A stretch of 64,000 nt of DNA, taken from assembly GCA_001179505.1 (NCBI GenBank), contig CDMY01000189.1, positions 62,001-126,000 of the forward strand. Reading direction: 5' to 3'. A program made the position numbers and the translations under genes. The DNA comes from Vitrella brassicaformis CCMP3155. Its lineage: Eukaryota; Protista; Chromerida. This document shows, in pieces, positions 1-64,000 of the stretch. Below the pieces are notes generated by a model that had not been told where the DNA came from, did no database searches, and worked only from the letters and a program-made list of their open reading frames with translations. Positions within the stretch are counted from its first letter, which is position 1; the number at the start of each line of letters is the position of its first letter.

Positions 1-775
1 GACAGACAGACACACACACAGGCTCATGTCCACAGGGGTCCACGCGCAGAGAGGGAGGGGGGGAAGGCCTGTGTGTGCAGCGTGGGCAGTGTGTGTGTGT
101 GTGTGTGTCTGTGCCATCATCGCTGCACACGCGCACCCTCACACACACACACGCACAAAGGAAGGGGAAAAATCACAGAGCAGAAATATAGCGGAGAGTG
201 TCCGTCCAAACGAATTGCGAACAGCCAGCCGGTGAGCTAAGAAAAGGGCCTCTAAAGGCCTCTAAACGTCTCTCTCTCTCTCTCTCTCTCTCTCGGTCTC
301 TCCGTGTGTGTGTCTAAACCGACAACCAGTAGAAACTTTCCTGCCACCTGTGTGTGTGTGTTTGGGGGGGGAAGGTACGATCGATCGAGGAGCCCCGAGG
401 ACCGAGTCGTCAACTTAAAACGTCAGTCGCATCGTTGCGTCCGCGTGCACTGCACATGGTACCCTCATGGTAGTAAGTGATATGGGTAAGTAGTGAGTGT
501 CTAAACCCGCCCCCTCCCTCACTCCGTCGATCCGATGCATCACAGAAGTACTGAAAAAGATCGATGCGTCCATCATATCATGGCCCCTCCCCCCTCCCCC
601 ACACCCCTGCTGTGGTGTTCTGGGTGTGGTGTGCTACAGGCAGGCAGGCAGGCAGTCCCCCTACAGAGAAAAAGGCGGGCACACATACGTACGACACGAA
701 CGAATATGGCTGCTGGCCGCATACACACACGCTATCCCTCTCCTCTGCCATGGCCAGTGTGTGTGGGGGGGAGGG

Positions 776-1075
776 NNNNNNNNNNNNNNNNNNNNNNNNN
801 NNNNNNNNNNNNNNNNNNNNNNNNNNNNNNNNNNNNNNNNNNNNNNNNNNNNNNNNNNNNNNNNNNNNNNNNNNNNNNNNNNNNNNNNNNNNNNNNNNNN
901 NNNNNNNNNNNNNNNNNNNNNNNNNNNNNNNNNNNNNNNNNNNNNNNNNNNNNNNNNNNNNNNNNNNNNNNNNNNNNNNNNNNNNNNNNNNNNNNNNNNN
1001 NNNNNNNNNNNNNNNNNNNNNNNNNNNNNNNNNNNNNNNNNNNNNNNNNNNNNNNNNNNNNNNNNNNNNNNNNNN
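776..1075. other. Assembly gap (300 N) flanked by poly-G
   Basis: N run. Confidence 0.99.
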
Positions 1076-1103
1076 GGGGGGGGTCGGTCCCTCATCTATC
1101 TCA

Positions 1104-4100
1104 TCATCGCGTCCACACGCAGAACTCGTGGCCGCTGCACGCCACCTTCCAGTCTGCAATCGTCAGTCAAAGTACACACAAACAACAGGCAGACAGGCAG
1201 GATTGTGCACATGATGAATTGCTCGACTTGAGTGTGTGTGTGGTGGTGGCTGCTTTGCTTACTGCCCCCATCAGGTCCCCAGTGGTTGGTGCCGATCTTG
1301 ATGGCCACGTTGCCGCCGCCATGGCCGCAGTGGTAGTCACTGCAGCGAGTGCACACCCACCAGTGGCCCATCCAGCACACACCCACACATGAAGCCGCCC
1401 GCCTGTGTGCTGTGTGCTGGGTGGCTTACGGGCTGACGTATGCCGCGTAGAGTCCGCCGTGTGACGCCGCCACGTGCACGCCGCTGCGGCAGTGGATGCC
1501 CTTGTCCTTCCGGATGTTGCACAACTCCTGTCGTCCGTCGCACCGCAGAGGACACACACACACACATATGCGGTGCGTGAGGTGGTGTGTTCTGTCTGAG
1601 TATTCTTTACTTACGATGATTTTGCCCTGGACGTGTGAGCCTCTGTCGGACCAGTCGGACCAGAAGACCGACGGCGTGCCGGGGTGCGTCAGGATGAAGG
1701 CATACGCACGAGTCACCTGCACACACACAGATGCACACAGAGAGAGAGAGAGGGGAGACCTTCATCTGTCTGTCTGCCTGTCCATGTGCGTCTGTCTGGT
1801 GGGGTGGGGGGGGGCGGTGGGTCACGTCACCTGTTCGTTGTTGCCGAATGGTCCGCCGACAACGTCCAGATGGCACGTGTCGTGGTTCTCGATGAAGGTC
1901 ACCGAACGCACCGGATCCTGCCCACACACACACACACAGCGAGAAGGTCCATCCATCCATCCATCTCTGTGTGTTGTGACACACACACCAGTCCCATGAT
2001 GCCGTTGAGTCGTCCGCCCGGTGCGATGTCGCTGAAGTTGTTCTCCTGGATGGCCGTCCGCAGGAAGTAATACATCGGGAAGTCAAACACCGCAACCATC
2101 CCTGCAGACACCACACACAGACAGACACCACACACAGACAGACAGACATGCGCACACACACACGCACATCGCTACCTAACCTTGTGTGGCGTGGATGTAG
2201 TTCTGCAGCACACGCTGGTCGCCGTGCCAGTACTCGGCCACGGTGAACGGGTTGCCCACCGACTTGATGTAGTCAATCTGGTGATCCATCGATCCATGAG
2301 TGAGTGAACCGAACCATTCACACGCACTGTCCTGTGTGTCTGTCCGTCTGTCTGTCTGTCTGTCTGAATGCCCCCCCGCCCGTCCGCATAAGTCACCTGG
2401 AACTTGGGCGCGTATCCGAGGACGAAGTCGAGCCGCAGCGTGGCGAAGCCCACCTCCTTGGTCAGCCAGTTGAGCCATTGCTGATCGACCAATCGGTTCA
2501 AGACACAGACGCAGCCAGCCAGAAAGCCATCCATCCATCGATCCATCGACGTGATGATTGTGTGTGGTTGTGTGTGATTGTGTGTTCGTTGCTGCGGCCG
2601 GCCCACCTTGACGTCTCTCTGCACTTGGGGGTTGGTGTGATCGATGTCGGGCGCATACTCGATGGTCTCACCTGCTCGCACGGCACACACACACACACAT
2701 CCATCCATCCATCGATGGATGCCATGTGGTGTGGTGTGGTGTGTGTTGATGTTGGTGGTGGACGGCTACACACCAGTGGACGGTGCGCCCTTGCCGGGCA
2801 TCTTGGGGTCGTTGGAGCTGCCAGCAGCACATCACACCCCGTTGATCGATCGCTGCCTGTGTCTGTCTGTGTGAAGCGATGCGGTCCCTCACCAGATGGC
2901 CCACGATCCCCAGTCCGGCTGCTCGAACTCGGTGAAGTTGCCCGACGACCCCTTGCGCACTGCGCAACGATGGTTGACCACCTGCACAGCAAACCAAGAC
3001 ACACGCAATCAATCAATGCAATTCAGTGCTCCCTCCCTCCCTGTATGTGAGCATCCGTGTTTATGTGTGTGTTGTGTGCTGTGCTCACCACATCGCACAT
3101 GGGCGAGATGCCGTTCTCCCTAAACATGCCGAGGAGCGTCTTGAGCTCGTCGGCCGACCCGTACTTGCTGTTGAGGTTGTACCAGCCCTGTGGCAGATAA
3201 CCGTTGGCATCAACCGACTGAGCCGGCGGGGGAAGCCACACCTAAACCACCACCAAACCACAAACCACACACACACGCGTGGACACACACACACACGCGT
3301 GTGTGGGGGGGGGCGGGGGGNNNNNNNNNNNNNNNNNNNNNNNNNNNNNNNNNNNNNNNNNNNNNNNNNNNNNNNNNNNNNNNNNNNNNNNNNNNNNNNN
3401 NNNNNNNNNNNNNNNNNNNNNNNNNNNNNNNNNNNNNNNNNNNNNNNNNNNNNNNNNNNNNNNNNNNNNNNNNNNNNNNNNNNNNNNNNNNNNNNNNNNN
3501 NNNNNNNNNNNNNNNNNNNNNNNNNNNNNNNNNNNNNNNNNNNNNNNNNNNNNNNNNNNNNNNNNNNNNNNNNNNNNNNNNNNNNNNNNNNNNNNNNNNN
3601 NNNNNNNNNNNNNNNNNNNNGGGGGGGGGGGTTGGGGATTCTGGGAGGGAGGGCGAGAGGAGAGGGGTGTACAGTACCATGGTGAATGCGGATTTGGTGA
3701 TGAGGTCCATCTTGTCAATGATGACCTTGTACCATCCGTCGCGGTTGTGCGGGCTGTTCCAGTTGAAGCCCTGGAAGACTATGTGCGGCTTCTTCTCGCC
3801 CAATCGCACCACCTGCAGCATGTCAACCGCCTTCACCACCACAGGCTCTGCACCCACACAGACACACACCCGACACGCCCTCGACATAACATTCACACCA
3901 CACCCATTCCCTTCCTGCCTCTCTGCCGCTTACCGCAGGCAATGCCCTCTGTGGGCAGGTCGGGTTTGGCCCTCTTGGGGGAGCCCTCGCCGTTTTCAAT
4001 CTGCTCGCCGCTGCCAGCTACACCGTCCTTGCGCCGAGTCGACTCAGGCTCGCCACCTGCACACACACACACACACACATCCATCCAGCTCTGAACTTTT

Positions 4101-6689
4101 CGTTGTGCGGGGGTGGGAGAGAGGGGGGGGCTACCTAGTGCGGCATCTCCCACAGCCAGGCTGGGAGGGTCGGCCGGCCGCTCGTGCAGCGCCGTGATCT
4201 GGTAGCTGTAGGTCTTGTCCTTGACGACCTTGTCGTCCTGGAACATCTCCCGCTGGTCGGGGGATGGCGGCTCGATCTTCTTGCTCCCCTCCTGCCCCAC
4301 CGTCACGGTCACGCCACACACGCCCACGACCACGCCGTCCCTCCAGATGCGGTAGGCCGCGATGCGCTTGCCGCCGTGGTCAGCTGGGGAGCGCCACGAT
4401 AGCTTGACGCTGACATGGTGGCCAGACACACACAGAGAGAGATGGGTATAGGTGTCGGTGGGGGTGGGGGCTGTCGGGTGCCTGCAGTGCTGTGCAGCCG
4501 CGTACAATTTTGAAGAGTGCTGGTCGACCTTGAGGTCTTGTGGGGCGGAGGGCTTGCCTGGCTGGCCGGTCTTGACCTGTTTGGGGCAGACACAGACAGA
4601 CACAGACAGACACAGACAGACACAGACAGACAGACAGACAGACAGAAGGACAAGCCATGCCGTGTGAATGGCATGGTCGGACGTGTGTGGACAGGCCAGG
4701 CGGCTCGCCTACCTTGAGAGGGTCTCCGGCTCTGCTCTCGGCCCCCTGGATGTTGACGGCCGTGACGGTATAGGTGTAGGTGTGCATCCCCAGCACGTGG
4801 CGGTCGGTGTACTCGATCTCGTCCTCCTCAGCTGCACACACACACACACACCCATCCATCCATCCATCCGAACCGAAGACGAAGACGCGCCTGCGTGCAT
4901 GTACCTACCGGTTTGGTAGACCATTTCGCCGTCTCTGTAGACTCTGTAGCAGCCCACCACCTCGGCCCCAAACAGGGGGGGCGCCCACACCAGCTTCACA
5001 AACGAACCTCCTACCTAGCAACAGACACACAGCACAGGCACACAGCGAACCGCACAGACAGGCAGATCGAATCGGTTACACTCACACAAGACCGGACCGA
5101 CGGGCAGGCGGAAGCACATGCCATGGCATGGCATGGTAGGTGTTCTGGAGTGGTGTGGTGTGTGGTGTGGTGTGTGTGTGCGTGTGTGTGTACCTCCTTC
5201 TCGGCGAGCAGTGCAGGGCATCCTGGTGGGTCCATGATCTGCTCGATGCGGCCGGCCTGCAGCTTGAACAAACCCGGGTGGGGGATAGAGTAGTTGCGGT
5301 CTGACCGACAGACACGCACACACACAGACATCCGACATCCACACGTCCACAGGGGAGGAGTGCTTTGGTTGCATCCCCCTCCCCCCCCTCTCTCTGTGTG
5401 TGTGTGTGTGTTGTGTTAGGTACTTCCTGGCGCCTTGTCCCATTGGTTGCTGCCGGAGTTGGGCACAAATTCGATCTCCTGCACACCACAAACCACCAGA
5501 CAACACACCACACCACACACAAACGTATCAGCGTGTCGAATTGTATGTGCGTTGTGGATGGCGATGGTTCGACAGACCGACAGACCGTCATGCGGGGCGG
5601 GGCGACGTACCTTAGCGTCTCGTATGCAGAGGTACCAGACCTCTGGGCCGTTGAAGTCGTTGCGTGTGCTCTTCTCGAAGGGGAGCCCCGGCACCTCGGT
5701 CCACTTGCCGTTGTGGTCCTTGTAATGCAAATACGGCTGATCGGCGCGCACACGTGGGAGGGAGAGGGGGGGGCATGTGTGTGTGTGTGCGTGTGTGCGT
5801 GTAGAGGGGAGGGGCGTGTGTCGTGTGGTGTGTGGTGTGTACCTGTTTCCACCCACTAAAGTAGACGAGCTCAATGCCCGGCCCGATGACCAAATCTTCC
5901 TCCTGCAGGACACACACACACACACACAGAGGGACGGACGAAAAGATGAGGGCCGGCCGGGGAGGAGGTCAAGGGCTGAGTGAGTGCACATCCAGCAAGC
6001 CATCGCATTCACACGCATCTCTCTCTCTCACAGCAGCCAGTTGCATCTTGCATCTCTTAGAAGAAACCGTGGCTGGCCTATTCTGTCTACTCTGCCTGGC
6101 ATCCCTTCGTCAAAAAATCATCGCCCGTGTCAGTGGCGTCCTTGATTCGTGCAGCCGGCCGATCGCACTCACCCACACAGAAATGTCATCCCGATGCCTC
6201 CCCGTTGACCAACCATCATCAGACACACCAACCACAACCTCGTGGTGGTGGTGGTGCCTTTGGTGTCTTCTAGAACCACCCTGTCTAGTCACTCCTCCTC
6301 TGCCCTCCGGTCTCCTCGACCGGAAGGGCAGCGACAGCGACCACAGCCACCCCACGGCACGCACAAGGCCATCACCACACCTACTTACGTCCTCTTTGGG
6401 GAACAGAAGCGACGCCGAGTTCTTCCGGATGATCGACGGCTTGCTGCTCGTGCGCAGCAGCGACGCACTCGACTGACGCACCAGAGACGCCTTCGACTCT
6501 GTGGGCAGGGAGGGAGGGAAGCAGACACACACGAACACACACACACACACACGAGCGAGTGAACGAGACCCCGGTGTGTGTGCGGCTGACTGTCTGACCT
6601 GTGCGTCTGGGTGGCTCCTTGTAGGCGCCATGAGCGACACTGCCGCGGCGCTGCTCGGGCTGCTGGCCAATCACGCCGGAGGTCGCCAT
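1104..6689 (-). CDS. Multi-exon alpha-amylase (GH13, plant AMY-like catalytic domain) with an N-terminal CBM25/26-like starch-binding module and fibronectin type III domains
   Basis: About 20 exons. GH13 regions I-IV are intact: DVVVNH (2984-3095), LRLDFVLGY, AEYW, FIENHD. The C-terminus reads DWKVACSGHEFCVWTR* with TGA at 1104-1106. FN3-like exons: KLVWAPP..YRVYRDG..YTYTVTAVN and KLSWRSP..YRIWRDG..YSYQITA. CBM-like exons: YFSGW..YLHYKDHNGKWTEVPG..WD..NY. The start MATSGVIG at 6689 is inferred from splice-phase compatibility. Confidence 0.9.
3321..3620. other. Assembly gap (300 N) inside an amylase intron
   Basis: N run flanked by poly-G. Confidence 0.99.
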
Positions 6690-6811
6690 TTCCTCTTTCG
6701 AGCTCGGGATACTAATTATACGGCCGGAACGCCAGATCCGACAACCACAAGCACTCCTCGCCCCTCGCCCACGCCAAAGAACCAAAATGGGGTTTTCGCG
6801 CCCGTCGTGAC

Positions 6812-6946
6812 AAACCCCGAAACCCAAAAACCCTAAGAACCCTAAGGGGCAGGATCCGCCGCTCTTGACGCAGTCAATGATCGCCGCGGGTTCACCCATC
6901 TAGCTTCGGGACCTGCCTTAGCGCCTCATTCACGAAAGGCAGGCCC
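6812..6946. promoter_or_regulatory. Divergent amylase/psbO promoter with telomere-like (CCCTAA) repeats and TCACGAAAGGCAG-GCCC
   Basis: AAACCCCGAAACCCAAAAACCCTAAGAACCCTAA at 6812-6845. The 13-mer at 6930-6942 is also found at 38097. Confidence 0.45.
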
Positions 6947-7105
6947 AAACCGACTCGGGATTTCGGGCAACGCCCGAAACGGCATGCGAGCTTATGCGAT
7001 TCCGTTTACTCTGCGAAACTCTGATTGCTGGAGAGCGACGATCGAAGCGCAGCGGGCATCTGGCGGCAGTGCGTCCAACACACACAGAGACACAGACACG
7101 GCAAG

Positions 7106-8551
7106 ATGAAGCTGCTGGTCGGTTCAGTGCTCGTCTCCCTCTGCCTGTCCACCCATGCCTTCGTGCTGCCGAGGCCGCAGGGCGCACTGCGAGCATCATC
7201 CCCTTCACGAGCAGAGCCCTTGAGGATGTCCGCAGACCAGCAGGAGGGCGACAACCAGCTCAGTCGGCTCATCGGCGGCATGCTGGGCCTCCTGGGCGGC
7301 GCTGCTCTTTTGGTCGGCCCTGTGCCCGACGCTGAGGCCATCAGCAAAGACTACGTCAAGTCGCTCACCTACGAGCAGGTCAAGGGAACCGGTAAGGTGA
7401 AGATGAGCAATGATCTGCATACGGAAGATGAGATGAGAGATCATCAGCGTGTTGATGGGGTCTGTGTGTGTATGCGTGTGTGCAGGTCTTGCGAATCGGT
7501 GTACGGCTGCTGAGGGCACCGGTTCCATCTCGATTTCGAGCGGCGGCCCATATGAGATGGTCGACTTCTGCATGGAGCCCAAGGAGTTCACCGTCCTTGA
7601 ACAACGCACACAAAAGAGGACAGGTCGGCACGTGGCCGGACACCCACGCGCCGTCTGGGTGGGCACCCAGATGATTGGTCGGTGTGTCGCTGTGTCCTTG
7701 GTGTGTGCTCACTTCCTCACTCAGGCAAGGTTGACAAGATCGGTCTGCCCACCAAGCTGACCACCCGGCAGACATACACCCTCGACTACATGTCGGGACC
7801 CATTGAGGTCAAGGACGGTACGAACCACCCACAGGCAGACAAACAGACAGAGAAACACACTCCATTGATTCGTCTCTCTCCCCCTGCCCCTGCCCTCTTC
7901 CTTCCCCCAGGCAAGATCACCTGGCAGGAGACCGACGGCATTGACTTCGCCCCCACGACCGTGCAGGTCGGTGCGGCCGAGCGTGTGCCCTTCCTCTTCA
8001 CGGCCAAGGACATGAAGGTCTCGGCCGACAAGAACGGCGCCACCATCTCACCGGGCCTCGGCCTGGGCGGCGAGTTCCGCGTGCCGGGTTACCGCACAGG
8101 TCTGTTCCTGGACCCCAAGGGCCGGGGCGGCACCACTGGCTATGACATGGCTGTGGCGCTCCCGGGGCTGCAGAGCGGCGAGGAGGGCGATGAGGAGCTT
8201 TTCAAGGAAAATAACAAGGTGCGTGGGGGTCAGTGGGGATGGCGCTGTGGATGGATGAATGGATGGATGGATGGCGTGTCTGGTTCGGTGTGGTGCAGCT
8301 TTATCAGTCGACCACGGGCAACATCGAGATGGAGATCCAGAACGTCAACCCACAAACCGGTGAGTGAGTCAGTTGGTGGGGACACTCTGTGATCGTCCGT
8401 GTGATTGCATGTGTCGCATGGATGATCAGGTGAGGTGTCGGGTGTCTTCGTGAGCCAACAGAAGTCGGACACCGACCTGGGCGCCAAGGAGCCCAAGGAC
8501 ATCCTCATCAAGGGCGCTTTCTACGGACGCATCCAGGCAAAGTCATCATAG
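7106..8551 (+). CDS. psbO: Photosystem II oxygen-evolving enhancer protein 1 (PsbO), nucleus-encoded, with signal peptide, transit peptide and lumen-targeting peptide
   Basis: Exons give [67 protein letters not shown] and [19 protein letters not shown]. The N-terminus is [19 protein letters not shown], with a lumen peptide ending AEA. TAG at 8549-8551. Confidence 0.97.
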
Positions 8552-9028
8552 ACAGACACACCAACACACCGTCCCCACCATCCCACTGGTTGGCTGGCTA
8601 CATGTGTGTGTCGGACGGTTTGCTCGCCCGTTTGTCTGCGAAGTGAAGTGTTAGCCTGGCCCTCCACCCCTCGATGGTCTGGCCTGCAGATGCGCTGTCC
8701 GCAGATTTTTGCGACCGGCTGCTGTGTGGTTCGTTCGTTCATGTGGCTGCATGCGTGTGCGTGTGCGTGCGGGGGGTGGCGTGCTGTTTGCGGGGAGTGG
8801 GTGGATGGGTACATGCCTGCCTGCCATGCCGATGTGGTGGCCACACAACAAAGGAGACGTCTGGGTGGCTGGTTTTATCTTGTGTGTTGAGCTCAATTGA
8901 CAATCGTGTGTGTGTAGCATAAACTGAACCGCGATTGACTCCCCTCAACCGCTCATCATCCTGGCCAACCTTTCCAACGGCCGGGCCCGTACACAGGGGA
9001 CGACCAAACCTCTCCAGGTCAATGCGGA

Positions 9029-11015
9029 ATGCGGCTTCCTGTGGTGGCCTTGCTGGTCTGTAACTGCTGCATCGCCTCCGCGAGCACATCTGTGAAGCTA
9101 CCGCTCCCAGGAAGCGGCACTGACGGCGGTGGCGCAGGGGTCGGCGTGGCGTCCCTCGACGCCGAGTTCCCCAGTCCAGCGCTCAAGTGTGGGAAAAAAG
9201 GCGGCGTCTTGACGTGCCTCGAGCCGCTGGGACCTGTGGCGGCCACACACTGCTTCAAATCACTGTTCAAAGCAGGTACTGTAGCAGGTCACTGGCAGAG
9301 ACTTCGACACAGACACCGTACCGTCTTGTGGGTGGTGTTGTGCGCAGGGCTCTCTAATTTGCTAGTGGCGTCTGCTCATGGCGAGCTGGAGGGGCTGGAA
9401 GAGCTCGTTGAGGACACGCTCGAGTCGGCCTCGACGCCTGACATAGCGCGAGCGGCGTGTGAGCGTGCTGACTTGACACGCAAAGGGCTTCGAATACATA
9501 CAGTACATTTCCTTCCTTTCACAGGTAATGAGTGCTTCGCCAACCACCGCGACCCAGACGAGGTCTGCCAGAGCCGCCTATGCTACCTCACCTGTACGCA
9601 AGCCACACAAACACGCCGCACAATGAACGCAGGTCAGATGCGGATGAGATGCGCTGTGCTTTGTTTTCCTTTCGGTTCTGTCAGCCTTCACGTGTGCAAC
9701 AAACTTCATAGGGGAAAGTACGAGGCGACAGACAGGCAGACACAGATCGACCGGCAGATGTCCCGTTTTGCATCTGTGTGCAGCATGCGAAGGGTGGCGC
9801 TCTCTCCCCGGCATCCCGGAGCCACAGGCGCCCGTTATCGACCCGTCACTAGGGGTCGCTGAGTGTTCCTGGAGGACGTCAAGGGCAACATCGCGGCGCA
9901 CATCCCTGACGAGACTGTGGCGGCCGAGTCGCTGACATACTACATCCTTTACCGAATGCTGATGAACGTCTTCGTGGCGGCTTGTGTGCTGGGGCCGGAT
10001 GACACCCTGCCTGAGCTGCCTGGATGGACGAATGTTGATGTCATCAGCCTCGTTGAGACTCGTAGGCGTGCTCCATGCCATGGCCATGCCGTGGGAGCAT
10101 TAATATGATGTCTCTGTTTGTGGGTGAATGCAGCTGAGTCGGAGGATGGCGGTCTGAGAGAGACCCCGTTCCTGCACGTGCTCCAGAAAAAGGACAACAG
10201 CGAGCTGTTGATCCTGGCTCGTGGATCCATCACCTTCACCGAGCTGCGGCTGGCGACCCCTCGACGACCAGCTCGATTATCTCGATCTGCTCGAGGAGAT
10301 TGGGGATGGGAATGTGGATGTGGACGCGTTTCTCGACTCTTCGTCGGACAGGCCAGCGGTGCGGGCGTTCAATGCCGCCGCGTTCTCAGCTGTCTATCCC
10401 GCCGTGAAGGCCATGGTGGACGAGTCGGATGCTGAGAGGGTCGTGCTCGGGGGATTCTCACTCGGTCGGTCAGAAGAGAGAGACAGAGTGTCCGTGGATG
10501 GCATGAGTGTGTGTGTTGTCCTTCATTCAGGTGGGCCGGTGGCGACCTTCTTGGCCGTGGCTTTGGCCATGGCTTACCCCGATAAGCGTGTCGACGCCGT
10601 CTCGTTTTCCCCCCTGCGCGCCTTCAACGATGCCTTCTCGACACTCATGCAGGAGACCATCAACGCGCGAACGGTTGTCTTCGAGTGGGACGCCATCCCA
10701 CAAGGCGGCTGCGCCAAGGTCCCGGCTTGCCGCGCCGACAAGGCAACGGGGGAGATCGTCGAATACGCGGAGTGGCCGGGGTTGATCTTCATCAAGGATG
10801 AGGACCTGGGCGAACCGGAAGACATGAGCTCTTTACAGATCGTTCCGGCTCATGTCTGCAGCTACCTGTGCTGGGCGGTGCGGATCAGCAACACGACAGA
10901 TCCCGTCAACTGGTGCCAGAAGGCGCCGAGGTCTGACGGGCTGGGGAAGGGCAACGGGATGGGAATGAGTGATGGCGACATATGCCCATTCTCGACTGAG
11001 TCTGTAGTCCTCTGA
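9029..11015 (+). CDS. Secreted class-3 lipase-like alpha/beta hydrolase; apparent internal frameshift near 10245
   Basis: Signal peptide MRLPVVALLVCNCCIASA. LLILARGS lid-region motif, nucleophile elbow GFSLGG split by an intron, then AVSFSP and DAIPQ. The reading frame changes between RGSITFTE and WRPLDD with no plausible intron. Confidence 0.75.
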
Positions 11016-11951
11016 CTGCATGGGGTGGGTGTGGGTGTGTGCTTTTAGAAGCAAACACATGTGCGTGCAAGAGCACGCGCACACGCGGCAGGAGCAGCTT
11101 TCCTGTTGTCTGTTCTACGCGCTTTTCTTTTCGCATGCTCACTCTTACAGTCATGCAAGGCAGGCCGCCATGGGTGTGCTGCTTGATAATTAGCAAGGGG
11201 TCATCGAGCCATACTTCTGTCTGTAGTCAGCCAGCCAGCTATACTACACCCAGCTCTGTAACTCTCTGTCTCACTCTCTCTGTTGTACTTGATCCATCTT
11301 GTTTGCAATCATCTAGCAAGGTCATCCATCCGTCTCTTTCCTTCCTTTTGTCACATACATGGCTTGTGTGTATGTGTGTGGTGATGTTGACCCTTCAACA
11401 CTCTCGCAAGCCTGTGTGTGTGTGTGCAATTATAGAGGACACTTCGTTTGCTCTGTCAAGGAAGAACCTGTGACCTGAAGTCATAAATCTCGCTACCTAC
11501 TTATCTACCTTTCTCCCTCATGTGTGCGTTCAGCAAACACACCTGCCTGTCTCCTCGTGGCACCGAAGTGAGCCATGCAATGCAGCCACCACCAGACTTA
11601 CAAAACATGCAAACCTGTCTGCCTGTCTGCCTGTCTGTTTGCATTTCTGACGGATCGGATGAATGTGCACACACGCAGCGCATGCACAAGAAAACACAGA
11701 AAACACTTCAGTGTTTTCCAAAATTGCCGCTGGCTGCACCTCGATCACACTACTTCCATTTTGGTTAGCTAGGTGGATGGACGGATGGATGGCCATGGAT
11801 GGATCGGACCTCTCTGTATGACTCAGTCTGTCTTGTACATACGTACGTGTGTGTACGGATGCAGCGCATGTGCATGTGTGTGAAGCAATCTATCTGAGCG
11901 AGAGAACAGTCAATCAATTGCAATCACATCGATCACTCATATCACCGGAGG

Positions 11952-13858
11952 ATGGGATCCGTCACACCGCCGACACCTGTGAGCCAGGCCGCGGTCATGG
12001 CGGACACCTGCACGACGACCGACCGAGTGCGCAGCTTCGTCGCCAGAAGCGCCCACACGCTCGACCACTTCAAGCAACCGGACTTCGCCGCCGCCCACGT
12101 CTGCCTGCTGCTGTTCGTGTTGGCGCTCAACTTGCCGATCACCGTGGTCGGCTACCTGCGGAGTGCGGCCTTCGGCGTGCAGATCCCCGGCGCCATCATC
12201 TTCGGCATCCTCTGCGACACGTACGCTCGCCCCGCTGCTCTGTTGGCGTTCCTTACATGTCTCACGTAGTGTCTCTCTGTCCTCGTGTGGTGTTCATGAG
12301 GTATGGGTCTCGCTTCGGCTTCCTCCTTGCCTTCGCGTCGTGTATTCTGAGTTTCCTTACCACTGCCGCGGCCATCGGCCAATGGATGCTCTACCGTGAG
12401 ACCCAAGAGCCGTTCCACCACCAGCCGACACCCAGACATGACATGTGTGGCTCTTTCTGTCTATCTGTGTGTCCACTAATCAGTGTCGGTGGTGCTATCG
12501 TTCTTCATGCACGGCCTCCAAGTCAGCAGCCAAGTGGTTAGCCTCCGCACTTCGGCCAGCGAGAGGGCCTTCCATCTTGGCCTGCTCACGCTCTCATACG
12601 GCATCGGCCTCGTCATTGGAGGCCTGGCAGGCGGGTTCATCGCCCTCGAGTTGAGATCGAACCGGATGGCCGCCCTCTTCTCCGTGGTGCTGAGTGGTGC
12701 CGCTCTCGTCGTGTCACAGCTGGCCATTCCCGCCATCGTCCCGACAAGTGGCGAGCGCTACGAGACGGCCACGGAGATCTTTGGGAGGGCGGCTTTGCTG
12801 CTCAAGGACACACTCAAGCACACGAAGAGCAGCCTGCTGCTGCTGTTCTTCGTGAGGACACAGAGAGACCTCTGCATGGACGTCTGTGTGGCCACATGGA
12901 CGTATCGCTGCCTGACTGACATGTGTGCAGGGCATGTTCCCGGTGGTGTTGGCCCGAATGACATTCGCGCCAGCAGCGGTTGAGTTGTATCACCTCAACC
13001 AAATCCAGACAGGGGAAGTCACCAGGTGGGTGGAGTGAGTGGAGGAAGGAAACACAGATAGACAGACAGACAGATGGGATGGATGCTGTCCTGTCCACGT
13101 CTATCTACCTATCTATGTGTGTGTGTAGCTTCATCGGTGGCATCATGACATTTGCCGAAGGAGTGGTGGCGCCAGGCGTCTTCCTCTTCTTCACAGAAGT
13201 GACGGCCCTGCGGTGGTCGTTTGTCATCCAGGCAACACACACAGAGACACCAGAGAGGGTGTCTGTGTGTGTCTGTGTGCCTCAATCAGTTCCTCGGCTT
13301 TGCCATTGTGACATCGCTGGTGAATCCGAGTGAGACGGCCACGCTGTTTGCGCTCATAATCTTTTTTTTTTTGGGGGGGGGGAAAACTGTCATTAACCGT
13401 AACACTCGTCATCCCATTCATCGCAGGTAAGCAGCGAGATAGGCAGACAGACAGACAGACAGATGGCCCGCACCCATTCATTCATGTCAATGGTTGTCAG
13501 GTGCTCTCAATTTCGTGGCCATCATGAGTCTGATGACGACACGCGTGACGGAGAACGAGGTGGCCACCGTGATTGGCCTCAACGACGCGTCCTTCACCCT
13601 CCTCAACACGATATGTCCTTCTTTGGGCCTCTGGCTCTACTCCATCGCCGGCCTCCATGCCGTCTTCCTCCTCTGCCTCGTCTGGTATGTGCGCCAGCCG
13701 AAGGAAGGCTTCACTGGATGTGTGTGCGTTGTGTGTGTGTGTGTGTGTGCGGCATTGATAGGTCTGGTGTTGTCGCCGTCGTGTTCGGCGTGCCGTCAGC
13801 CCTCTACCCCAAGTCCTACCCCCTGCTCTCGGCGCTCGACGCACACCCACCAGAATAA
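11952..13858 (+). CDS. Major facilitator superfamily transporter (TetA/SLC22A18-like); one exon interrupted by a 52-nt insertion
   Basis: Hydrophobic exons with MFS motif A-like GILCDT|YGSRFG, motif C-like SYGIGLVIGGLAGG, and C-terminal GLNDASFTLLNTICPSLG. Confidence 0.8.
13356..13407 (-). mobile_element. 52-nt retro-like insertion inside an MFS exon, flanked by a CTC duplication
   Basis: Removing it restores TLFAL-VIPFIAG in phase with the next exon. It shares a 20-mer with the retroelement 3' UTR at 20327-20346 and contains T11 and G10 runs. Confidence 0.6.
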
Positions 13859-14405
13859 ACACACAGACAAACCCGACAAAAGAGAGAGAGAGAGAGAGAG
13901 AGAGACATTGACGGAAATACGTGACACTGGCAGTCGTGAATGTAAAAGACACAAGATGCCTTTGAGTCGGAATCACCTTACTCCCGCTTTCCTTGTCTTT
14001 TCATTCCTTTTCTTTTCTTTTCTTGCTCTCGTGGCCGTCTCTCTCTCTCTCTCTCTCTCTGTCTCTGTCTCTCGCTCCCCCGCTCTCCCTTTCTGTCTCC
14101 CCTGCTGTATCTCTAAGCAAAAAAAGGCATCCACGTACGCACAGCCAGCCAGACGCACGACACACACGCCCACCATTTTTGTGTCTCGCAGACCGTTTTA
14201 TGTCTGTGTTGTGGATGTCTCATCAGTTAGTCAGTCAGTCAGTCAGATTCGGTCGGTCGGCCGACCGGCCTGCCGGGTGTGCCATTCTATATCTCGGGCG
14301 GGGCACACAGTCGATGCATCCACTCGCTCGTTCACTCTGACTCGGACAAGTGTGTGTGTATGTGTGTTTGTGTTTGGGTGCCTGTGTCTGGTCTGACGGT
14401 TTAGG

Positions 14406-16674
14406 TTAGGCCGTCGCCTCCTGCTCGGCCACCGCCACCGCCTCCGCCTCCGCCTCCGCCTCCGCCTCCGCCTCCTCTGTCTCTTTCTCGACCTGGTCAA
14501 TTTTCTCCTCGGACGCTATCACCGGCTTGAAGATCCCGGTCTGCATGGCGTCTTCAGGGCAGCAAGGATCAGGGACACATCCTGAGGCACACAGGCGTTG
14601 GCCAGCGTCAGCATTCGAATTCATGCTGTCCTTACCACCTCTCCAGTCGCTTCCTTGAAGGCCTGAAGCGCCTTTTCCTCCATGGCCTTGATGTCGTCGT
14701 TGGTGAGTCGGTCGGTCACGGCCACCTCCTCCTGGCCCACGAGGTTCTTAAGCTTGGCGGCCTCCTTGTCGCTGGGACCACACAGACAGAGACATGAACA
14801 TTCTCCGTTCGCTCGTGGGTGTGTGAGTGGGTACGCGTCCTCGTGGTCATTGAGCTCCACGGGCATTTGCGCAAGCGCGTCGAGCCATTCGCGGCCCTCC
14901 TCGTCGAGCTCGGTATCTGACAATTCGCAGAGTGACCGCTTTCCCGCCTTTCTTCAGCCTCCCTTGCATGTACCGTATCTCTTCATGCGGCGCTTTTTCT
15001 TGCCCTTTTTGTACTTCTTGTAAGAAGCGACGACGACCATCTATTACGAGAGTGATACACGCCCACGCACAGTAGTTCTTCCACTCACGGCTTCATTTTC
15101 TCGTTTACTTACCTTTCCGAAGTAGACCACCTGCACAAGCGGACATGGAGAGACAGGAAGTGCACGCGCTCTTTCTCTCCCTACCAGTTGTCACGTACCA
15201 ATGCGCTGGCCACCGATCCTGCGATAACTGGCACTGTGCCCGCGCCCGTTACCGCGGCTGCCGTGCCAAACCCGACCGTGGAGGCAGCCGCAACGCCCGA
15301 GAAGACGGCTAAAGGATCGAGAGATACAGTGCGACTCAGCTGCATGGGTGTGGAGGGCTGACTGACTGCCAGAAGAGGCCGATTCAATGGCCAACTTGCC
15401 GCCGATCCCAAGCAGGCTCTTGGTGTACAGCCAGGCTCGTTTGCCGCGATTATTGAGCCAGGTGGGACACACAGCGTAGACCCCCTTGGAGTAGACGTTT
15501 GGGGCATAGCTGATTTCGCCGCATATAGAGATGGGTACACATGTGCGCATAATAACAGGTGTATTGATATCTGTTGAGGTGTCGCGCTCATGTCTCTTGC
15601 CAGTGGAGGAGCCGGTGCACCGGATCGAAGCGCACATATCCGGTGGTGATGGTCGGACCCTGCGTGCGACGGACATCGTCGATGCGAGAGAGAGTCTCAA
15701 CACAGACTAAATTTCATGTCTCCTACGAACGGATCTCTTCATGCCCACCGCATTCTTGAGTGTGTCGGCTGTGTACTGGACGGTGCACCTGCACAAGCGG
15801 ACGGTGCACGTACTAGACCTGCTTCCACCAGTTTTAACATACTTGAGCGGCGTGCCAATCCACTCTCCTGGTTGGAATTCGAGTGGTTCCTTTCCCTGGA
15901 GCCTGCGCTCTCTCTGCGTGCTCGTGACTTTCTTTTTGACCACCTCCTCGACAGCTGCAATCCTCTGCTTCGTGACGAGGAATCGTGGTTTGCCAAACTT
16001 GGTCTCCTCTCCGAGGGGGGCCTCTCCGAAAAGGGGGTTCTGCAGAATAAACACGTACACTACATACGTGAGAAGAGTTCTGATGCAACTCCGACCTCCA
16101 CGATGTAGCAAACTTTTGAGAGGAGTCGTCGCTTCTCCGCCGGCGTGTAGAGGGGAAGAGCGGCGTAGTCGCCTTTCTGGACGTCCTCGCGGTACACTGC
16201 ACGCACGATAGGAGGGAGGGGACCGGCCAGATATGTTTTTGCCGGCCGGGCGGCTGCTATGTGTCTGCGCATGCAGTCATCGTTCACCCCTTTCGGCTTC
16301 CTGAAACCGCTGTAGACGAGGCTGCAGATCTCGGATGACAGCTTTGTTCGCTTCAGTAAGGTATGGTTCCCGCTGGAGTTCGGCCCCGCGTCTGGCAACG
16401 AAGTCTGCAAAGTCCTGGAGGCCGAGACAAGAGGAGCTTAAGTCATATAAATGCAGTCAGCTTCTAGCTCACTCACCTCGTCGTAGCCGTAAGCCTCACG
16501 CGGGTGGCCCTTCTCCATCTCTTGTCCCTCAAAAGGTGAAGGCGGCGGTGAAACCAAACGGGGCGTTCCGACTGGCCAAAAACCTTCCTCACTGCAAAGG
16601 GCTTCTGTGGTGGACGTGGGGACCAGCAGCAGCAAGGCAAACAAGGCCGTGGCGAAGAAAGCGAGGAGCGACAT
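14406..16674 (-). CDS. Unknown secreted or membrane protein (signal peptide, late Gly/Ala hydrophobic segment, basic then acidic tail)
   Basis: Start MSLLAFFATALFALLLLVPTSTTEA. Open exons at 16060-16410, 15707-16000 and 15200-15460 (PLAVFSGVAAASTVGFGTAAAVTGAG), then VVYFGK, YKKYKKGKKKRR and a poly-EA tail. Joining these into one gene is inferred. Confidence 0.5.
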
Positions 16675-17047
16675 GCGACTCACTCGAGGGGAGAGACTGA
16701 GACGGGTGACAGGAGCAGTAAGAGGGGCACGAAAAAAGACCGGTTCACTGGACCAACACCGAGACGGGTGTAGAGAGAGGCGCAGGAAAGCGGCCGGCTC
16801 ATGCGCGCCGCTCGACACCCAGGCAGTTGAGATTCGCGCACTGCAAGCTTAGCTCACACGCTATCTCACTGACGGTTTTCCCCATGAATAATTGAAGCTT
16901 TGTACTGTCCAACAACACATAAAGGCGTCGATGGTAGAGCGCACGCAGGATGCGGAGGTTAGTTTTCCTCGCTGGACGCTCGTAAATTCTCTCCCGCTCA
17001 AAAGGGAGACCTGGCAGATCTATGGCTATAACAGCATCAAACACCGG

Positions 17048-17837
17048 ATGATGCGCCTGCGCAGCGAGTCCGTTCTTCTCCTTTCCATTCTCATCGCCTC
17101 TGCGGCCTTCCCATCCATATGTGGCAGTGGTGCCGTCAGCGGCGCTTTGTCCACCACCAGCGGAGCCATCGCATCCATGCAGCTGCCGCCCGAGGCCACA
17201 AAAGGCCTCGACATGGTCAAAGACGTCCTCAACAAGATCCTCTTCAGCCTCCATGTGGAAGATATGGACGAATCGCGGCGCTTTGAGAACTTTACTGCTT
17301 GGTGTGAGGGGGAGAAGGGCCGGCTGGCGGATGAGATAGCGGATGGAGGAGAAGACATGCTGGAGGGGCTCAAAAACGACACACTGCTGGCGCTCATCAC
17401 CGATAAGACCCAGCTGGAGACTTCTATTGAGTACCTGACCAACCGGCTGGACAAGATCTCTGTCGAGCTGGGTGATGCCGCCACTGCCCGCGAGAGGGAT
17501 CACCAGACATATGTGGCGGACAAACGAGACAACGAGGGTTCGCGGGCTTTGCTGACACAAGCCATCCAGAGGCTGTCCGACACTTATGCTGCTGCCTCTC
17601 TCATCCAAGCGACAACGAAAAGGGGCGCCTCGGGCGGCAGATTCCCTGTTCTCCTCCTTCAGCGGTCATCCGCTGTGAGGAGAAGCCTGGGCATGCAGCA
17701 GCAGAGGAAGCGCACGAATCAGTGGCAGCCATACAGCTATCAGTCTAAGGGCGTCTACGGCGCATTGCAGGCCATCCAGGACAACCTCCAAAGGTGGGTG
17801 GGCCGCGCATATCCCCTGTCAGCTGGTCGGCGAGTTT

Positions 17838-17868
<31 letters not shown>

Positions 17869-20169
17869 GTGTGTGTGATGCGCTGTGTGAAGGGATCAAG
17901 TGGAGGCGGATCGTGACGAGTCGACGGCGACAGAGTACTACAATACCCTAAGGATGGCCAAGACTCAGCAGAACGTGGCGTTGCGGAAGTCCATCGAACA
18001 GAACAAGGCCGCCCTTGCCGGTGAGAGCTGCTCTACGTGTCGGGGGTGAGAGAATGGGAAGATGTGTTCTGTCTTAATGTCTCTGCCAGACACCGATAGA
18101 CGGCTCGCGCAGTGCAATAGCGACATCAAGGCGTACGAGAAAGAAACCCAGGAATGTACGTGCAGATGTGTCTCTCTTGCTTCGCCGCATCTCTCTTTGC
18201 TGCTCTATTGGATCCAGCATATCGTATGCTTGGCGAGGTGAAGGCCACGTGTGAGGAGAAGACCAACGAGTGGAAGGCGCGATCGGTCAGAAACAGGCAG
18301 ATTGCGACTCTCTCACACGCGTGTGTCTCACTCTCTTTTGCATGTTCAGGAAGACCGAAAGAAGGAGAAGAAGGCCATTGATGAGGCGCTGAAGCTTCTG
18401 TCATCTAGGGGGCTCTTCGAGGGCAGTGACAGTGACGGGGAGAGTGATGAGCCGTCAATAGACCCCGACGTGGACGAGCACGGAGGAGACACAGACGACG
18501 AGCCATCTCTCGACCCATCCACAGAAGAGGACCTCGCCGCTCCACCCTCCCTCTTACAACGTGACCACTACATTGGCGGCGGCATTCCAGCGGCCGTTGT
18601 AGACCTCTTGAGGAGCCACAGCGTGCCCCCCGACGTCATCAACGCTCTTGCCCAGCACCCGTACCGGCTACTGGGCCTCCTGTCTCGACAGCCACAAGCC
18701 GCCGACAAGGACAGCACCACCCTTGAGCGTGCTCAGTTCAGCCAGGGATGGGTGAGGGAGGTCAGAGGACTCATCCGGCGGATGATCAGGGAGGTGGAGA
18801 CGGAGGCTGCGCGTGACAAGGAGAAGAAGGCCCACTGTGAGGAGCAGTTGGCGCAGGCGGACGCCGAGATCCACCAACTGGGGTGAGGGGGAGGTCGGAC
18901 TGGATTCTCGCTCTTTACATATATACTGTTCCGTGTCAGCACGAGCCTCGATGACGTCAACATGACACTTTTGGAGCGTCAGGGTGAGTTTGACGATGCA
19001 GATGCCGCCATTCAAGACGCGCAACAGGCAGGAGGGGGCTGATACAATTATGCATATACGAAGACGCATATGTACGACTGCATGCTGCTTGCTGTAGAGG
19101 ATGGAGGACATGAAAGCTGACCTGGACAGCTCCATTGCACAGAGAAAAGCAGAGGTATTAACCATGTAGAGCGGCGGAAAAATGTGGGCACCTCGGGCAG
19201 GCTTGTCTGTGTCGTGGTGCAGCATGCGGCCTACATGAAGGCCACACACAATCTGCAGCTGACGATAAAGATCGTTCAGGCGGCCAAGAGTGTCCTCAGT
19301 AAGACGCCATCATTGCCATTCACCTCGCTAAGAGGACAATTTGGGTGTCTTTGTTTCTTTCAGTGAAGTTCTATAAATCGAAAGACACGACTGAGCACCA
19401 CGGCAGTGCAACAACCATGTTGAGACAGAAACCACACACATGGAAAGGCTCAAGCCGACACACACCGGGCATGCAGCCGGTAAGCATGCACACAGCCACG
19501 CAGTATAGGAAGACATAAATCTCTATGGATGTGCGAATGACTGCAGGTGTTCGCCTTGTTCGACAGCATCCTGGACGACGTCAAGCGTCAGCAGCAGGAG
19601 GGCGATCTGGCGGAGAGCAAGGCAGCCGCCGGAGCGACACAGTTGCAGCAAGACTTCTCCGTGCAAAGGGACAACCTGCACACACACATCACCGATAAGG
19701 TCACAATTGAGGCATTCAGAGAAGAGACACACGGACCTCCACTTGTTGGCACATACAGACGGTGATCCGCTCGAGTTCAAAGGTCAACATAGCCAACAGA
19801 AGTGTCCAGCTGAAGGCCCTCGTCGACACGATGGAAGCCGCAGCTGAAAGAAGGGTGGGTAGAAGGGAAACAAACGCGTGAATGCCATGTGTGTCGCTTA
19901 AGCTACGACGGACTTACGGTCTGGTCTGTGTGCCATGTGTGTCAGCGGGACTTATCCGATGGCTGCAGAGACATCCTGCAGAACTACCCAACGAGAGAGG
20001 CGAGAAGAAAAGTACGAACGAAAGAGGGAGGGAGGGAGGGAGGGACAGGATGTATCGACCTTGGCTTGCCTTTGGTGTGCCTCCTGCGTGTTCTCTCCAT
20101 TACGCGTTGCAGAAGGACCGCGGCGCCTATCAACAGGCGTTGTACGTCCTCAGCGGCGCAAGATACTGA
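17048..20169 (+). CDS. Secreted long coiled-coil protein of the alveolate extrusome/trichocyst-matrix-like type
   Basis: Signal peptide. Repeated helical units with a single Cys (WCEGEK, ATCEEK, HCEEQ, GCRDIL), linkers ending SLIQ and SLLQ, and C-terminus RRK..YQQALYVLSGARY*. Confidence 0.6.
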
Positions 20170-20320
20170 CGGCCGCGTGTGTCTGCGTCCAGTCTGTGCG
20201 CGCCAATTCGTGTGTCGATGCCCTCATAGATAGACCTGTCTGTGTGTGTGTGCCATGGAAAAATCATCGCTTCGCGAATGCCAGCGAAGAGAAGAGAGAG
20301 AGAGAGAGAGAGAGGAGAGA

Positions 20321-21420
20321 AACTTACATTAACCGTAACACTCGTCTGTGTGTCCGTGATACTCATAAACATACAGTCCCATGAGCACGCAGAGTCAAAC
20401 GCTCACGGGGAGGAGGAATCGATCCCCGCCCCATCAGCATACCCCAGTCCCGCAAACCCTCCCCTCCCTCCCCCACGCAGACAGTAGCTAGTCGCACGCG
20501 CGAGGGCGATAGACAAGCGAGAGCGAATCCATCCAGACACATGACTGAACTCCCGACCCTTCCACCCCTCCTTCTCCAACAGCGCATGAGCCATGTGGGC
20601 GATGAACACGTTGGCATCGTGTCCCCACACACCGTCACACGTCACCACCAGAGGGCAGAAGGTCACGCGGGAGTCGCAGACGGCCGAGTGATATTTCTTC
20701 TTCTTGGCGGTCTCGTGCTGCTTCAGGATGGACTTGGTCGATCGGTTCTTGGAAGCATAAGACGGTGCGTCAACATCAGTGATGCAGATGTCGAACGACG
20801 CAGCCGCCTGCCGCTCCCACACGCCCCGAGCGACGATGTCCGCCCTCACCCCGCCCTCCCCCTCCTCTCCCTCCTTCAACACCACCTCCCGACGCACACC
20901 AGCGTCCCCCCACGCNNNNNNNNNNNNNNNNNNNNNNNNNNNNNNNNNNNNNNNNNNNNNNNNNNNNNNNNNNNNNNNNNNNNNNNNNNNNNNNNNNNNN
21001 NNNNNNNNNNNNNNNNNNNNNNNNNNNNNNNNNNNNNNNNNNNNNNNNNNNNNNNNNNNNNNNNNNNNNNNNNNNNNNNNNNNNNNNNNNNNNNNNNNNN
21101 NNNNNNNNNNNNNNNNNNNNNNNNNNNNNNNNNNNNNNNNNNNNNNNNNNNNNNNNNNNNNNNNNNNNNNNNNNNNNNNNNNNNNNNNNNNNNNNNNNNN
21201 NNNNNNNNNNNNNNNTCCAGCGTCCCCCCACGCCATCCCAATCAGCTCGGCAAAAGTGTCCCGCAGCTCGTTGTGGCGACGAATCACCAGGCCGTACCGC
21301 TTGCAGCACAGCGCATGGTCGACGGCGATGGAATGCCAGCGAATGATAGACCGCTCGTGAATCTGAGGCTGCCAGCAGAGGACATGCATCCCCCAGGTAA
21401 ATTTGATGATGCTCCTCTGG
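20321..21420 (-). mobile_element. 5'-truncated non-LTR retrotransposon fragment with a restriction-like endonuclease (CRE/R2 group), its 3' UTR and an adjacent (CT)n tract
   Basis: ORF 20403-21389: DHALCC..RRHNELRD, RADI..FDICI, KKKKY, FCPLVVTCDGVWG. Intronless, unlike host genes. No reverse transcriptase domain is visible in the window. Confidence 0.88.
20916..21215. other. Assembly gap (300 N), probably zero or negative true length
   Basis: CCAGCGTCCCCCCACGC occurs on both sides, duplicating WGDAG. Confidence 0.9.
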
Positions 21421-21570
21421 TCGCTTTTGCATTCTCCGGTAGTGGCCCTCCCTTTCTAAAGATACGAAGGCCTCATCCAGCCGCACCTCTCTGACCTGCC
21501 CATCCAGCGAGAACCATCCTTCTGGCCCACACCATCCCTCTGAGAGCCCTTTGCAGCCCTGGGCCAGGAA

Positions 21571-23214
21571 ATGGCTCCCATGCCGCCAGTACCACCCCCA
21601 GTGCCTCCCGAAGGCAGCAATGATGACAGAATGCATCCCCCTGAGCCGCCGTCGCCGCACTACGGGCCAGGATGGTACTCGCCTCCGTTGAGCCCGGCAC
21701 CATCTTTGTGTGGGGGAACTGACGTGCTGACCATATTCGACTGGGACGATACACTGTGTGAGTGCGCAGATCGTGTCTCTGTCGGTCTATGGGATGGATC
21801 TGGAGGTGGTCTTGAAGTTCTTCTTTTCTTCTTCTTCTCTGTATGTGTGTCGGAACGTGCAGTTCCGACCAACATAGTAAAGGCGCTGAGGGTGGAGCAG
21901 CGGCGGGCACTGTACTACAAAGGCGGCAAGTGGACTTCCGACCTGCTCCTGGCCGCTGCGGCCATCGGAGAGGTGGCTGTCATCTCGAACGGGAACCCGA
22001 GCTGGTAACACACATACACACAGCCATCCACGCCATCCACTTCTCGAGCACTCATCCAGTCCTTCTATCGTCTTTGTCCTCAGGCTCGAGGAGGCCGTGG
22101 GGCTTAAAGGCTACGAGGAGGTCCGGCGTGTGCTGCAGCAGCACACCATCCCCGTCATCTCCGCCCGCCAACACGCCCACATCAACGGCCGGGGAAAGAC
22201 GTCGTCGACCGGATGGAAGGCAAACACAGACAGACAGACAGACAAAGGACGTCTGTAGGGAGGGAGGGCGCCGTCGTGTGTGTGTGAGCAGATGTCATGT
22301 GTAGCTGATCTGTTGGCCGTGTACAAGGGGAAAGGGCTGCGGTTTGGCCGGGTGGTGACGATCGGAGACTCGACGGTCGACATGGCGGCCCTCGAGGCCA
22401 GCAGAGGGTGAGATGTGCACACATACCCACACCTACACCTACACCCACATGTGTGACGTGACGTCTTGCCCTCCTCTGCATTTGCGTTTTGTTGTTGCAG
22501 TGTGTTGCCGGGGGCGTCGTTGGTCAAAGTCCTGCTGGTGGAGAAGCCGTCCGAGAGCACTCTGATGCTCGTCGGACACACACCCATTATAGCTCATCTC
22601 TCCCTCCGCCCATCCTTGTGTATCTCGAGCTGCTGTCTGTTCTTGGCTGAATGGCAGGAACACGACCGCCTGATAAAGAGCATGCCGACGCTGGTGGAGA
22701 CCCGTTGTGAGAACTTCGAAATGGAGGTCTGTCGCACTGCACACGAATATATACACAGACAGACACAGTGTGATGACCCAATCGCCTGGCCCATCTCTTT
22801 GTCTGTCTGTGTCCTTGTGTTTTACATATCGCTCTTCATTCAGTTGGTCAAGGCCCACCGTGAGCAGGCATACTTTTCCGACGCCGTCCTCACATCGTTC
22901 CCGGGCCCAGAAGGCCACAACTCGTAAGTACATACCCACACCGTACCCAACAACACATCAACCAACCGATACACACACGATTTCCCGTCTGTCTGTCTGA
23001 CCTGCCTGGTCGTGTCGTCTGTGTCTTGTCTCCCCCATGCGTCCGTCACAGATACATCGATGTGGAGGAGGACGTCAGCACGGTGGAACCCTCAGAGGAC
23101 CCGATGTGCATACTCAAGTGCATGGCCGAGGTGGGCCTTACACAGCAGCAGCAGGTGGCGAGTGGTCAGCAGCAGGCGGCGAGTGGTCAGCAGCAGCACC
23201 TGTCGACGGCCTAG
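21571..23214 (+). CDS. HAD-superfamily protein of the DWDDTL family
   Basis: Spliced motif I IFDWDDTL|FPT, motif II VISNG..W, VISAR, and motif IV TIGDS..D. Confidence 0.8.
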
Positions 23215-23665
23215 GAGAGTCCACCGGGTGGACCTGTGTGGTGTTGTTTAGTGTGCTGCTGGTTGGTTGCTGGATGGGTGAGGGTGCTGTGTGGCCCTCT
23301 GCCACAAACACATCCCAGCGTGTGTGTGATTTGACGACCTGGTCAGTGCAGCTGTGTTGAGAGACATCACTTGACGGATGGATGGCTTCTACACGTGATG
23401 GAGGGAGGGAGGGATGGATGGATGGACAATGTTTCCTTTTTTGAAGGAAAGCGCTTCACTGTCGAATCTGATCTGTCCATGTCCACCATCTCGCTTTCTC
23501 CCCACTCAGTCGGCGCACCTCTCCCCCCGAGACATAAAGGGAACAACCAGACCCGCGCACACAGCATGCAGCCGAAAAACAAGCCGTCCGTGGATGCTCA
23601 CACACGACTGACTGACTGAGGCAGGCAGGCAGCCTCGACTGGTCGGTCCATCGACGGATCACATC

Positions 23666-25862
23666 TTGGTGTCCTACTCCTTCCAGTTGGCCTCTTCTTC
23701 CTGGTCCTTCTCCCTGTCCATCTCCTCCAACTGTTTTCTCACCTTCTCCACCAAGCGATGCTTCATGACCGCCTCCGTGAGGTTTGAGGAAGCTTACTCG
23801 GGGCCCTTTTCTTCCTTTGAGGCTGCTCGGGCAACGGGCTTTGCAGCCTGTGGCGCTGGGGTGACGGCCTTCGGGAGCGGAGAAGGGGGCGGGGGTTGGA
23901 CTTCGTGCGTGGCGGCTTCTTCTATGGGTGGCTGTGCGGGTGCAGGTTCGAAACCAGAGCAGCAGCTAGTGTCGCCTCCCTTGATGCAGCACTCTGTGCG
24001 CATCGGGTAGAGGGAGTCGAAGTACAACCTCGCCTGAGCATATATCGATCATCGACAGACATGTCAGCATCCGAACATCTTTTCATTGCCTTAGTTTTAT
24101 TGAGTGTCGTGTTGTACCTGCTCGGGTGTGGGTGCGACCCATTCACCCAAACCGTCACTCCAGACGGTTTGGCTCTTGCGGTCGAACCATGTCTCTCTCG
24201 TGTGGTCGAAGTACCAACCAGTCTCCGGGTGGCGCTCAAAGTCCGGGGCTGCCTCCTGCTGCAGCTGCTGCTGGTGCTGCTGCTGCTCGTCTCGAGGCGA
24301 CACCGGCTTTGCTTGCTCCTCTTCCTGGGTGGTGGTGCTGGTGCTGGTGGTGCTGGTGGTGGGCGCTTTATCATCATCAGCGGCGGCAGCAGCAGCAAGT
24401 GACGCAGGCGAGGATGCGGTTCGCGGCAGAGAGCCGGTGTCGGTCACCCTCCTGTTTTGTTCTCGGGGTATGGTGTCCTCCTGCACTGGTGGCTGCTGGG
24501 CGTGCGTGACGGCGGTCGGCCTGATGGCACCGGCGGCCTGGGGGGCTGGATGGACCGCCACAGGCCGGATGGCCTGAGACGTGGCGGACTTCTGCCACGA
24601 CTGATGCAAGATGGATCCCACGAGAACACACGCCGTGATTGTTAGCCTCTCTCTCTGTGTGTGTGTGTGTGTGCGTGTGTGTGTGGAAGAAGTGTCACGC
24701 CTCACTCACCTCGGCTTCTGCCAGCACCTTCCTTCTGTACTTCTCGAGCTCCTCCTCGGAGACCTTCTCGCGTGCGGGCTCCTCTTTGTCTTTCTTTTTT
24801 TTCTTGCCCTTCTTCCTGGTCTCCCTGACTTTCTTGACGTACTTGGCGCAGCACCGGCACTTGGAGAACACCAGCCGCTCCAGGTTGTCGTTGTAAAGCT
24901 CTAGCAGACGAGAGTAGTCGTCCGCCATTTGTTCGATCTGCGCGGCGGTGTCCTTGGCCGTGACCGTGCTGCGAGAGTTCTGGATGGCCTTGTTGATGAG
25001 GCCACTGATGCGCTGCTCATGCATTGGCTTCAGCAAGAAGCTCTTGGCCTCGGCGAGGCCACCGCTGTTGCAGAGAAAGCGGTAGTCCGACAGCCAAGGG
25101 GCGCTGGCGTTGAAGCGCTCAGCGACCTCGCCATCCGCTGTCTTGATTGTGCGATCGGTCAGTCCCCTGTCGAGTCTGTAGCCGAGGTAGTTGTTGAAGA
25201 TGCTGTTTTCGAGTTTTTCTCGGTAGCGCTTGAGCCGCTGGGAGTAGCACTTGAGGTTGTCCGGACAGGTGGCCTCGGCGCTCTGTCCCTGACCGTAGGA
25301 GCACTCCGCCGCTACACACACACACACACATACACACACACAGAGGGAGACAGACAGACAGAAACAGAGGTGTGTAGTTAGTTACGTCATGGGTGTGTGT
25401 TGGTCTGGCTGGCCGGTCTCCTTCCTTCGTTGCGTGCCTTGTGTGAATTTTATCTTCTGTCTCTGGACGGAGCTCCATTCGGCCTCGTATTTGTTCCTCT
25501 CAGCGGACCTTCTCTCGGGATGGCTGCACACAAATATCTCTGCACACACGCCACGCGTGAGGGAGACGAAGAGACGCGTAGCATCCATCAGTCTAGCAGC
25601 GGAGGCGTTCGGGCAAGACACGCTACCTGCTCCCTCCGGCTGCGTGTCCATTTCAAGCTCGGAGTCACTCGCCTCAACGAGTACGCCTGCATACCACGCC
25701 ACGCACACACGACAATGGCAAGAGAGTCTCTCAGCGCAAAGCACCGTGCGATTGGGTAATATTGGCATCAGCGGCCAGTCGAGGGGCCCGGAGTCCAGCC
25801 GCAGGGCCCAGGACGATGAGCAACACTGCAGGCAGGACTGTGAGGTCCGCCCGCGCCGTCAT
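23666..25862 (-). CDS. Unknown protein with a probable signal peptide, Cys-containing helical region and OCRE-like aromatic repeat
   Basis: Start MTARADLTVLPAVLLIVLGPAAG. Long open exons at 24709-25310 and 24115-24600 with HPETGWYFDHTRETWFDRKSQTVWSDGLGEW. The true start could lie upstream (ORF from 26155). Confidence 0.5.
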
Positions 25863-26353
25863 GATTGCGGTGGGCCGCCGGTGGCAGCCGTTAAGGAATG
25901 ACGAAACCCTGAGCTGCCGCAGCACAACCAGCAGCCGACACTAAGTATACCGGCTTCCTTGAGATAAGAACCCCCCTCCACCTGAGGACGGGGAGTCTCG
26001 CTGAGACGCCCCCCCTCCCCCAGGCCCCCAAGCGCGCTTCTCAGCACCTTTCGGACGTTTGGGCGTCCTCCTTTTCGGTAGTTTCGTTTTGCCGTCCCTC
26101 TTCGACCGACCGACGAGGTGAAGGCAGAGACACGCACAGGAAGATTGGATCTCATCTCAGTCAGCTGACACGCAACACACAGGGCTATCTATGAACAGTC
26201 GGTCAGCTGTGATATATAAAACCACTTACCACCGAATTAGCACAACCAACCCAACCCCTACCCAGCAGCGTAGCGGACACACCCAACCATACATACGGGG
26301 CATATGCATGCCTCTGCGATGGATGCATCCATCCTACGCTGCGGTACGGTACG

Positions 26354-27378
26354 CTACGCCTTGACTTTCTTATCGGGCTTTTCGTCCTTGAGGTCCTCTG
26401 GCCGCATCCCCAGCTGGTTCAAGCAATACAGAACCAGGTCGTCATTTTTCCAGCCACTGCAAGTAAGACACGCGCACACACACACACACACAGACAGAGA
26501 GAGAGAGAGAGATCTGGCGCACCGCGCACATGGTGTCAATGGGCGTGAGGCTGACCGACCGTATGTTGACGTGTTCGTGTTCGTGTGCCTCTGTCTTGTC
26601 AGTCCCCTCCCCCCCAGCACTACTGCTGCTGCTGCTGCTGCTAGCGTCTGCCGCCCTCTGCAGCACGAGTGTGGTCCGCGCCCCCCTGATGTACTTGATG
26701 CTCATCTTCTTGCCGAAACGCGGCACCTCACGACGGATCTGCATGACAACAACAAACAGCACAACCAGGACCACGAGGTCATCGGCGCCTGTGTGTCACT
26801 GGAGAGTGATGGTGTTTGTATGCGTGTGGGTGTGTGGGTGTGGGTGTGCTCACGAAGTGCTCGATGTCCTGATTGAAGCTCGTTTCAGATGGGCACAGGA
26901 CGAGCGTGATCTGCACAGACAGACAGACAGACACTCGTGGCGTGCAACATGGGACACACAAGCAGTGCAAGATTCGGCAGATTCGCTCTCCTTGGCTCGC
27001 TCACTCCCTCACTCACATGAGTTGCCGAGGCCACATTGTCGGCCTTGCAGCACGACTGGCACTCGTCAATCAGCCGCCGGCTCTCCGCCGACTTGGGCAG
27101 CTGCACGCCAACACGAGCACAACTCGAGCACAGCAAACTGAATAAGTGAGTGAAATCAGACAAAGACATCAATCGCCATGAGGCAGGTGGTGTGGTTTGC
27201 GGCACATGATGGATGGTCCTCGCTGCTTGTCTTGTTGTATCTACCTGTCTGTGATGAAGCCCTTCTCTTGGCACGAGAGCGGGTCGGGGACGCCCGCCCT
27301 TGCGATGACATAGTGAGAGCACAAAGGCAGCGCCAAGAGCAGAGGTGTGGCGGCCCACCCCAGATCTCTGCGCTTCAT
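26354..27378 (-). CDS. Sep15/SELENOF-family ER thioredoxin-fold protein without selenocysteine (CPS at the CGU position)
   Basis: Signal peptide, then SCQEKGF..S|LLCSSC..ECQSCC (Cys-rich UGGT-binding region), LVLCPS..IEHF, IKYIRG and WKNDD. Five exons with compatible phases. Confidence 0.85.
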
Positions 27379-27656
27379 TCCGTTCTTCGCGGTTTTTGAG
27401 CTCGCAAAGCTTAGGGTGCTCCCTGAAACCGCTGCGGCTGCAGCCGAGTCGAGAGTCTGTTGATTCCCACGAACCTACAGCAGGTAAACAACGCTAAACG
27501 GGGATTTGCAGCTCGTAGTCGCTCCCCTCATCCGGCCTGGCTCGGACTCTCCTGCTGATCCTGACGCTTCTGGCAAGATCCACTGGCGCACTCAGATCCA
27601 GCCATCCATGTGCGCGACCAACCGCCTTGCGGCGCTCGTCTGAGAGGAGGAGGGCC

Positions 27657-29685
27657 ATGGCAGCCGCAGCCACAGCCACAGCCACAGCCGCCTCTAAGAT
27701 ACCATGGACAGATCTGCAGGTGCCTCCGCCGGAGCTGCAGCCGGAGTTCTGCCTCGTGTCGGGGCAGTGCTTCTCATTCAAGCCGTGCGAGGCTGAGGCT
27801 GGTGCAGTTGAGGCGCCATCTGATGGTGCTGGTGATGGTGTTAGTGACAGCAAGGAGTGGGTGGGCGTGATTGGTAGGGGAGTCTACCACATCAGACAGA
27901 CCGAGCAGACGACTCTGTTCAGGTGAGAACGAACGAACACAGACAGACAGACAGTGAGTGCAATGAATGCATTCATTGGTGCAGTCAGTGCTATCCCTGT
28001 GTGTCTTGTCTGGTCCCCCCAGGTGTCTGCACCACAGTCGGTATTCCAGCGACGGCAGCGAGTGTGTGGCGGAGGTGCGGGAGTTCTTCAGGCTCCACAC
28101 GGAGATGGCGCCGCTGTACAGGAGGTCAGCCGGCACAGCACAGCAACACACAAACACAAGGAGAAGAAGAAGCGCATCATGCATCTGCCTGCCGGTGGGT
28201 GTTCTGTTCTGTGCTTTTCTGTTCTGCAGGTGGGAGGGCGCTGACGCGCGGATGCGGCAGATTGTTCCGGCCCTCAGAGGCGCCAGGGTCATCCAACAGG
28301 TGAACGAAAGGACGAAAGAATGGATAGATGGATGGGCGGATGTCCCGAACTCACTCTCCCTCCCTGCCTCCCTCCCTGTGCTGTCCATTCCATCGGTCGG
28401 TCCCACAGGATGCGACAGAGTGTCTGTTCACGTTCATCTGTTCGTCCAACAACAACATCAGCCGCATCACTCTCATGATCGACCGACTCAAGCGGCACTA
28501 CGGCGACTTAATCGCCACCATCACCAGCCCCACGCCCACACTCACCGGCGCCGCGCTGCAGGAACACCAAGACAGCATCAGCCGAGACGGTGCAGTGCGC
28601 TCGTTGCAACCATGTGCTGGCTGCAGGCGCATCTTGTGTCTGGTTGTGCTGTGGGTGTGCCTGTAAATGGCAGGGAGTGGTGGGGGACTGCGGAGCTCAT
28701 CTGACGAGAGGCGAGCCGAGGAGGAGGGTGGGGGCGGTGAGCATGCGGGCTCGGGCTACAGCTGGTACTCCTTCCCGACTATCGACCGCCTCGCCGCCGC
28801 GTCGGAACAAGGCCTCAGAAGCATTGGTATAGATCGACGAACGACGAACGATCTGCAGAGAGAGATGGCTGCATTGCTATGGTTGGTGTGTGTGTGTGTG
28901 TGTGTGTGTAGGGTTGGGGTATCGCGCCAAATCGGTGGTTGAGACGGCCAAGGCGCTGAAGGAGCTGGGGGGCGAGGCCTTCCTGCAGAAACTGAAATCC
29001 CCGACCATGACGCGGCAGGAAGTGCAGAAGGAACTGCTGCAGTTCAGGTGCCCCCCACAACACATCCATCCATCCATCCATCAATCCCATGTGTGTGTGG
29101 TTCGTGTGGGCAGGGGTGTCGGCCGGAAGGTGGCCGACTGCGTCGGTCTGTTCTCGCTTGACCGGTTCGACGCCATCCCCGTCGACACACACGTGTGGCG
29201 CATCGCCTGCAGGGACTTGGACCGCTCTCTGCAGTCGGCCAAGTCCCTCACGCCGGCCGTCTACGACCGGGTGGGCGACCTCTTTCGCGACAGGTAGGTA
29301 GGAGGGACGCCGAATAGGATGTGTGTGCGCCATGGATGGATGGATGGATGCCATAAGGTATGGCAGCCGCGCCGGCTGGGCGCACTCACTGCTCTTCACC
29401 GCAGAGCTGCCCGCATTCAGGGCCCGCCTGGTACGTCTGTCTTTGTGTGTTGAGCCCCCCCCATTTTTATTCCCCTCTCGTCTGCCCACACCCACTCTCT
29501 CCCTCTCTCTCTGTCAGCCTGCGTCGCTGCAGCAGGAAATGTCGGAGTTTGCTGTCAGTGAGAAAGAGGCGAAGAAGACCGAGCGGGCGGCGCGCAAGAG
29601 GCGGCGGACCGGTGCTGAGGGGGAGGGAGAGGGAGAGGAAGAGGGAGAGGGAGAGGGAGATGGAGGGGGAGACGCTGAGGAGTGA
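27657..29685 (+). CDS. OGG1: 8-oxoguanine DNA glycosylase
   Basis: CLVSGQCF, ECLFTFICSSNNNISRI, FPT, LGYRAK, HhH-GPD motif GVGRKVADCVGLFSL..IPVDTHVWRIA. Confidence 0.95.
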
Positions 29686-30341
29686 GTGACCTGTGGCTGC
29701 CTGTGGTGGCTGTCGAAACGGCTGTGGGCACACACACGCAACCAGGGTGAGGTGAGGAGGGGAGGGGGAGGGGGGAGGGGGAGGGAGGGATCGGGAGTAT
29801 GATGAGAGCACTTCACAGACCTGTGCCGGAGGCATAGCCAGTGGGGACAACACACATACACAAGAACATCTAAGCCTGACCGACCCGACCACACACACAT
29901 TACACGCCGCATCGGTTTCCGCTGTCCGGCGGTCGCGATAATCTCTCTCTCTCTGTGTGTGTAGGTGTGTAGGTGATGGGAAGGAGGAGCCCAGCCGTTG
30001 AGACGATGGATGCCTGTCTGTCTGTGTATGTGTGCCAGTCAGTAGACCGATGGCGGGATGCCTATAGGCACGCGGCGCGTTTGCCGTTTCACGGATTAAT
30101 TCACACACACATGCATGCATCGTGAGCATGGAGTGACGAGTCAGTCAGTGTCTGAGACAGACAAGACAGACAGCAACGAATAGCATTCCAGTCTGCACAC
30201 GAGAGAGACGCACAGCGAGCCATAGCTAACGTGAAGGAAGAAGAAATGCACAACTACACACCACACCACACCACGGCCGCCCCATCCTTATACACAATTA
30301 CACACACACACATCCATCCATCCATCCTTCCATCCACCGCA

Positions 30342-33300
30342 TTATACACCCCCCGGCACAGCAACAGTGGCCAGGGACTCCTGCGATTCGCCCACCTTGA
30401 CCTGCCCCACACTCCCACTCCCCTCGTGGCCATTCGACCGCACATCGCCCCCCACACCCCCTGGCACCACCTGCTGTGTGCCGTTGGTGGTGGTGTGAGA
30501 GTGTGTGTGTGTGTGGGCGGTGTCGTCCTTCTCCTTCTGCACGTCGACAAGGGCCTTGTGCCTCCTGAGAATGTCCTTGATGTCGATTCTCTCGAGCTGG
30601 TGGGGGTGCAGCGGCTGGCTGCACATGGGGCACTGCCCCTCGTTGCCTGCCGCCTCAACCAGAGCGGAATACTGCACACACACGACACACACGTGTGTGC
30701 AGGGTGGAGGGGAGGGGAGATTTGTGTTGGTTGCCCGTCCTGTCTTGTCACCCACCCTTGCTGGAAAGAGGCAGTGGGGGCACTGTGTGGCATCCCCCGC
30801 CACCAGGTGCTTCCCAGACGCTATGCAGAACGGCGAGATGTTCTGATGGATGACATGACACACACAGAAAGGACACACACAGGGGAAGGAGACAATCCAA
30901 TCCACCAAGTGCAATCCATGTGAACACACGGACTTCCGCGTCTGTGATCGATCTCTCCCTCTCTCTCTCTCTCTGTGTGTGCGCCTGTGACGGGCCACCA
31001 CGCACCAGGCAGTGGGGGCACTCCAGCTGGGCCTCGGGCAGCGGCGCCCCACACGTCGGGCACGGCGCGTTGTCGGGCTCCCTCTCCTCCTTGACAGGCT
31101 TGCGCACAATGCTCTCGATCTTCTTCTTGTACTGGTCAGACACATGGGCCCTGGCAGGCCGATCAACACACCACACATCAGACCAAAAAACAGACACAGA
31201 CACAGAGAGACATCTATCTCTCTGTGTGTGGTGTGGTGTGCCTGGAGGGGGAAGCGGTGGGTGGAGGGTGCCTGGGCTTGCCTGTATTCTGGCTTCATCA
31301 GGATGCAGGCGTATTGGTGTGCGGACACCTTGAGGCCGGCGCGCTGGCACTCGACCACTGCGGACGTCAGGATGGGCACCACGTGCTGCTGAAACCTGCC
31401 AGGCAGACAGGCAACCACACACGACACACGGAGGGATGTAGGGATGGAGGGAGGGCGTGTTGGTGTGTTGGTGTGTGGAGGGAAGGGGTGGCCTGCCTGT
31501 GGATGCTTCTTGCGACTCTGAGGAGCATCAGCGCCGCGCCGTAGTGATCCCCGAGCTTCACCAGGCGCTTCACTGACCACCCACCGACACACTCCACCGA
31601 TGTGTCCATCCATCCATCCATCCATCCACATGTGCAGACTCACTCCTGCGCACCTACCCTACCGAGTATATAAGAGTGCAGCAGAGTCAGGTCCGACCAA
31701 AGCGACTGCGGGATGCGCAGACCCGCAGCCTCCAAATCCTGGGTGTGGTGGAATGGAGGCCAGCACACACACACACACAGACGGCATTCACACACAGGGG
31801 GGCCGGGTGTGAGGGGGAGGGGAGGGGAGGGGGGCAGGCAGCTTACCTTGCAGGTCTTGAAAAGGAGCGAATGCGCCACTTGGTACTTGCCGAGGTCCTG
31901 CTCGTTGCGGGCGATGAAGACGGCCGTGCGCGCGGCGCCCTCGTGGTTGCCTAGGGCTAGCTGCAGCCTACACAATCACACACACACATCCCACCCCACA
32001 CACATTGGCGCGGCACAGAAAGTGTTAAAAGGATCGTTCTCCTGCCCCTCTCTCTGTGTCTCTCTCTGTGTGTGAGTACTTTACTTGTAAAGGTAGCTGG
32101 GGTCCTTTGGGACGTTGTCGGTCTCCCCCACCAGGTAGCTCGTGAGGATCCGCGTCAGCAGGTCGTCCCGCGCACGGCCCACAACCGCTATGGCGTTGTC
32201 CAGCTCGGACTCGCCAGCCTGTTGTTCCATTGACACACACACACACACACACACGGTGTCGTGTTGCATTCGGGCGGTGTCGCAACCACACCCACCCACC
32301 CATCCATCCATCCACCCACACACGCACCCTGAGGTAAAGGTTGAGAGCCTGTTTGAAGTGTCCGGCCGTCATGTAGTGCTGCGCCGCCTTGCCCAAGAGA
32401 TGCCGGGTCTCGTAATGCTGCAAAACCATGTCAATCACAACACACACACACGCACACACAAACGCACACCGTCCGGGGGCGTACTGTGGTCACACACACA
32501 CCCGCCCCCCACCACCACCTACCTTTGCGATCCTGAGGTGGATGTCGGAAGTGCCGCCCTCGCCCAGGGCCTTGGCGAAGGCGTCCATCTCGTCGCGGCT
32601 CTCGGCCACCGCAAAGGCCTCCTGAGAGACAGACCACAGACACACACACACAGACAGAGAGAGACACAACACACAGCAGGTGGTGTGGTGTGGTGGTTGC
32701 AGGGAGACCTACCTCCATCTTGCCCGCGAAAAGGAGGAATTCGATGGCACCTGACACGTTGCCCTTGGACCTACCCCCGGCACACAGACAGACAGACAGA
32801 CAGACAGACATACAGACAGCACACAGAGAGGGATGCTCACACCTCACTTGCAGTACTCGGCCACCAGCTCTGCGCCACCGATGGAGTGCGACTTGCGCAC
32901 TATGTCGAACGCCTTGGCCGGGTCATTCAGCTGCTGCAGCTGCACACCACACCGACACACACCAAGAGAGAGAGAGGGAGAGAGAAAGAGAGAGAGACGG
33001 ACGGCACCATCCATCCATCCATCTCAAATGCATTTGTGTGTATGGGTGATTTGTGTCCAAGAGAGCGTACGAAGATCCTGACGACGGCCTCCCAGTCCTG
33101 CGCGGCTTCGTAGGAGGTGGCGGCCTCCATGAAGGCGCCTCTGGACTCCTTGGCTTTGGCGTACTGAGCGTGCAGCTTGGGCGTGCCGATCTTGTGCATC
33201 AGCGGGCCCGCACTGTCGAAGTCCAGATCCTGGCGACAGAACAGACACACACATTGCCAGACACAGAGAGAGAGAGAGTGGGTGGGTGCGTGTGCACCTG

Positions 33301-36300
33301 ACTGACCTGTATGTAAAGCGCCGCGGCCTTCTCAAAGAGCCCCGCCAGCTTGCACAGCTCCGCCGCCTCGCCCCGCTGGTTGACCCCCTCCAGCAGGGCC
33401 GCACACTCGCGCACCACGCCCATGGCCGCCTGACGCACCCCTGCAGGCCTCGAAGGGTCGTGCGCCGTCCTGCTGATCTCAGAGGCGATGGCCATGCCTC
33501 TGCTGGTGTCGCCCACGCGGAGGCAGGAGCGGGCGAGCCCGGCGCTGGCCTGCAGGTTATGGTGCTCGAGCTGGGGGTGCTTGTGGATGTCGTCTGGTGA
33601 GAGGCCGTGGATGTGGGCCTGCTCGTAGTGGGAGAGGGCCTGCTCGAACTCGCCTTTCTGCTCCATCTGGGCCGCGCAGCGGAGGTACACCTCTGGCAAC
33701 CGGTGAGGCGCCATCGACTGCTTGACACACACACACACACACACACACACATGAACGAATCGACCCTTACTTCCTCTCTCTCTGTGTGGCCGGGGGAGAG
33801 AGAGGACCTTTGCCAGTTTGAGGGCCTGGTCCCACTGCTGCAGGTCCCAGTGCAGGTCGAGCGCACACTCGGGGCAAGACGACGCCATGAACAATTCCTG
33901 CGCCTCGCGGAACCTCTCCAAGTGAACTGACCAACGAACGCACCCCCCCGACACACACACATACACACACGTGGATGGATGGATGGATGGATGGGCTGGT
34001 GCGTGCGCGGCGCACCTGCGATATGTGCCCTCAGCAGCAGTTTCTCCTCGACGGCCATGAGCTTCTGCACCCATGTGACCATGTCCGGCCGCCTGAGCTT
34101 CCTGTAGGCCTGCAGCGCCACCTCCAGCTCCATCAGCTCGAGGCACCGACGCGCCAGACGCGACAGCAGCGCCTCTACGGGGGGCATGTTGTCGGCTGAC
34201 GAGGCCTTCTCCAGTTCCATTAGGCACATCAAGGCCGCCTGAATGACACACAGACAGACAGACAGACAGACGCTGTCTGTTGGTGTGGGTGTGGGCGGCC
34301 CCCTCCCCCTCTCCCTGCCCCTCCCTGAGCTCTCAATTACCTGGGCCCTCCCAAGCGCCAGGTTCTGCCTGAACTCGCTAAACACCCTCTGAGCATCATC
34401 ACCACCACCACCACCAGCAGGAGACCCCTCAGGCATCAGCAGTGCATCGTGACATCCCTGCAGAGGGGCGGGAAGGGGCAGCGCGTCATGCGACTTGAGT
34501 CTCATGGCGGCCAGCTGTCCGTTTGGCTGTTGCGCGAGCAGGATGCCGTCGTAGAGGAGGATGGGCGCGTTGCCGGGGGGGAGGGCGGTGGTGCAGGGGT
34601 GTTGCGAGGGGTGCTGTGATGGGTCGTCGTCACTCCTTCCCAGGTCGATGCTGCACACCTGATGGATGGATGGATCCACACACACACACACACAGACACG
34701 AGTGGAGGGTTTCTAGAGTAGTGTGTGTTGGCCTCTCTCGCACACACACGCGCCTGAGTGATCTTGGGCCCGTCGATGGTGTTGTGGCTATAGAGGAAGG
34801 GCACCACCAGCTGCGCGTCGCACGCCGCGAACAGCGAGGGCATGGCCACGTCCCACAACACCGTGTGCGCCGTTCTGGGGTACTCGGGGATCCTAACACA
34901 CACAGAGAGAGTGAGGGGGCCGCCGCGCCTGTGTGTGTGGGGGGGTGGGGGGTGGGGGGTGGCTGTGTGGCCTACGGCAGACAGTTGTCGTCAATGGGAT
35001 TGTAGAGCGCGGCGCTGCCCTGCACGTCGATGAGGACCACTCGGGTGCCGGTGGGGCTGGGGAATATCTTCGAGACCCTCTGCGAATGCCGGTACTCATT
35101 CACCACCTCCCCACCCTGCTTGTTCGATCCACACACACACACACACACACACGGATGGATGGATGGATGGATGGCCGGCTCACGCACCGACCGTACCGTG
35201 ATGTCGTAGAACTGTATGGCGGTGCCGCCCTGGATGAAGATGAGAAAAGGCCCGGCCACCGTCGGCTCGCTGATGGGCTTGTCGGTGTCCTTCCGCGGCA
35301 GCACCTCCATCCCGCTGCCGTCGCCCCCGGCCGCATCAATGCGGTGCACTACCACCTGCCACACACACACACACACACACACACACATGGGGGTTCCTTC
35401 TGGGATGGATGGATGGATGGACGGATGGGCGGATGGGGTCCCAGCGCAGCTCACCTTTCCCTCGGTTGACACGACGGCGTGTGTGTCGGTCAGCGCGACT
35501 CTGTCAACGGAGCCCACGTACGTCTGCCGCCCCACCAACACGCCCTGACAACACCACACCACAGCCAGCCACACACCAATACTACTACTTACTGTCAACT
35601 CAACTCAACAACAGCAGCCAGCCATTTTGCACTGTGTGTCACTTCTTTACCCCATTTGCAGCAGCGTTGGACGGTGTCGGCGAGTGGCATCTATAGTACC
35701 AGACGGTGTTGTTCATGCCTGCGGCGCAGTGGCTCGGCCCCAAAGCCAGGAAACCCGGCTCGACCTCCGTCTGCAGCAGCGCCTTGGCGACGGCCTTGTC
35801 GCGAGAACCGTCCTCCAAACCGTCTGCAGCGAGTCATTGCAGTCAATGCAGTCAGTGCTGGCTGCATCAACTCTCTGTGTGAGTGAGTGGTCTGGAGGGT
35901 GGCTGGCTGACCGACGACGGTTATCTCGGTTAGGGAGGTGAGGAAGGCCACTTGAGTGCCGCTTACCGCCGACAGGGCGGTCAGCTTGGTCAGCAGGGAA
36001 TGCACGTAGCCTACACACACACCCCCCCCCCCACACACACACAAANNNNNNNNNNNNNNNNNNNNNNNNNNNNNNNNNNNNNNNNNNNNNNNNNNNNNNN
36101 NNNNNNNNNNNNNNNNNNNNNNNNNNNNNNNNNNNNNNNNNNNNNNNNNNNNNNNNNNNNNNNNNNNNNNNNNNNNNNNNNNNNNNNNNNNNNNNNNNNN
36201 NNNNNNNNNNNNNNNNNNNNNNNNNNNNNNNNNNNNNNNNNNNNNNNNNNNNNNNNNNNNNNNNNNNNNNNNNNNNNNNNNNNNNNNNNNNNNNNNNNNN

Positions 36301-37872
36301 NNNNNNNNNNNNNNNNNNNNNNNNNNNNNNNNNNNNNNNNNNNNNCCCCCCCCCCCACACACACACAAATGCGTCCGCACGACCCCCGGTGTCAATGCCG
36401 TGTGGCCGACTGGCCTGTGTTGGTTGCGATGGTGAGGAACTGCCCGTCTTTGCTCCACTGCAGGCCCGTCACCGCCACGGACGGCTGGGTCTGCTGCCCT
36501 TTGCCGCCGCCCTGCATGGCGGCCAGCTCCAGGCGCTCGTGTTTGATCTCACGCCAGTCCTTCATGCTCCACATCTTCACCACACCCTCACCTGGACACA
36601 CAGCGATATATGCGGCCACACCGACCACCGACCATTTCGGTGTGTGTGTGTGTGTGTACCTGCCGTGGCGGCTTTTTGCAGCGAGTGGTTGCAGCAGAGT
36701 TTGTCGAGGCTGTTGGCGCCTGTGTGTGCCCTGGTGGAGTGCAGCTCCTCCGACATTTCATTGGCGGCCTTGGTCGAAAGCACCACCACATAGCCGTGGC
36801 TGAACCCCACAAGCAGCATCGACTCACCGAACCACTCGTACCTACCAAACATACACACACACACACACGAGTGTGTGAGAGAGGGCAATGGCCTCACACC
36901 CACCGCCCGCCCCGCACCCCTTGATCGCGCCATATTTGGTCTGGAAGGCCAGCTCTAGCGGCCGCTCGACGTCGCTCAGGCTCAGCAGAAACAAAGACTG
37001 GCCAGACAGCACCAACGACACGCGCCCCTCCCCCGCCCCACCACCACCACCTCCATTGCCACCGAACTGCAGCGATGCCGGCTCGCCCTTAACGGACACC
37101 TGCTCGACATTCTGGCCCTCAGCCGTGCTGATGGTCACATACCGATCCTCCCCGGCCAGCGCCAGCAGGTCCGACGACTGGCTCCAGCACCCAGTAGTGA
37201 TGCGCTTCGAGTGCTTGCCCACGATGACCTCTTTCCGCCTGGTGCGCTTGTTGTAGAGCACCAGGGCGCCCTTGACCGTGCCCACGGCCAGCACCGGCGA
37301 GCGGCTCGCCCACCTGATGAAGGACACCTCCTTGCTGTGGGTCTCGAGCGTCTCCAGCCTGCCCCCGGCCGCCGTGTCAGACCACCAGAGGTGCACCACG
37401 GTGTCGCCTTTCTGCACGATGGCCAGCACCTCCCCCTCACAGTCCCAATCGAGCGCCAGCACGGGCGCGGTGCTGCTGGGGAGGGAGATCTCTCGAACTT
37501 GGGTGCCGTGGCGGTCGAATAGGAAGACTGCACGGCCGGAGGGGCCGGTGGTGGCGAGGAGGGGGCCAGAGGGCTGCCATGCGAAGAGGGCTGGGCCACT
37601 GCCGAGTAGCTGAGGGCCGACTGAAGGAAAGAAGGCACACACGCACACGCATACGAACCAATCCCGGACAGGCAGGGGAAAAATAGAAAGATGCACACCA
37701 TCCATACAGACATACTCATGGCTGCCTGCCTGCCTGTCTGAAATGAAATGAAATGTGTGGAGTCAGATACGTGTGTGTGTGGTCCATTCATTCCATTCAA
37801 TGCATGCCATCCATCCATGGATGGCTCCTGTCCTGCGTGTGTGGTGTGCTTACCGGAGAAGAGCTTCTTCAT
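30342..37872 (-). CDS. IFT144: Intraflagellar transport protein 144 (WD-repeat protein 19), IFT-A complex
   Basis: MKKLFS start, N-terminal WD40 exons (GKHSKRITTGCW, LALAGEDR, LELAFQTKYG), TPR-like region (KIGTPKLHAQYAKAKE, GAIEFLL) and C-terminal Cys clusters (CPTC, CPHC, CPMC). Confidence 0.93.
36046..36345. other. Assembly gap (300 N) in an IFT144 intron with duplicated flanks
   Basis: C-run plus ACACACACAAA on both sides. Confidence 0.9.
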
Positions 37873-38096
37873 CTCATCGGTCGGTCAACTCCAATCATTC
37901 CAACCCATCTGTCTACCTAACCTACCCACTCACACGGACGGCCACATGCGCCGCACCTCCTCCTCACTGCATCCATCTGCCGATACATACTAGCCACATC
38001 CCTGGCGTCCTACTAGGTAATGAATCGGTAAAGTTTGCCCTTCTGATGGCCGATGGATGATACAGATGAGAGGTTAGTTCGGAAGATCAGTCCCGC

Positions 38097-38173
38097 TCAC
38101 GAAAGGCAGAGGCCCACGTGACTCATCGATAATTTGGTTGGGGTCTAGGGTTCCGGTGGGGCTTTAGGGTTTA
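38097..38173. promoter_or_regulatory. Divergent IFT144/repeat-protein promoter with TCACGAAAGGCAG, GGCCCACGTG and TTTAGGGTTT
   Basis: Read directly from the sequence; the same motif set occurs upstream of psbO. Confidence 0.45.
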
Positions 38174-38343
38174 TCTGATTGGCTGGCGCCAGTGACCGAG
38201 AGGCTTGGGGACTACGTTCGTTCGTCCCACCCAGAGATCTGCACACCCCACGGACCTGCCTGCAACAGCGGATCCGTCAGCTCTTCCTTGCACCCTTCCT
38301 CACCCCCCCACTGCCCGCGCGGCGTGGCTTCATTCAGTTCAGA

Positions 38344-39706
38344 ATGATGCTGGTTCTATTCAGCCTCAGCTCCGCTTTGTCCGGGGCAGCCGCATTCAAT
38401 GCGGTTCCCTCTGAGACCGCCGCCTTTCTGCAGATGCCCTCGCCCTTTATCGCACTGGTCAGTGAGTGAGAGGGGAGAAGGGAGAGGGAGAGCTGCAGTG
38501 GAGGGAGGGGATCTCTGCAGAGATCTGGACGTGCACGTGATGGGGGGAGCTTTGGTGCCTGTTGTGGTTGTGATCTTTCGTGTGGTTGTGTGTGTGTGTG
38601 CAGCGGCCAAGGCCGGCAGCGGGCAACTTGCACATGATGATTGAGACCGCCGACGAGCTCAACAAGCGCCTTGCCGCCATGAAGAGGGGCAGCCCTGCGG
38701 TAAGGTTGCGCTTGGCGTCCATCCGCTAATCCACGAGTGTGTGGCTGGTCCTTGATTGGTCAGAGGCCGAGCTACAGTGCCCCGAGCAGCGGCAGCAGCT
38801 ACAGCCCTCCCCCCTCCTCGGCCCGCACCAGCAGCGGCTACCCCGTGACGCCAGGCGTCGAGACGGCCGATGATTTGAAGATGCGGCTGGCGGCTCTGAA
38901 GAAGAACCAGCCTTCACGACCGGTAGGTCGGTCGAGTCAGTCGATTCACCACACACAGATCTGATCTGCTCCGACAGAGAGAGAGAAACCACCTCCCTCT
39001 CTGGGCGTGTGTGTGTGTCTCGTCTGTGGTGTGCAGAATAGCTACTCAGGGTACTCAGCGCCGTCGAGCTACTCGGCGCCTGCGTCATCCAGCGCGCCGA
39101 GCTACAGCGCGCCGTCCACAGCGGCCAGCAGCGGCCGGACCTCCTCGGGCTACCCCGTGACGCCCGGCATCGAGACCGCTGACGACCTCAAGATGCGCCT
39201 CGCCGCACTCAAGAAGGGCCAGACTTCGGTAGGACACGGGCCCGCCCAACCATCCACTGGTATGTTGTTCCTTTCCTTCTTCTTTGATTGGTCAGAGGCC
39301 GAGCTACTCTGCCCCGAGCAGCAGCAGCAGCTACAGCGCCACCAGCTCCCCCGCCCGCACCAGCAGTGGGTACCCCGCCACGCCGGGCATCGAGAGGAAG
39401 GAGGACCTCGACGAGCGCATGAAGGCCATCCGAATGCGGCAACGAGTCAACCAAGTGGTATGCTCACCACCCACCCACCCACACACACACACATCACTTC
39501 CCACTGGGAGGGAGCCTGGTCTGTCTGTGGGTCTCTCTGTCTGTCAGGTGTCGGGCTCGCCAGCAACGGAGCCAACCAACTTGTTCCGTACCGCCCCCGG
39601 CGGCTCAGCGCCGCGGCCCAGCAGCGGGTACCCCGCGCAGCCTGGGATCGAGCATGCGGACGACTTGGCCAAGCGCCTGGCGGCTCTCAAGAGGAAGATC
39701 GGTTAG
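38344..39706 (+). CDS. Putatively plastid-targeted, intrinsically disordered repeat protein with five ETADDLxxRLAALK helices (candidate pyrenoid Rubisco linker)
   Basis: Six exons joined by phase-0 GT-AG introns: 38344-38457, 38604-38699, 38764-38922, 39037-39228, 39296-39457, 39548-39706. Presequence MMLVLFSLSSALSGAAA-F...LHM. Spacers rich in Ser, Pro, Ala and Tyr. Confidence 0.8.
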
Positions 39707-39966
39707 AAACAACGGTATGCACACGATCACCACGGCAGGCCGTGTGCGTGGATGGATGAGATGCCATGCGGTGGTATGCGATGGTGGTATGCTGTGGAGT
39801 GAGGGGAGTGAGTATGTGTGTGGGGGGCAGAGAGAGTATGTGTGTGTGTGGTGTGTGCGTGTCGTAAGTGTAGTGTGTGGTACGCCTGCCGGTACTCTGG
39901 CCTGTCCCTCATCTGTCTGTGTCTGTCTGTCTGTCTGTCTGCGGTGTGTGGTGATGTGATCTTCAG

Positions 39967-40310
39967 AAGAGAAGGAGCGTCGCGGGCTGACCTACATCCG
40001 CTCTGGTGCTCCGTCGCTGTCCTCCTTTCCTGCCCTTGTCTCGCGAGTGTGGTGGTCCATCGTGCGGTGGCTGCGGTGGGTGCTGTCCCTTCCACAACGA
40101 GTGCTCTCTATCCCAAGACGCGTACTGTCCCGGGTGCTGTCATGGCCCTCATCATCATCAAGACCATCACCAAGACAACAACCAACACAAACACCAACAC
40201 CAAGACAACCATCACGATCGCCATCACGATCGCCACTCTCGCCATCTCCTTCTCCGTCTGCATCCTTTTCATCTAGACCACGACCAGCGTCTGCTGCATC
40301 TGCATGGTAG
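39967..40310 (+). CDS. Probable exon (EEKERRGLTYIRSG..VWWSIVRWLRWVLS..); possibly the final exon of the upstream repeat protein
   Basis: Preceded by a typical (GT)n/(CTGT)n tract and CAG acceptor. The phase-1 junction is compatible with a GT at 39702. TAG at 40308-40310. Confidence 0.45.
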
Positions 40311-41930
40311 GGGCGTGTGTGTGTGTGTGTGGGTGGGGGGGGAGGGGAGGGGAGAGGGGCTGGGCATTCTATTCTTTATCCATCGCATATGCCGTTGCTG
40401 CCGTACCGTACATGTGTGAGCGATGCGTCCGTGCCCACATCACTGAGTCGTTGTGATGACCTGCCTTCATGACCTGACGTGCCTTGCCTTGCCTTGCTTC
40501 CTTCCCTGATCGTCTCTCGGCTGTCTGTCTGTCTGTCTGTCCATGCCATGTGTCGCTTGTACGGCTGTCCGTCCGTCGTGAGAGGTGACTGATATTATGA
40601 GTGAGGCCCGCTCAGTACAGATGTACGTGGGCGGTGCCCACACTGTCTGCTTCCATGGACAGACACCAACGAACGAGGCGCGAAGGCCTGCCTGCCTGCA
40701 ATGGGAGGGAGGGAGGGAGGGGGCATGGCGTAAGAGAAACACGTGTGTGGTCCGCGGCCGCACCTCCGCCGCCCCTTCGCCCTCTCAGGCAGCCAGGCAG
40801 GCAGAGAGACGACTTTTTGATCGGTGATCGATGCGCGCACACGCTTACAGAGGCTGGCTGGGTGCCAACTTTTTCTCTGACACACACACACTCGCACTGT
40901 CATTCATTTCTCCCGCCCGTAACATCTCTTTCTCTCTCACAGCACACTACATCACCCTACACGCTTCAAGGTTGGTTGTCTGGTTGTCAAAGGCTTGTTG
41001 AGTGGCGAGGCCTCGGCGTCCCAATCCAATTTTTTTCCGCGTCTGTGAGAGCAAGTGGCCTGCCTTCCTCCCACCCTCTCCCTCCCTCCCTCCCTCCCTC
41101 CCTCCCTCGGTGTGCGTGTGTATAGAGCGGCTGGATGGATGGATGGATGGACGGCTGCGGGAGCTACCTACCTACCTAGTTGAGTTGAGCGATGGATGCG
41201 TGTGTTGTGTTGTGTGCGCCCGGTCGGTGTGGGTGCGTGTCTTGTCTTGAGTGTGGCTTTCTCTTTCAGTCATGGCAGGCCTCACGGTGTGGTGTCAATC
41301 CATCTACCTGAGTCGAGTCGGTCAGCATTTTGAAATGCCTCCCTCCCTACCCCTCCCTACCTCCCTCTCTCTGTCTCTCTCTCTCTCTCCCTGACTTCCT
41401 CTTCCTCTCTCGTGTTGCGTGACGTGAAAGATGGTCGGTCGATCGGTGAATCAATCAGCTGCTGAGTGGTTTTTCAGACACCCTCCATGGCTGGCTGGCT
41501 GGCTGGCTGCTTGGCGTGATGTGTGGTGGCCCTGTGGTGCCTGCGTGATGGATGACCTACCTACCTGGTGTTGGTGTGGTGTGACTCCTTTTCTCTACAT
41601 CAATGCATTTCTTGCATGTCAGACAGACGTCGATTCTCTGCAGCACCACACCACTGACTGGGTCGTACGCGACGGCCATCCCATCACGGCAAAGTCTCTG
41701 TCAAGATGCATCGAGACAGTGGGACGAAAGCTGTCTACAAGAGCTGCGATACCAACACGTCTGTCTAAGGGCACGGAAAAAGCACACGGCCATCTATCAG
41801 TCCGGCCATCCATCAGGAGCGATAGACTGCCTGGCAGTATTGGGAGGCTAATTCATGGCATGAGTGACCGACCACTCCCTCAACTGCCAGGACACGCCAT
41901 CAGTCAGCCCAGCCAGGTAGCTATATACTA

Positions 41931-42816
41931 TCAGAAGTCGTCGTCGTCTTCGGCAAAGTCTCGGTCCCGTTTCCACTGAAGCGTAAGGAACAAGAGCAAA
42001 CAGCCAGCCGGATCGGACCCCCTCTCCCGCTGCGCATCCATCGAGCCGCATCCCTCGTTCACTGGTACCTACCTTGACGCCTGACGTGTTCTTCTGAGTG
42101 GTCTCCTGCACCTTCTGAGCCAGGGAGGGAGGGAGGGAGGGGTTGTGCTCTGCTGTGCTGTGTTCCCGCAGTGTCGTTGCTGGCTGACCTCTAGGAGACC
42201 GATGAGCGCATCCTCGCTGACCTTGCCCGCTAAACGGCCGGACTGGGCCATCTGCACACACACACACACACACACACACACCACAGTGTGAGTGTCTGGG
42301 TGTCTTGATTATTCACTTACCGAGAGTATTGTGTTCTCAACCTGCCTGGCCTTGTCAGGCTTCACTAACGCTATCCTGTTCACTGCAAAGCACCATGGCG
42401 ACACAGGCACACACACACGCAGGCAGTGAGGCGTGTGTGGATGCACGCGTACGTCGTTCTGCTGCGTCAGGTTCGAGCACCGCCCTCAGAATCACTCGCC
42501 GCCGCTCCTCGGCCTCCCTGCGAGCAACATATGATGTCACGCATCCATCCATCTCTACGTCTTGACCTATCCGCCTACTCCCTCTGCTGCTGCTGCTGCT
42601 GCTGCTGCTGGTGGTCAGCCCTCTGCAAGCATGATACAGACAAAACCACAACCACAACCGACACAGATGACCCATCTCTTGTAGAGCATTTGAAAGTCTG
42701 TCTGTCTGTCTGTCTGTCTGTCCTGCACTCACTGCTTCCCTGACCTGTTGTTGGTGCTGCATCTGCTGCATCTGCGCCAGCCGCTGCTTCCGGATGGTGT
42801 CCACCTCATCACCCAT
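41931..42816 (-). CDS. PDCD5: Programmed cell death protein 5 / dsDNA-binding protein
   Basis: MGDEVDTIRKQRLAQM, EAEERRRVILRAVLEPDAAER|LSRIALVKPDKARQVE, KVSEDALIGLLE, and acidic end RDRDFAEDDDDF*. Confidence 0.92.
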
Positions 42817-42920
42817 CCCGACAGACGAAAGTGATGATATACTCAAGGCAAGGCACACTCAACTCCAAGAAGCAACAAACAGACAGGGGGACAGTTCATG
42901 GGAGGAAGATTTGAGCTCGC

Positions 42921-45421
42921 ATGGGTCGCTTCTCCAACGCATTCATGGAGTCGGCTTCACCAGGCATCCGGAAGCGAAGACGGAGGTCTGATCATGCAGA
43001 TGAGCAATCAGAGGAGGGCTTTGAGAGGGCGCCGCGCGTTCAGAAGAAGTGGCTGGAGGAGGAACGCCGCCTCACACGACTGCCGCTCAAGCAAGAGGAC
43101 GGCATCGCTGCCGCAGCAAAGGAGCCAAGTGCCGATCACGACATTGACAAAGACAATGAGTCATCACCTCTGTCGAAGAAGCAGCAGAAGCGGCTGGAGC
43201 GGCTGCGCAAGGAGGCTGAGGAGGCGATGGCGAGGAAGGCCAAAGCGAAGAGCGCCCAGCAAGCGGCTGACAAGAAGGACGACATAGACGTCTTGGTCAA
43301 CAAGCTGCAGACCGCAGAGCAAAAGAAGCTGGAGATAGCGAGGGTCAGCAATGCCATTCTGGCGAGCCCTGAGAAGGAGCTGCCGCGGCTGGAGGTGCTC
43401 TTCCGCCTGTTTCATCGCGAGAAGGTGCCGGCTTTGAAGCAGGTGGCTCTCGTGTCGATTGGCCTGGTGCTCAAGGACATCCTGCCAGCCTATCGGGTGC
43501 AGATGAGAGGCGAGGAGAATGACAGCAAGCCGGGCCACCAGGCCTTGTCGCGAGCGGTGGAGAAGCTGCAGACACACGAGAAGACGATGGTCAGGTTCTC
43601 GCAGCAGTTCATCGACATACTGCGGCACTCGCCCCCTCCGCCCAGAACCGCCGCCTCCCTGGTGAGCGAGCTGCTCACCGCCAACCCTTCCTTCAACTGG
43701 ACCGATGACCTTATCGACCTGTGCGTCAAGTACGCAGGCAAGCCCGACCCGCCCGTGCAGCTGCCGGCCATCGATGCCCTCAGTTGGGTGATGCAGCATG
43801 ACCCCTCTCTGGACCTCACGGCGTCGATCGTCAAGGCCATGGGGCGGCTGGCCAAGGTGGGCATGAGCAGCAGCACTGGCGGCAAGAGGTCTGGGCTGTC
43901 CAAGGCGCTGCTGGACGCGATAGCAAGGCTTGATTTGCGGAGGAAGCAGATGGCGGCTGAGAGGGAGAGCCACGCTGTGGGGGCTGACGATGAGGGCATC
44001 GACGAGGACCTCAGGAGAGACCTGATGATCGGGTGAGTGAGATGCTGACACGAGCTGGCATATGGTGCGATCGATGTTGTTGTACCCGTGCAGGTCGGTG
44101 CACGGTGACCTGAAGCGTTTCAGGAAGAACGAGGCCCTGGTGCTGGAGCAGCTGTTCGTCCTCTATCTGCGGGTGCTGCGGTCGCCCCACATGTATCCCG
44201 ATGAGGTGGTGAGCGGCTGTCTGAGGGGCCTGGGGTGCCACTCCCACTTCATCAACGTCGAGCTCATGAACGAGATATTCACTGAGCTCAAGAGGCTGAT
44301 CTCAGAGGGGGAGGGCGCCACGGCGAGTGCAGAGGTCGGCCTGAGGGCCGTTGCCGCAGCGTTGCTGTTGCTGCAGGGGGTGGGAGCCGCCATTCAGGTG
44401 ATTGATCAATGAATCAACTAGCAGGCAGACAACAAGGCAGACAATGTTTGTTATCTACCCACTGCACTGAGCTCATTCTGTGTTGTTCGAACGTGCCCTC
44501 CCTCCTGTGTGTGGCAGATAGAGGTGTCGTGGGTTGTGGATGGCTTCTGCCGGATTCTCCGGCTGGCCCTTCCACACCTGTCCACTCCATCCTACGACCC
44601 CATCAGCACACCCCCCAACGCCCCAGCATCCTTCCTGGCAGCCGCCCCCTTGCACCAAGAGGACGAGACACTGACGGCCGATCCAGACGCCCCGGCCGTG
44701 TTTGCCGTCAGCACGTCTCTCGGTCGCGAGCTGATTGAGTCGATCGACCTGATGGTGCGGTGTCCGCAGATAGTGGGAGGGGGCGGCATGGGCACCGGCG
44801 GCACGTCCATGTCGCTTCTGCGTGTGGTGGAGGGCATCATGGATGTGGCACTGCACTGCGACAGTGCCGTCAGCGCGGGGCTGTGCGAGCGGGTCAAGTT
44901 GATGCTTCTCAAGATGCCCCGACTCAAGTCGATGGTCGACCCGGACGGAGCCGTCATCTCCAGGTGAGAAAATGACCACACACATGGCCTGCAATCCTCG
45001 ACGGTATACCAATCATGTGTGTCTGTCTGCCAAACCATGCAGCTTGTCGGGCGGTGTCTCGGTGTACTGGCATCTGCAGGCCCTGCTGGTGCACGGCCAC
45101 CCGTCCGTCAGGCGCGCTGCAGCCGACCTCCTCACTCTCAGCAGCGAGGCGGACATCCGGGAGGCGGCCAAAGAGGCGGTGGCGCGGACAGCCACACGGA
45201 GCTGGTCGAAGAGTGACGGCGATGCGCTGATGGTGGACATGCAGGACTTGGTGCTGTGTGAGGAGGAAAAGGTGCTGACAAGGACCATGGGCATGGCTGC
45301 GGTGCCTCGAGCGTTGGCGGGTGGTGTCGTGGGTAGTGGGAGGAGAGGGGGTGGGGTTGCGAAGCGGCTGCTGGCTGTGGAGCCTCCTGAGTGGGATGGA
45401 GACCTGACGACAGACACATGA
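42921..45421 (+). CDS. NOC3: Nucleolar complex-associated protein 3 (CBF/Mak21 family)
   Basis: RLPLK, KLEIARVSNAILASPE, VLKDILPAYR, ELLTANPSFNW, LEQLFVLYLRVL, GL..HSHFINVE. Confidence 0.9.
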
Positions 45422-46525
45422 CTTTGGATGGGTTGGATAAGGCGATGTAGTTGACGGACGGACGGACGTGGGACGGACCATGGGGTGTCGTGTGCAACCA
45501 ACGCAAGACGGCGCAATCAATAGGGCGTCCTTCTGACAACTGCATATGCAAATGTCAGAAGGACCGGTCCGGTGATGCGATACAGCTCACAGTCACACGC
45601 ACACGCACACTCACACCCACACCCGATGACATGGCCCGCCTGGCCTGTTCCGCGATTCGCGAGTTCCTCCTCCACTGACTGAGGCGTGCGTGTTGCATGC
45701 GTCGATTGGACCATCGCGTTGATTGAATGGATGTTGCGTGCGTCAAGCTGCATGCGTGAGATGACACATTCATCAACACTCATGTCCGTTGTCAGCGACC
45801 TGGTCACCTTGCGTCAGCACACACACACGCAACGCTCAAAACGCACGATCAACCCGAAAGACACACTCACACTCATGTCTGTGCGCCTCATCGACACTCC
45901 ATCAGGCAGTCAGAATGTGTTCGACTCAGTCCATCCAGCCGCAGAAACACAGATTCGACACACCGCACCTGCAGCACACGCATCTCGAGTGTCCACTGAC
46001 TGATGGAGGGACAATGAGTCAGAGGAAGCCCATCCCTATCTCATGCAGGCGGTAGTCGATGTCTGACGGGCACCATTGCCTCTTGATTCGCCGAAGAACG
46101 ATGGACTTGAGCTCGTTGATGTCCACAGGAGGGCCAGGGATGTCCCTCGGTGTCGTCAGCGTGAGAATCACATCTTGGTGCGGGAAGAAGTTGATCAGAC
46201 GAACGATCTTGGCGGCATTTGTTTTGGCGGACTGGACAGATGAGCTGCCGCTTGTTTCAGCCCTCAGAGGCAGATCTGAGCGGAAGAGGCTCTTCACCTG
46301 CCAAGTCAGCCCAGTAAGCTCTTCAGATGCCTCGGCGAAGCTCGCAGGTGTTCCGAGCAGGTTTCCCCACCGCAAAGGCCGCTGGTATTTCGGACATGGT
46401 GTGGCTGACCTAGAAATTTCCGGCCAGGACCCCTCCCCAGTTGATCTTTTACCCTTAACCACCACCAGTTTTTTTCTTCCCGCCGAGTGAGCACATCGTC
46501 TGCGACGTTTGCTGAGCCGTTGGCG

Positions 46526-47818
46526 ATGATGGTGACGCAGCGTTTCGGCCTCATGGGTCTCATCCTGGTGGTCTGGCTGGCCGCTGTGCAGCCTCTCATG
46601 GCGGCCAAGCGCACCGATGACCGAGGTAAGCACAGGGAGGACACACACACACCAAACGGACCATAAATCGTGGCAGATCTGTCCATGGATCGTTGCATCT
46701 GCTTTGTGTGCCGCAGGCGGGGAGGTGTGGACGGCCCAACGCGACGTAGAGGGCACCAAAGGCCTCGCCAACAACACTGGTGGGTGGGTGCGAATCTGAC
46801 GCACACAATGCATGGATGACATCTACGCGTTTGGTGCGTGAATGTGTGTGCAGGTGATTTGTCGTTGGTTCAGCTGCAGCTGGCCAGCGCTAAGGGCATG
46901 ATGCACTCGCCATTGCCCTGCACGAGTCCAACATGGCCACAGGCGAGGCCGCCATCGAGGCCATCAACAGGATAGAGCACATCATCGGCAACACACCTCG
47001 GTATGTAGCTAGAAGCACTCTCCCACGCTTCCTGCTGGCCTGTGCGGTCATCGAATGACAGAGAGAACAGCTGGCCAGTGGACGCATTCATAGACACACA
47101 CACGGGCGGGACAGACAAATGCCCTGAAGACAATTCCTTGTGCGCTTCTCTTGCCTGTTTGCCTGCAGGTCCAAAATAGAAGAGCGTGCGACGGCGCGTA
47201 AGCAAGGGAGACGTGCAATAGACGGATGGATGTCTGCCTTTGTCCATGTCAGGGGGCAATAAGTGCTACGTGAAAGCAGACTCGACACCCACCGCGATTA
47301 AGTATCAAGAGGGGAAATTGGCGCCACACCCCATTTATAAGGGTGACTTCATCACCCGGTGGTCGGGGCCCATAACCACCGGCAAGTTTCCCGAGGAAGG
47401 CGTCAAGAAGTGCTCTCCCTCTGACCTTTACGACTGCTGTGTTTACGAAGTGGGTACGAGCATGACGTCGGCAGCTTACGTGCCTATTTATTACTCATAC
47501 TTACCAATTGCTGCGTGCAGACAAGTTCAAGCCGTGGGTGTTCGGCAGTCTCCACATACTTACCAAGTCTGGCCACTCGAAATTCGGCTACGAGGTAGGG
47601 AGTCGAGTGTCCTTGACAGCGAGCAATGCCTTTCACACACAGCAAGCGGTCATGTGCAGGTGACGGACGCCAACAACGTCATCTTCGGCAAGAGGGGCTG
47701 GGACATTAGCGGCAAATACTGCGAGGTGGACTTGGAGGGGAAGAAGTTCAAGGTGTGGTACAAATGTAACCACGGCACGGCTGGGCCTGCTAAACAGACA
47801 CATTGGAGTGTTGTGTGA
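46526..47818 (+). CDS. Unknown secreted Cys-containing protein; exon structure unresolved near 46895
   Basis: Signal peptide MMVTQRFGLMGLILVVWLAAVQPLMA, followed by GT-AG-bounded exons (GGEVWTAQRD.., VQIEERATA, GNKCYVKADS..CCVYE, VTDANNVIFG..). Confidence 0.5.
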
Positions 47819-47849
47819 CTGGGTGCTCTGTGCGCGTGTGCGAGTGTCT

Positions 47850-47883
<34 letters not shown>

Positions 47884-48547
47884 GCCCGCCTGCATAAGCA
47901 TACCCACACCCACATTACACAGACACACATCACGTCGATCCATCCCTCCATCCTTGGCGGTACGTGTGTGTGTTGTGTGTTGTGTGTGTGTGTGTGTGTG
48001 ATATGGTGTGGTGCCATTGGTGTGCCGCTATCTCCCTCTCTTTCTGTCTGTCTGTCTGTCTGTCTGCCCCTCGTGTGAAGACAGGACAGGCAGCACAGAC
48101 AACACAGATAGTCGTAGACGCATCCACGGGATGGCTCACACCACACAACTCATCTCGGCAGTTTTTGAACCACCGACCACGTGGGTCATGCATAAGGGTA
48201 GGTAACAACACACACACACACACAGACGCCACACGGGGTGCTCGCCATTGGTTGGCTTTTGAGATGGAATGGACGCGTGTGCTTTGGGCTTTTTTTTATC
48301 GCCCGTCTGTCTGTCTGTGTGCCGTTTGCATATGCATGATGGACAGATGCGGTGTGGACCTTTCGTTTCCTTTGTCTTTTGATTTCATTCAGGCGCTCCA
48401 CACGGACATTGTCGGTGACACACTTAACGTCCACGACCACAGCTGTGGTCTAGCCACCTTCCTCAACACACGACGCGACACAATCAATGTCCAGACTGTC
48501 CAGACGTCTCTTATTCACACACCATACCAACATACTCATTCACTCAC

Positions 48548-51500
48548 TCACACCCTCCCCTCCCGGCCTCCGATCAGCTTCTCTATCCTCCTTGGTGCAA
48601 TGCCCATCCGCCGCCCCAGCTCCCTCACCTCTGCAGGCACACCTTTCCCCTCCCCCCTCTCCCCCTGCCTCTCCTGCACGTCCCTCGCCAGGGCCACCAG
48701 CGCCCCCTCCCACGCACTCCTCGTCTCCCCACTGGCCGCACTCCGCACCTCATCCAACACATCCTGAAACTGCTCCACTGATGAAGATGTCTTCAGCAAA
48801 GGCAAAGGTGAATCGTCTTCTTCCGACTGAGAGAAGAGAGAGGGGTGGGCCGACGACGGCATATCGTTCTGGTTGACGAGCAGCCTGCGCCGGATCTCCT
48901 GCCGGAGACACGCCCGGAGCCGCCGGAGGCCTCTCGGCAGGTCCATGTCACTGCTTATTATGGCCGAAGAAGACGAGAGCATACGCGCCGCGTCCAGCAG
49001 TTGCCCCACCTGGTCAAGTGGCAGGGAGTGGGGCGCCGCCTCCTTGGAGTGAAGGATGCGGGTGAGCTGGGCGGTGAGGGCGGCGAACAGAGGCGTAGGT
49101 GGTGGGGATGCGGCAGCGGATGGCTGCAGAAGGAACAGGTGCGCGGCGTGGGTAAAGGCGGCCGCATGGTGAGAGAGGGAGTGGGGCGACGGGAGGTGGT
49201 GGTGGGGGGTCGACAGCAACGCCATGATGTAAGTCGAGCTGACAAACAAACAAACAGACAGACAGACACACAAACAGACAGACAGACAGACACGCATCGC
49301 GTTCGCTCCTGATGCATACATAAGTCCCTGTCTGAGCATCGACGTACCTGTAGCACTTGATGAGCGGCTCCGCGCACTCGGGCAGGTGCAGGGCCAACAC
49401 CGCCTCAGCCACCTCATTCAGCGCACCCAACTCCCTCTCAGCCTTCACCCCACCCACACCCTCACCCTCCTCCCTGGCCCGCAAAACCTCTACGCTGTTG
49501 TCCGCCAGCAGCCGCAAGAACGGGCCCGTCCGGTAGCTCAGCCGCCGACACGCATCAAAGATCGCTGCCATGCTGCCCAGACCCAATGACAGCCTCGGTG
49601 CTGGCACTGGCTGCCGTCTTGATGGTTCCGGTCGCTCGGGTCTCGCTGATGACGAGACCGCCTCCTCGCAATCGACGGTGGCCGCTTTATGTGTCCTGAT
49701 GCGTTTGAGGGTCCGCCAGAGCTTCCTGGAGCTGCTGCGGGCGCGGAAACGTCCGCGTCTCTTCGGTGGTGAGGATGGTGAGATTGGGTGCAGGGGTGGG
49801 AAGAGTGGGTGCTGCTCATAGAGGATGGCTGAAGAGTGGTCGACGAATGAGCCGGCAAGGGCGGAGGGGGGCAGGCGCTTGAAGGGCAGGAGGAAGAGCC
49901 GACGAAGGTCGCGCCACAGCTGGATGAACCAGTCCGAGCTCTGAAAGACAGAGACGAACGGGTGTATGCGGCCAGACACGCGCTGCGCTTGGTTGGCTGA
50001 TCGACCGGCCTGGCCTACCTCGATGATTTTCCTCTTGAGCCCCAGCTCCCTGAGCCTCTTGGCGCGCCGGTACTCATCCCCCTTCCGCCCCTCCCTCTTC
50101 CTCCCATCCCTCACCTCCCGCGGATGCACGTCCAGCACCCTCCCCCTCTCACCCCCCTTCTTGTCGTCACCGATGCCCATGCGGCCGCCGACCGTCTCAC
50201 TCCACAGCCCAGCCTCTCGCCGCCTCTGTTCCAGCAGTGCCTTTGCGTGAGGGGGGAGGGTGACTTTGGCGACGGTTGGGGCGGCGTCGGGGTCTGTGGT
50301 TGAGGGTGAGGGTGAGAGGAGTGCCCGTGCTCTCCGGCGGCTGGCGAGACGTCGCTGGGCGGGGTGGCCGCAGGGGAAGAAGAGCATCTCATCGTGGAAC
50401 AGACGCGCCTGTGCGGCGGTGAGGGTCCTCAGCACGTGTGCCGTGCTTGGCACAAACGCCCTCGCCCTCATGACGGTGCCGCCCCTGCTCACCCTGCCCT
50501 CCCCCAAGACCACCGCCCCGCCTGCCACACGTCTGTCCACATCTCGACCCATGATTGTCACCTTGCCCCCTCCTCCGCCCACAAGGTCTCGCCGTCCATC
50601 AGGAGGCACCATTGGAGACCGATCGCGGGCCTTCGGATACACGACGAGAGAAGAAGCTTCCTCCTTGGGTGTTGTTTCGGTCAAGGGCTCGTCCTCATCA
50701 CGGCCGTCATGAGGCAGGGCGGGGAAGGTGACAGCAGGGGGAGGGTAGGAGGTCGACGGAAGGCGGTCAAGGGTGCTGGCCACTTTGGGGGCGCTGGTGG
50801 GGTCGGCGGGCTGTTGGTTTGCGTTGGCATCGTCGTCGCCAGTCGCGGCGAGTGACTGCTCGATCTCCAGAATGGCCGCCAGCTGGTCAGGCTCGATCAG
50901 AAGCGTCGCCTCGTCCCTCTCCCTCTCTGTCTCCGCCACAAACGATGTCCCATCCTGCATCTCCGTCTCAGCCTGCTGGCTGTCGCCGTCGGGATGCTGC
51001 TGCAGCGCTCTCATTTCCAGCCCGTTTAGGTCTATCCTCCACTTGCCGTGTGTGGGGCGCTTTGGCACGGCCGGCTGCATCACCGCCTGTGCAGCGGCAG
51101 ACGGGAAGAACGGGAAAAGAGACACCGGCGGGGGCGCGACAGCCATACCAGCACCAGCACCAGCGGCACCGTTTCTCCCTCTCGCCGCCCTCCCCTCCTC
51201 TCTCCTAACCCTCGGCTGGGTGAGCGAGCTCGCCTCTCTCAGGTCGTTGTCCTCTTCTCCAGCCGGGCCACTTTCGGCGGCCGCCGTTGCCATCCTGGAC
51301 GAGAGGAATGACAGGAAGTGGTGGTCCCTCAGCCCCAGCTGCGCGCAGGCGACGTAGAATGCGGTGACGACACCAGGGGAGAGCGTGGCGCCTGTGGCTG
51401 CTGCTTGGCGAAGGGGCGAGGGAGAGGGAGAGGGGGTGGGTGGCTGGAAGAGAGACCTGAACGGGCTGGAATCTGCCACACACACACACACACACAGACA

Positions 51501-53562
51501 CACACACACACACACAAACTAACTACAGAGAGAGCGCTGAGAGAGAGCGGGCTAGGTCCGTTCCTGACCTGGCCCTAGCTCTCTGGAGAGGTGGTAGATG
51601 AGGAACTTGAAGAGGGTCTTGTGTTTGTACCGCAGCTTGGCGAACGACAACACCACCGACGACAACTGATGCACCCACCCCACCCACACACCAGAGGCCG
51701 ATCGATCGGTCAACTCCCCCTCTGTTTGCCATTAGGCACCAGTCACCCACCTCTTGCGGCGTGAACTGCTCCGGGATGGCCTGCACGGCCTTGCCCAGCT
51801 TGCTGAGCATCGGAGGGTCGCGCCAACGAAATTGCCGAAGCACACTGACCGAACAGACAAAGAACAGACGGCTGATTGGTGGACTGACACAGGCAGGCAG
51901 TCAGCGACAGCTGACGTATGTGTGTATGTGTATGTGGTGTGCGCACTCACATGAGAAGGAAGGTGACCTGTCTGGGCAAAAGGCTCGCGAGATGCTCCTC
52001 AGTGTGCTGACGCAACAGCTGAATGGATGGATGGGATGGACCAACACACACACACACACAGAGCGATACAGCACGCACACGAGCAGGCAGACCACACCAC
52101 ACCCACCATTATCAGTGAAGTGGGCGGTGTCTGGAGGTCGGCCTGCAGGATGACATTGGCGCAGTACAGCAGCACAGGCGTGGACAGCCGCTGCCGGTGC
52201 CGCAACAAGTTGTTGCACACACGCTCGTACAACCACCTGCACACACACACTCAGACCAGACCAGACCAGGCACACACACACCTTCTCCCTTCCCTCACAC
52301 ACATGGTTGGCTTGGCGCGTTATCTCGTCTCGCGTCCTTACGTGTCCTGTGCGCCCAGGTCGGCATAGACCTTGCACAGCGAGACGAGCTCAAACGGCTT
52401 GAGCCGTCCGAGCGCCACGTGGCTCTTCTCCCAGGCGTCGAATACACACGTCCTCACCGCTCGCTGATGGCCCTCCCGCACCGACACCTGCTCATCCTGC
52501 CGCTGACGATCCTGGTGCTGGTGGTGGTGGTGTCTGGTTGAGCGCAGAGGCCTGGGGGCGAGGAGAGCACTGTAGTCCGTCAGCTTGAACTCCACCTGAC
52601 ACACACACACGAGTGCATGCCATCCATCCATCCATCCATCCACAAAACACAGACACACTCTCTCTCTCTGTGTGTGTGTGGGGGGGTGGGTGGGTGTGGG
52701 TGTGGGTGTGGGTGATGTCCGGCCTCACCATGAATCTGAGAATGAAGACCCAGTCTTTTGGCCTGACGTCCTCTTCCTGCCGGTGCAGGTGGACCAGCAG
52801 CGCACTCAGATGGCCCGGCGCGGGACAGTAGCGCAGCCGACGAAACGACTGAAGCGCCAGACACAATGACGGCAGGGACACTGAATCAACCACACACACA
52901 CACACACGGACATGCGCACACAACGGCCATCGTTCTGCGTGTGGTGCACTGTGCTGTGCACTGTGCAGTGAGGGATTCCTGGGTACGTTTCCGTATCTCT
53001 GCGGCCCAGTAGAGGCCTTCACTGATGGCCTTGAGCAGCAGCGGGTCATGGTAGCCGCCCAGCGCCATGCCATGCAGGAGCAGACTCAACTCGTGCCCAC
53101 TGAAGCGGGCCAGCGTCCGCACCATACGCACCGACAGATCCTGCCACACGGCCTCCTCGCGGATGCCCGCCTTGCCTGCAGACAAGAAAGACAGCCCATC
53201 GATTGCCTGTCGTGTGTGTATGTCGGTCGATTCACACCTGACTGACCTGTGTGGATGACCTGCAGCACGAGATCTTTCGGAGTGCCATACTGCCGAGCCA
53301 GGTTCACTGCCTCGTCGCGCTGCTCTCCATGCTGCTGCTGCTGGTGCACCACGGTTGCAGCCGTCTTGACTGCATCGAACACCGAGGTGGCCTCGTCATA
53401 ACCTGCAGCAGTGGCCGAAGTTGCGGCTGCATGTACATGTGGCTGCTGCTGCTGGGTTCTTGCGGCGGTGGTGCTGATGTGGCATCTTCTGCACCTCTTG
53501 AAGGGAGGCGGCGGCAACGGGATCTGTATGAGCCGGCGGGAGGAGGGGCGCAGCAGATCCAT
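48548..53562 (-). CDS. Large helical-repeat protein (HPR/OPR/FASTK-like organellar RNA-binding type) with a mitochondrial-like presequence
   Basis: Arg-rich N-terminus MDLLRPSSRRL..RRCHISTTAART. Repeats such as FSGHELSLLLHGMA, LKPFELVSLCKVYA, FTPQE|VSSVVLSFAKLRY and MAAIFDACRRLSY. No clear RAP domain seen. Confidence 0.55.
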
Positions 53563-53751
53563 TGAGATTCGATGGTCGATGGTCGATGGATGAGATCTCT
53601 TTCTGCCGGCATGCAATAGACTGTCAGCTTCTCACCAGCGTGAATGCCAGTCGGCCATCTTTTGCGAGCTTAGAGAGCAGATCTGACATCCTCCTCCCGG
53701 CTCTGCGGTTCTGTCTGTCTGTCTGTCCAAAGTGGTTGAAAGGAGGCAGCA

Positions 53752-56610
53752 ATGTCGTCGTATCCACCTCCTCCTCGAGGAGGCACGAATCCCTCAGGCT
53801 CAGGCCGGCAGGCCGGCGGCAGCAAGGCGGCCATGGCAGCTGCCGCTGCCGCCACGGACCCTGCGCACGGCCTGATGTACTTCACCGAGACCAAGTCGGG
53901 TTTCCTGTGCGACCGTCAGTTTGTCCACGAGGTGCCCTTGCCGCCTCACCTGCCCAAGATGCTGCAGACGCCTCACGAGCTGGTCTTCGGCGCTGTCAGA
54001 TGGGGAGAGAGCCAGGGATCCGCCGGTGAGTGCATGTCGAAGCAGACAGAGCTGTAGATCAGAGTGAGTCTCTGTATGGCCTGTACGTGTGTGATGCATG
54101 CCATCGGTGCAGGTGATATCCCGCGTCATTTGGTCCATCTCGGTGTGGAGGGCGGCCTGGCCAGCGGTGGGAGGGTGGACCTGAAGCGGATGCGCGTCAT
54201 GGATGAAGGCCTCGGCACAAGACCTTACCAGAGAAGAGGAGGTAACCACTCCGACACAGCACATCCATCCGTCCATCGTTGTCTGTCTGTTCGTTCCCAG
54301 ATGGGCACAACCGTGTGCTGCCGCTGCACCCCAAGGACCAGTCGCTCATGTACTTCGACGACTCGGTCATTGATCAGCTGCTGCCGCCCAGCAAGAGGCT
54401 CAAGCCAGCAGCTGCAGCAGCAGCGGGCAAGGCGCCCAAGTCGCCCCTCATGCTGCCGTCCCCGCCGCCGTGGATCGAACGGGAGAGGCCGCGGTCGCCG
54501 TCGCCTTCGCCCGTGCCGATTGAGGTCAAGCAGCCGGAGGGGACCAAAGCGAAGGAGTCCTATGTTGATCGTGTGCTCAAGACCTTCAATGTCAGCCCCG
54601 CCATGGTGAGTGCGTCAGCACCACACCGTCACCGTCACCATCCATCCATCCATCCATCCATCCATCCAATGTGATGTGTTGCCGTCCATCAGTTCACGTG
54701 TCCAGGGAGCAAGAGTCTGCGCGCCAACCCGCCCGTGCAGATCCTCCGGGTGCTGCCCCACCCCGACCTATGGACCCACAACTACATGCAGGTCTCTTTT
54801 GACGAGGACCCCTTCGCCTCAGGAGGACGGGACAAGGCCCGGCAGGGCCTCGCGCCGCTGTCACTGTCCGGCGGCCCCAAACCTGTGCCTAGCGGCAAGG
54901 CTCCTGCGGCTGTCATGACGGTCAACAGGGAGAAACAGGCCACAGGCGGATCCATGTAAGTAAGAGTGTGTGTGGCGGGGCGGGCACTGACAAGGGAGGG
55001 AAGGAGGGAGGGAGGGAGGGAGGGATCTGTGTGTGCACATGTGTGTGTTTAGTATGCGTTGTGGGTTCTTTGTGCGTGGGTCGAAGCCTGATGGTGTTGA
55101 GAGGGATGATGACGTCGATGAGGTGAGGGGGTNNNNNNNNNNNNNNNNNNNNNNNNNNNNNNNNNNNNNNNNNNNNNNNNNNNNNNNNNNNNNNNNNNNN
55201 NNNNNNNNNNNNNNNNNNNNNNNNNNNNNNNNNNNNNNNNNNNNNNNNNNNNNNNNNNNNNNNNNNNNNNNNNNNNNNNNNNNNNNNNNNNNNNNNNNNN
55301 NNNNNNNNNNNNNNNNNNNNNNNNNNNNNNNNNNNNNNNNNNNNNNNNNNNNNNNNNNNNNNNNNNNNNNNNNNNNNNNNNNNNNNNNNNNNNNNNNNNN
55401 NNNNNNNNNNNNNNNNNNNNNNNNNNNNNNNNTGAGAGGGATGATGACGTCGATGAGGTGAGGGGGTGGGGGAGGGAGGGAGGGAGGGAGGGAGGAGGGT
55501 GGATGATGCAGCCGGTTGGTCGATGAATGCCTTCCTTCATTGTGTTGTTTTGTGTTGTGTTGTGTTTTGTGTTTGCCAGGCTGACGGCCTGCTGGGCTAC
55601 TACGCCCACAAGAGCGATTACCACGTCTCAGTCTCGGTGAGACGAAACACACACCACACCCGCAGAGAATCGCTATGCGAGCTGCTCTCTTTCCAATGGT
55701 TTGCTACCCGTGCAGTCATTCCAGGGGGCCAAGAAGAGCTCGGGCAACTATGTCCTGGAGATGCCCCACCCCCCCGACCTCAGCCGACTCGAGATCACCC
55801 AAGCCAACAACACACAGCAAGAGTCGCAGTCGCAGGCGATCGAGTCCCAACAGCTCATGCCGCCATCGGCTACGGCCACAAGCAGCAACAAGGTCAAGGT
55901 GGCGAGGGGTGAGGCGCTGCTCGTGCCGTTGGCCACTGGGCGGCTGCCTCTGAAGAGGGCGGCCGAGAGGGGCGGCTATGGGAGGCGCCTTGAGGCCGAC
56001 TTCATCCGGCTGGGGCAGCGCAGCCTGACTGAAGACGAGATGAAAGGCGCCGAGACAAAACGCCTACAGATCATGGTACGAATGACACAGAGAGCAGAAA
56101 CAACACCACACCACACCACACACCATCTCTGTCTTTATCCCTGCAGACGACCACCATGGATGACGCGCCGCTGCCGGAGGAACCGCCGATCCCGCGTGAG
56201 AAGACGCCCGAGGACGAGGGCCCGATGGGCCATGAAGACGAGGACGAGCACGACCGGCTGGAGGGCGAGGGCGACCTCAGTGGACAGAGGGAGGAGGGTG
56301 GTGCCGGTGCTGGTGGTGGGGCTGGGGCCGCTGGTGAAGGTGAGGGTGGTGGGGCGGGTGAGGGTCGTGGTCGTGGGGATGAGGAGAGCGAGGAGGGCGA
56401 GGTCAAGAAGAGCTCGGACGAGGAAGGGTCTAGTGATGAAGACGAAGATGAAAGGTATCGCTTCGTCTCTCGTCTCATTTCACCTCTCTCTCGGTTCGTG
56501 TGCGCGGCTGGCTGGCTGGCTGTGTGGTCGTGAATATGTGCAGTGGTGAGGAGTCGTCGTCGGCCGAGTCATCCGAGTCTGGCGAGGAGGGGGAGATTGA
56601 CGAAGACTGA
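53752..56610 (+). CDS. PAF1: RNA polymerase II-associated factor Paf1 homolog
   Basis: FLCDRQFVHEVPLPPHLPKML, LHPKDQSL, VLKTF, VLPHPDLWTHNYMQVSFDEDP, and a long acidic C-terminal tail. Confidence 0.75.
55133..55432. other. Assembly gap (300 N) in a PAF1 intron with duplicated flanks
   Basis: TGAGAGGGATGATGACGTCGATGAGGTGAGGGGGT on both sides. Confidence 0.9.
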
Positions 56611-57547
56611 CTGACTGAATAAATGTGCGCAAGTGGCTGCTGACGTGCTGCATGGTTTCTGATGATCGTTCGGCTGATAGTCGATGTCTTGTCCATGCCT
56701 TCGTCGCGAGATGGCGCTCGAGTCGTTTCCGCCCTCCGATGCGGGCTGAGGAATCGACTCGAGCGCCGTCATGCCACGGACGGGACACAGATGTCTACGC
56801 GAGCTATGCATGTCCACGAGACATCTTTGTGTCTTAAGACAAACAATGTGTTTAGGCTGCTCATTGTCAGCTGCATGGCATGCAGCAAATCCATCGTTGC
56901 CGACTGACAATCCACACACGACCCACCGCACCGCACCCTCTCGAACTTACGACCACCGACCAACTGCCTGTCTGCCTGCCTGCCCGCCTGCCTGCCTGCC
57001 TGCCTGTCAGTACTTGCAATGGATGTCTGCACACGCACGGCACAGTACAGTGCAGTGCGCCGGTCTGAGAGGCGAAGTGATTAGATTTGTTCATCGGCCG
57101 TTCTTATCGGCTGACATTGAGAGGCCTTTTCTGCCTCGCGATGGCTCTACTTTTTGTGGGCAAGCCACGTGCTGTGCTGACGAGCGACCATTTCATTAGT
57201 GTCTGCCAGTGCATTTGGACCTCTGTCGGTAAGAAGACTGACTTAGATTTGCTGTCTGACGAGCCAGCCGTGTCAGCGGCAGTGTGCAGTGTGATTGACT
57301 GGTCGATGGGTAAGCCTTACCTGCCCAGGTAGGTATATTGAATGCATTCACGTGTCCGTCCGGTCACTCACCTTTTCCACACGCACGACAAGCGGGCAGC
57401 CAGGCAGGCCGACGCAAACAGAACCCACAATCACTCACTCCTTCATCTAGTCCACATACAGACGACGCACCGCGAAGCACCGCACAGCACCGCAGCCTCT
57501 CACTCAGTCAATCAATCCATTCTACAGTCCTCTCTCAGACAGTTCAC

Positions 57548-58008
57548 TCACTGGTTCTGGGGGTTGTTCTTGAGCAGGAAGTTGGCCTGCACCCACACAC
57601 AACCAACACAAAACAGCACAGCACAACGGCAAATGGCACCTTGAGTGCAGTAAAGGCATTGACACTGCCAACACAACACACCAACAGTACCAGGAACTCG
57701 ATGGGGTTGGGAGGCCGCTCGGTCGCCACGGCATTGAGTGCGGGCAGCAGCACCGGCACTATCATCTGGTCCAGGTACTGACGGATGGGCAGCGACTGCG
57801 CGTTCATCGTCGCACCCACAGCACCAGCGCCCTTCTCACCCCCACCAGCAGCGGTGGCCGGCTGTGGACTCTCGAGGACTCCTTTGGCTTCCTGCCCGCC
57901 TGACTCCTTGGGGTAGGCTTCGCTGCTGCCCGTTTCCTTGGGCTCCTCATCGGCAGGGCCTGATGGGGCGGGAGGCGCCTCGGAGTCACCGACCTCTTCG
58001 GACGACAT
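57548..58008 (-). CDS. DPY30: Dpy-30 motif protein
   Basis: [35 protein letters not shown]|ANFLLKNN, two exons. Confidence 0.85.
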
Positions 58009-58358
58009 CTTCTTCAACTAATACGATAGGAGACGAACGGGCGGATGGTTGCTGCTCTCGTGGAGGCGTCAATAGCAGAGTTTTCCTCCCCAGCAGCTGC
58101 GAGCTAGTGGAGGAGACCAAGAGGTTGAAGCTTACCTGTCGCAGACTCCCGCCGCCGCCAGTCGCAGTGACCGACAACTGCCATGTGTGTGTGCTCTGCG
58201 ACGATGCGTGCATTGACGGAGGCGGCCTTTCCGATCGCAGGGCCTGGCGTCTTTGCGTGTCCTTTGCGTTCCCTCTCGTGCCAAGGATTACTGGTCCGCT
58301 GAGGCCTTGGTGGGCAGCTTATCTATCCAGGATTCTTCCGCTTGCCGAGTTGAACTTG

Positions 58359-61285
58359 ATGAACGTGAAGCGGGCCGTGAGTGCTGGAGCCCGCGTGTCC
58401 GATGCCTGTTACTTCCTCTGCATCATAGCTGGTATGTAAGCTATAGAAGTGGTGAGCACTGCAGGGCCCTGCGCTAGCTAGATGGATGCATCGCCATCGA
58501 TCGATGGCCTGCCTGCCTGCCTGTGCTGTATGCTGTGTGTGCTGTGTGTGTTGTTAGGTGAAGTGATTGCTTGTGCGTTCTTCGTCGTGCTCGCGAAGCA
58601 GCTGTTTCTAGATGCGTACTTCACCTTCCCCTCCTTTTTGCATGCCCTCCTCAGCGCGCCGCTGCTCCTCCTCTCCTCGCTCAGCAAGAACGGACTCCTC
58701 ATCGGCGGCCTCGGCGCTCTCAAGCACCTCTCCCACTCCGCCGCCCTTGCGGGCTTCTACACGTCTTTCCTCCAGTCACTCTCGTACAACACAGCCTCCC
58801 AGGCCACCGCAGCTCTCTACCTGACGTCCGCTGTCCTGTTTGCTCTCCGGTATAGCGACACACGGCGGCCGCTGCTGTGCCTGTTCATCGTCTGCGTGTC
58901 ACTGATCGACACGACTGGCCTGACGATGGCCACCGACAGCCCCCCGTTTCGGGAGGTGCAGTGGGTGGGCAGCGGGTGGCTGGTGCTGTCAGTTGTCTTT
59001 TTGCTGCTGACGACTATCCATGGGCTGAGCGGGTCACGCCGGAAGCGCGTCAAGGGCGGGAGCGGGAATGTGACGCTGTCGCCGCCCACTGGGGGGAGTG
59101 GGAACGGCGGCGTGAAGAGGGGGGAGGAGGGCGATGGCGGCATCATGCCGATACCCTTCGAGCTGGGCGATGTCTTGTGGGCAGGTCAGACAGGAGCGTC
59201 TGTTTATCTGTGCGTTGCTGGAGGGTGTGCTGTGTCGTCCTCTGTGTGTGTGTGTGTGTGTCAGTCGTGTTTAGCTTGGGTTGTGACGAGTGGCGGCCTT
59301 GGGTGGCAAAGAGCATATGGGAGTATAGGATGACGGGCATCGCCCTTCTGGGCATCCTCGGCTGCTCACTCGCGCTCATCGCTGACTCACTCCTCGCCGA
59401 ACTCATCACCAAGTAACCCCACACCCATCCATCCATCCACTCACCGTCTCCCGTGTCTGTCTGCAATGTTGATCAGGCGGCGCTTCTATTCGTCGAGCAG
59501 TAGCAGCCCCTCCCCCACCCCCCCGTCGTGGATGAGCCTCTTCCAGTCGGGGGGGCCCCCTCTGCGTGAGGAGGACCAGCCTCTGCTGTTCCTGCTCATG
59601 GGGGCCATGAAGCTCATGGCCATCGCACTCGTCGACTACCTCCTGCTGGGCGGGGTCGGCAGCCGCGCTGCCGGTGGGTGGCCCGCCTTTGTGACGGCCT
59701 GCATGTGTGCGGCGGCGCTGCTGGTGGTGGCTATCGGGCTGGACGGACCGGTTCTTGAGACGTCAACCTATGCCCCCAGATACTTTGAGGTCAGGAAACC
59801 CACGCCATCAGAGTGGCACGGACTACGCGGACTCCCTGTTGCGTGATTGTGGTCAGGATGCCTTGTTCCTGCCGCACCATCCCGGCGGTCGCATGGCCGC
59901 TGCGGGAGGGGCGTCGCGGCAGCTGCTGCCCTTTGGCGGCTCGACATGGAGTGCGGGGGGCAACGTCAACGCACTCAGCATCGCACCACGGAAGCTGGAC
60001 CTCATCACTTACGCATGCGGTGAGTGGGGGATGAGGTGAGCACCACGGTGGCTGGCCATTCCATCCATCCATCCACTGTTTCGGGTGTGTGTGTGTGTTT
60101 GTGTTGCTCGCTCAGTTGCCGTGCTGCTGATATTCGGCGCTGCCGGGCGTCTGTCCATCCACTGCTGCCCGGCGATATGGTCGCGTGACTGGTCACCCCC
60201 CGCCCCCTCCCTGACCTCCCCCCCTTTCAGAGACAACGCCTGTCTTCTCGAAGGCGACATCCGTCTGCTCCTCGCCCCCCAACGGCCACCAGACGGCGAC
60301 TCGGCGGCCGCCACCAGCAATCGCACTGGGAGCGACGCCGACGTCGACCGTCGGTACTCGCTGTTTCGGTCAGAGGAGGCGATGGTGGCCATTGTGTTGG
60401 GTGGCGGCCTGGAGGAGGGGGGCTGGGTGCTGAGTCACGTGCCGGCGCCGCCAAGGCACCAGGTGTATGCCTACAGGCGGGACGAGCAGGCGGGGAGCAG
60501 CGCGTTGCCCTACCTGGGTGGGGAGGCCTCGCGGTATGGTGCTTGGGCAAAGTTTGTGGCTGAGCACTATGAGTGCCTTCCGGAGTGGGTGCTGCTCATG
60601 CAAGGGCATAGGTAGGTCAGTCCAGTCAGGATCAGGTGCAGTGCCGTGCCGTCCACCCGGCCAGATTGGGGCGCTGTGGTGGCTGGCTGCGTGACTGTGT
60701 GCAGGTACATCGGCTCGAAGGACCTCTCGGTGTATGTGGACGACCTCAGCTGGCTGCCGTCAGTGTCAGAGGGCGACGCCGCGCGCCTGACGGTGTGGAG
60801 CCTCACCGACAAAGACGCCCACGCCAAACACGCGAGCGCAAGCTGGTGAGCTGGGCGGCGGATGACACAAGGCACGGCGACCGACACTCACACACACACA
60901 CACACACACAGACACAGACACAGACACAGACACACACGCGCACTCTCCCTCTCTCTGCAGGCTCCGCAACCACCACCCCGAGGTCCTGCACGCATCCAGG
61001 TACATATTCCCGTCGTCCGAGCCCCTCCCCTCCTCCCTCACCTGGCTGCCCTCCCCCAACCTCGCCGTGCACCGGTCGCAGCTGCGGAAGCGGTCACAGC
61101 GGTTCTGGAAGGGCCTCCTGCACTGGCTTGTGGCCACGAGAATCGACGATGAGTGGCCCCTGGAGGCGGGCGTGGGTGAGGACGGTTTGTCGACCAAGGA
61201 GAGGGTGGTCGAGGTGACGCTGCCGCGGATACTGCAGACATCTGTGGCCGAGATGGGGAAGGCCTGGGGACAGGCCAGGGGGTGA
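58359..61285 (+). CDS. Multi-pass nucleotide-sugar/DMT-like transporter region apparently fused to a C-terminal DUF3431-like domain
   Basis: N-terminal LAKQLFLDAYFTFPSFL (NST/TPT TM1-loop pattern) and many hydrophobic exons. Later GGEASRY..FVAEHYECLPEWVLLMQGH and NLAVHRSQLRKRSQRFW..LLHWL. Confidence 0.6.
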
Positions 61286-61603
61286 GATGAGGTTGGACGG
61301 GGTGGGACGGGACGGCGGGTCTGTAGTTTGGTTTGGTCCGTTGGTTGCTTGCTTGCTGGCTGACTGGTTGTGTGTGCGTTCCTTCTTTTCCTTCATGGTT
61401 GTACAGAGAGGGTGCCTGCCTCGTGTGCGTGTGTGTGATGTGACTCAGTGACCTTAAGTGGACAGATTGACAGGCAGACAAAATAAAAGTGGCAGTACAT
61501 TGTAAATTTGTTGACCCCCAACCGCAGGTTGCTGACGTCGTGGCTCATCGATTTGGCGGCCACGCGACGGCCACAGCGCACACAGCAGATCAAGATTGCA
61601 GCA

Positions 61604-62895
61604 ATGATGACGGGTGCCGGCGGCAGCATTTTCCTTCTGGTGGTGTTGATCTTCGCCACCGTCCTGCCCCTGGCCCGTTGCCAACACGCACCTGAGGCGG
61701 ATGAGGATGTTGACTACGTGGTAGTGGGTGGCGGTGCGGCGGGCATTCCCCTGGCGTACACCCTTGCTGAAATGGGCAAGACGGTGCTGCTGATTGAGAG
61801 GGGCGGCGTGCGCACCGAGAACAAGAGAGAAACGTATCCCATCAAGGCCTATGGCATAGAGCTCCTCAACAAGGATATCGCACAGGAAGTTTTGACATGT
61901 AGGCGACACACGCACACGGACACGCACAACCACACACTGTGCACGTCTGTTTGTGTGTTTGCCTTGTGCCTGCAGTGGACAAGTTCCTGACCCACGTGCC
62001 GAGCCTCCTGTGTGGGGGGACCTGCATCAACGGAGGGGTGTACATCGAGGAGACGGCCGAGTACTTCAACTTCCTCGAAGAGAAATTTGGCTCCAAGTTC
62101 GACAAACAGCTCGTCAACGCGGTATGATGACCTACCGACCGACGACTGACGGCCACGTCTTTCTCCCTGTGTATGTCATGCAGTCGTACGAGTGGGTCAG
62201 ACAGCAAATTGCCCAGCCGATGGGGCTGCCCAAGGAGTACTCCGAGGCGTTGATTGGCGGTCTCACAGACCTGGACTTCAAGCCATACGTCGGCCCGTCG
62301 GTGAGCGCCACCATCGGCTCCTGGAATGGGTTCTCCATCTTTGAAAACGATGGGAAACACCTCTCGCCCGATCGGTTCCGGTTTGCGAGCGATATCCTGG
62401 CGCTGGGGGGCCTGGCTGAGCCGCCAGGGCCGCCTAGTACCCTGAAGATACTCACCCGGCATGAGGTCCTGAAGGTCGAGTTCGACACATCTGGGGAAAA
62501 GCCGAAGGCGACTTGCGTGGTTTACAGGGCGTCCCCTGGCGAGTTCGACAGGATCGACTCCCGTGCGAACGCGGGGCTGAAGACCAGACCAGGCGTCGGG
62601 GAAAAGCTGGACGTCGGCAAGGATGACGGCGACGATGGCGGCAAAGAGCTGAAGCGCGCCTGCATTAAGGAGGAGGGGGGAGAGATCTTCCTGAGTGCTG
62701 GGGCGCTGATGAGTCCGGTGATCTTGATGAACTCTGGGGTCGGGCCGAAGGATGTGGTGGAGAAGGTCATGAAGAAGAAGGGAGGCAAGCTCGTCAAGGA
62801 CATCCCGCAGCTAGGTCGGCCCCTCTCTCTCCCCTTCTCTCCCTCTCTCTCTCTCTCTCTGGCTGTGCGCACACCTCTCCCCGCCCACACACACA

Positions 62896-62926
<31 letters not shown>

Positions 62927-64000
62927 GTGATTGTATGTCCACCCACCAGGCCAGAACTTACACGAGAGGTGGTCCGTGCAGTTCGGCGTCTTCTTCAAGA
63001 AGCCCGCACCGGAAAACCCGGCGGGCGAGTTCCCCGTCACCATCACCTCGGTCAACGGAATGAAGCAGCTCCGGCTCTCTGAGGACTGTCCTGAAGACTT
63101 TGGGTGAGTGAGTACTATGCATGGATGGATGGATCTCATCTGGAGGTGTCTGTAAGTCAGAACAAATGCGCCACTCGTGTGTGTGCAGGTTTAACACGAC
63201 GCCCGAGTGCCTGTACGTGTCTGTCGAGGAGGGCAGTGGGGCTACGTTTGCAGGCCTGGTCGTGTCCACCAGAGCTGCCTTCCCCGTTGTCATTCGCACC
63301 CTGCCGTACGTGACACCAAGGAAGAAGATCAGAACGGACCTCGCGCAGCCAGCAAGTGTGTCTGTCTGTCTGTCTGCCTGGGTTTGTCTGTCAGGGAAGT
63401 GGACTTTCTTGCCGACCTGCTGACAGAGTGTGTTGTGGAGAAGAGAGATACACTCCTGTGCGTCATTTTCCGGCCGACATTCGAGTGCACCGAGTAAGCC
63501 AGCGAGCAGAGCGGCCTGGTCTGGTCCGAGAGACACCACATCCTCTACAAGCGCGCCAATGTGGTTGATTGGTTCGTTCATTCAGTCGGACCGCTGGGTG
63601 GATTGCATTCCCCCCGGTGCCCAAGTCGCGGGGCTTCGTCACTGTCAGCGAGGATGGTATGCTCATATGCTCAGATACAGACAGACAGACAGACAGACGC
63701 TGGTGCTGCCCACCGGCGACTGCAATGCATTGTCCGTCGTGTGTGTGCCGACTGACACCACCCACTCAGGAGAGCCAATCGTCAAGGCCGGCTACCTCAC
63801 GGACGAGGGCGGCGAGGACCTCAACACTGCCGTCCTCGGACTCGAGACGCTCCTGCGGGTACGTCAGGGAGACGGTGGATGGATGGATGGATGGCTGTGT
63901 GTCGACTGGTGTGTGTATGATGGCTCGGTACGTGTGTGTGTGTGTGCAGGTGCTGGGGAGTGGTCGCTTCGACGAGTTGCTTGATAGGCGCGGTCCGCAG
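61604..64000 (+). CDS. Secreted GMC oxidoreductase (continues beyond the window)
   Basis: Signal peptide, FAD motif DYVVVGGGAAG..VLLIERG, LCGGTCINGGVY, EIFLSAGALMSPVILMNSGVGP. Confidence 0.92.

What the first reader, a model, noticed from the sequence alone, without database searches (positions are those of the whole stretch)
38344..39706. Candidate pyrenoid Rubisco linker: plastid-targeted disordered protein with five sticker helices
Seen: after a signal peptide ending in A-F and a transit-like region ending LHM (psbO in this window has HA-F...LRM), the spliced product has five short helices: IETADELNKRLAAMK, VETADDLKMRLAALK, IETADDLKMRLAALK, IERKEDLDERMKAIR and IEHADDLAKRLAALK. The last four are each preceded by SSGYPxxPG and separated by Ser/Pro/Ala/Tyr low-complexity spacers (SYSAPSS). 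Established: known pyrenoid linkers (Chlamydomonas EPYC1, diatom PYCO1, Chlorella CsLinker) share no sequence homology but have this sticker-spacer design; EPYC1 has five Rubisco-binding helices. Vitrella has a prominent pyrenoid and chromerids use Form II Rubisco. I know of no described linker for a Form II pyrenoid. Inference: this protein may condense Form II Rubisco into a chromerid pyrenoid.
Basis: partly seen in the sequence, partly recalled or inferred. Interest (0 to 1): 0.92.

Follow-up and report, generated by a model that had tools for sequence, protein, structure and literature searches.

The report
Candidate Form II Rubisco pyrenoid linker
A well-expressed gene found only in the alga Vitrella encodes a probably chloroplast-targeted, floppy, basic protein with five evenly spaced copies of one short helix, the design of known proteins that glue Rubisco into a pyrenoid, but Rubisco binding is untested.

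Summary
A six-exon gene at 38344-39706 (+) encodes a 293-aa protein, identical to Vitrella brassicaformis CEL93773.1. RNA contigs from three runs support every intron. The protein starts with a signal-like peptide ending AAA|F and a transit-like stretch, laid out like the psbO leader in the same window. Five copies of [IV]Exx[DE][DE]LxxR[LM]xA[LMI][KR] follow, four of them preceded by SSGYPxxPG. They sit 51-66 residues apart in Ser/Ala/Pro/Tyr spacers.

AlphaFold2 models only these five segments as helices. The pI is 10.0. Helices 2 and 3 differ at about 90% of synonymous sites but in only one conservative residue, so the peptide is under selection. No Pfam domain, solved structure or homologue was found, including in an exhaustive profile search of 1.84 billion representatives. 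Transcript depth is 10-25% of psbO.

All sequence-testable criteria for a pyrenoid linker are met. Vitrella has a pyrenoid and a nuclear Form II Rubisco, and I found no described Form II linker. Rubisco binding and pyrenoid location remain untested. The helix also fits the relaxed MIT-binding motif, and first readers flagged other sticker-spacer candidates elsewhere in this genome.

Verdict: a real gene and a good, unproven linker candidate (about 0.4).

The parts
38196..38343 (+). 5' UTR. The transcript contig starts at 38196 and I saw no ATG before 38344.
   Evidence: RNA contig X1 record 1 starts at 38196. The absence of an upstream ATG is from reading the sequence by eye.
38344..38457 (+). 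Exon 1: a signal-like peptide (aa 1-17, ending AAA|F) and most of a transit-like region.
   Evidence: first 17 aa GRAVY 1.74, no charged residues. Same layout as the psbO leader in this window.
38604..38699 (+). Exon 2: the end of the transit-like region (…RPRPAAGNLHM) and helix 1 (38640-38684, IETADELNKRLAAMK).
38764..38922 (+). Exon 3: a Ser/Pro/Tyr spacer, SSGYPVTPG and helix 2 (38857-38901).
39037..39228 (+). Exon 4: the longest SYS/AP spacer, SSGYPVTPG and helix 3 (39169-39213).
39296..39457 (+). Exon 5: a spacer nearly identical in DNA to that of exon 3, SSGYPATPG, and the divergent, longer helix 4 (39389-39433 and onwards).
39548..39706 (+). Exon 6 coding part: spacer, SSGYPAQPG, helix 5 (39647-39691) and the stop codon at 39704-39706. 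The exon runs on to 39714.
39715..39965 (+). Intron in the 3' UTR, starting 8 nt after the stop codon.
   Evidence: The loose end at 39714 in X1, X2 and X8 continues with AAGAGAAGGAGCG…, which matches 39966 onwards.

Best explanation
This nuclear gene of Vitrella brassicaformis encodes a multivalent sticker-and-spacer protein that most likely enters the plastid stroma. Entry would be through an ER signal peptide (cleaved AAA|F) followed by a short transit peptide. The mature protein of about 244 aa is basic and disordered. It carries five amphipathic helices, each with a Leu/Leu/Leu(Met,Ile) stripe flanked by an invariant Arg and a Lys/Arg. The proposed mechanism is that each helix docks on a surface patch of the small-subunit-free Form II Rubisco large-subunit dimer, using a hydrophobic contact plus salt bridges as the CsLinker helix does on RbcL. 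One five-valent linker would then bridge several Rubisco dimers with at least two sites each and condense them into the pyrenoid matrix. The Tyr/Ser/Pro spacers set the reach and may add weak self-association. Shown here: the gene model, transcription, repeat architecture, predicted helices and disorder, basic charge, selection on the helix, and absence of homologues. Inferred: plastid import, Rubisco as the partner, and condensation.
For: The gene model and splicing are confirmed by RNA contigs. The leader resembles the psbO leader in the same window, with Phe at +1, and chromerid plastid proteins show a conserved Phe just after the signal cleavage site, less strictly in Vitrella than in Chromera. 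A weak lead: language-model neighbours of residues 1-50 are almost all nuclear-encoded plastid proteins such as CP12, phycoerythrin alpha, PsbM, PsbW and PCP, at scores of 0.58-0.71. Five helices sit in an otherwise low-confidence model. Their spacing of 51, 66, 51 and 56 residues lies within the FLIPPer range. The pI is 10.0 with net charge about +14. Helix 2 versus helix 3 gives pS 0.90 and pN 0.05. No homologue was found in 5.8 billion clusters or 1.84 billion representatives, matching the narrow distribution of EPYC1 and CsLinker. Word depth is 81/112/508 against psbO's 806/446/about 3,600-6,400 in the same runs, and far above the other neighbours. Vitrella has a pyrenoid and a single-subunit Rubisco, Vbra_7578. 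Chromera has no demonstrated pyrenoid and no detectable orthologue. [quoted passage not shown] 2026 reviews name no Form II linker.
Against: There are no binding, localisation or CO2-response data. No dedicated targeting predictor was run, and the signal peptide has no charged n-region and a Ser-rich core. The repeats are less uniform than in EPYC1 or CsLinker (47-90% identity), and helix 4 is divergent. In Chlorella, 13 proteins passed the architecture filter and only one was the linker. First readers flagged other sticker-spacer candidates in this genome. The helix is a generic amphipathic type, with best PDB similarities to apolipoproteins and designed coiled coils. It also fits the relaxed MIT-binding pattern. 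Contig depth is a poor measure of expression.
Confidence: 0.4

Rival explanations
1. It is a plastid-targeted disordered scaffold or regulator whose helices bind a partner other than Rubisco, for example a Calvin-cycle enzyme complex in the manner of CP12, a thylakoid or envelope protein, or the nucleoid. Alternatively the helices pair with each other as short coiled coils, giving a homotypic condensate or gel.
For: The targeting and architecture evidence is the same as for the linker reading. The best PDB similarities of the helix are designed antiparallel coiled coils and apolipoprotein helices. The hydrophobic residues are spaced i, i+4, i+7. CP12 clusters are among the language-model neighbours. 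Most FLIPPer-type proteins are not linkers.
Against: Five-fold valency, regular spacing, basic charge and high transcript level in a pyrenoid-bearing alga point most simply to the most abundant stromal protein. No known plastid regulator has this design.
Confidence: 0.25
2. It is a secretory-pathway protein that is not imported into the plastid: a Ser/Pro/Tyr-rich structural or adhesive component of the thick Vitrella cell or sporangium wall, or of another endomembrane compartment.
For: It has an N-terminal signal-like peptide. Its composition is S 18%, A 14%, P 11%, Y 4%, with SYSAPSS-type repeats that recall extensin- or resilin-like extracellular proteins (my own knowledge). Phe at +1 is less strictly conserved in Vitrella plastid proteins, so the motif is not fully diagnostic.
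Against: Phe sits exactly at +1 after an AxA-type site. It is followed by 32 residues poor in acidic residues and rich in Ser, Thr, Ala, Pro and Arg, as in psbO. The language-model neighbours of the leader are plastid proteins (weak). There is no Cys and no known wall domain.
Confidence: 0.15
3. It is a cytosolic multivalent ligand of helix-binding modules. Either it carries five MIM1-like motifs that bind MIT domains (Vps4 and relatives), or it is a tandem WH2-like actin binder as the UniRef label suggests, and the hydrophobic N-terminus is not a working signal peptide.
For: All five helices fit the relaxed MIT-binding core LxxR-phi-xx-phi, and three fit LxxRLxxL[KR]. CHMP1B's ELSQRLARLR is close to DDLKMRLAALK. 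A proline-rich segment precedes each helix. UniRef calls the protein 'WH2 domain-containing'.
Against: The strict ELM MIM1 pattern [DE]xxLxxRLxxL[KR] is met in none of the five, because position -3 is Ala or Lys. There is no Snf7/ESCRT-III domain and no Pfam WH2 hit at E<=1 on the protein or E<=10 on the exons. The first ATG of the transcript gives the signal-like N-terminus, which would keep the protein away from cytosolic MIT domains and actin. PDB chains carrying MIM1 were not among the profile's best matches.
Confidence: 0.08

Closest known systems
CsLinker (Chlorella sorokiniana pyrenoid linker; Barrett et al. 2024, PMC11570498)
   Same: It is targeted to the plastid (via a chloroplast transit peptide), largely disordered, and has repeated short alpha-helices at regular spacing (six in CsLinker, five here). 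In CsLinker the helix binds the Rubisco large subunit through Arg/Lys salt bridges on a hydrophobic face, and the helix here has the same chemistry. Homologues are found only in close relatives.
   Different: There is no sequence similarity. The host is a complex red-lineage plastid with a bipartite leader. The presumed target is Form II Rubisco, which lacks small subunits. The repeats here are less uniform and the spacers are rich in Tyr and Ser. Binding has not been shown.
EPYC1 (Chlamydomonas reinhardtii)
   Same: It has five helical stickers in a basic, disordered protein with a repeat period of about 50-65 residues (EPYC1 figures from my own knowledge). FLIPPer was built on these features, and the architecture features it names are met here.
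   Different: EPYC1 binds the small subunit, which Form II Rubisco does not have. There is no sequence similarity, and the origin is independent.
PYCO1 (Phaeodactylum tricornutum; Oh et al. 2023, PMC10288592)
   Same: It is a repeat linker of a red-lineage complex plastid, and its stickers can also self-associate. The coiled-coil-like helices and Tyr-rich spacers here could do the same.
   Different: PYCO1 is specific to Form ID Rubisco and does not demix with Form II. There is no sequence similarity.
ESCRT-III MIM1 helices (CHMP1B, IST1 and others)
   Same: The helix core L-x-x-R-L-x-x-L-[KR] preceded by acidic residues is the same.
   Different: The acidic residue at -3 is missing. There are five copies inside a disordered protein rather than one at the C-terminus of a Snf7-fold protein. 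The signal-like N-terminus implies a different compartment.
CsoS2 (alpha-carboxysome scaffold)
   Same: It is a disordered, basic protein with repeated short Rubisco-binding helices. CsoS2_M clusters appear among the weak language-model neighbours of the mature part (score 0.45).
   Different: It is bacterial, binds Form IA Rubisco and shell proteins, and shows no detectable homology.

Membership tests
Pyrenoid Rubisco linker (functional class; FLIPPer criteria of Barrett et al. 2024) | Largely intrinsically disordered | tested here: met
   164 of 293 residues have pLDDT below 50 and all spacers are unstructured. Ser, Ala, Pro and Gly make up 50% of residues.
Pyrenoid Rubisco linker (functional class; FLIPPer criteria of Barrett et al. 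2024) | Repeated structured elements (helices) | tested here: met
   Five predicted helices coincide with the five motif copies.
Pyrenoid Rubisco linker (functional class; FLIPPer criteria of Barrett et al. 2024) | Stickers spaced 20-120 residues apart | tested here: met
   Helix starts are at aa 51, 102, 168, 219 and 275, giving spacings of 51, 66, 51 and 56. The criterion is quoted.
Pyrenoid Rubisco linker (functional class; FLIPPer criteria of Barrett et al. 2024) | Import into the plastid stroma | tested here: inconclusive
   The signal-like peptide, Phe at +1 and transit-like region parallel psbO. Language-model neighbours are plastid proteins at low scores. No SignalP, ASAFind or HECTAR run and no experiment.
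Pyrenoid Rubisco linker (functional class; FLIPPer criteria of Barrett et al. 2024) | Host organism has a pyrenoid | tested here: met
   Literature only. Published electron micrographs of V. brassicaformis show a pyrenoid tightly associated with starch.
Pyrenoid Rubisco linker (functional class; FLIPPer criteria of Barrett et al. 2024) | Abundant, with low-CO2-responsive expression | tested here: inconclusive
   Contig word depth is 10-25% of psbO and 3-40 times that of other neighbours in three runs. No CO2 series was available.
Pyrenoid Rubisco linker (functional class; FLIPPer criteria of Barrett et al. 2024) | Binds Rubisco multivalently and demixes with it; localises to the pyrenoid matrix | not testable with these tools
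No experimental data were found.
ESCRT-III MIM1 motif (ELM consensus [DE]xxLxxRLxxL[KR]) | Strict consensus match | tested here: not met
   None of the five match: position -3 is Ala (four helices) or Lys (one), and helices 1 and 4 end in Met or Ile rather than Leu (against the consensus). The relaxed LxxR-phi-xx-phi pattern is met in all five.
ESCRT-III MIM1 motif (ELM consensus [DE]xxLxxRLxxL[KR]) | C-terminal tail of a Snf7-fold ESCRT-III subunit, exposed to the cytosol | tested here: not met
   There is no Snf7 or any other Pfam domain, and the N-terminus is signal-like.
WH2 actin-binding motif (Pfam PF02205; source of the UniRef label) | Match to the WH2 profile | tested here: not met
   No Pfam WH2 hit at E<=10 on any exon or at E<=1 on the whole protein. 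The label is automatic.

The most novel reading that the evidence does not exclude
This is the first linker protein of a Form II Rubisco pyrenoid. It would be a five-valent disordered protein whose helices bind the small-subunit-free Rubisco large-subunit dimer directly and condense it in an alveolate plastid. It would have evolved independently of EPYC1, CsLinker and PYCO1 and be present in pyrenoid-bearing Vitrella but not in Chromera.
Probability: 0.4. Interest if true: 0.85.

Novelty: new variant of a known kind. Interest (0 to 1): 0.62.

Why it matters
I found no described linker for any Form II Rubisco pyrenoid, in dinoflagellates (including coral symbionts) or in chromerids; two 2026 reviews name none. 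Form II Rubisco has the poorest CO2/O2 specificity among oxygenic phototrophs, so its packaging is central to how these algae photosynthesise in air. A 244-aa candidate with a defined 15-residue sticker makes the question directly testable with recombinant proteins. If confirmed, it would show how a dimeric Rubisco without small subunits can be phase-separated. It would also add a minimal linker and Rubisco pair to the toolbox for building synthetic pyrenoids.

Tried and rejected
1. Pfam on each exon and on the whole protein gave nothing above noise. The best hits were PilJ at E=0.0016 and Met_synt_B12 at E=0.052, both below the curated cut-offs. WH2 is therefore rejected as a domain assignment.

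2. A PDB profile search found only insignificant hits to amphipathic helices (apolipoproteins, designed coiled coils). It found no linker, CsoS2 or ESCRT chain.

3. Word-indexed searches with exon 4 and with the full protein found only the protein itself.

4. The exhaustive profile search gave one other hit, P0002. This is a bacterial Hypoth_Ymh protein with nine ATASPLAELDKRFAAMQ repeats in a transposase-rich region with no Rubisco context. I rejected it as chance convergence.

5. Language-model and structure neighbours in the ESM Atlas all scored below the reliability threshold and were used only as leads.

6. A mitochondrial presequence is rejected because there is no basic residue before residue 39.

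7. A non-coding or mis-modelled gene is rejected on RNA joints, phase-0 exons and pS far above pN.

Also not done: a proteome-wide scan of Vitrella for further copies of the motif, because the genome is not searchable here. The third word-indexed protein search was left unused, because single-motif hits could not reach significance.

Full report
**What is there**

Reading 37800-40300 and splicing six exons gives an 882-nt ORF of 293 aa. The exons are 38344-38457, 38604-38699, 38764-38922, 39037-39228, 39296-39457 and 39548-39706. All are phase 0 with GT-AG borders. A search with exon 4 returned one protein, P0001, which is identical to this model. Its accessions are Vitrella brassicaformis CCMP3155 CEL93773.1 and UniProt A0A0G4EEG1, on contig CDMY01000189.1.

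Assembled RNA contigs in three runs (X1, X2, X8) carry exactly the five coding joints. They start at about 38196 and continue after 39714 into sequence that matches 39966 onwards. That means a sixth intron lies in the 3' UTR. I saw no ATG upstream of 38344 in the transcript.

**The repeats**

The pattern [IV]Exx[DE][DE]LxxR[LM]xA[LMI][KR] occurs at aa 51-65, 102-116, 168-182, 219-233 and 275-289. Copies 2-5 are preceded by SSGYPxxPG. A relaxed form of the pattern matches nowhere else in the six-frame translation of the window.

Each repeat is one exon. Aligned cores are 47-90% identical, with invariant Arg1, Gly5, Glu13, Leu18, Arg21 and Ala24 of the 31-residue unit.

AlphaFold2 without an alignment models helices at 54-65, 105-117, 171-182, 222-243 and 278-292. 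Ten-residue block means there are about 73-87 pLDDT, and 164 of 293 residues fall below 50.

The protein is 18% Ser, 14% Ala, 11% Pro and 4% Tyr. Its pI is 10.0 and net charge about +14.

On a helical wheel Leu7, Leu11 and Leu14 form one stripe, flanked by Arg10 and Lys15. This is my reading of the sequence.

**Selection and history**

Helices 2 and 3 differ at 10 of 11.2 synonymous sites (pS 0.90) but in only one conservative residue, Val/Ile (pN 0.05). The SSGYPVTPG segments are identical in peptide although they use different Ser codon families. The duplication is therefore old, and the peptide has been held by purifying selection.

The 3' end of intron 2 plus the first roughly 90 nt of exon 3 is nearly identical in DNA to intron 4 plus exon 5, while the helices of those two repeats differ strongly. 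This indicates a more recent duplication or gene conversion of the spacers.

**Targeting**

The N-terminus is MMLVLFSLSSALSGAAA|F. The first 17 residues are uncharged with GRAVY 1.74. Ala sits at -3 and -1 and Phe at +1. Next come 32 residues with a single acidic residue, ending RPRPAAGNLHM.

The psbO gene in this window, at about 7082 (+), has the same layout. Its leader is [18 protein letters not shown]|F, then a stretch ending PLRM, then a lumen-targeting domain.

Füssy et al. 2019 report a conserved Phe just after the signal cleavage site in chromerid plastid proteins, less strict in Vitrella than in Chromera.

Language-model neighbours of residues 1-50 are almost all nuclear-encoded plastid proteins. 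They include CP12, phycoerythrin alpha, HHL1-like, PsbM, PsbW and PCP, at scores of 0.58-0.71. Those scores are below the tool's reliability level, so this is only a lead.

No dedicated predictor was available. I put plastid import at roughly 0.75-0.8.

**Expression**

Contig word depth for this gene is 80.7 in X1, 112.3 in X2 and 508.4 in X8.

In the same runs psbO is at 805.5, 445.8 and about 3,600-6,400. Other neighbours lie at about 4-30, 5-21 and 11-150.

A sediment metatranscriptome (X3) holds a spliced exon 1-2 contig of a close relative at depth 3.6, against psbO pieces at 2.3-7.3. It has one synonymous change in the coding part, and five substitutions plus an indel in the 5' UTR.

Depth from contigs is a rough measure. 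It does show a well-expressed gene, on the order of a tenth to a quarter of psbO in these runs.

**Relatives**

None were found. Pfam gives no domain on the exons or the whole protein. A PDB profile search gives only insignificant amphipathic-helix hits. Two word-indexed searches of 5.8 billion clusters find only the protein itself.

An exhaustive profile search of 1.84 billion representatives finds the protein plus one bacterial Hypoth_Ymh protein with nine ELDKRFAAMQ repeats. That protein lies in a transposase-rich region, and I regard it as chance convergence.

No Chromera or dinoflagellate counterpart appeared. The UniRef label 'WH2 domain-containing' is automatic and not backed by Pfam.

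**Interpretation**

FLIPPer, the homology-free pipeline that found CsLinker, asks for three things. These are a largely disordered protein, repeated structured elements, and stickers spaced 20-120 residues apart. This protein meets all three and is basic.

Like EPYC1 and CsLinker, it has no homologues outside its own lineage. [quoted passage not shown]

Vitrella has a pyrenoid and a nuclear single-subunit Rubisco, Vbra_7578. In dinoflagellates Form II Rubisco sits in the pyrenoid, and Chromera has no demonstrated pyrenoid.

PYCO1 does not demix Form II Rubisco, and the 2026 reviews I read name no Form II linker. No paper mentions this accession.

By simple network reasoning (my inference), a five-valent linker and a dimer with two symmetric sites are enough to form a condensate.

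The linker reading is the best single explanation, but it is not shown. In Chlorella only 1 of 13 architecture-positive proteins was the linker. First readers of this scan also flagged other sticker-spacer proteins in the same genome, one of them described as plastid-targeted. I give the linker reading about 0.4.

**Rivals**

(a) It is a plastid scaffold for another partner, or a self-associating coiled-coil condensate (0.25). The PDB neighbours are coiled-coil designs.

(b) It is a secreted or wall-bound Ser/Pro/Tyr-rich structural protein (0.15). Phe at +1 and the transit-like region argue against this.

(c) It is a cytosolic multivalent MIM1-like or WH2-like ligand (0.08).
- All five helices fit the relaxed MIT-binding core LxxR-phi-xx-phi, and three fit LxxRLxxL[KR].
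- None fits the strict ELM consensus, because position -3 is Ala or Lys.
- There is no Snf7 or WH2 domain.
- The signal-like N-terminus would put the protein in a different compartment from MIT domains and actin.

**Verdict**

The gene is real, transcribed and under selection, and it is confined to this lineage. It has the full sequence-level signature of a pyrenoid linker, in an organism whose Rubisco form has no known linker. Function is unproven. The decisive tests are standard ones: targeting prediction, co-folding, in vitro demixing, co-IP and immunogold.

Noticed in passing
window 7066-8943 (+): The psbO gene has six exons. Five of its introns were confirmed in RNA contigs. Its leader is tripartite: [18 protein letters not shown]|F, then a stretch ending PLRM, then a hydrophobic lumen-targeting domain ending AEA|I. 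It is the most deeply covered gene laid here, about 800 and 450 in X1 and X2, and thousands in X8.
   Followed up: partly
window 38232-38673 and 7724-8581, run X3: A sediment metatranscriptome from 2022 contains spliced transcripts 95-99% identical to this gene and to psbO. A close Vitrella relative is therefore transcriptionally active in that environment. There the candidate linker and psbO have similar contig depths of about 3.6 and 2.3-7.3.
   Followed up: partly
window 39715-39965 (+): An intron lies in the 3' UTR only 8 nt after the stop codon, and it contains long (TG)n and (CTGT)n tracts. Several introns of this gene also hold (GT)n or (CA)n runs.
   Followed up: no
window 38700-38860 versus 39229-39390: The 3' end of intron 2 plus the 5' half of exon 3 is nearly identical in DNA to intron 4 plus exon 5, while the helix-coding 3' halves have diverged. 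This suggests spacer-specific gene conversion or a partial recent duplication.
   Followed up: partly
P0002 (ENA metagenome ERZ28763718, 83.6-kb contig): This bacterial 411-aa protein has nine tandem 18-residue repeats, ATASPLAELDKRFAAMQ[HR], in front of a Hypoth_Ymh (PF09509) domain. It is surrounded by transposase and integrase genes. Its helix resembles the Vitrella sticker, probably by convergence.
   Followed up: partly
window about 28344-37872 (-); L001:1999-9529: The upstream neighbour on the minus strand is a 1492-aa WD40/TPR protein of the IFT (WDR19/IFT122-like) type. Other neighbours are OGG1-like, PDCD5-like (dsDNA_bind) and NOC3p genes. None has a functional link to the candidate.
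   Followed up: no
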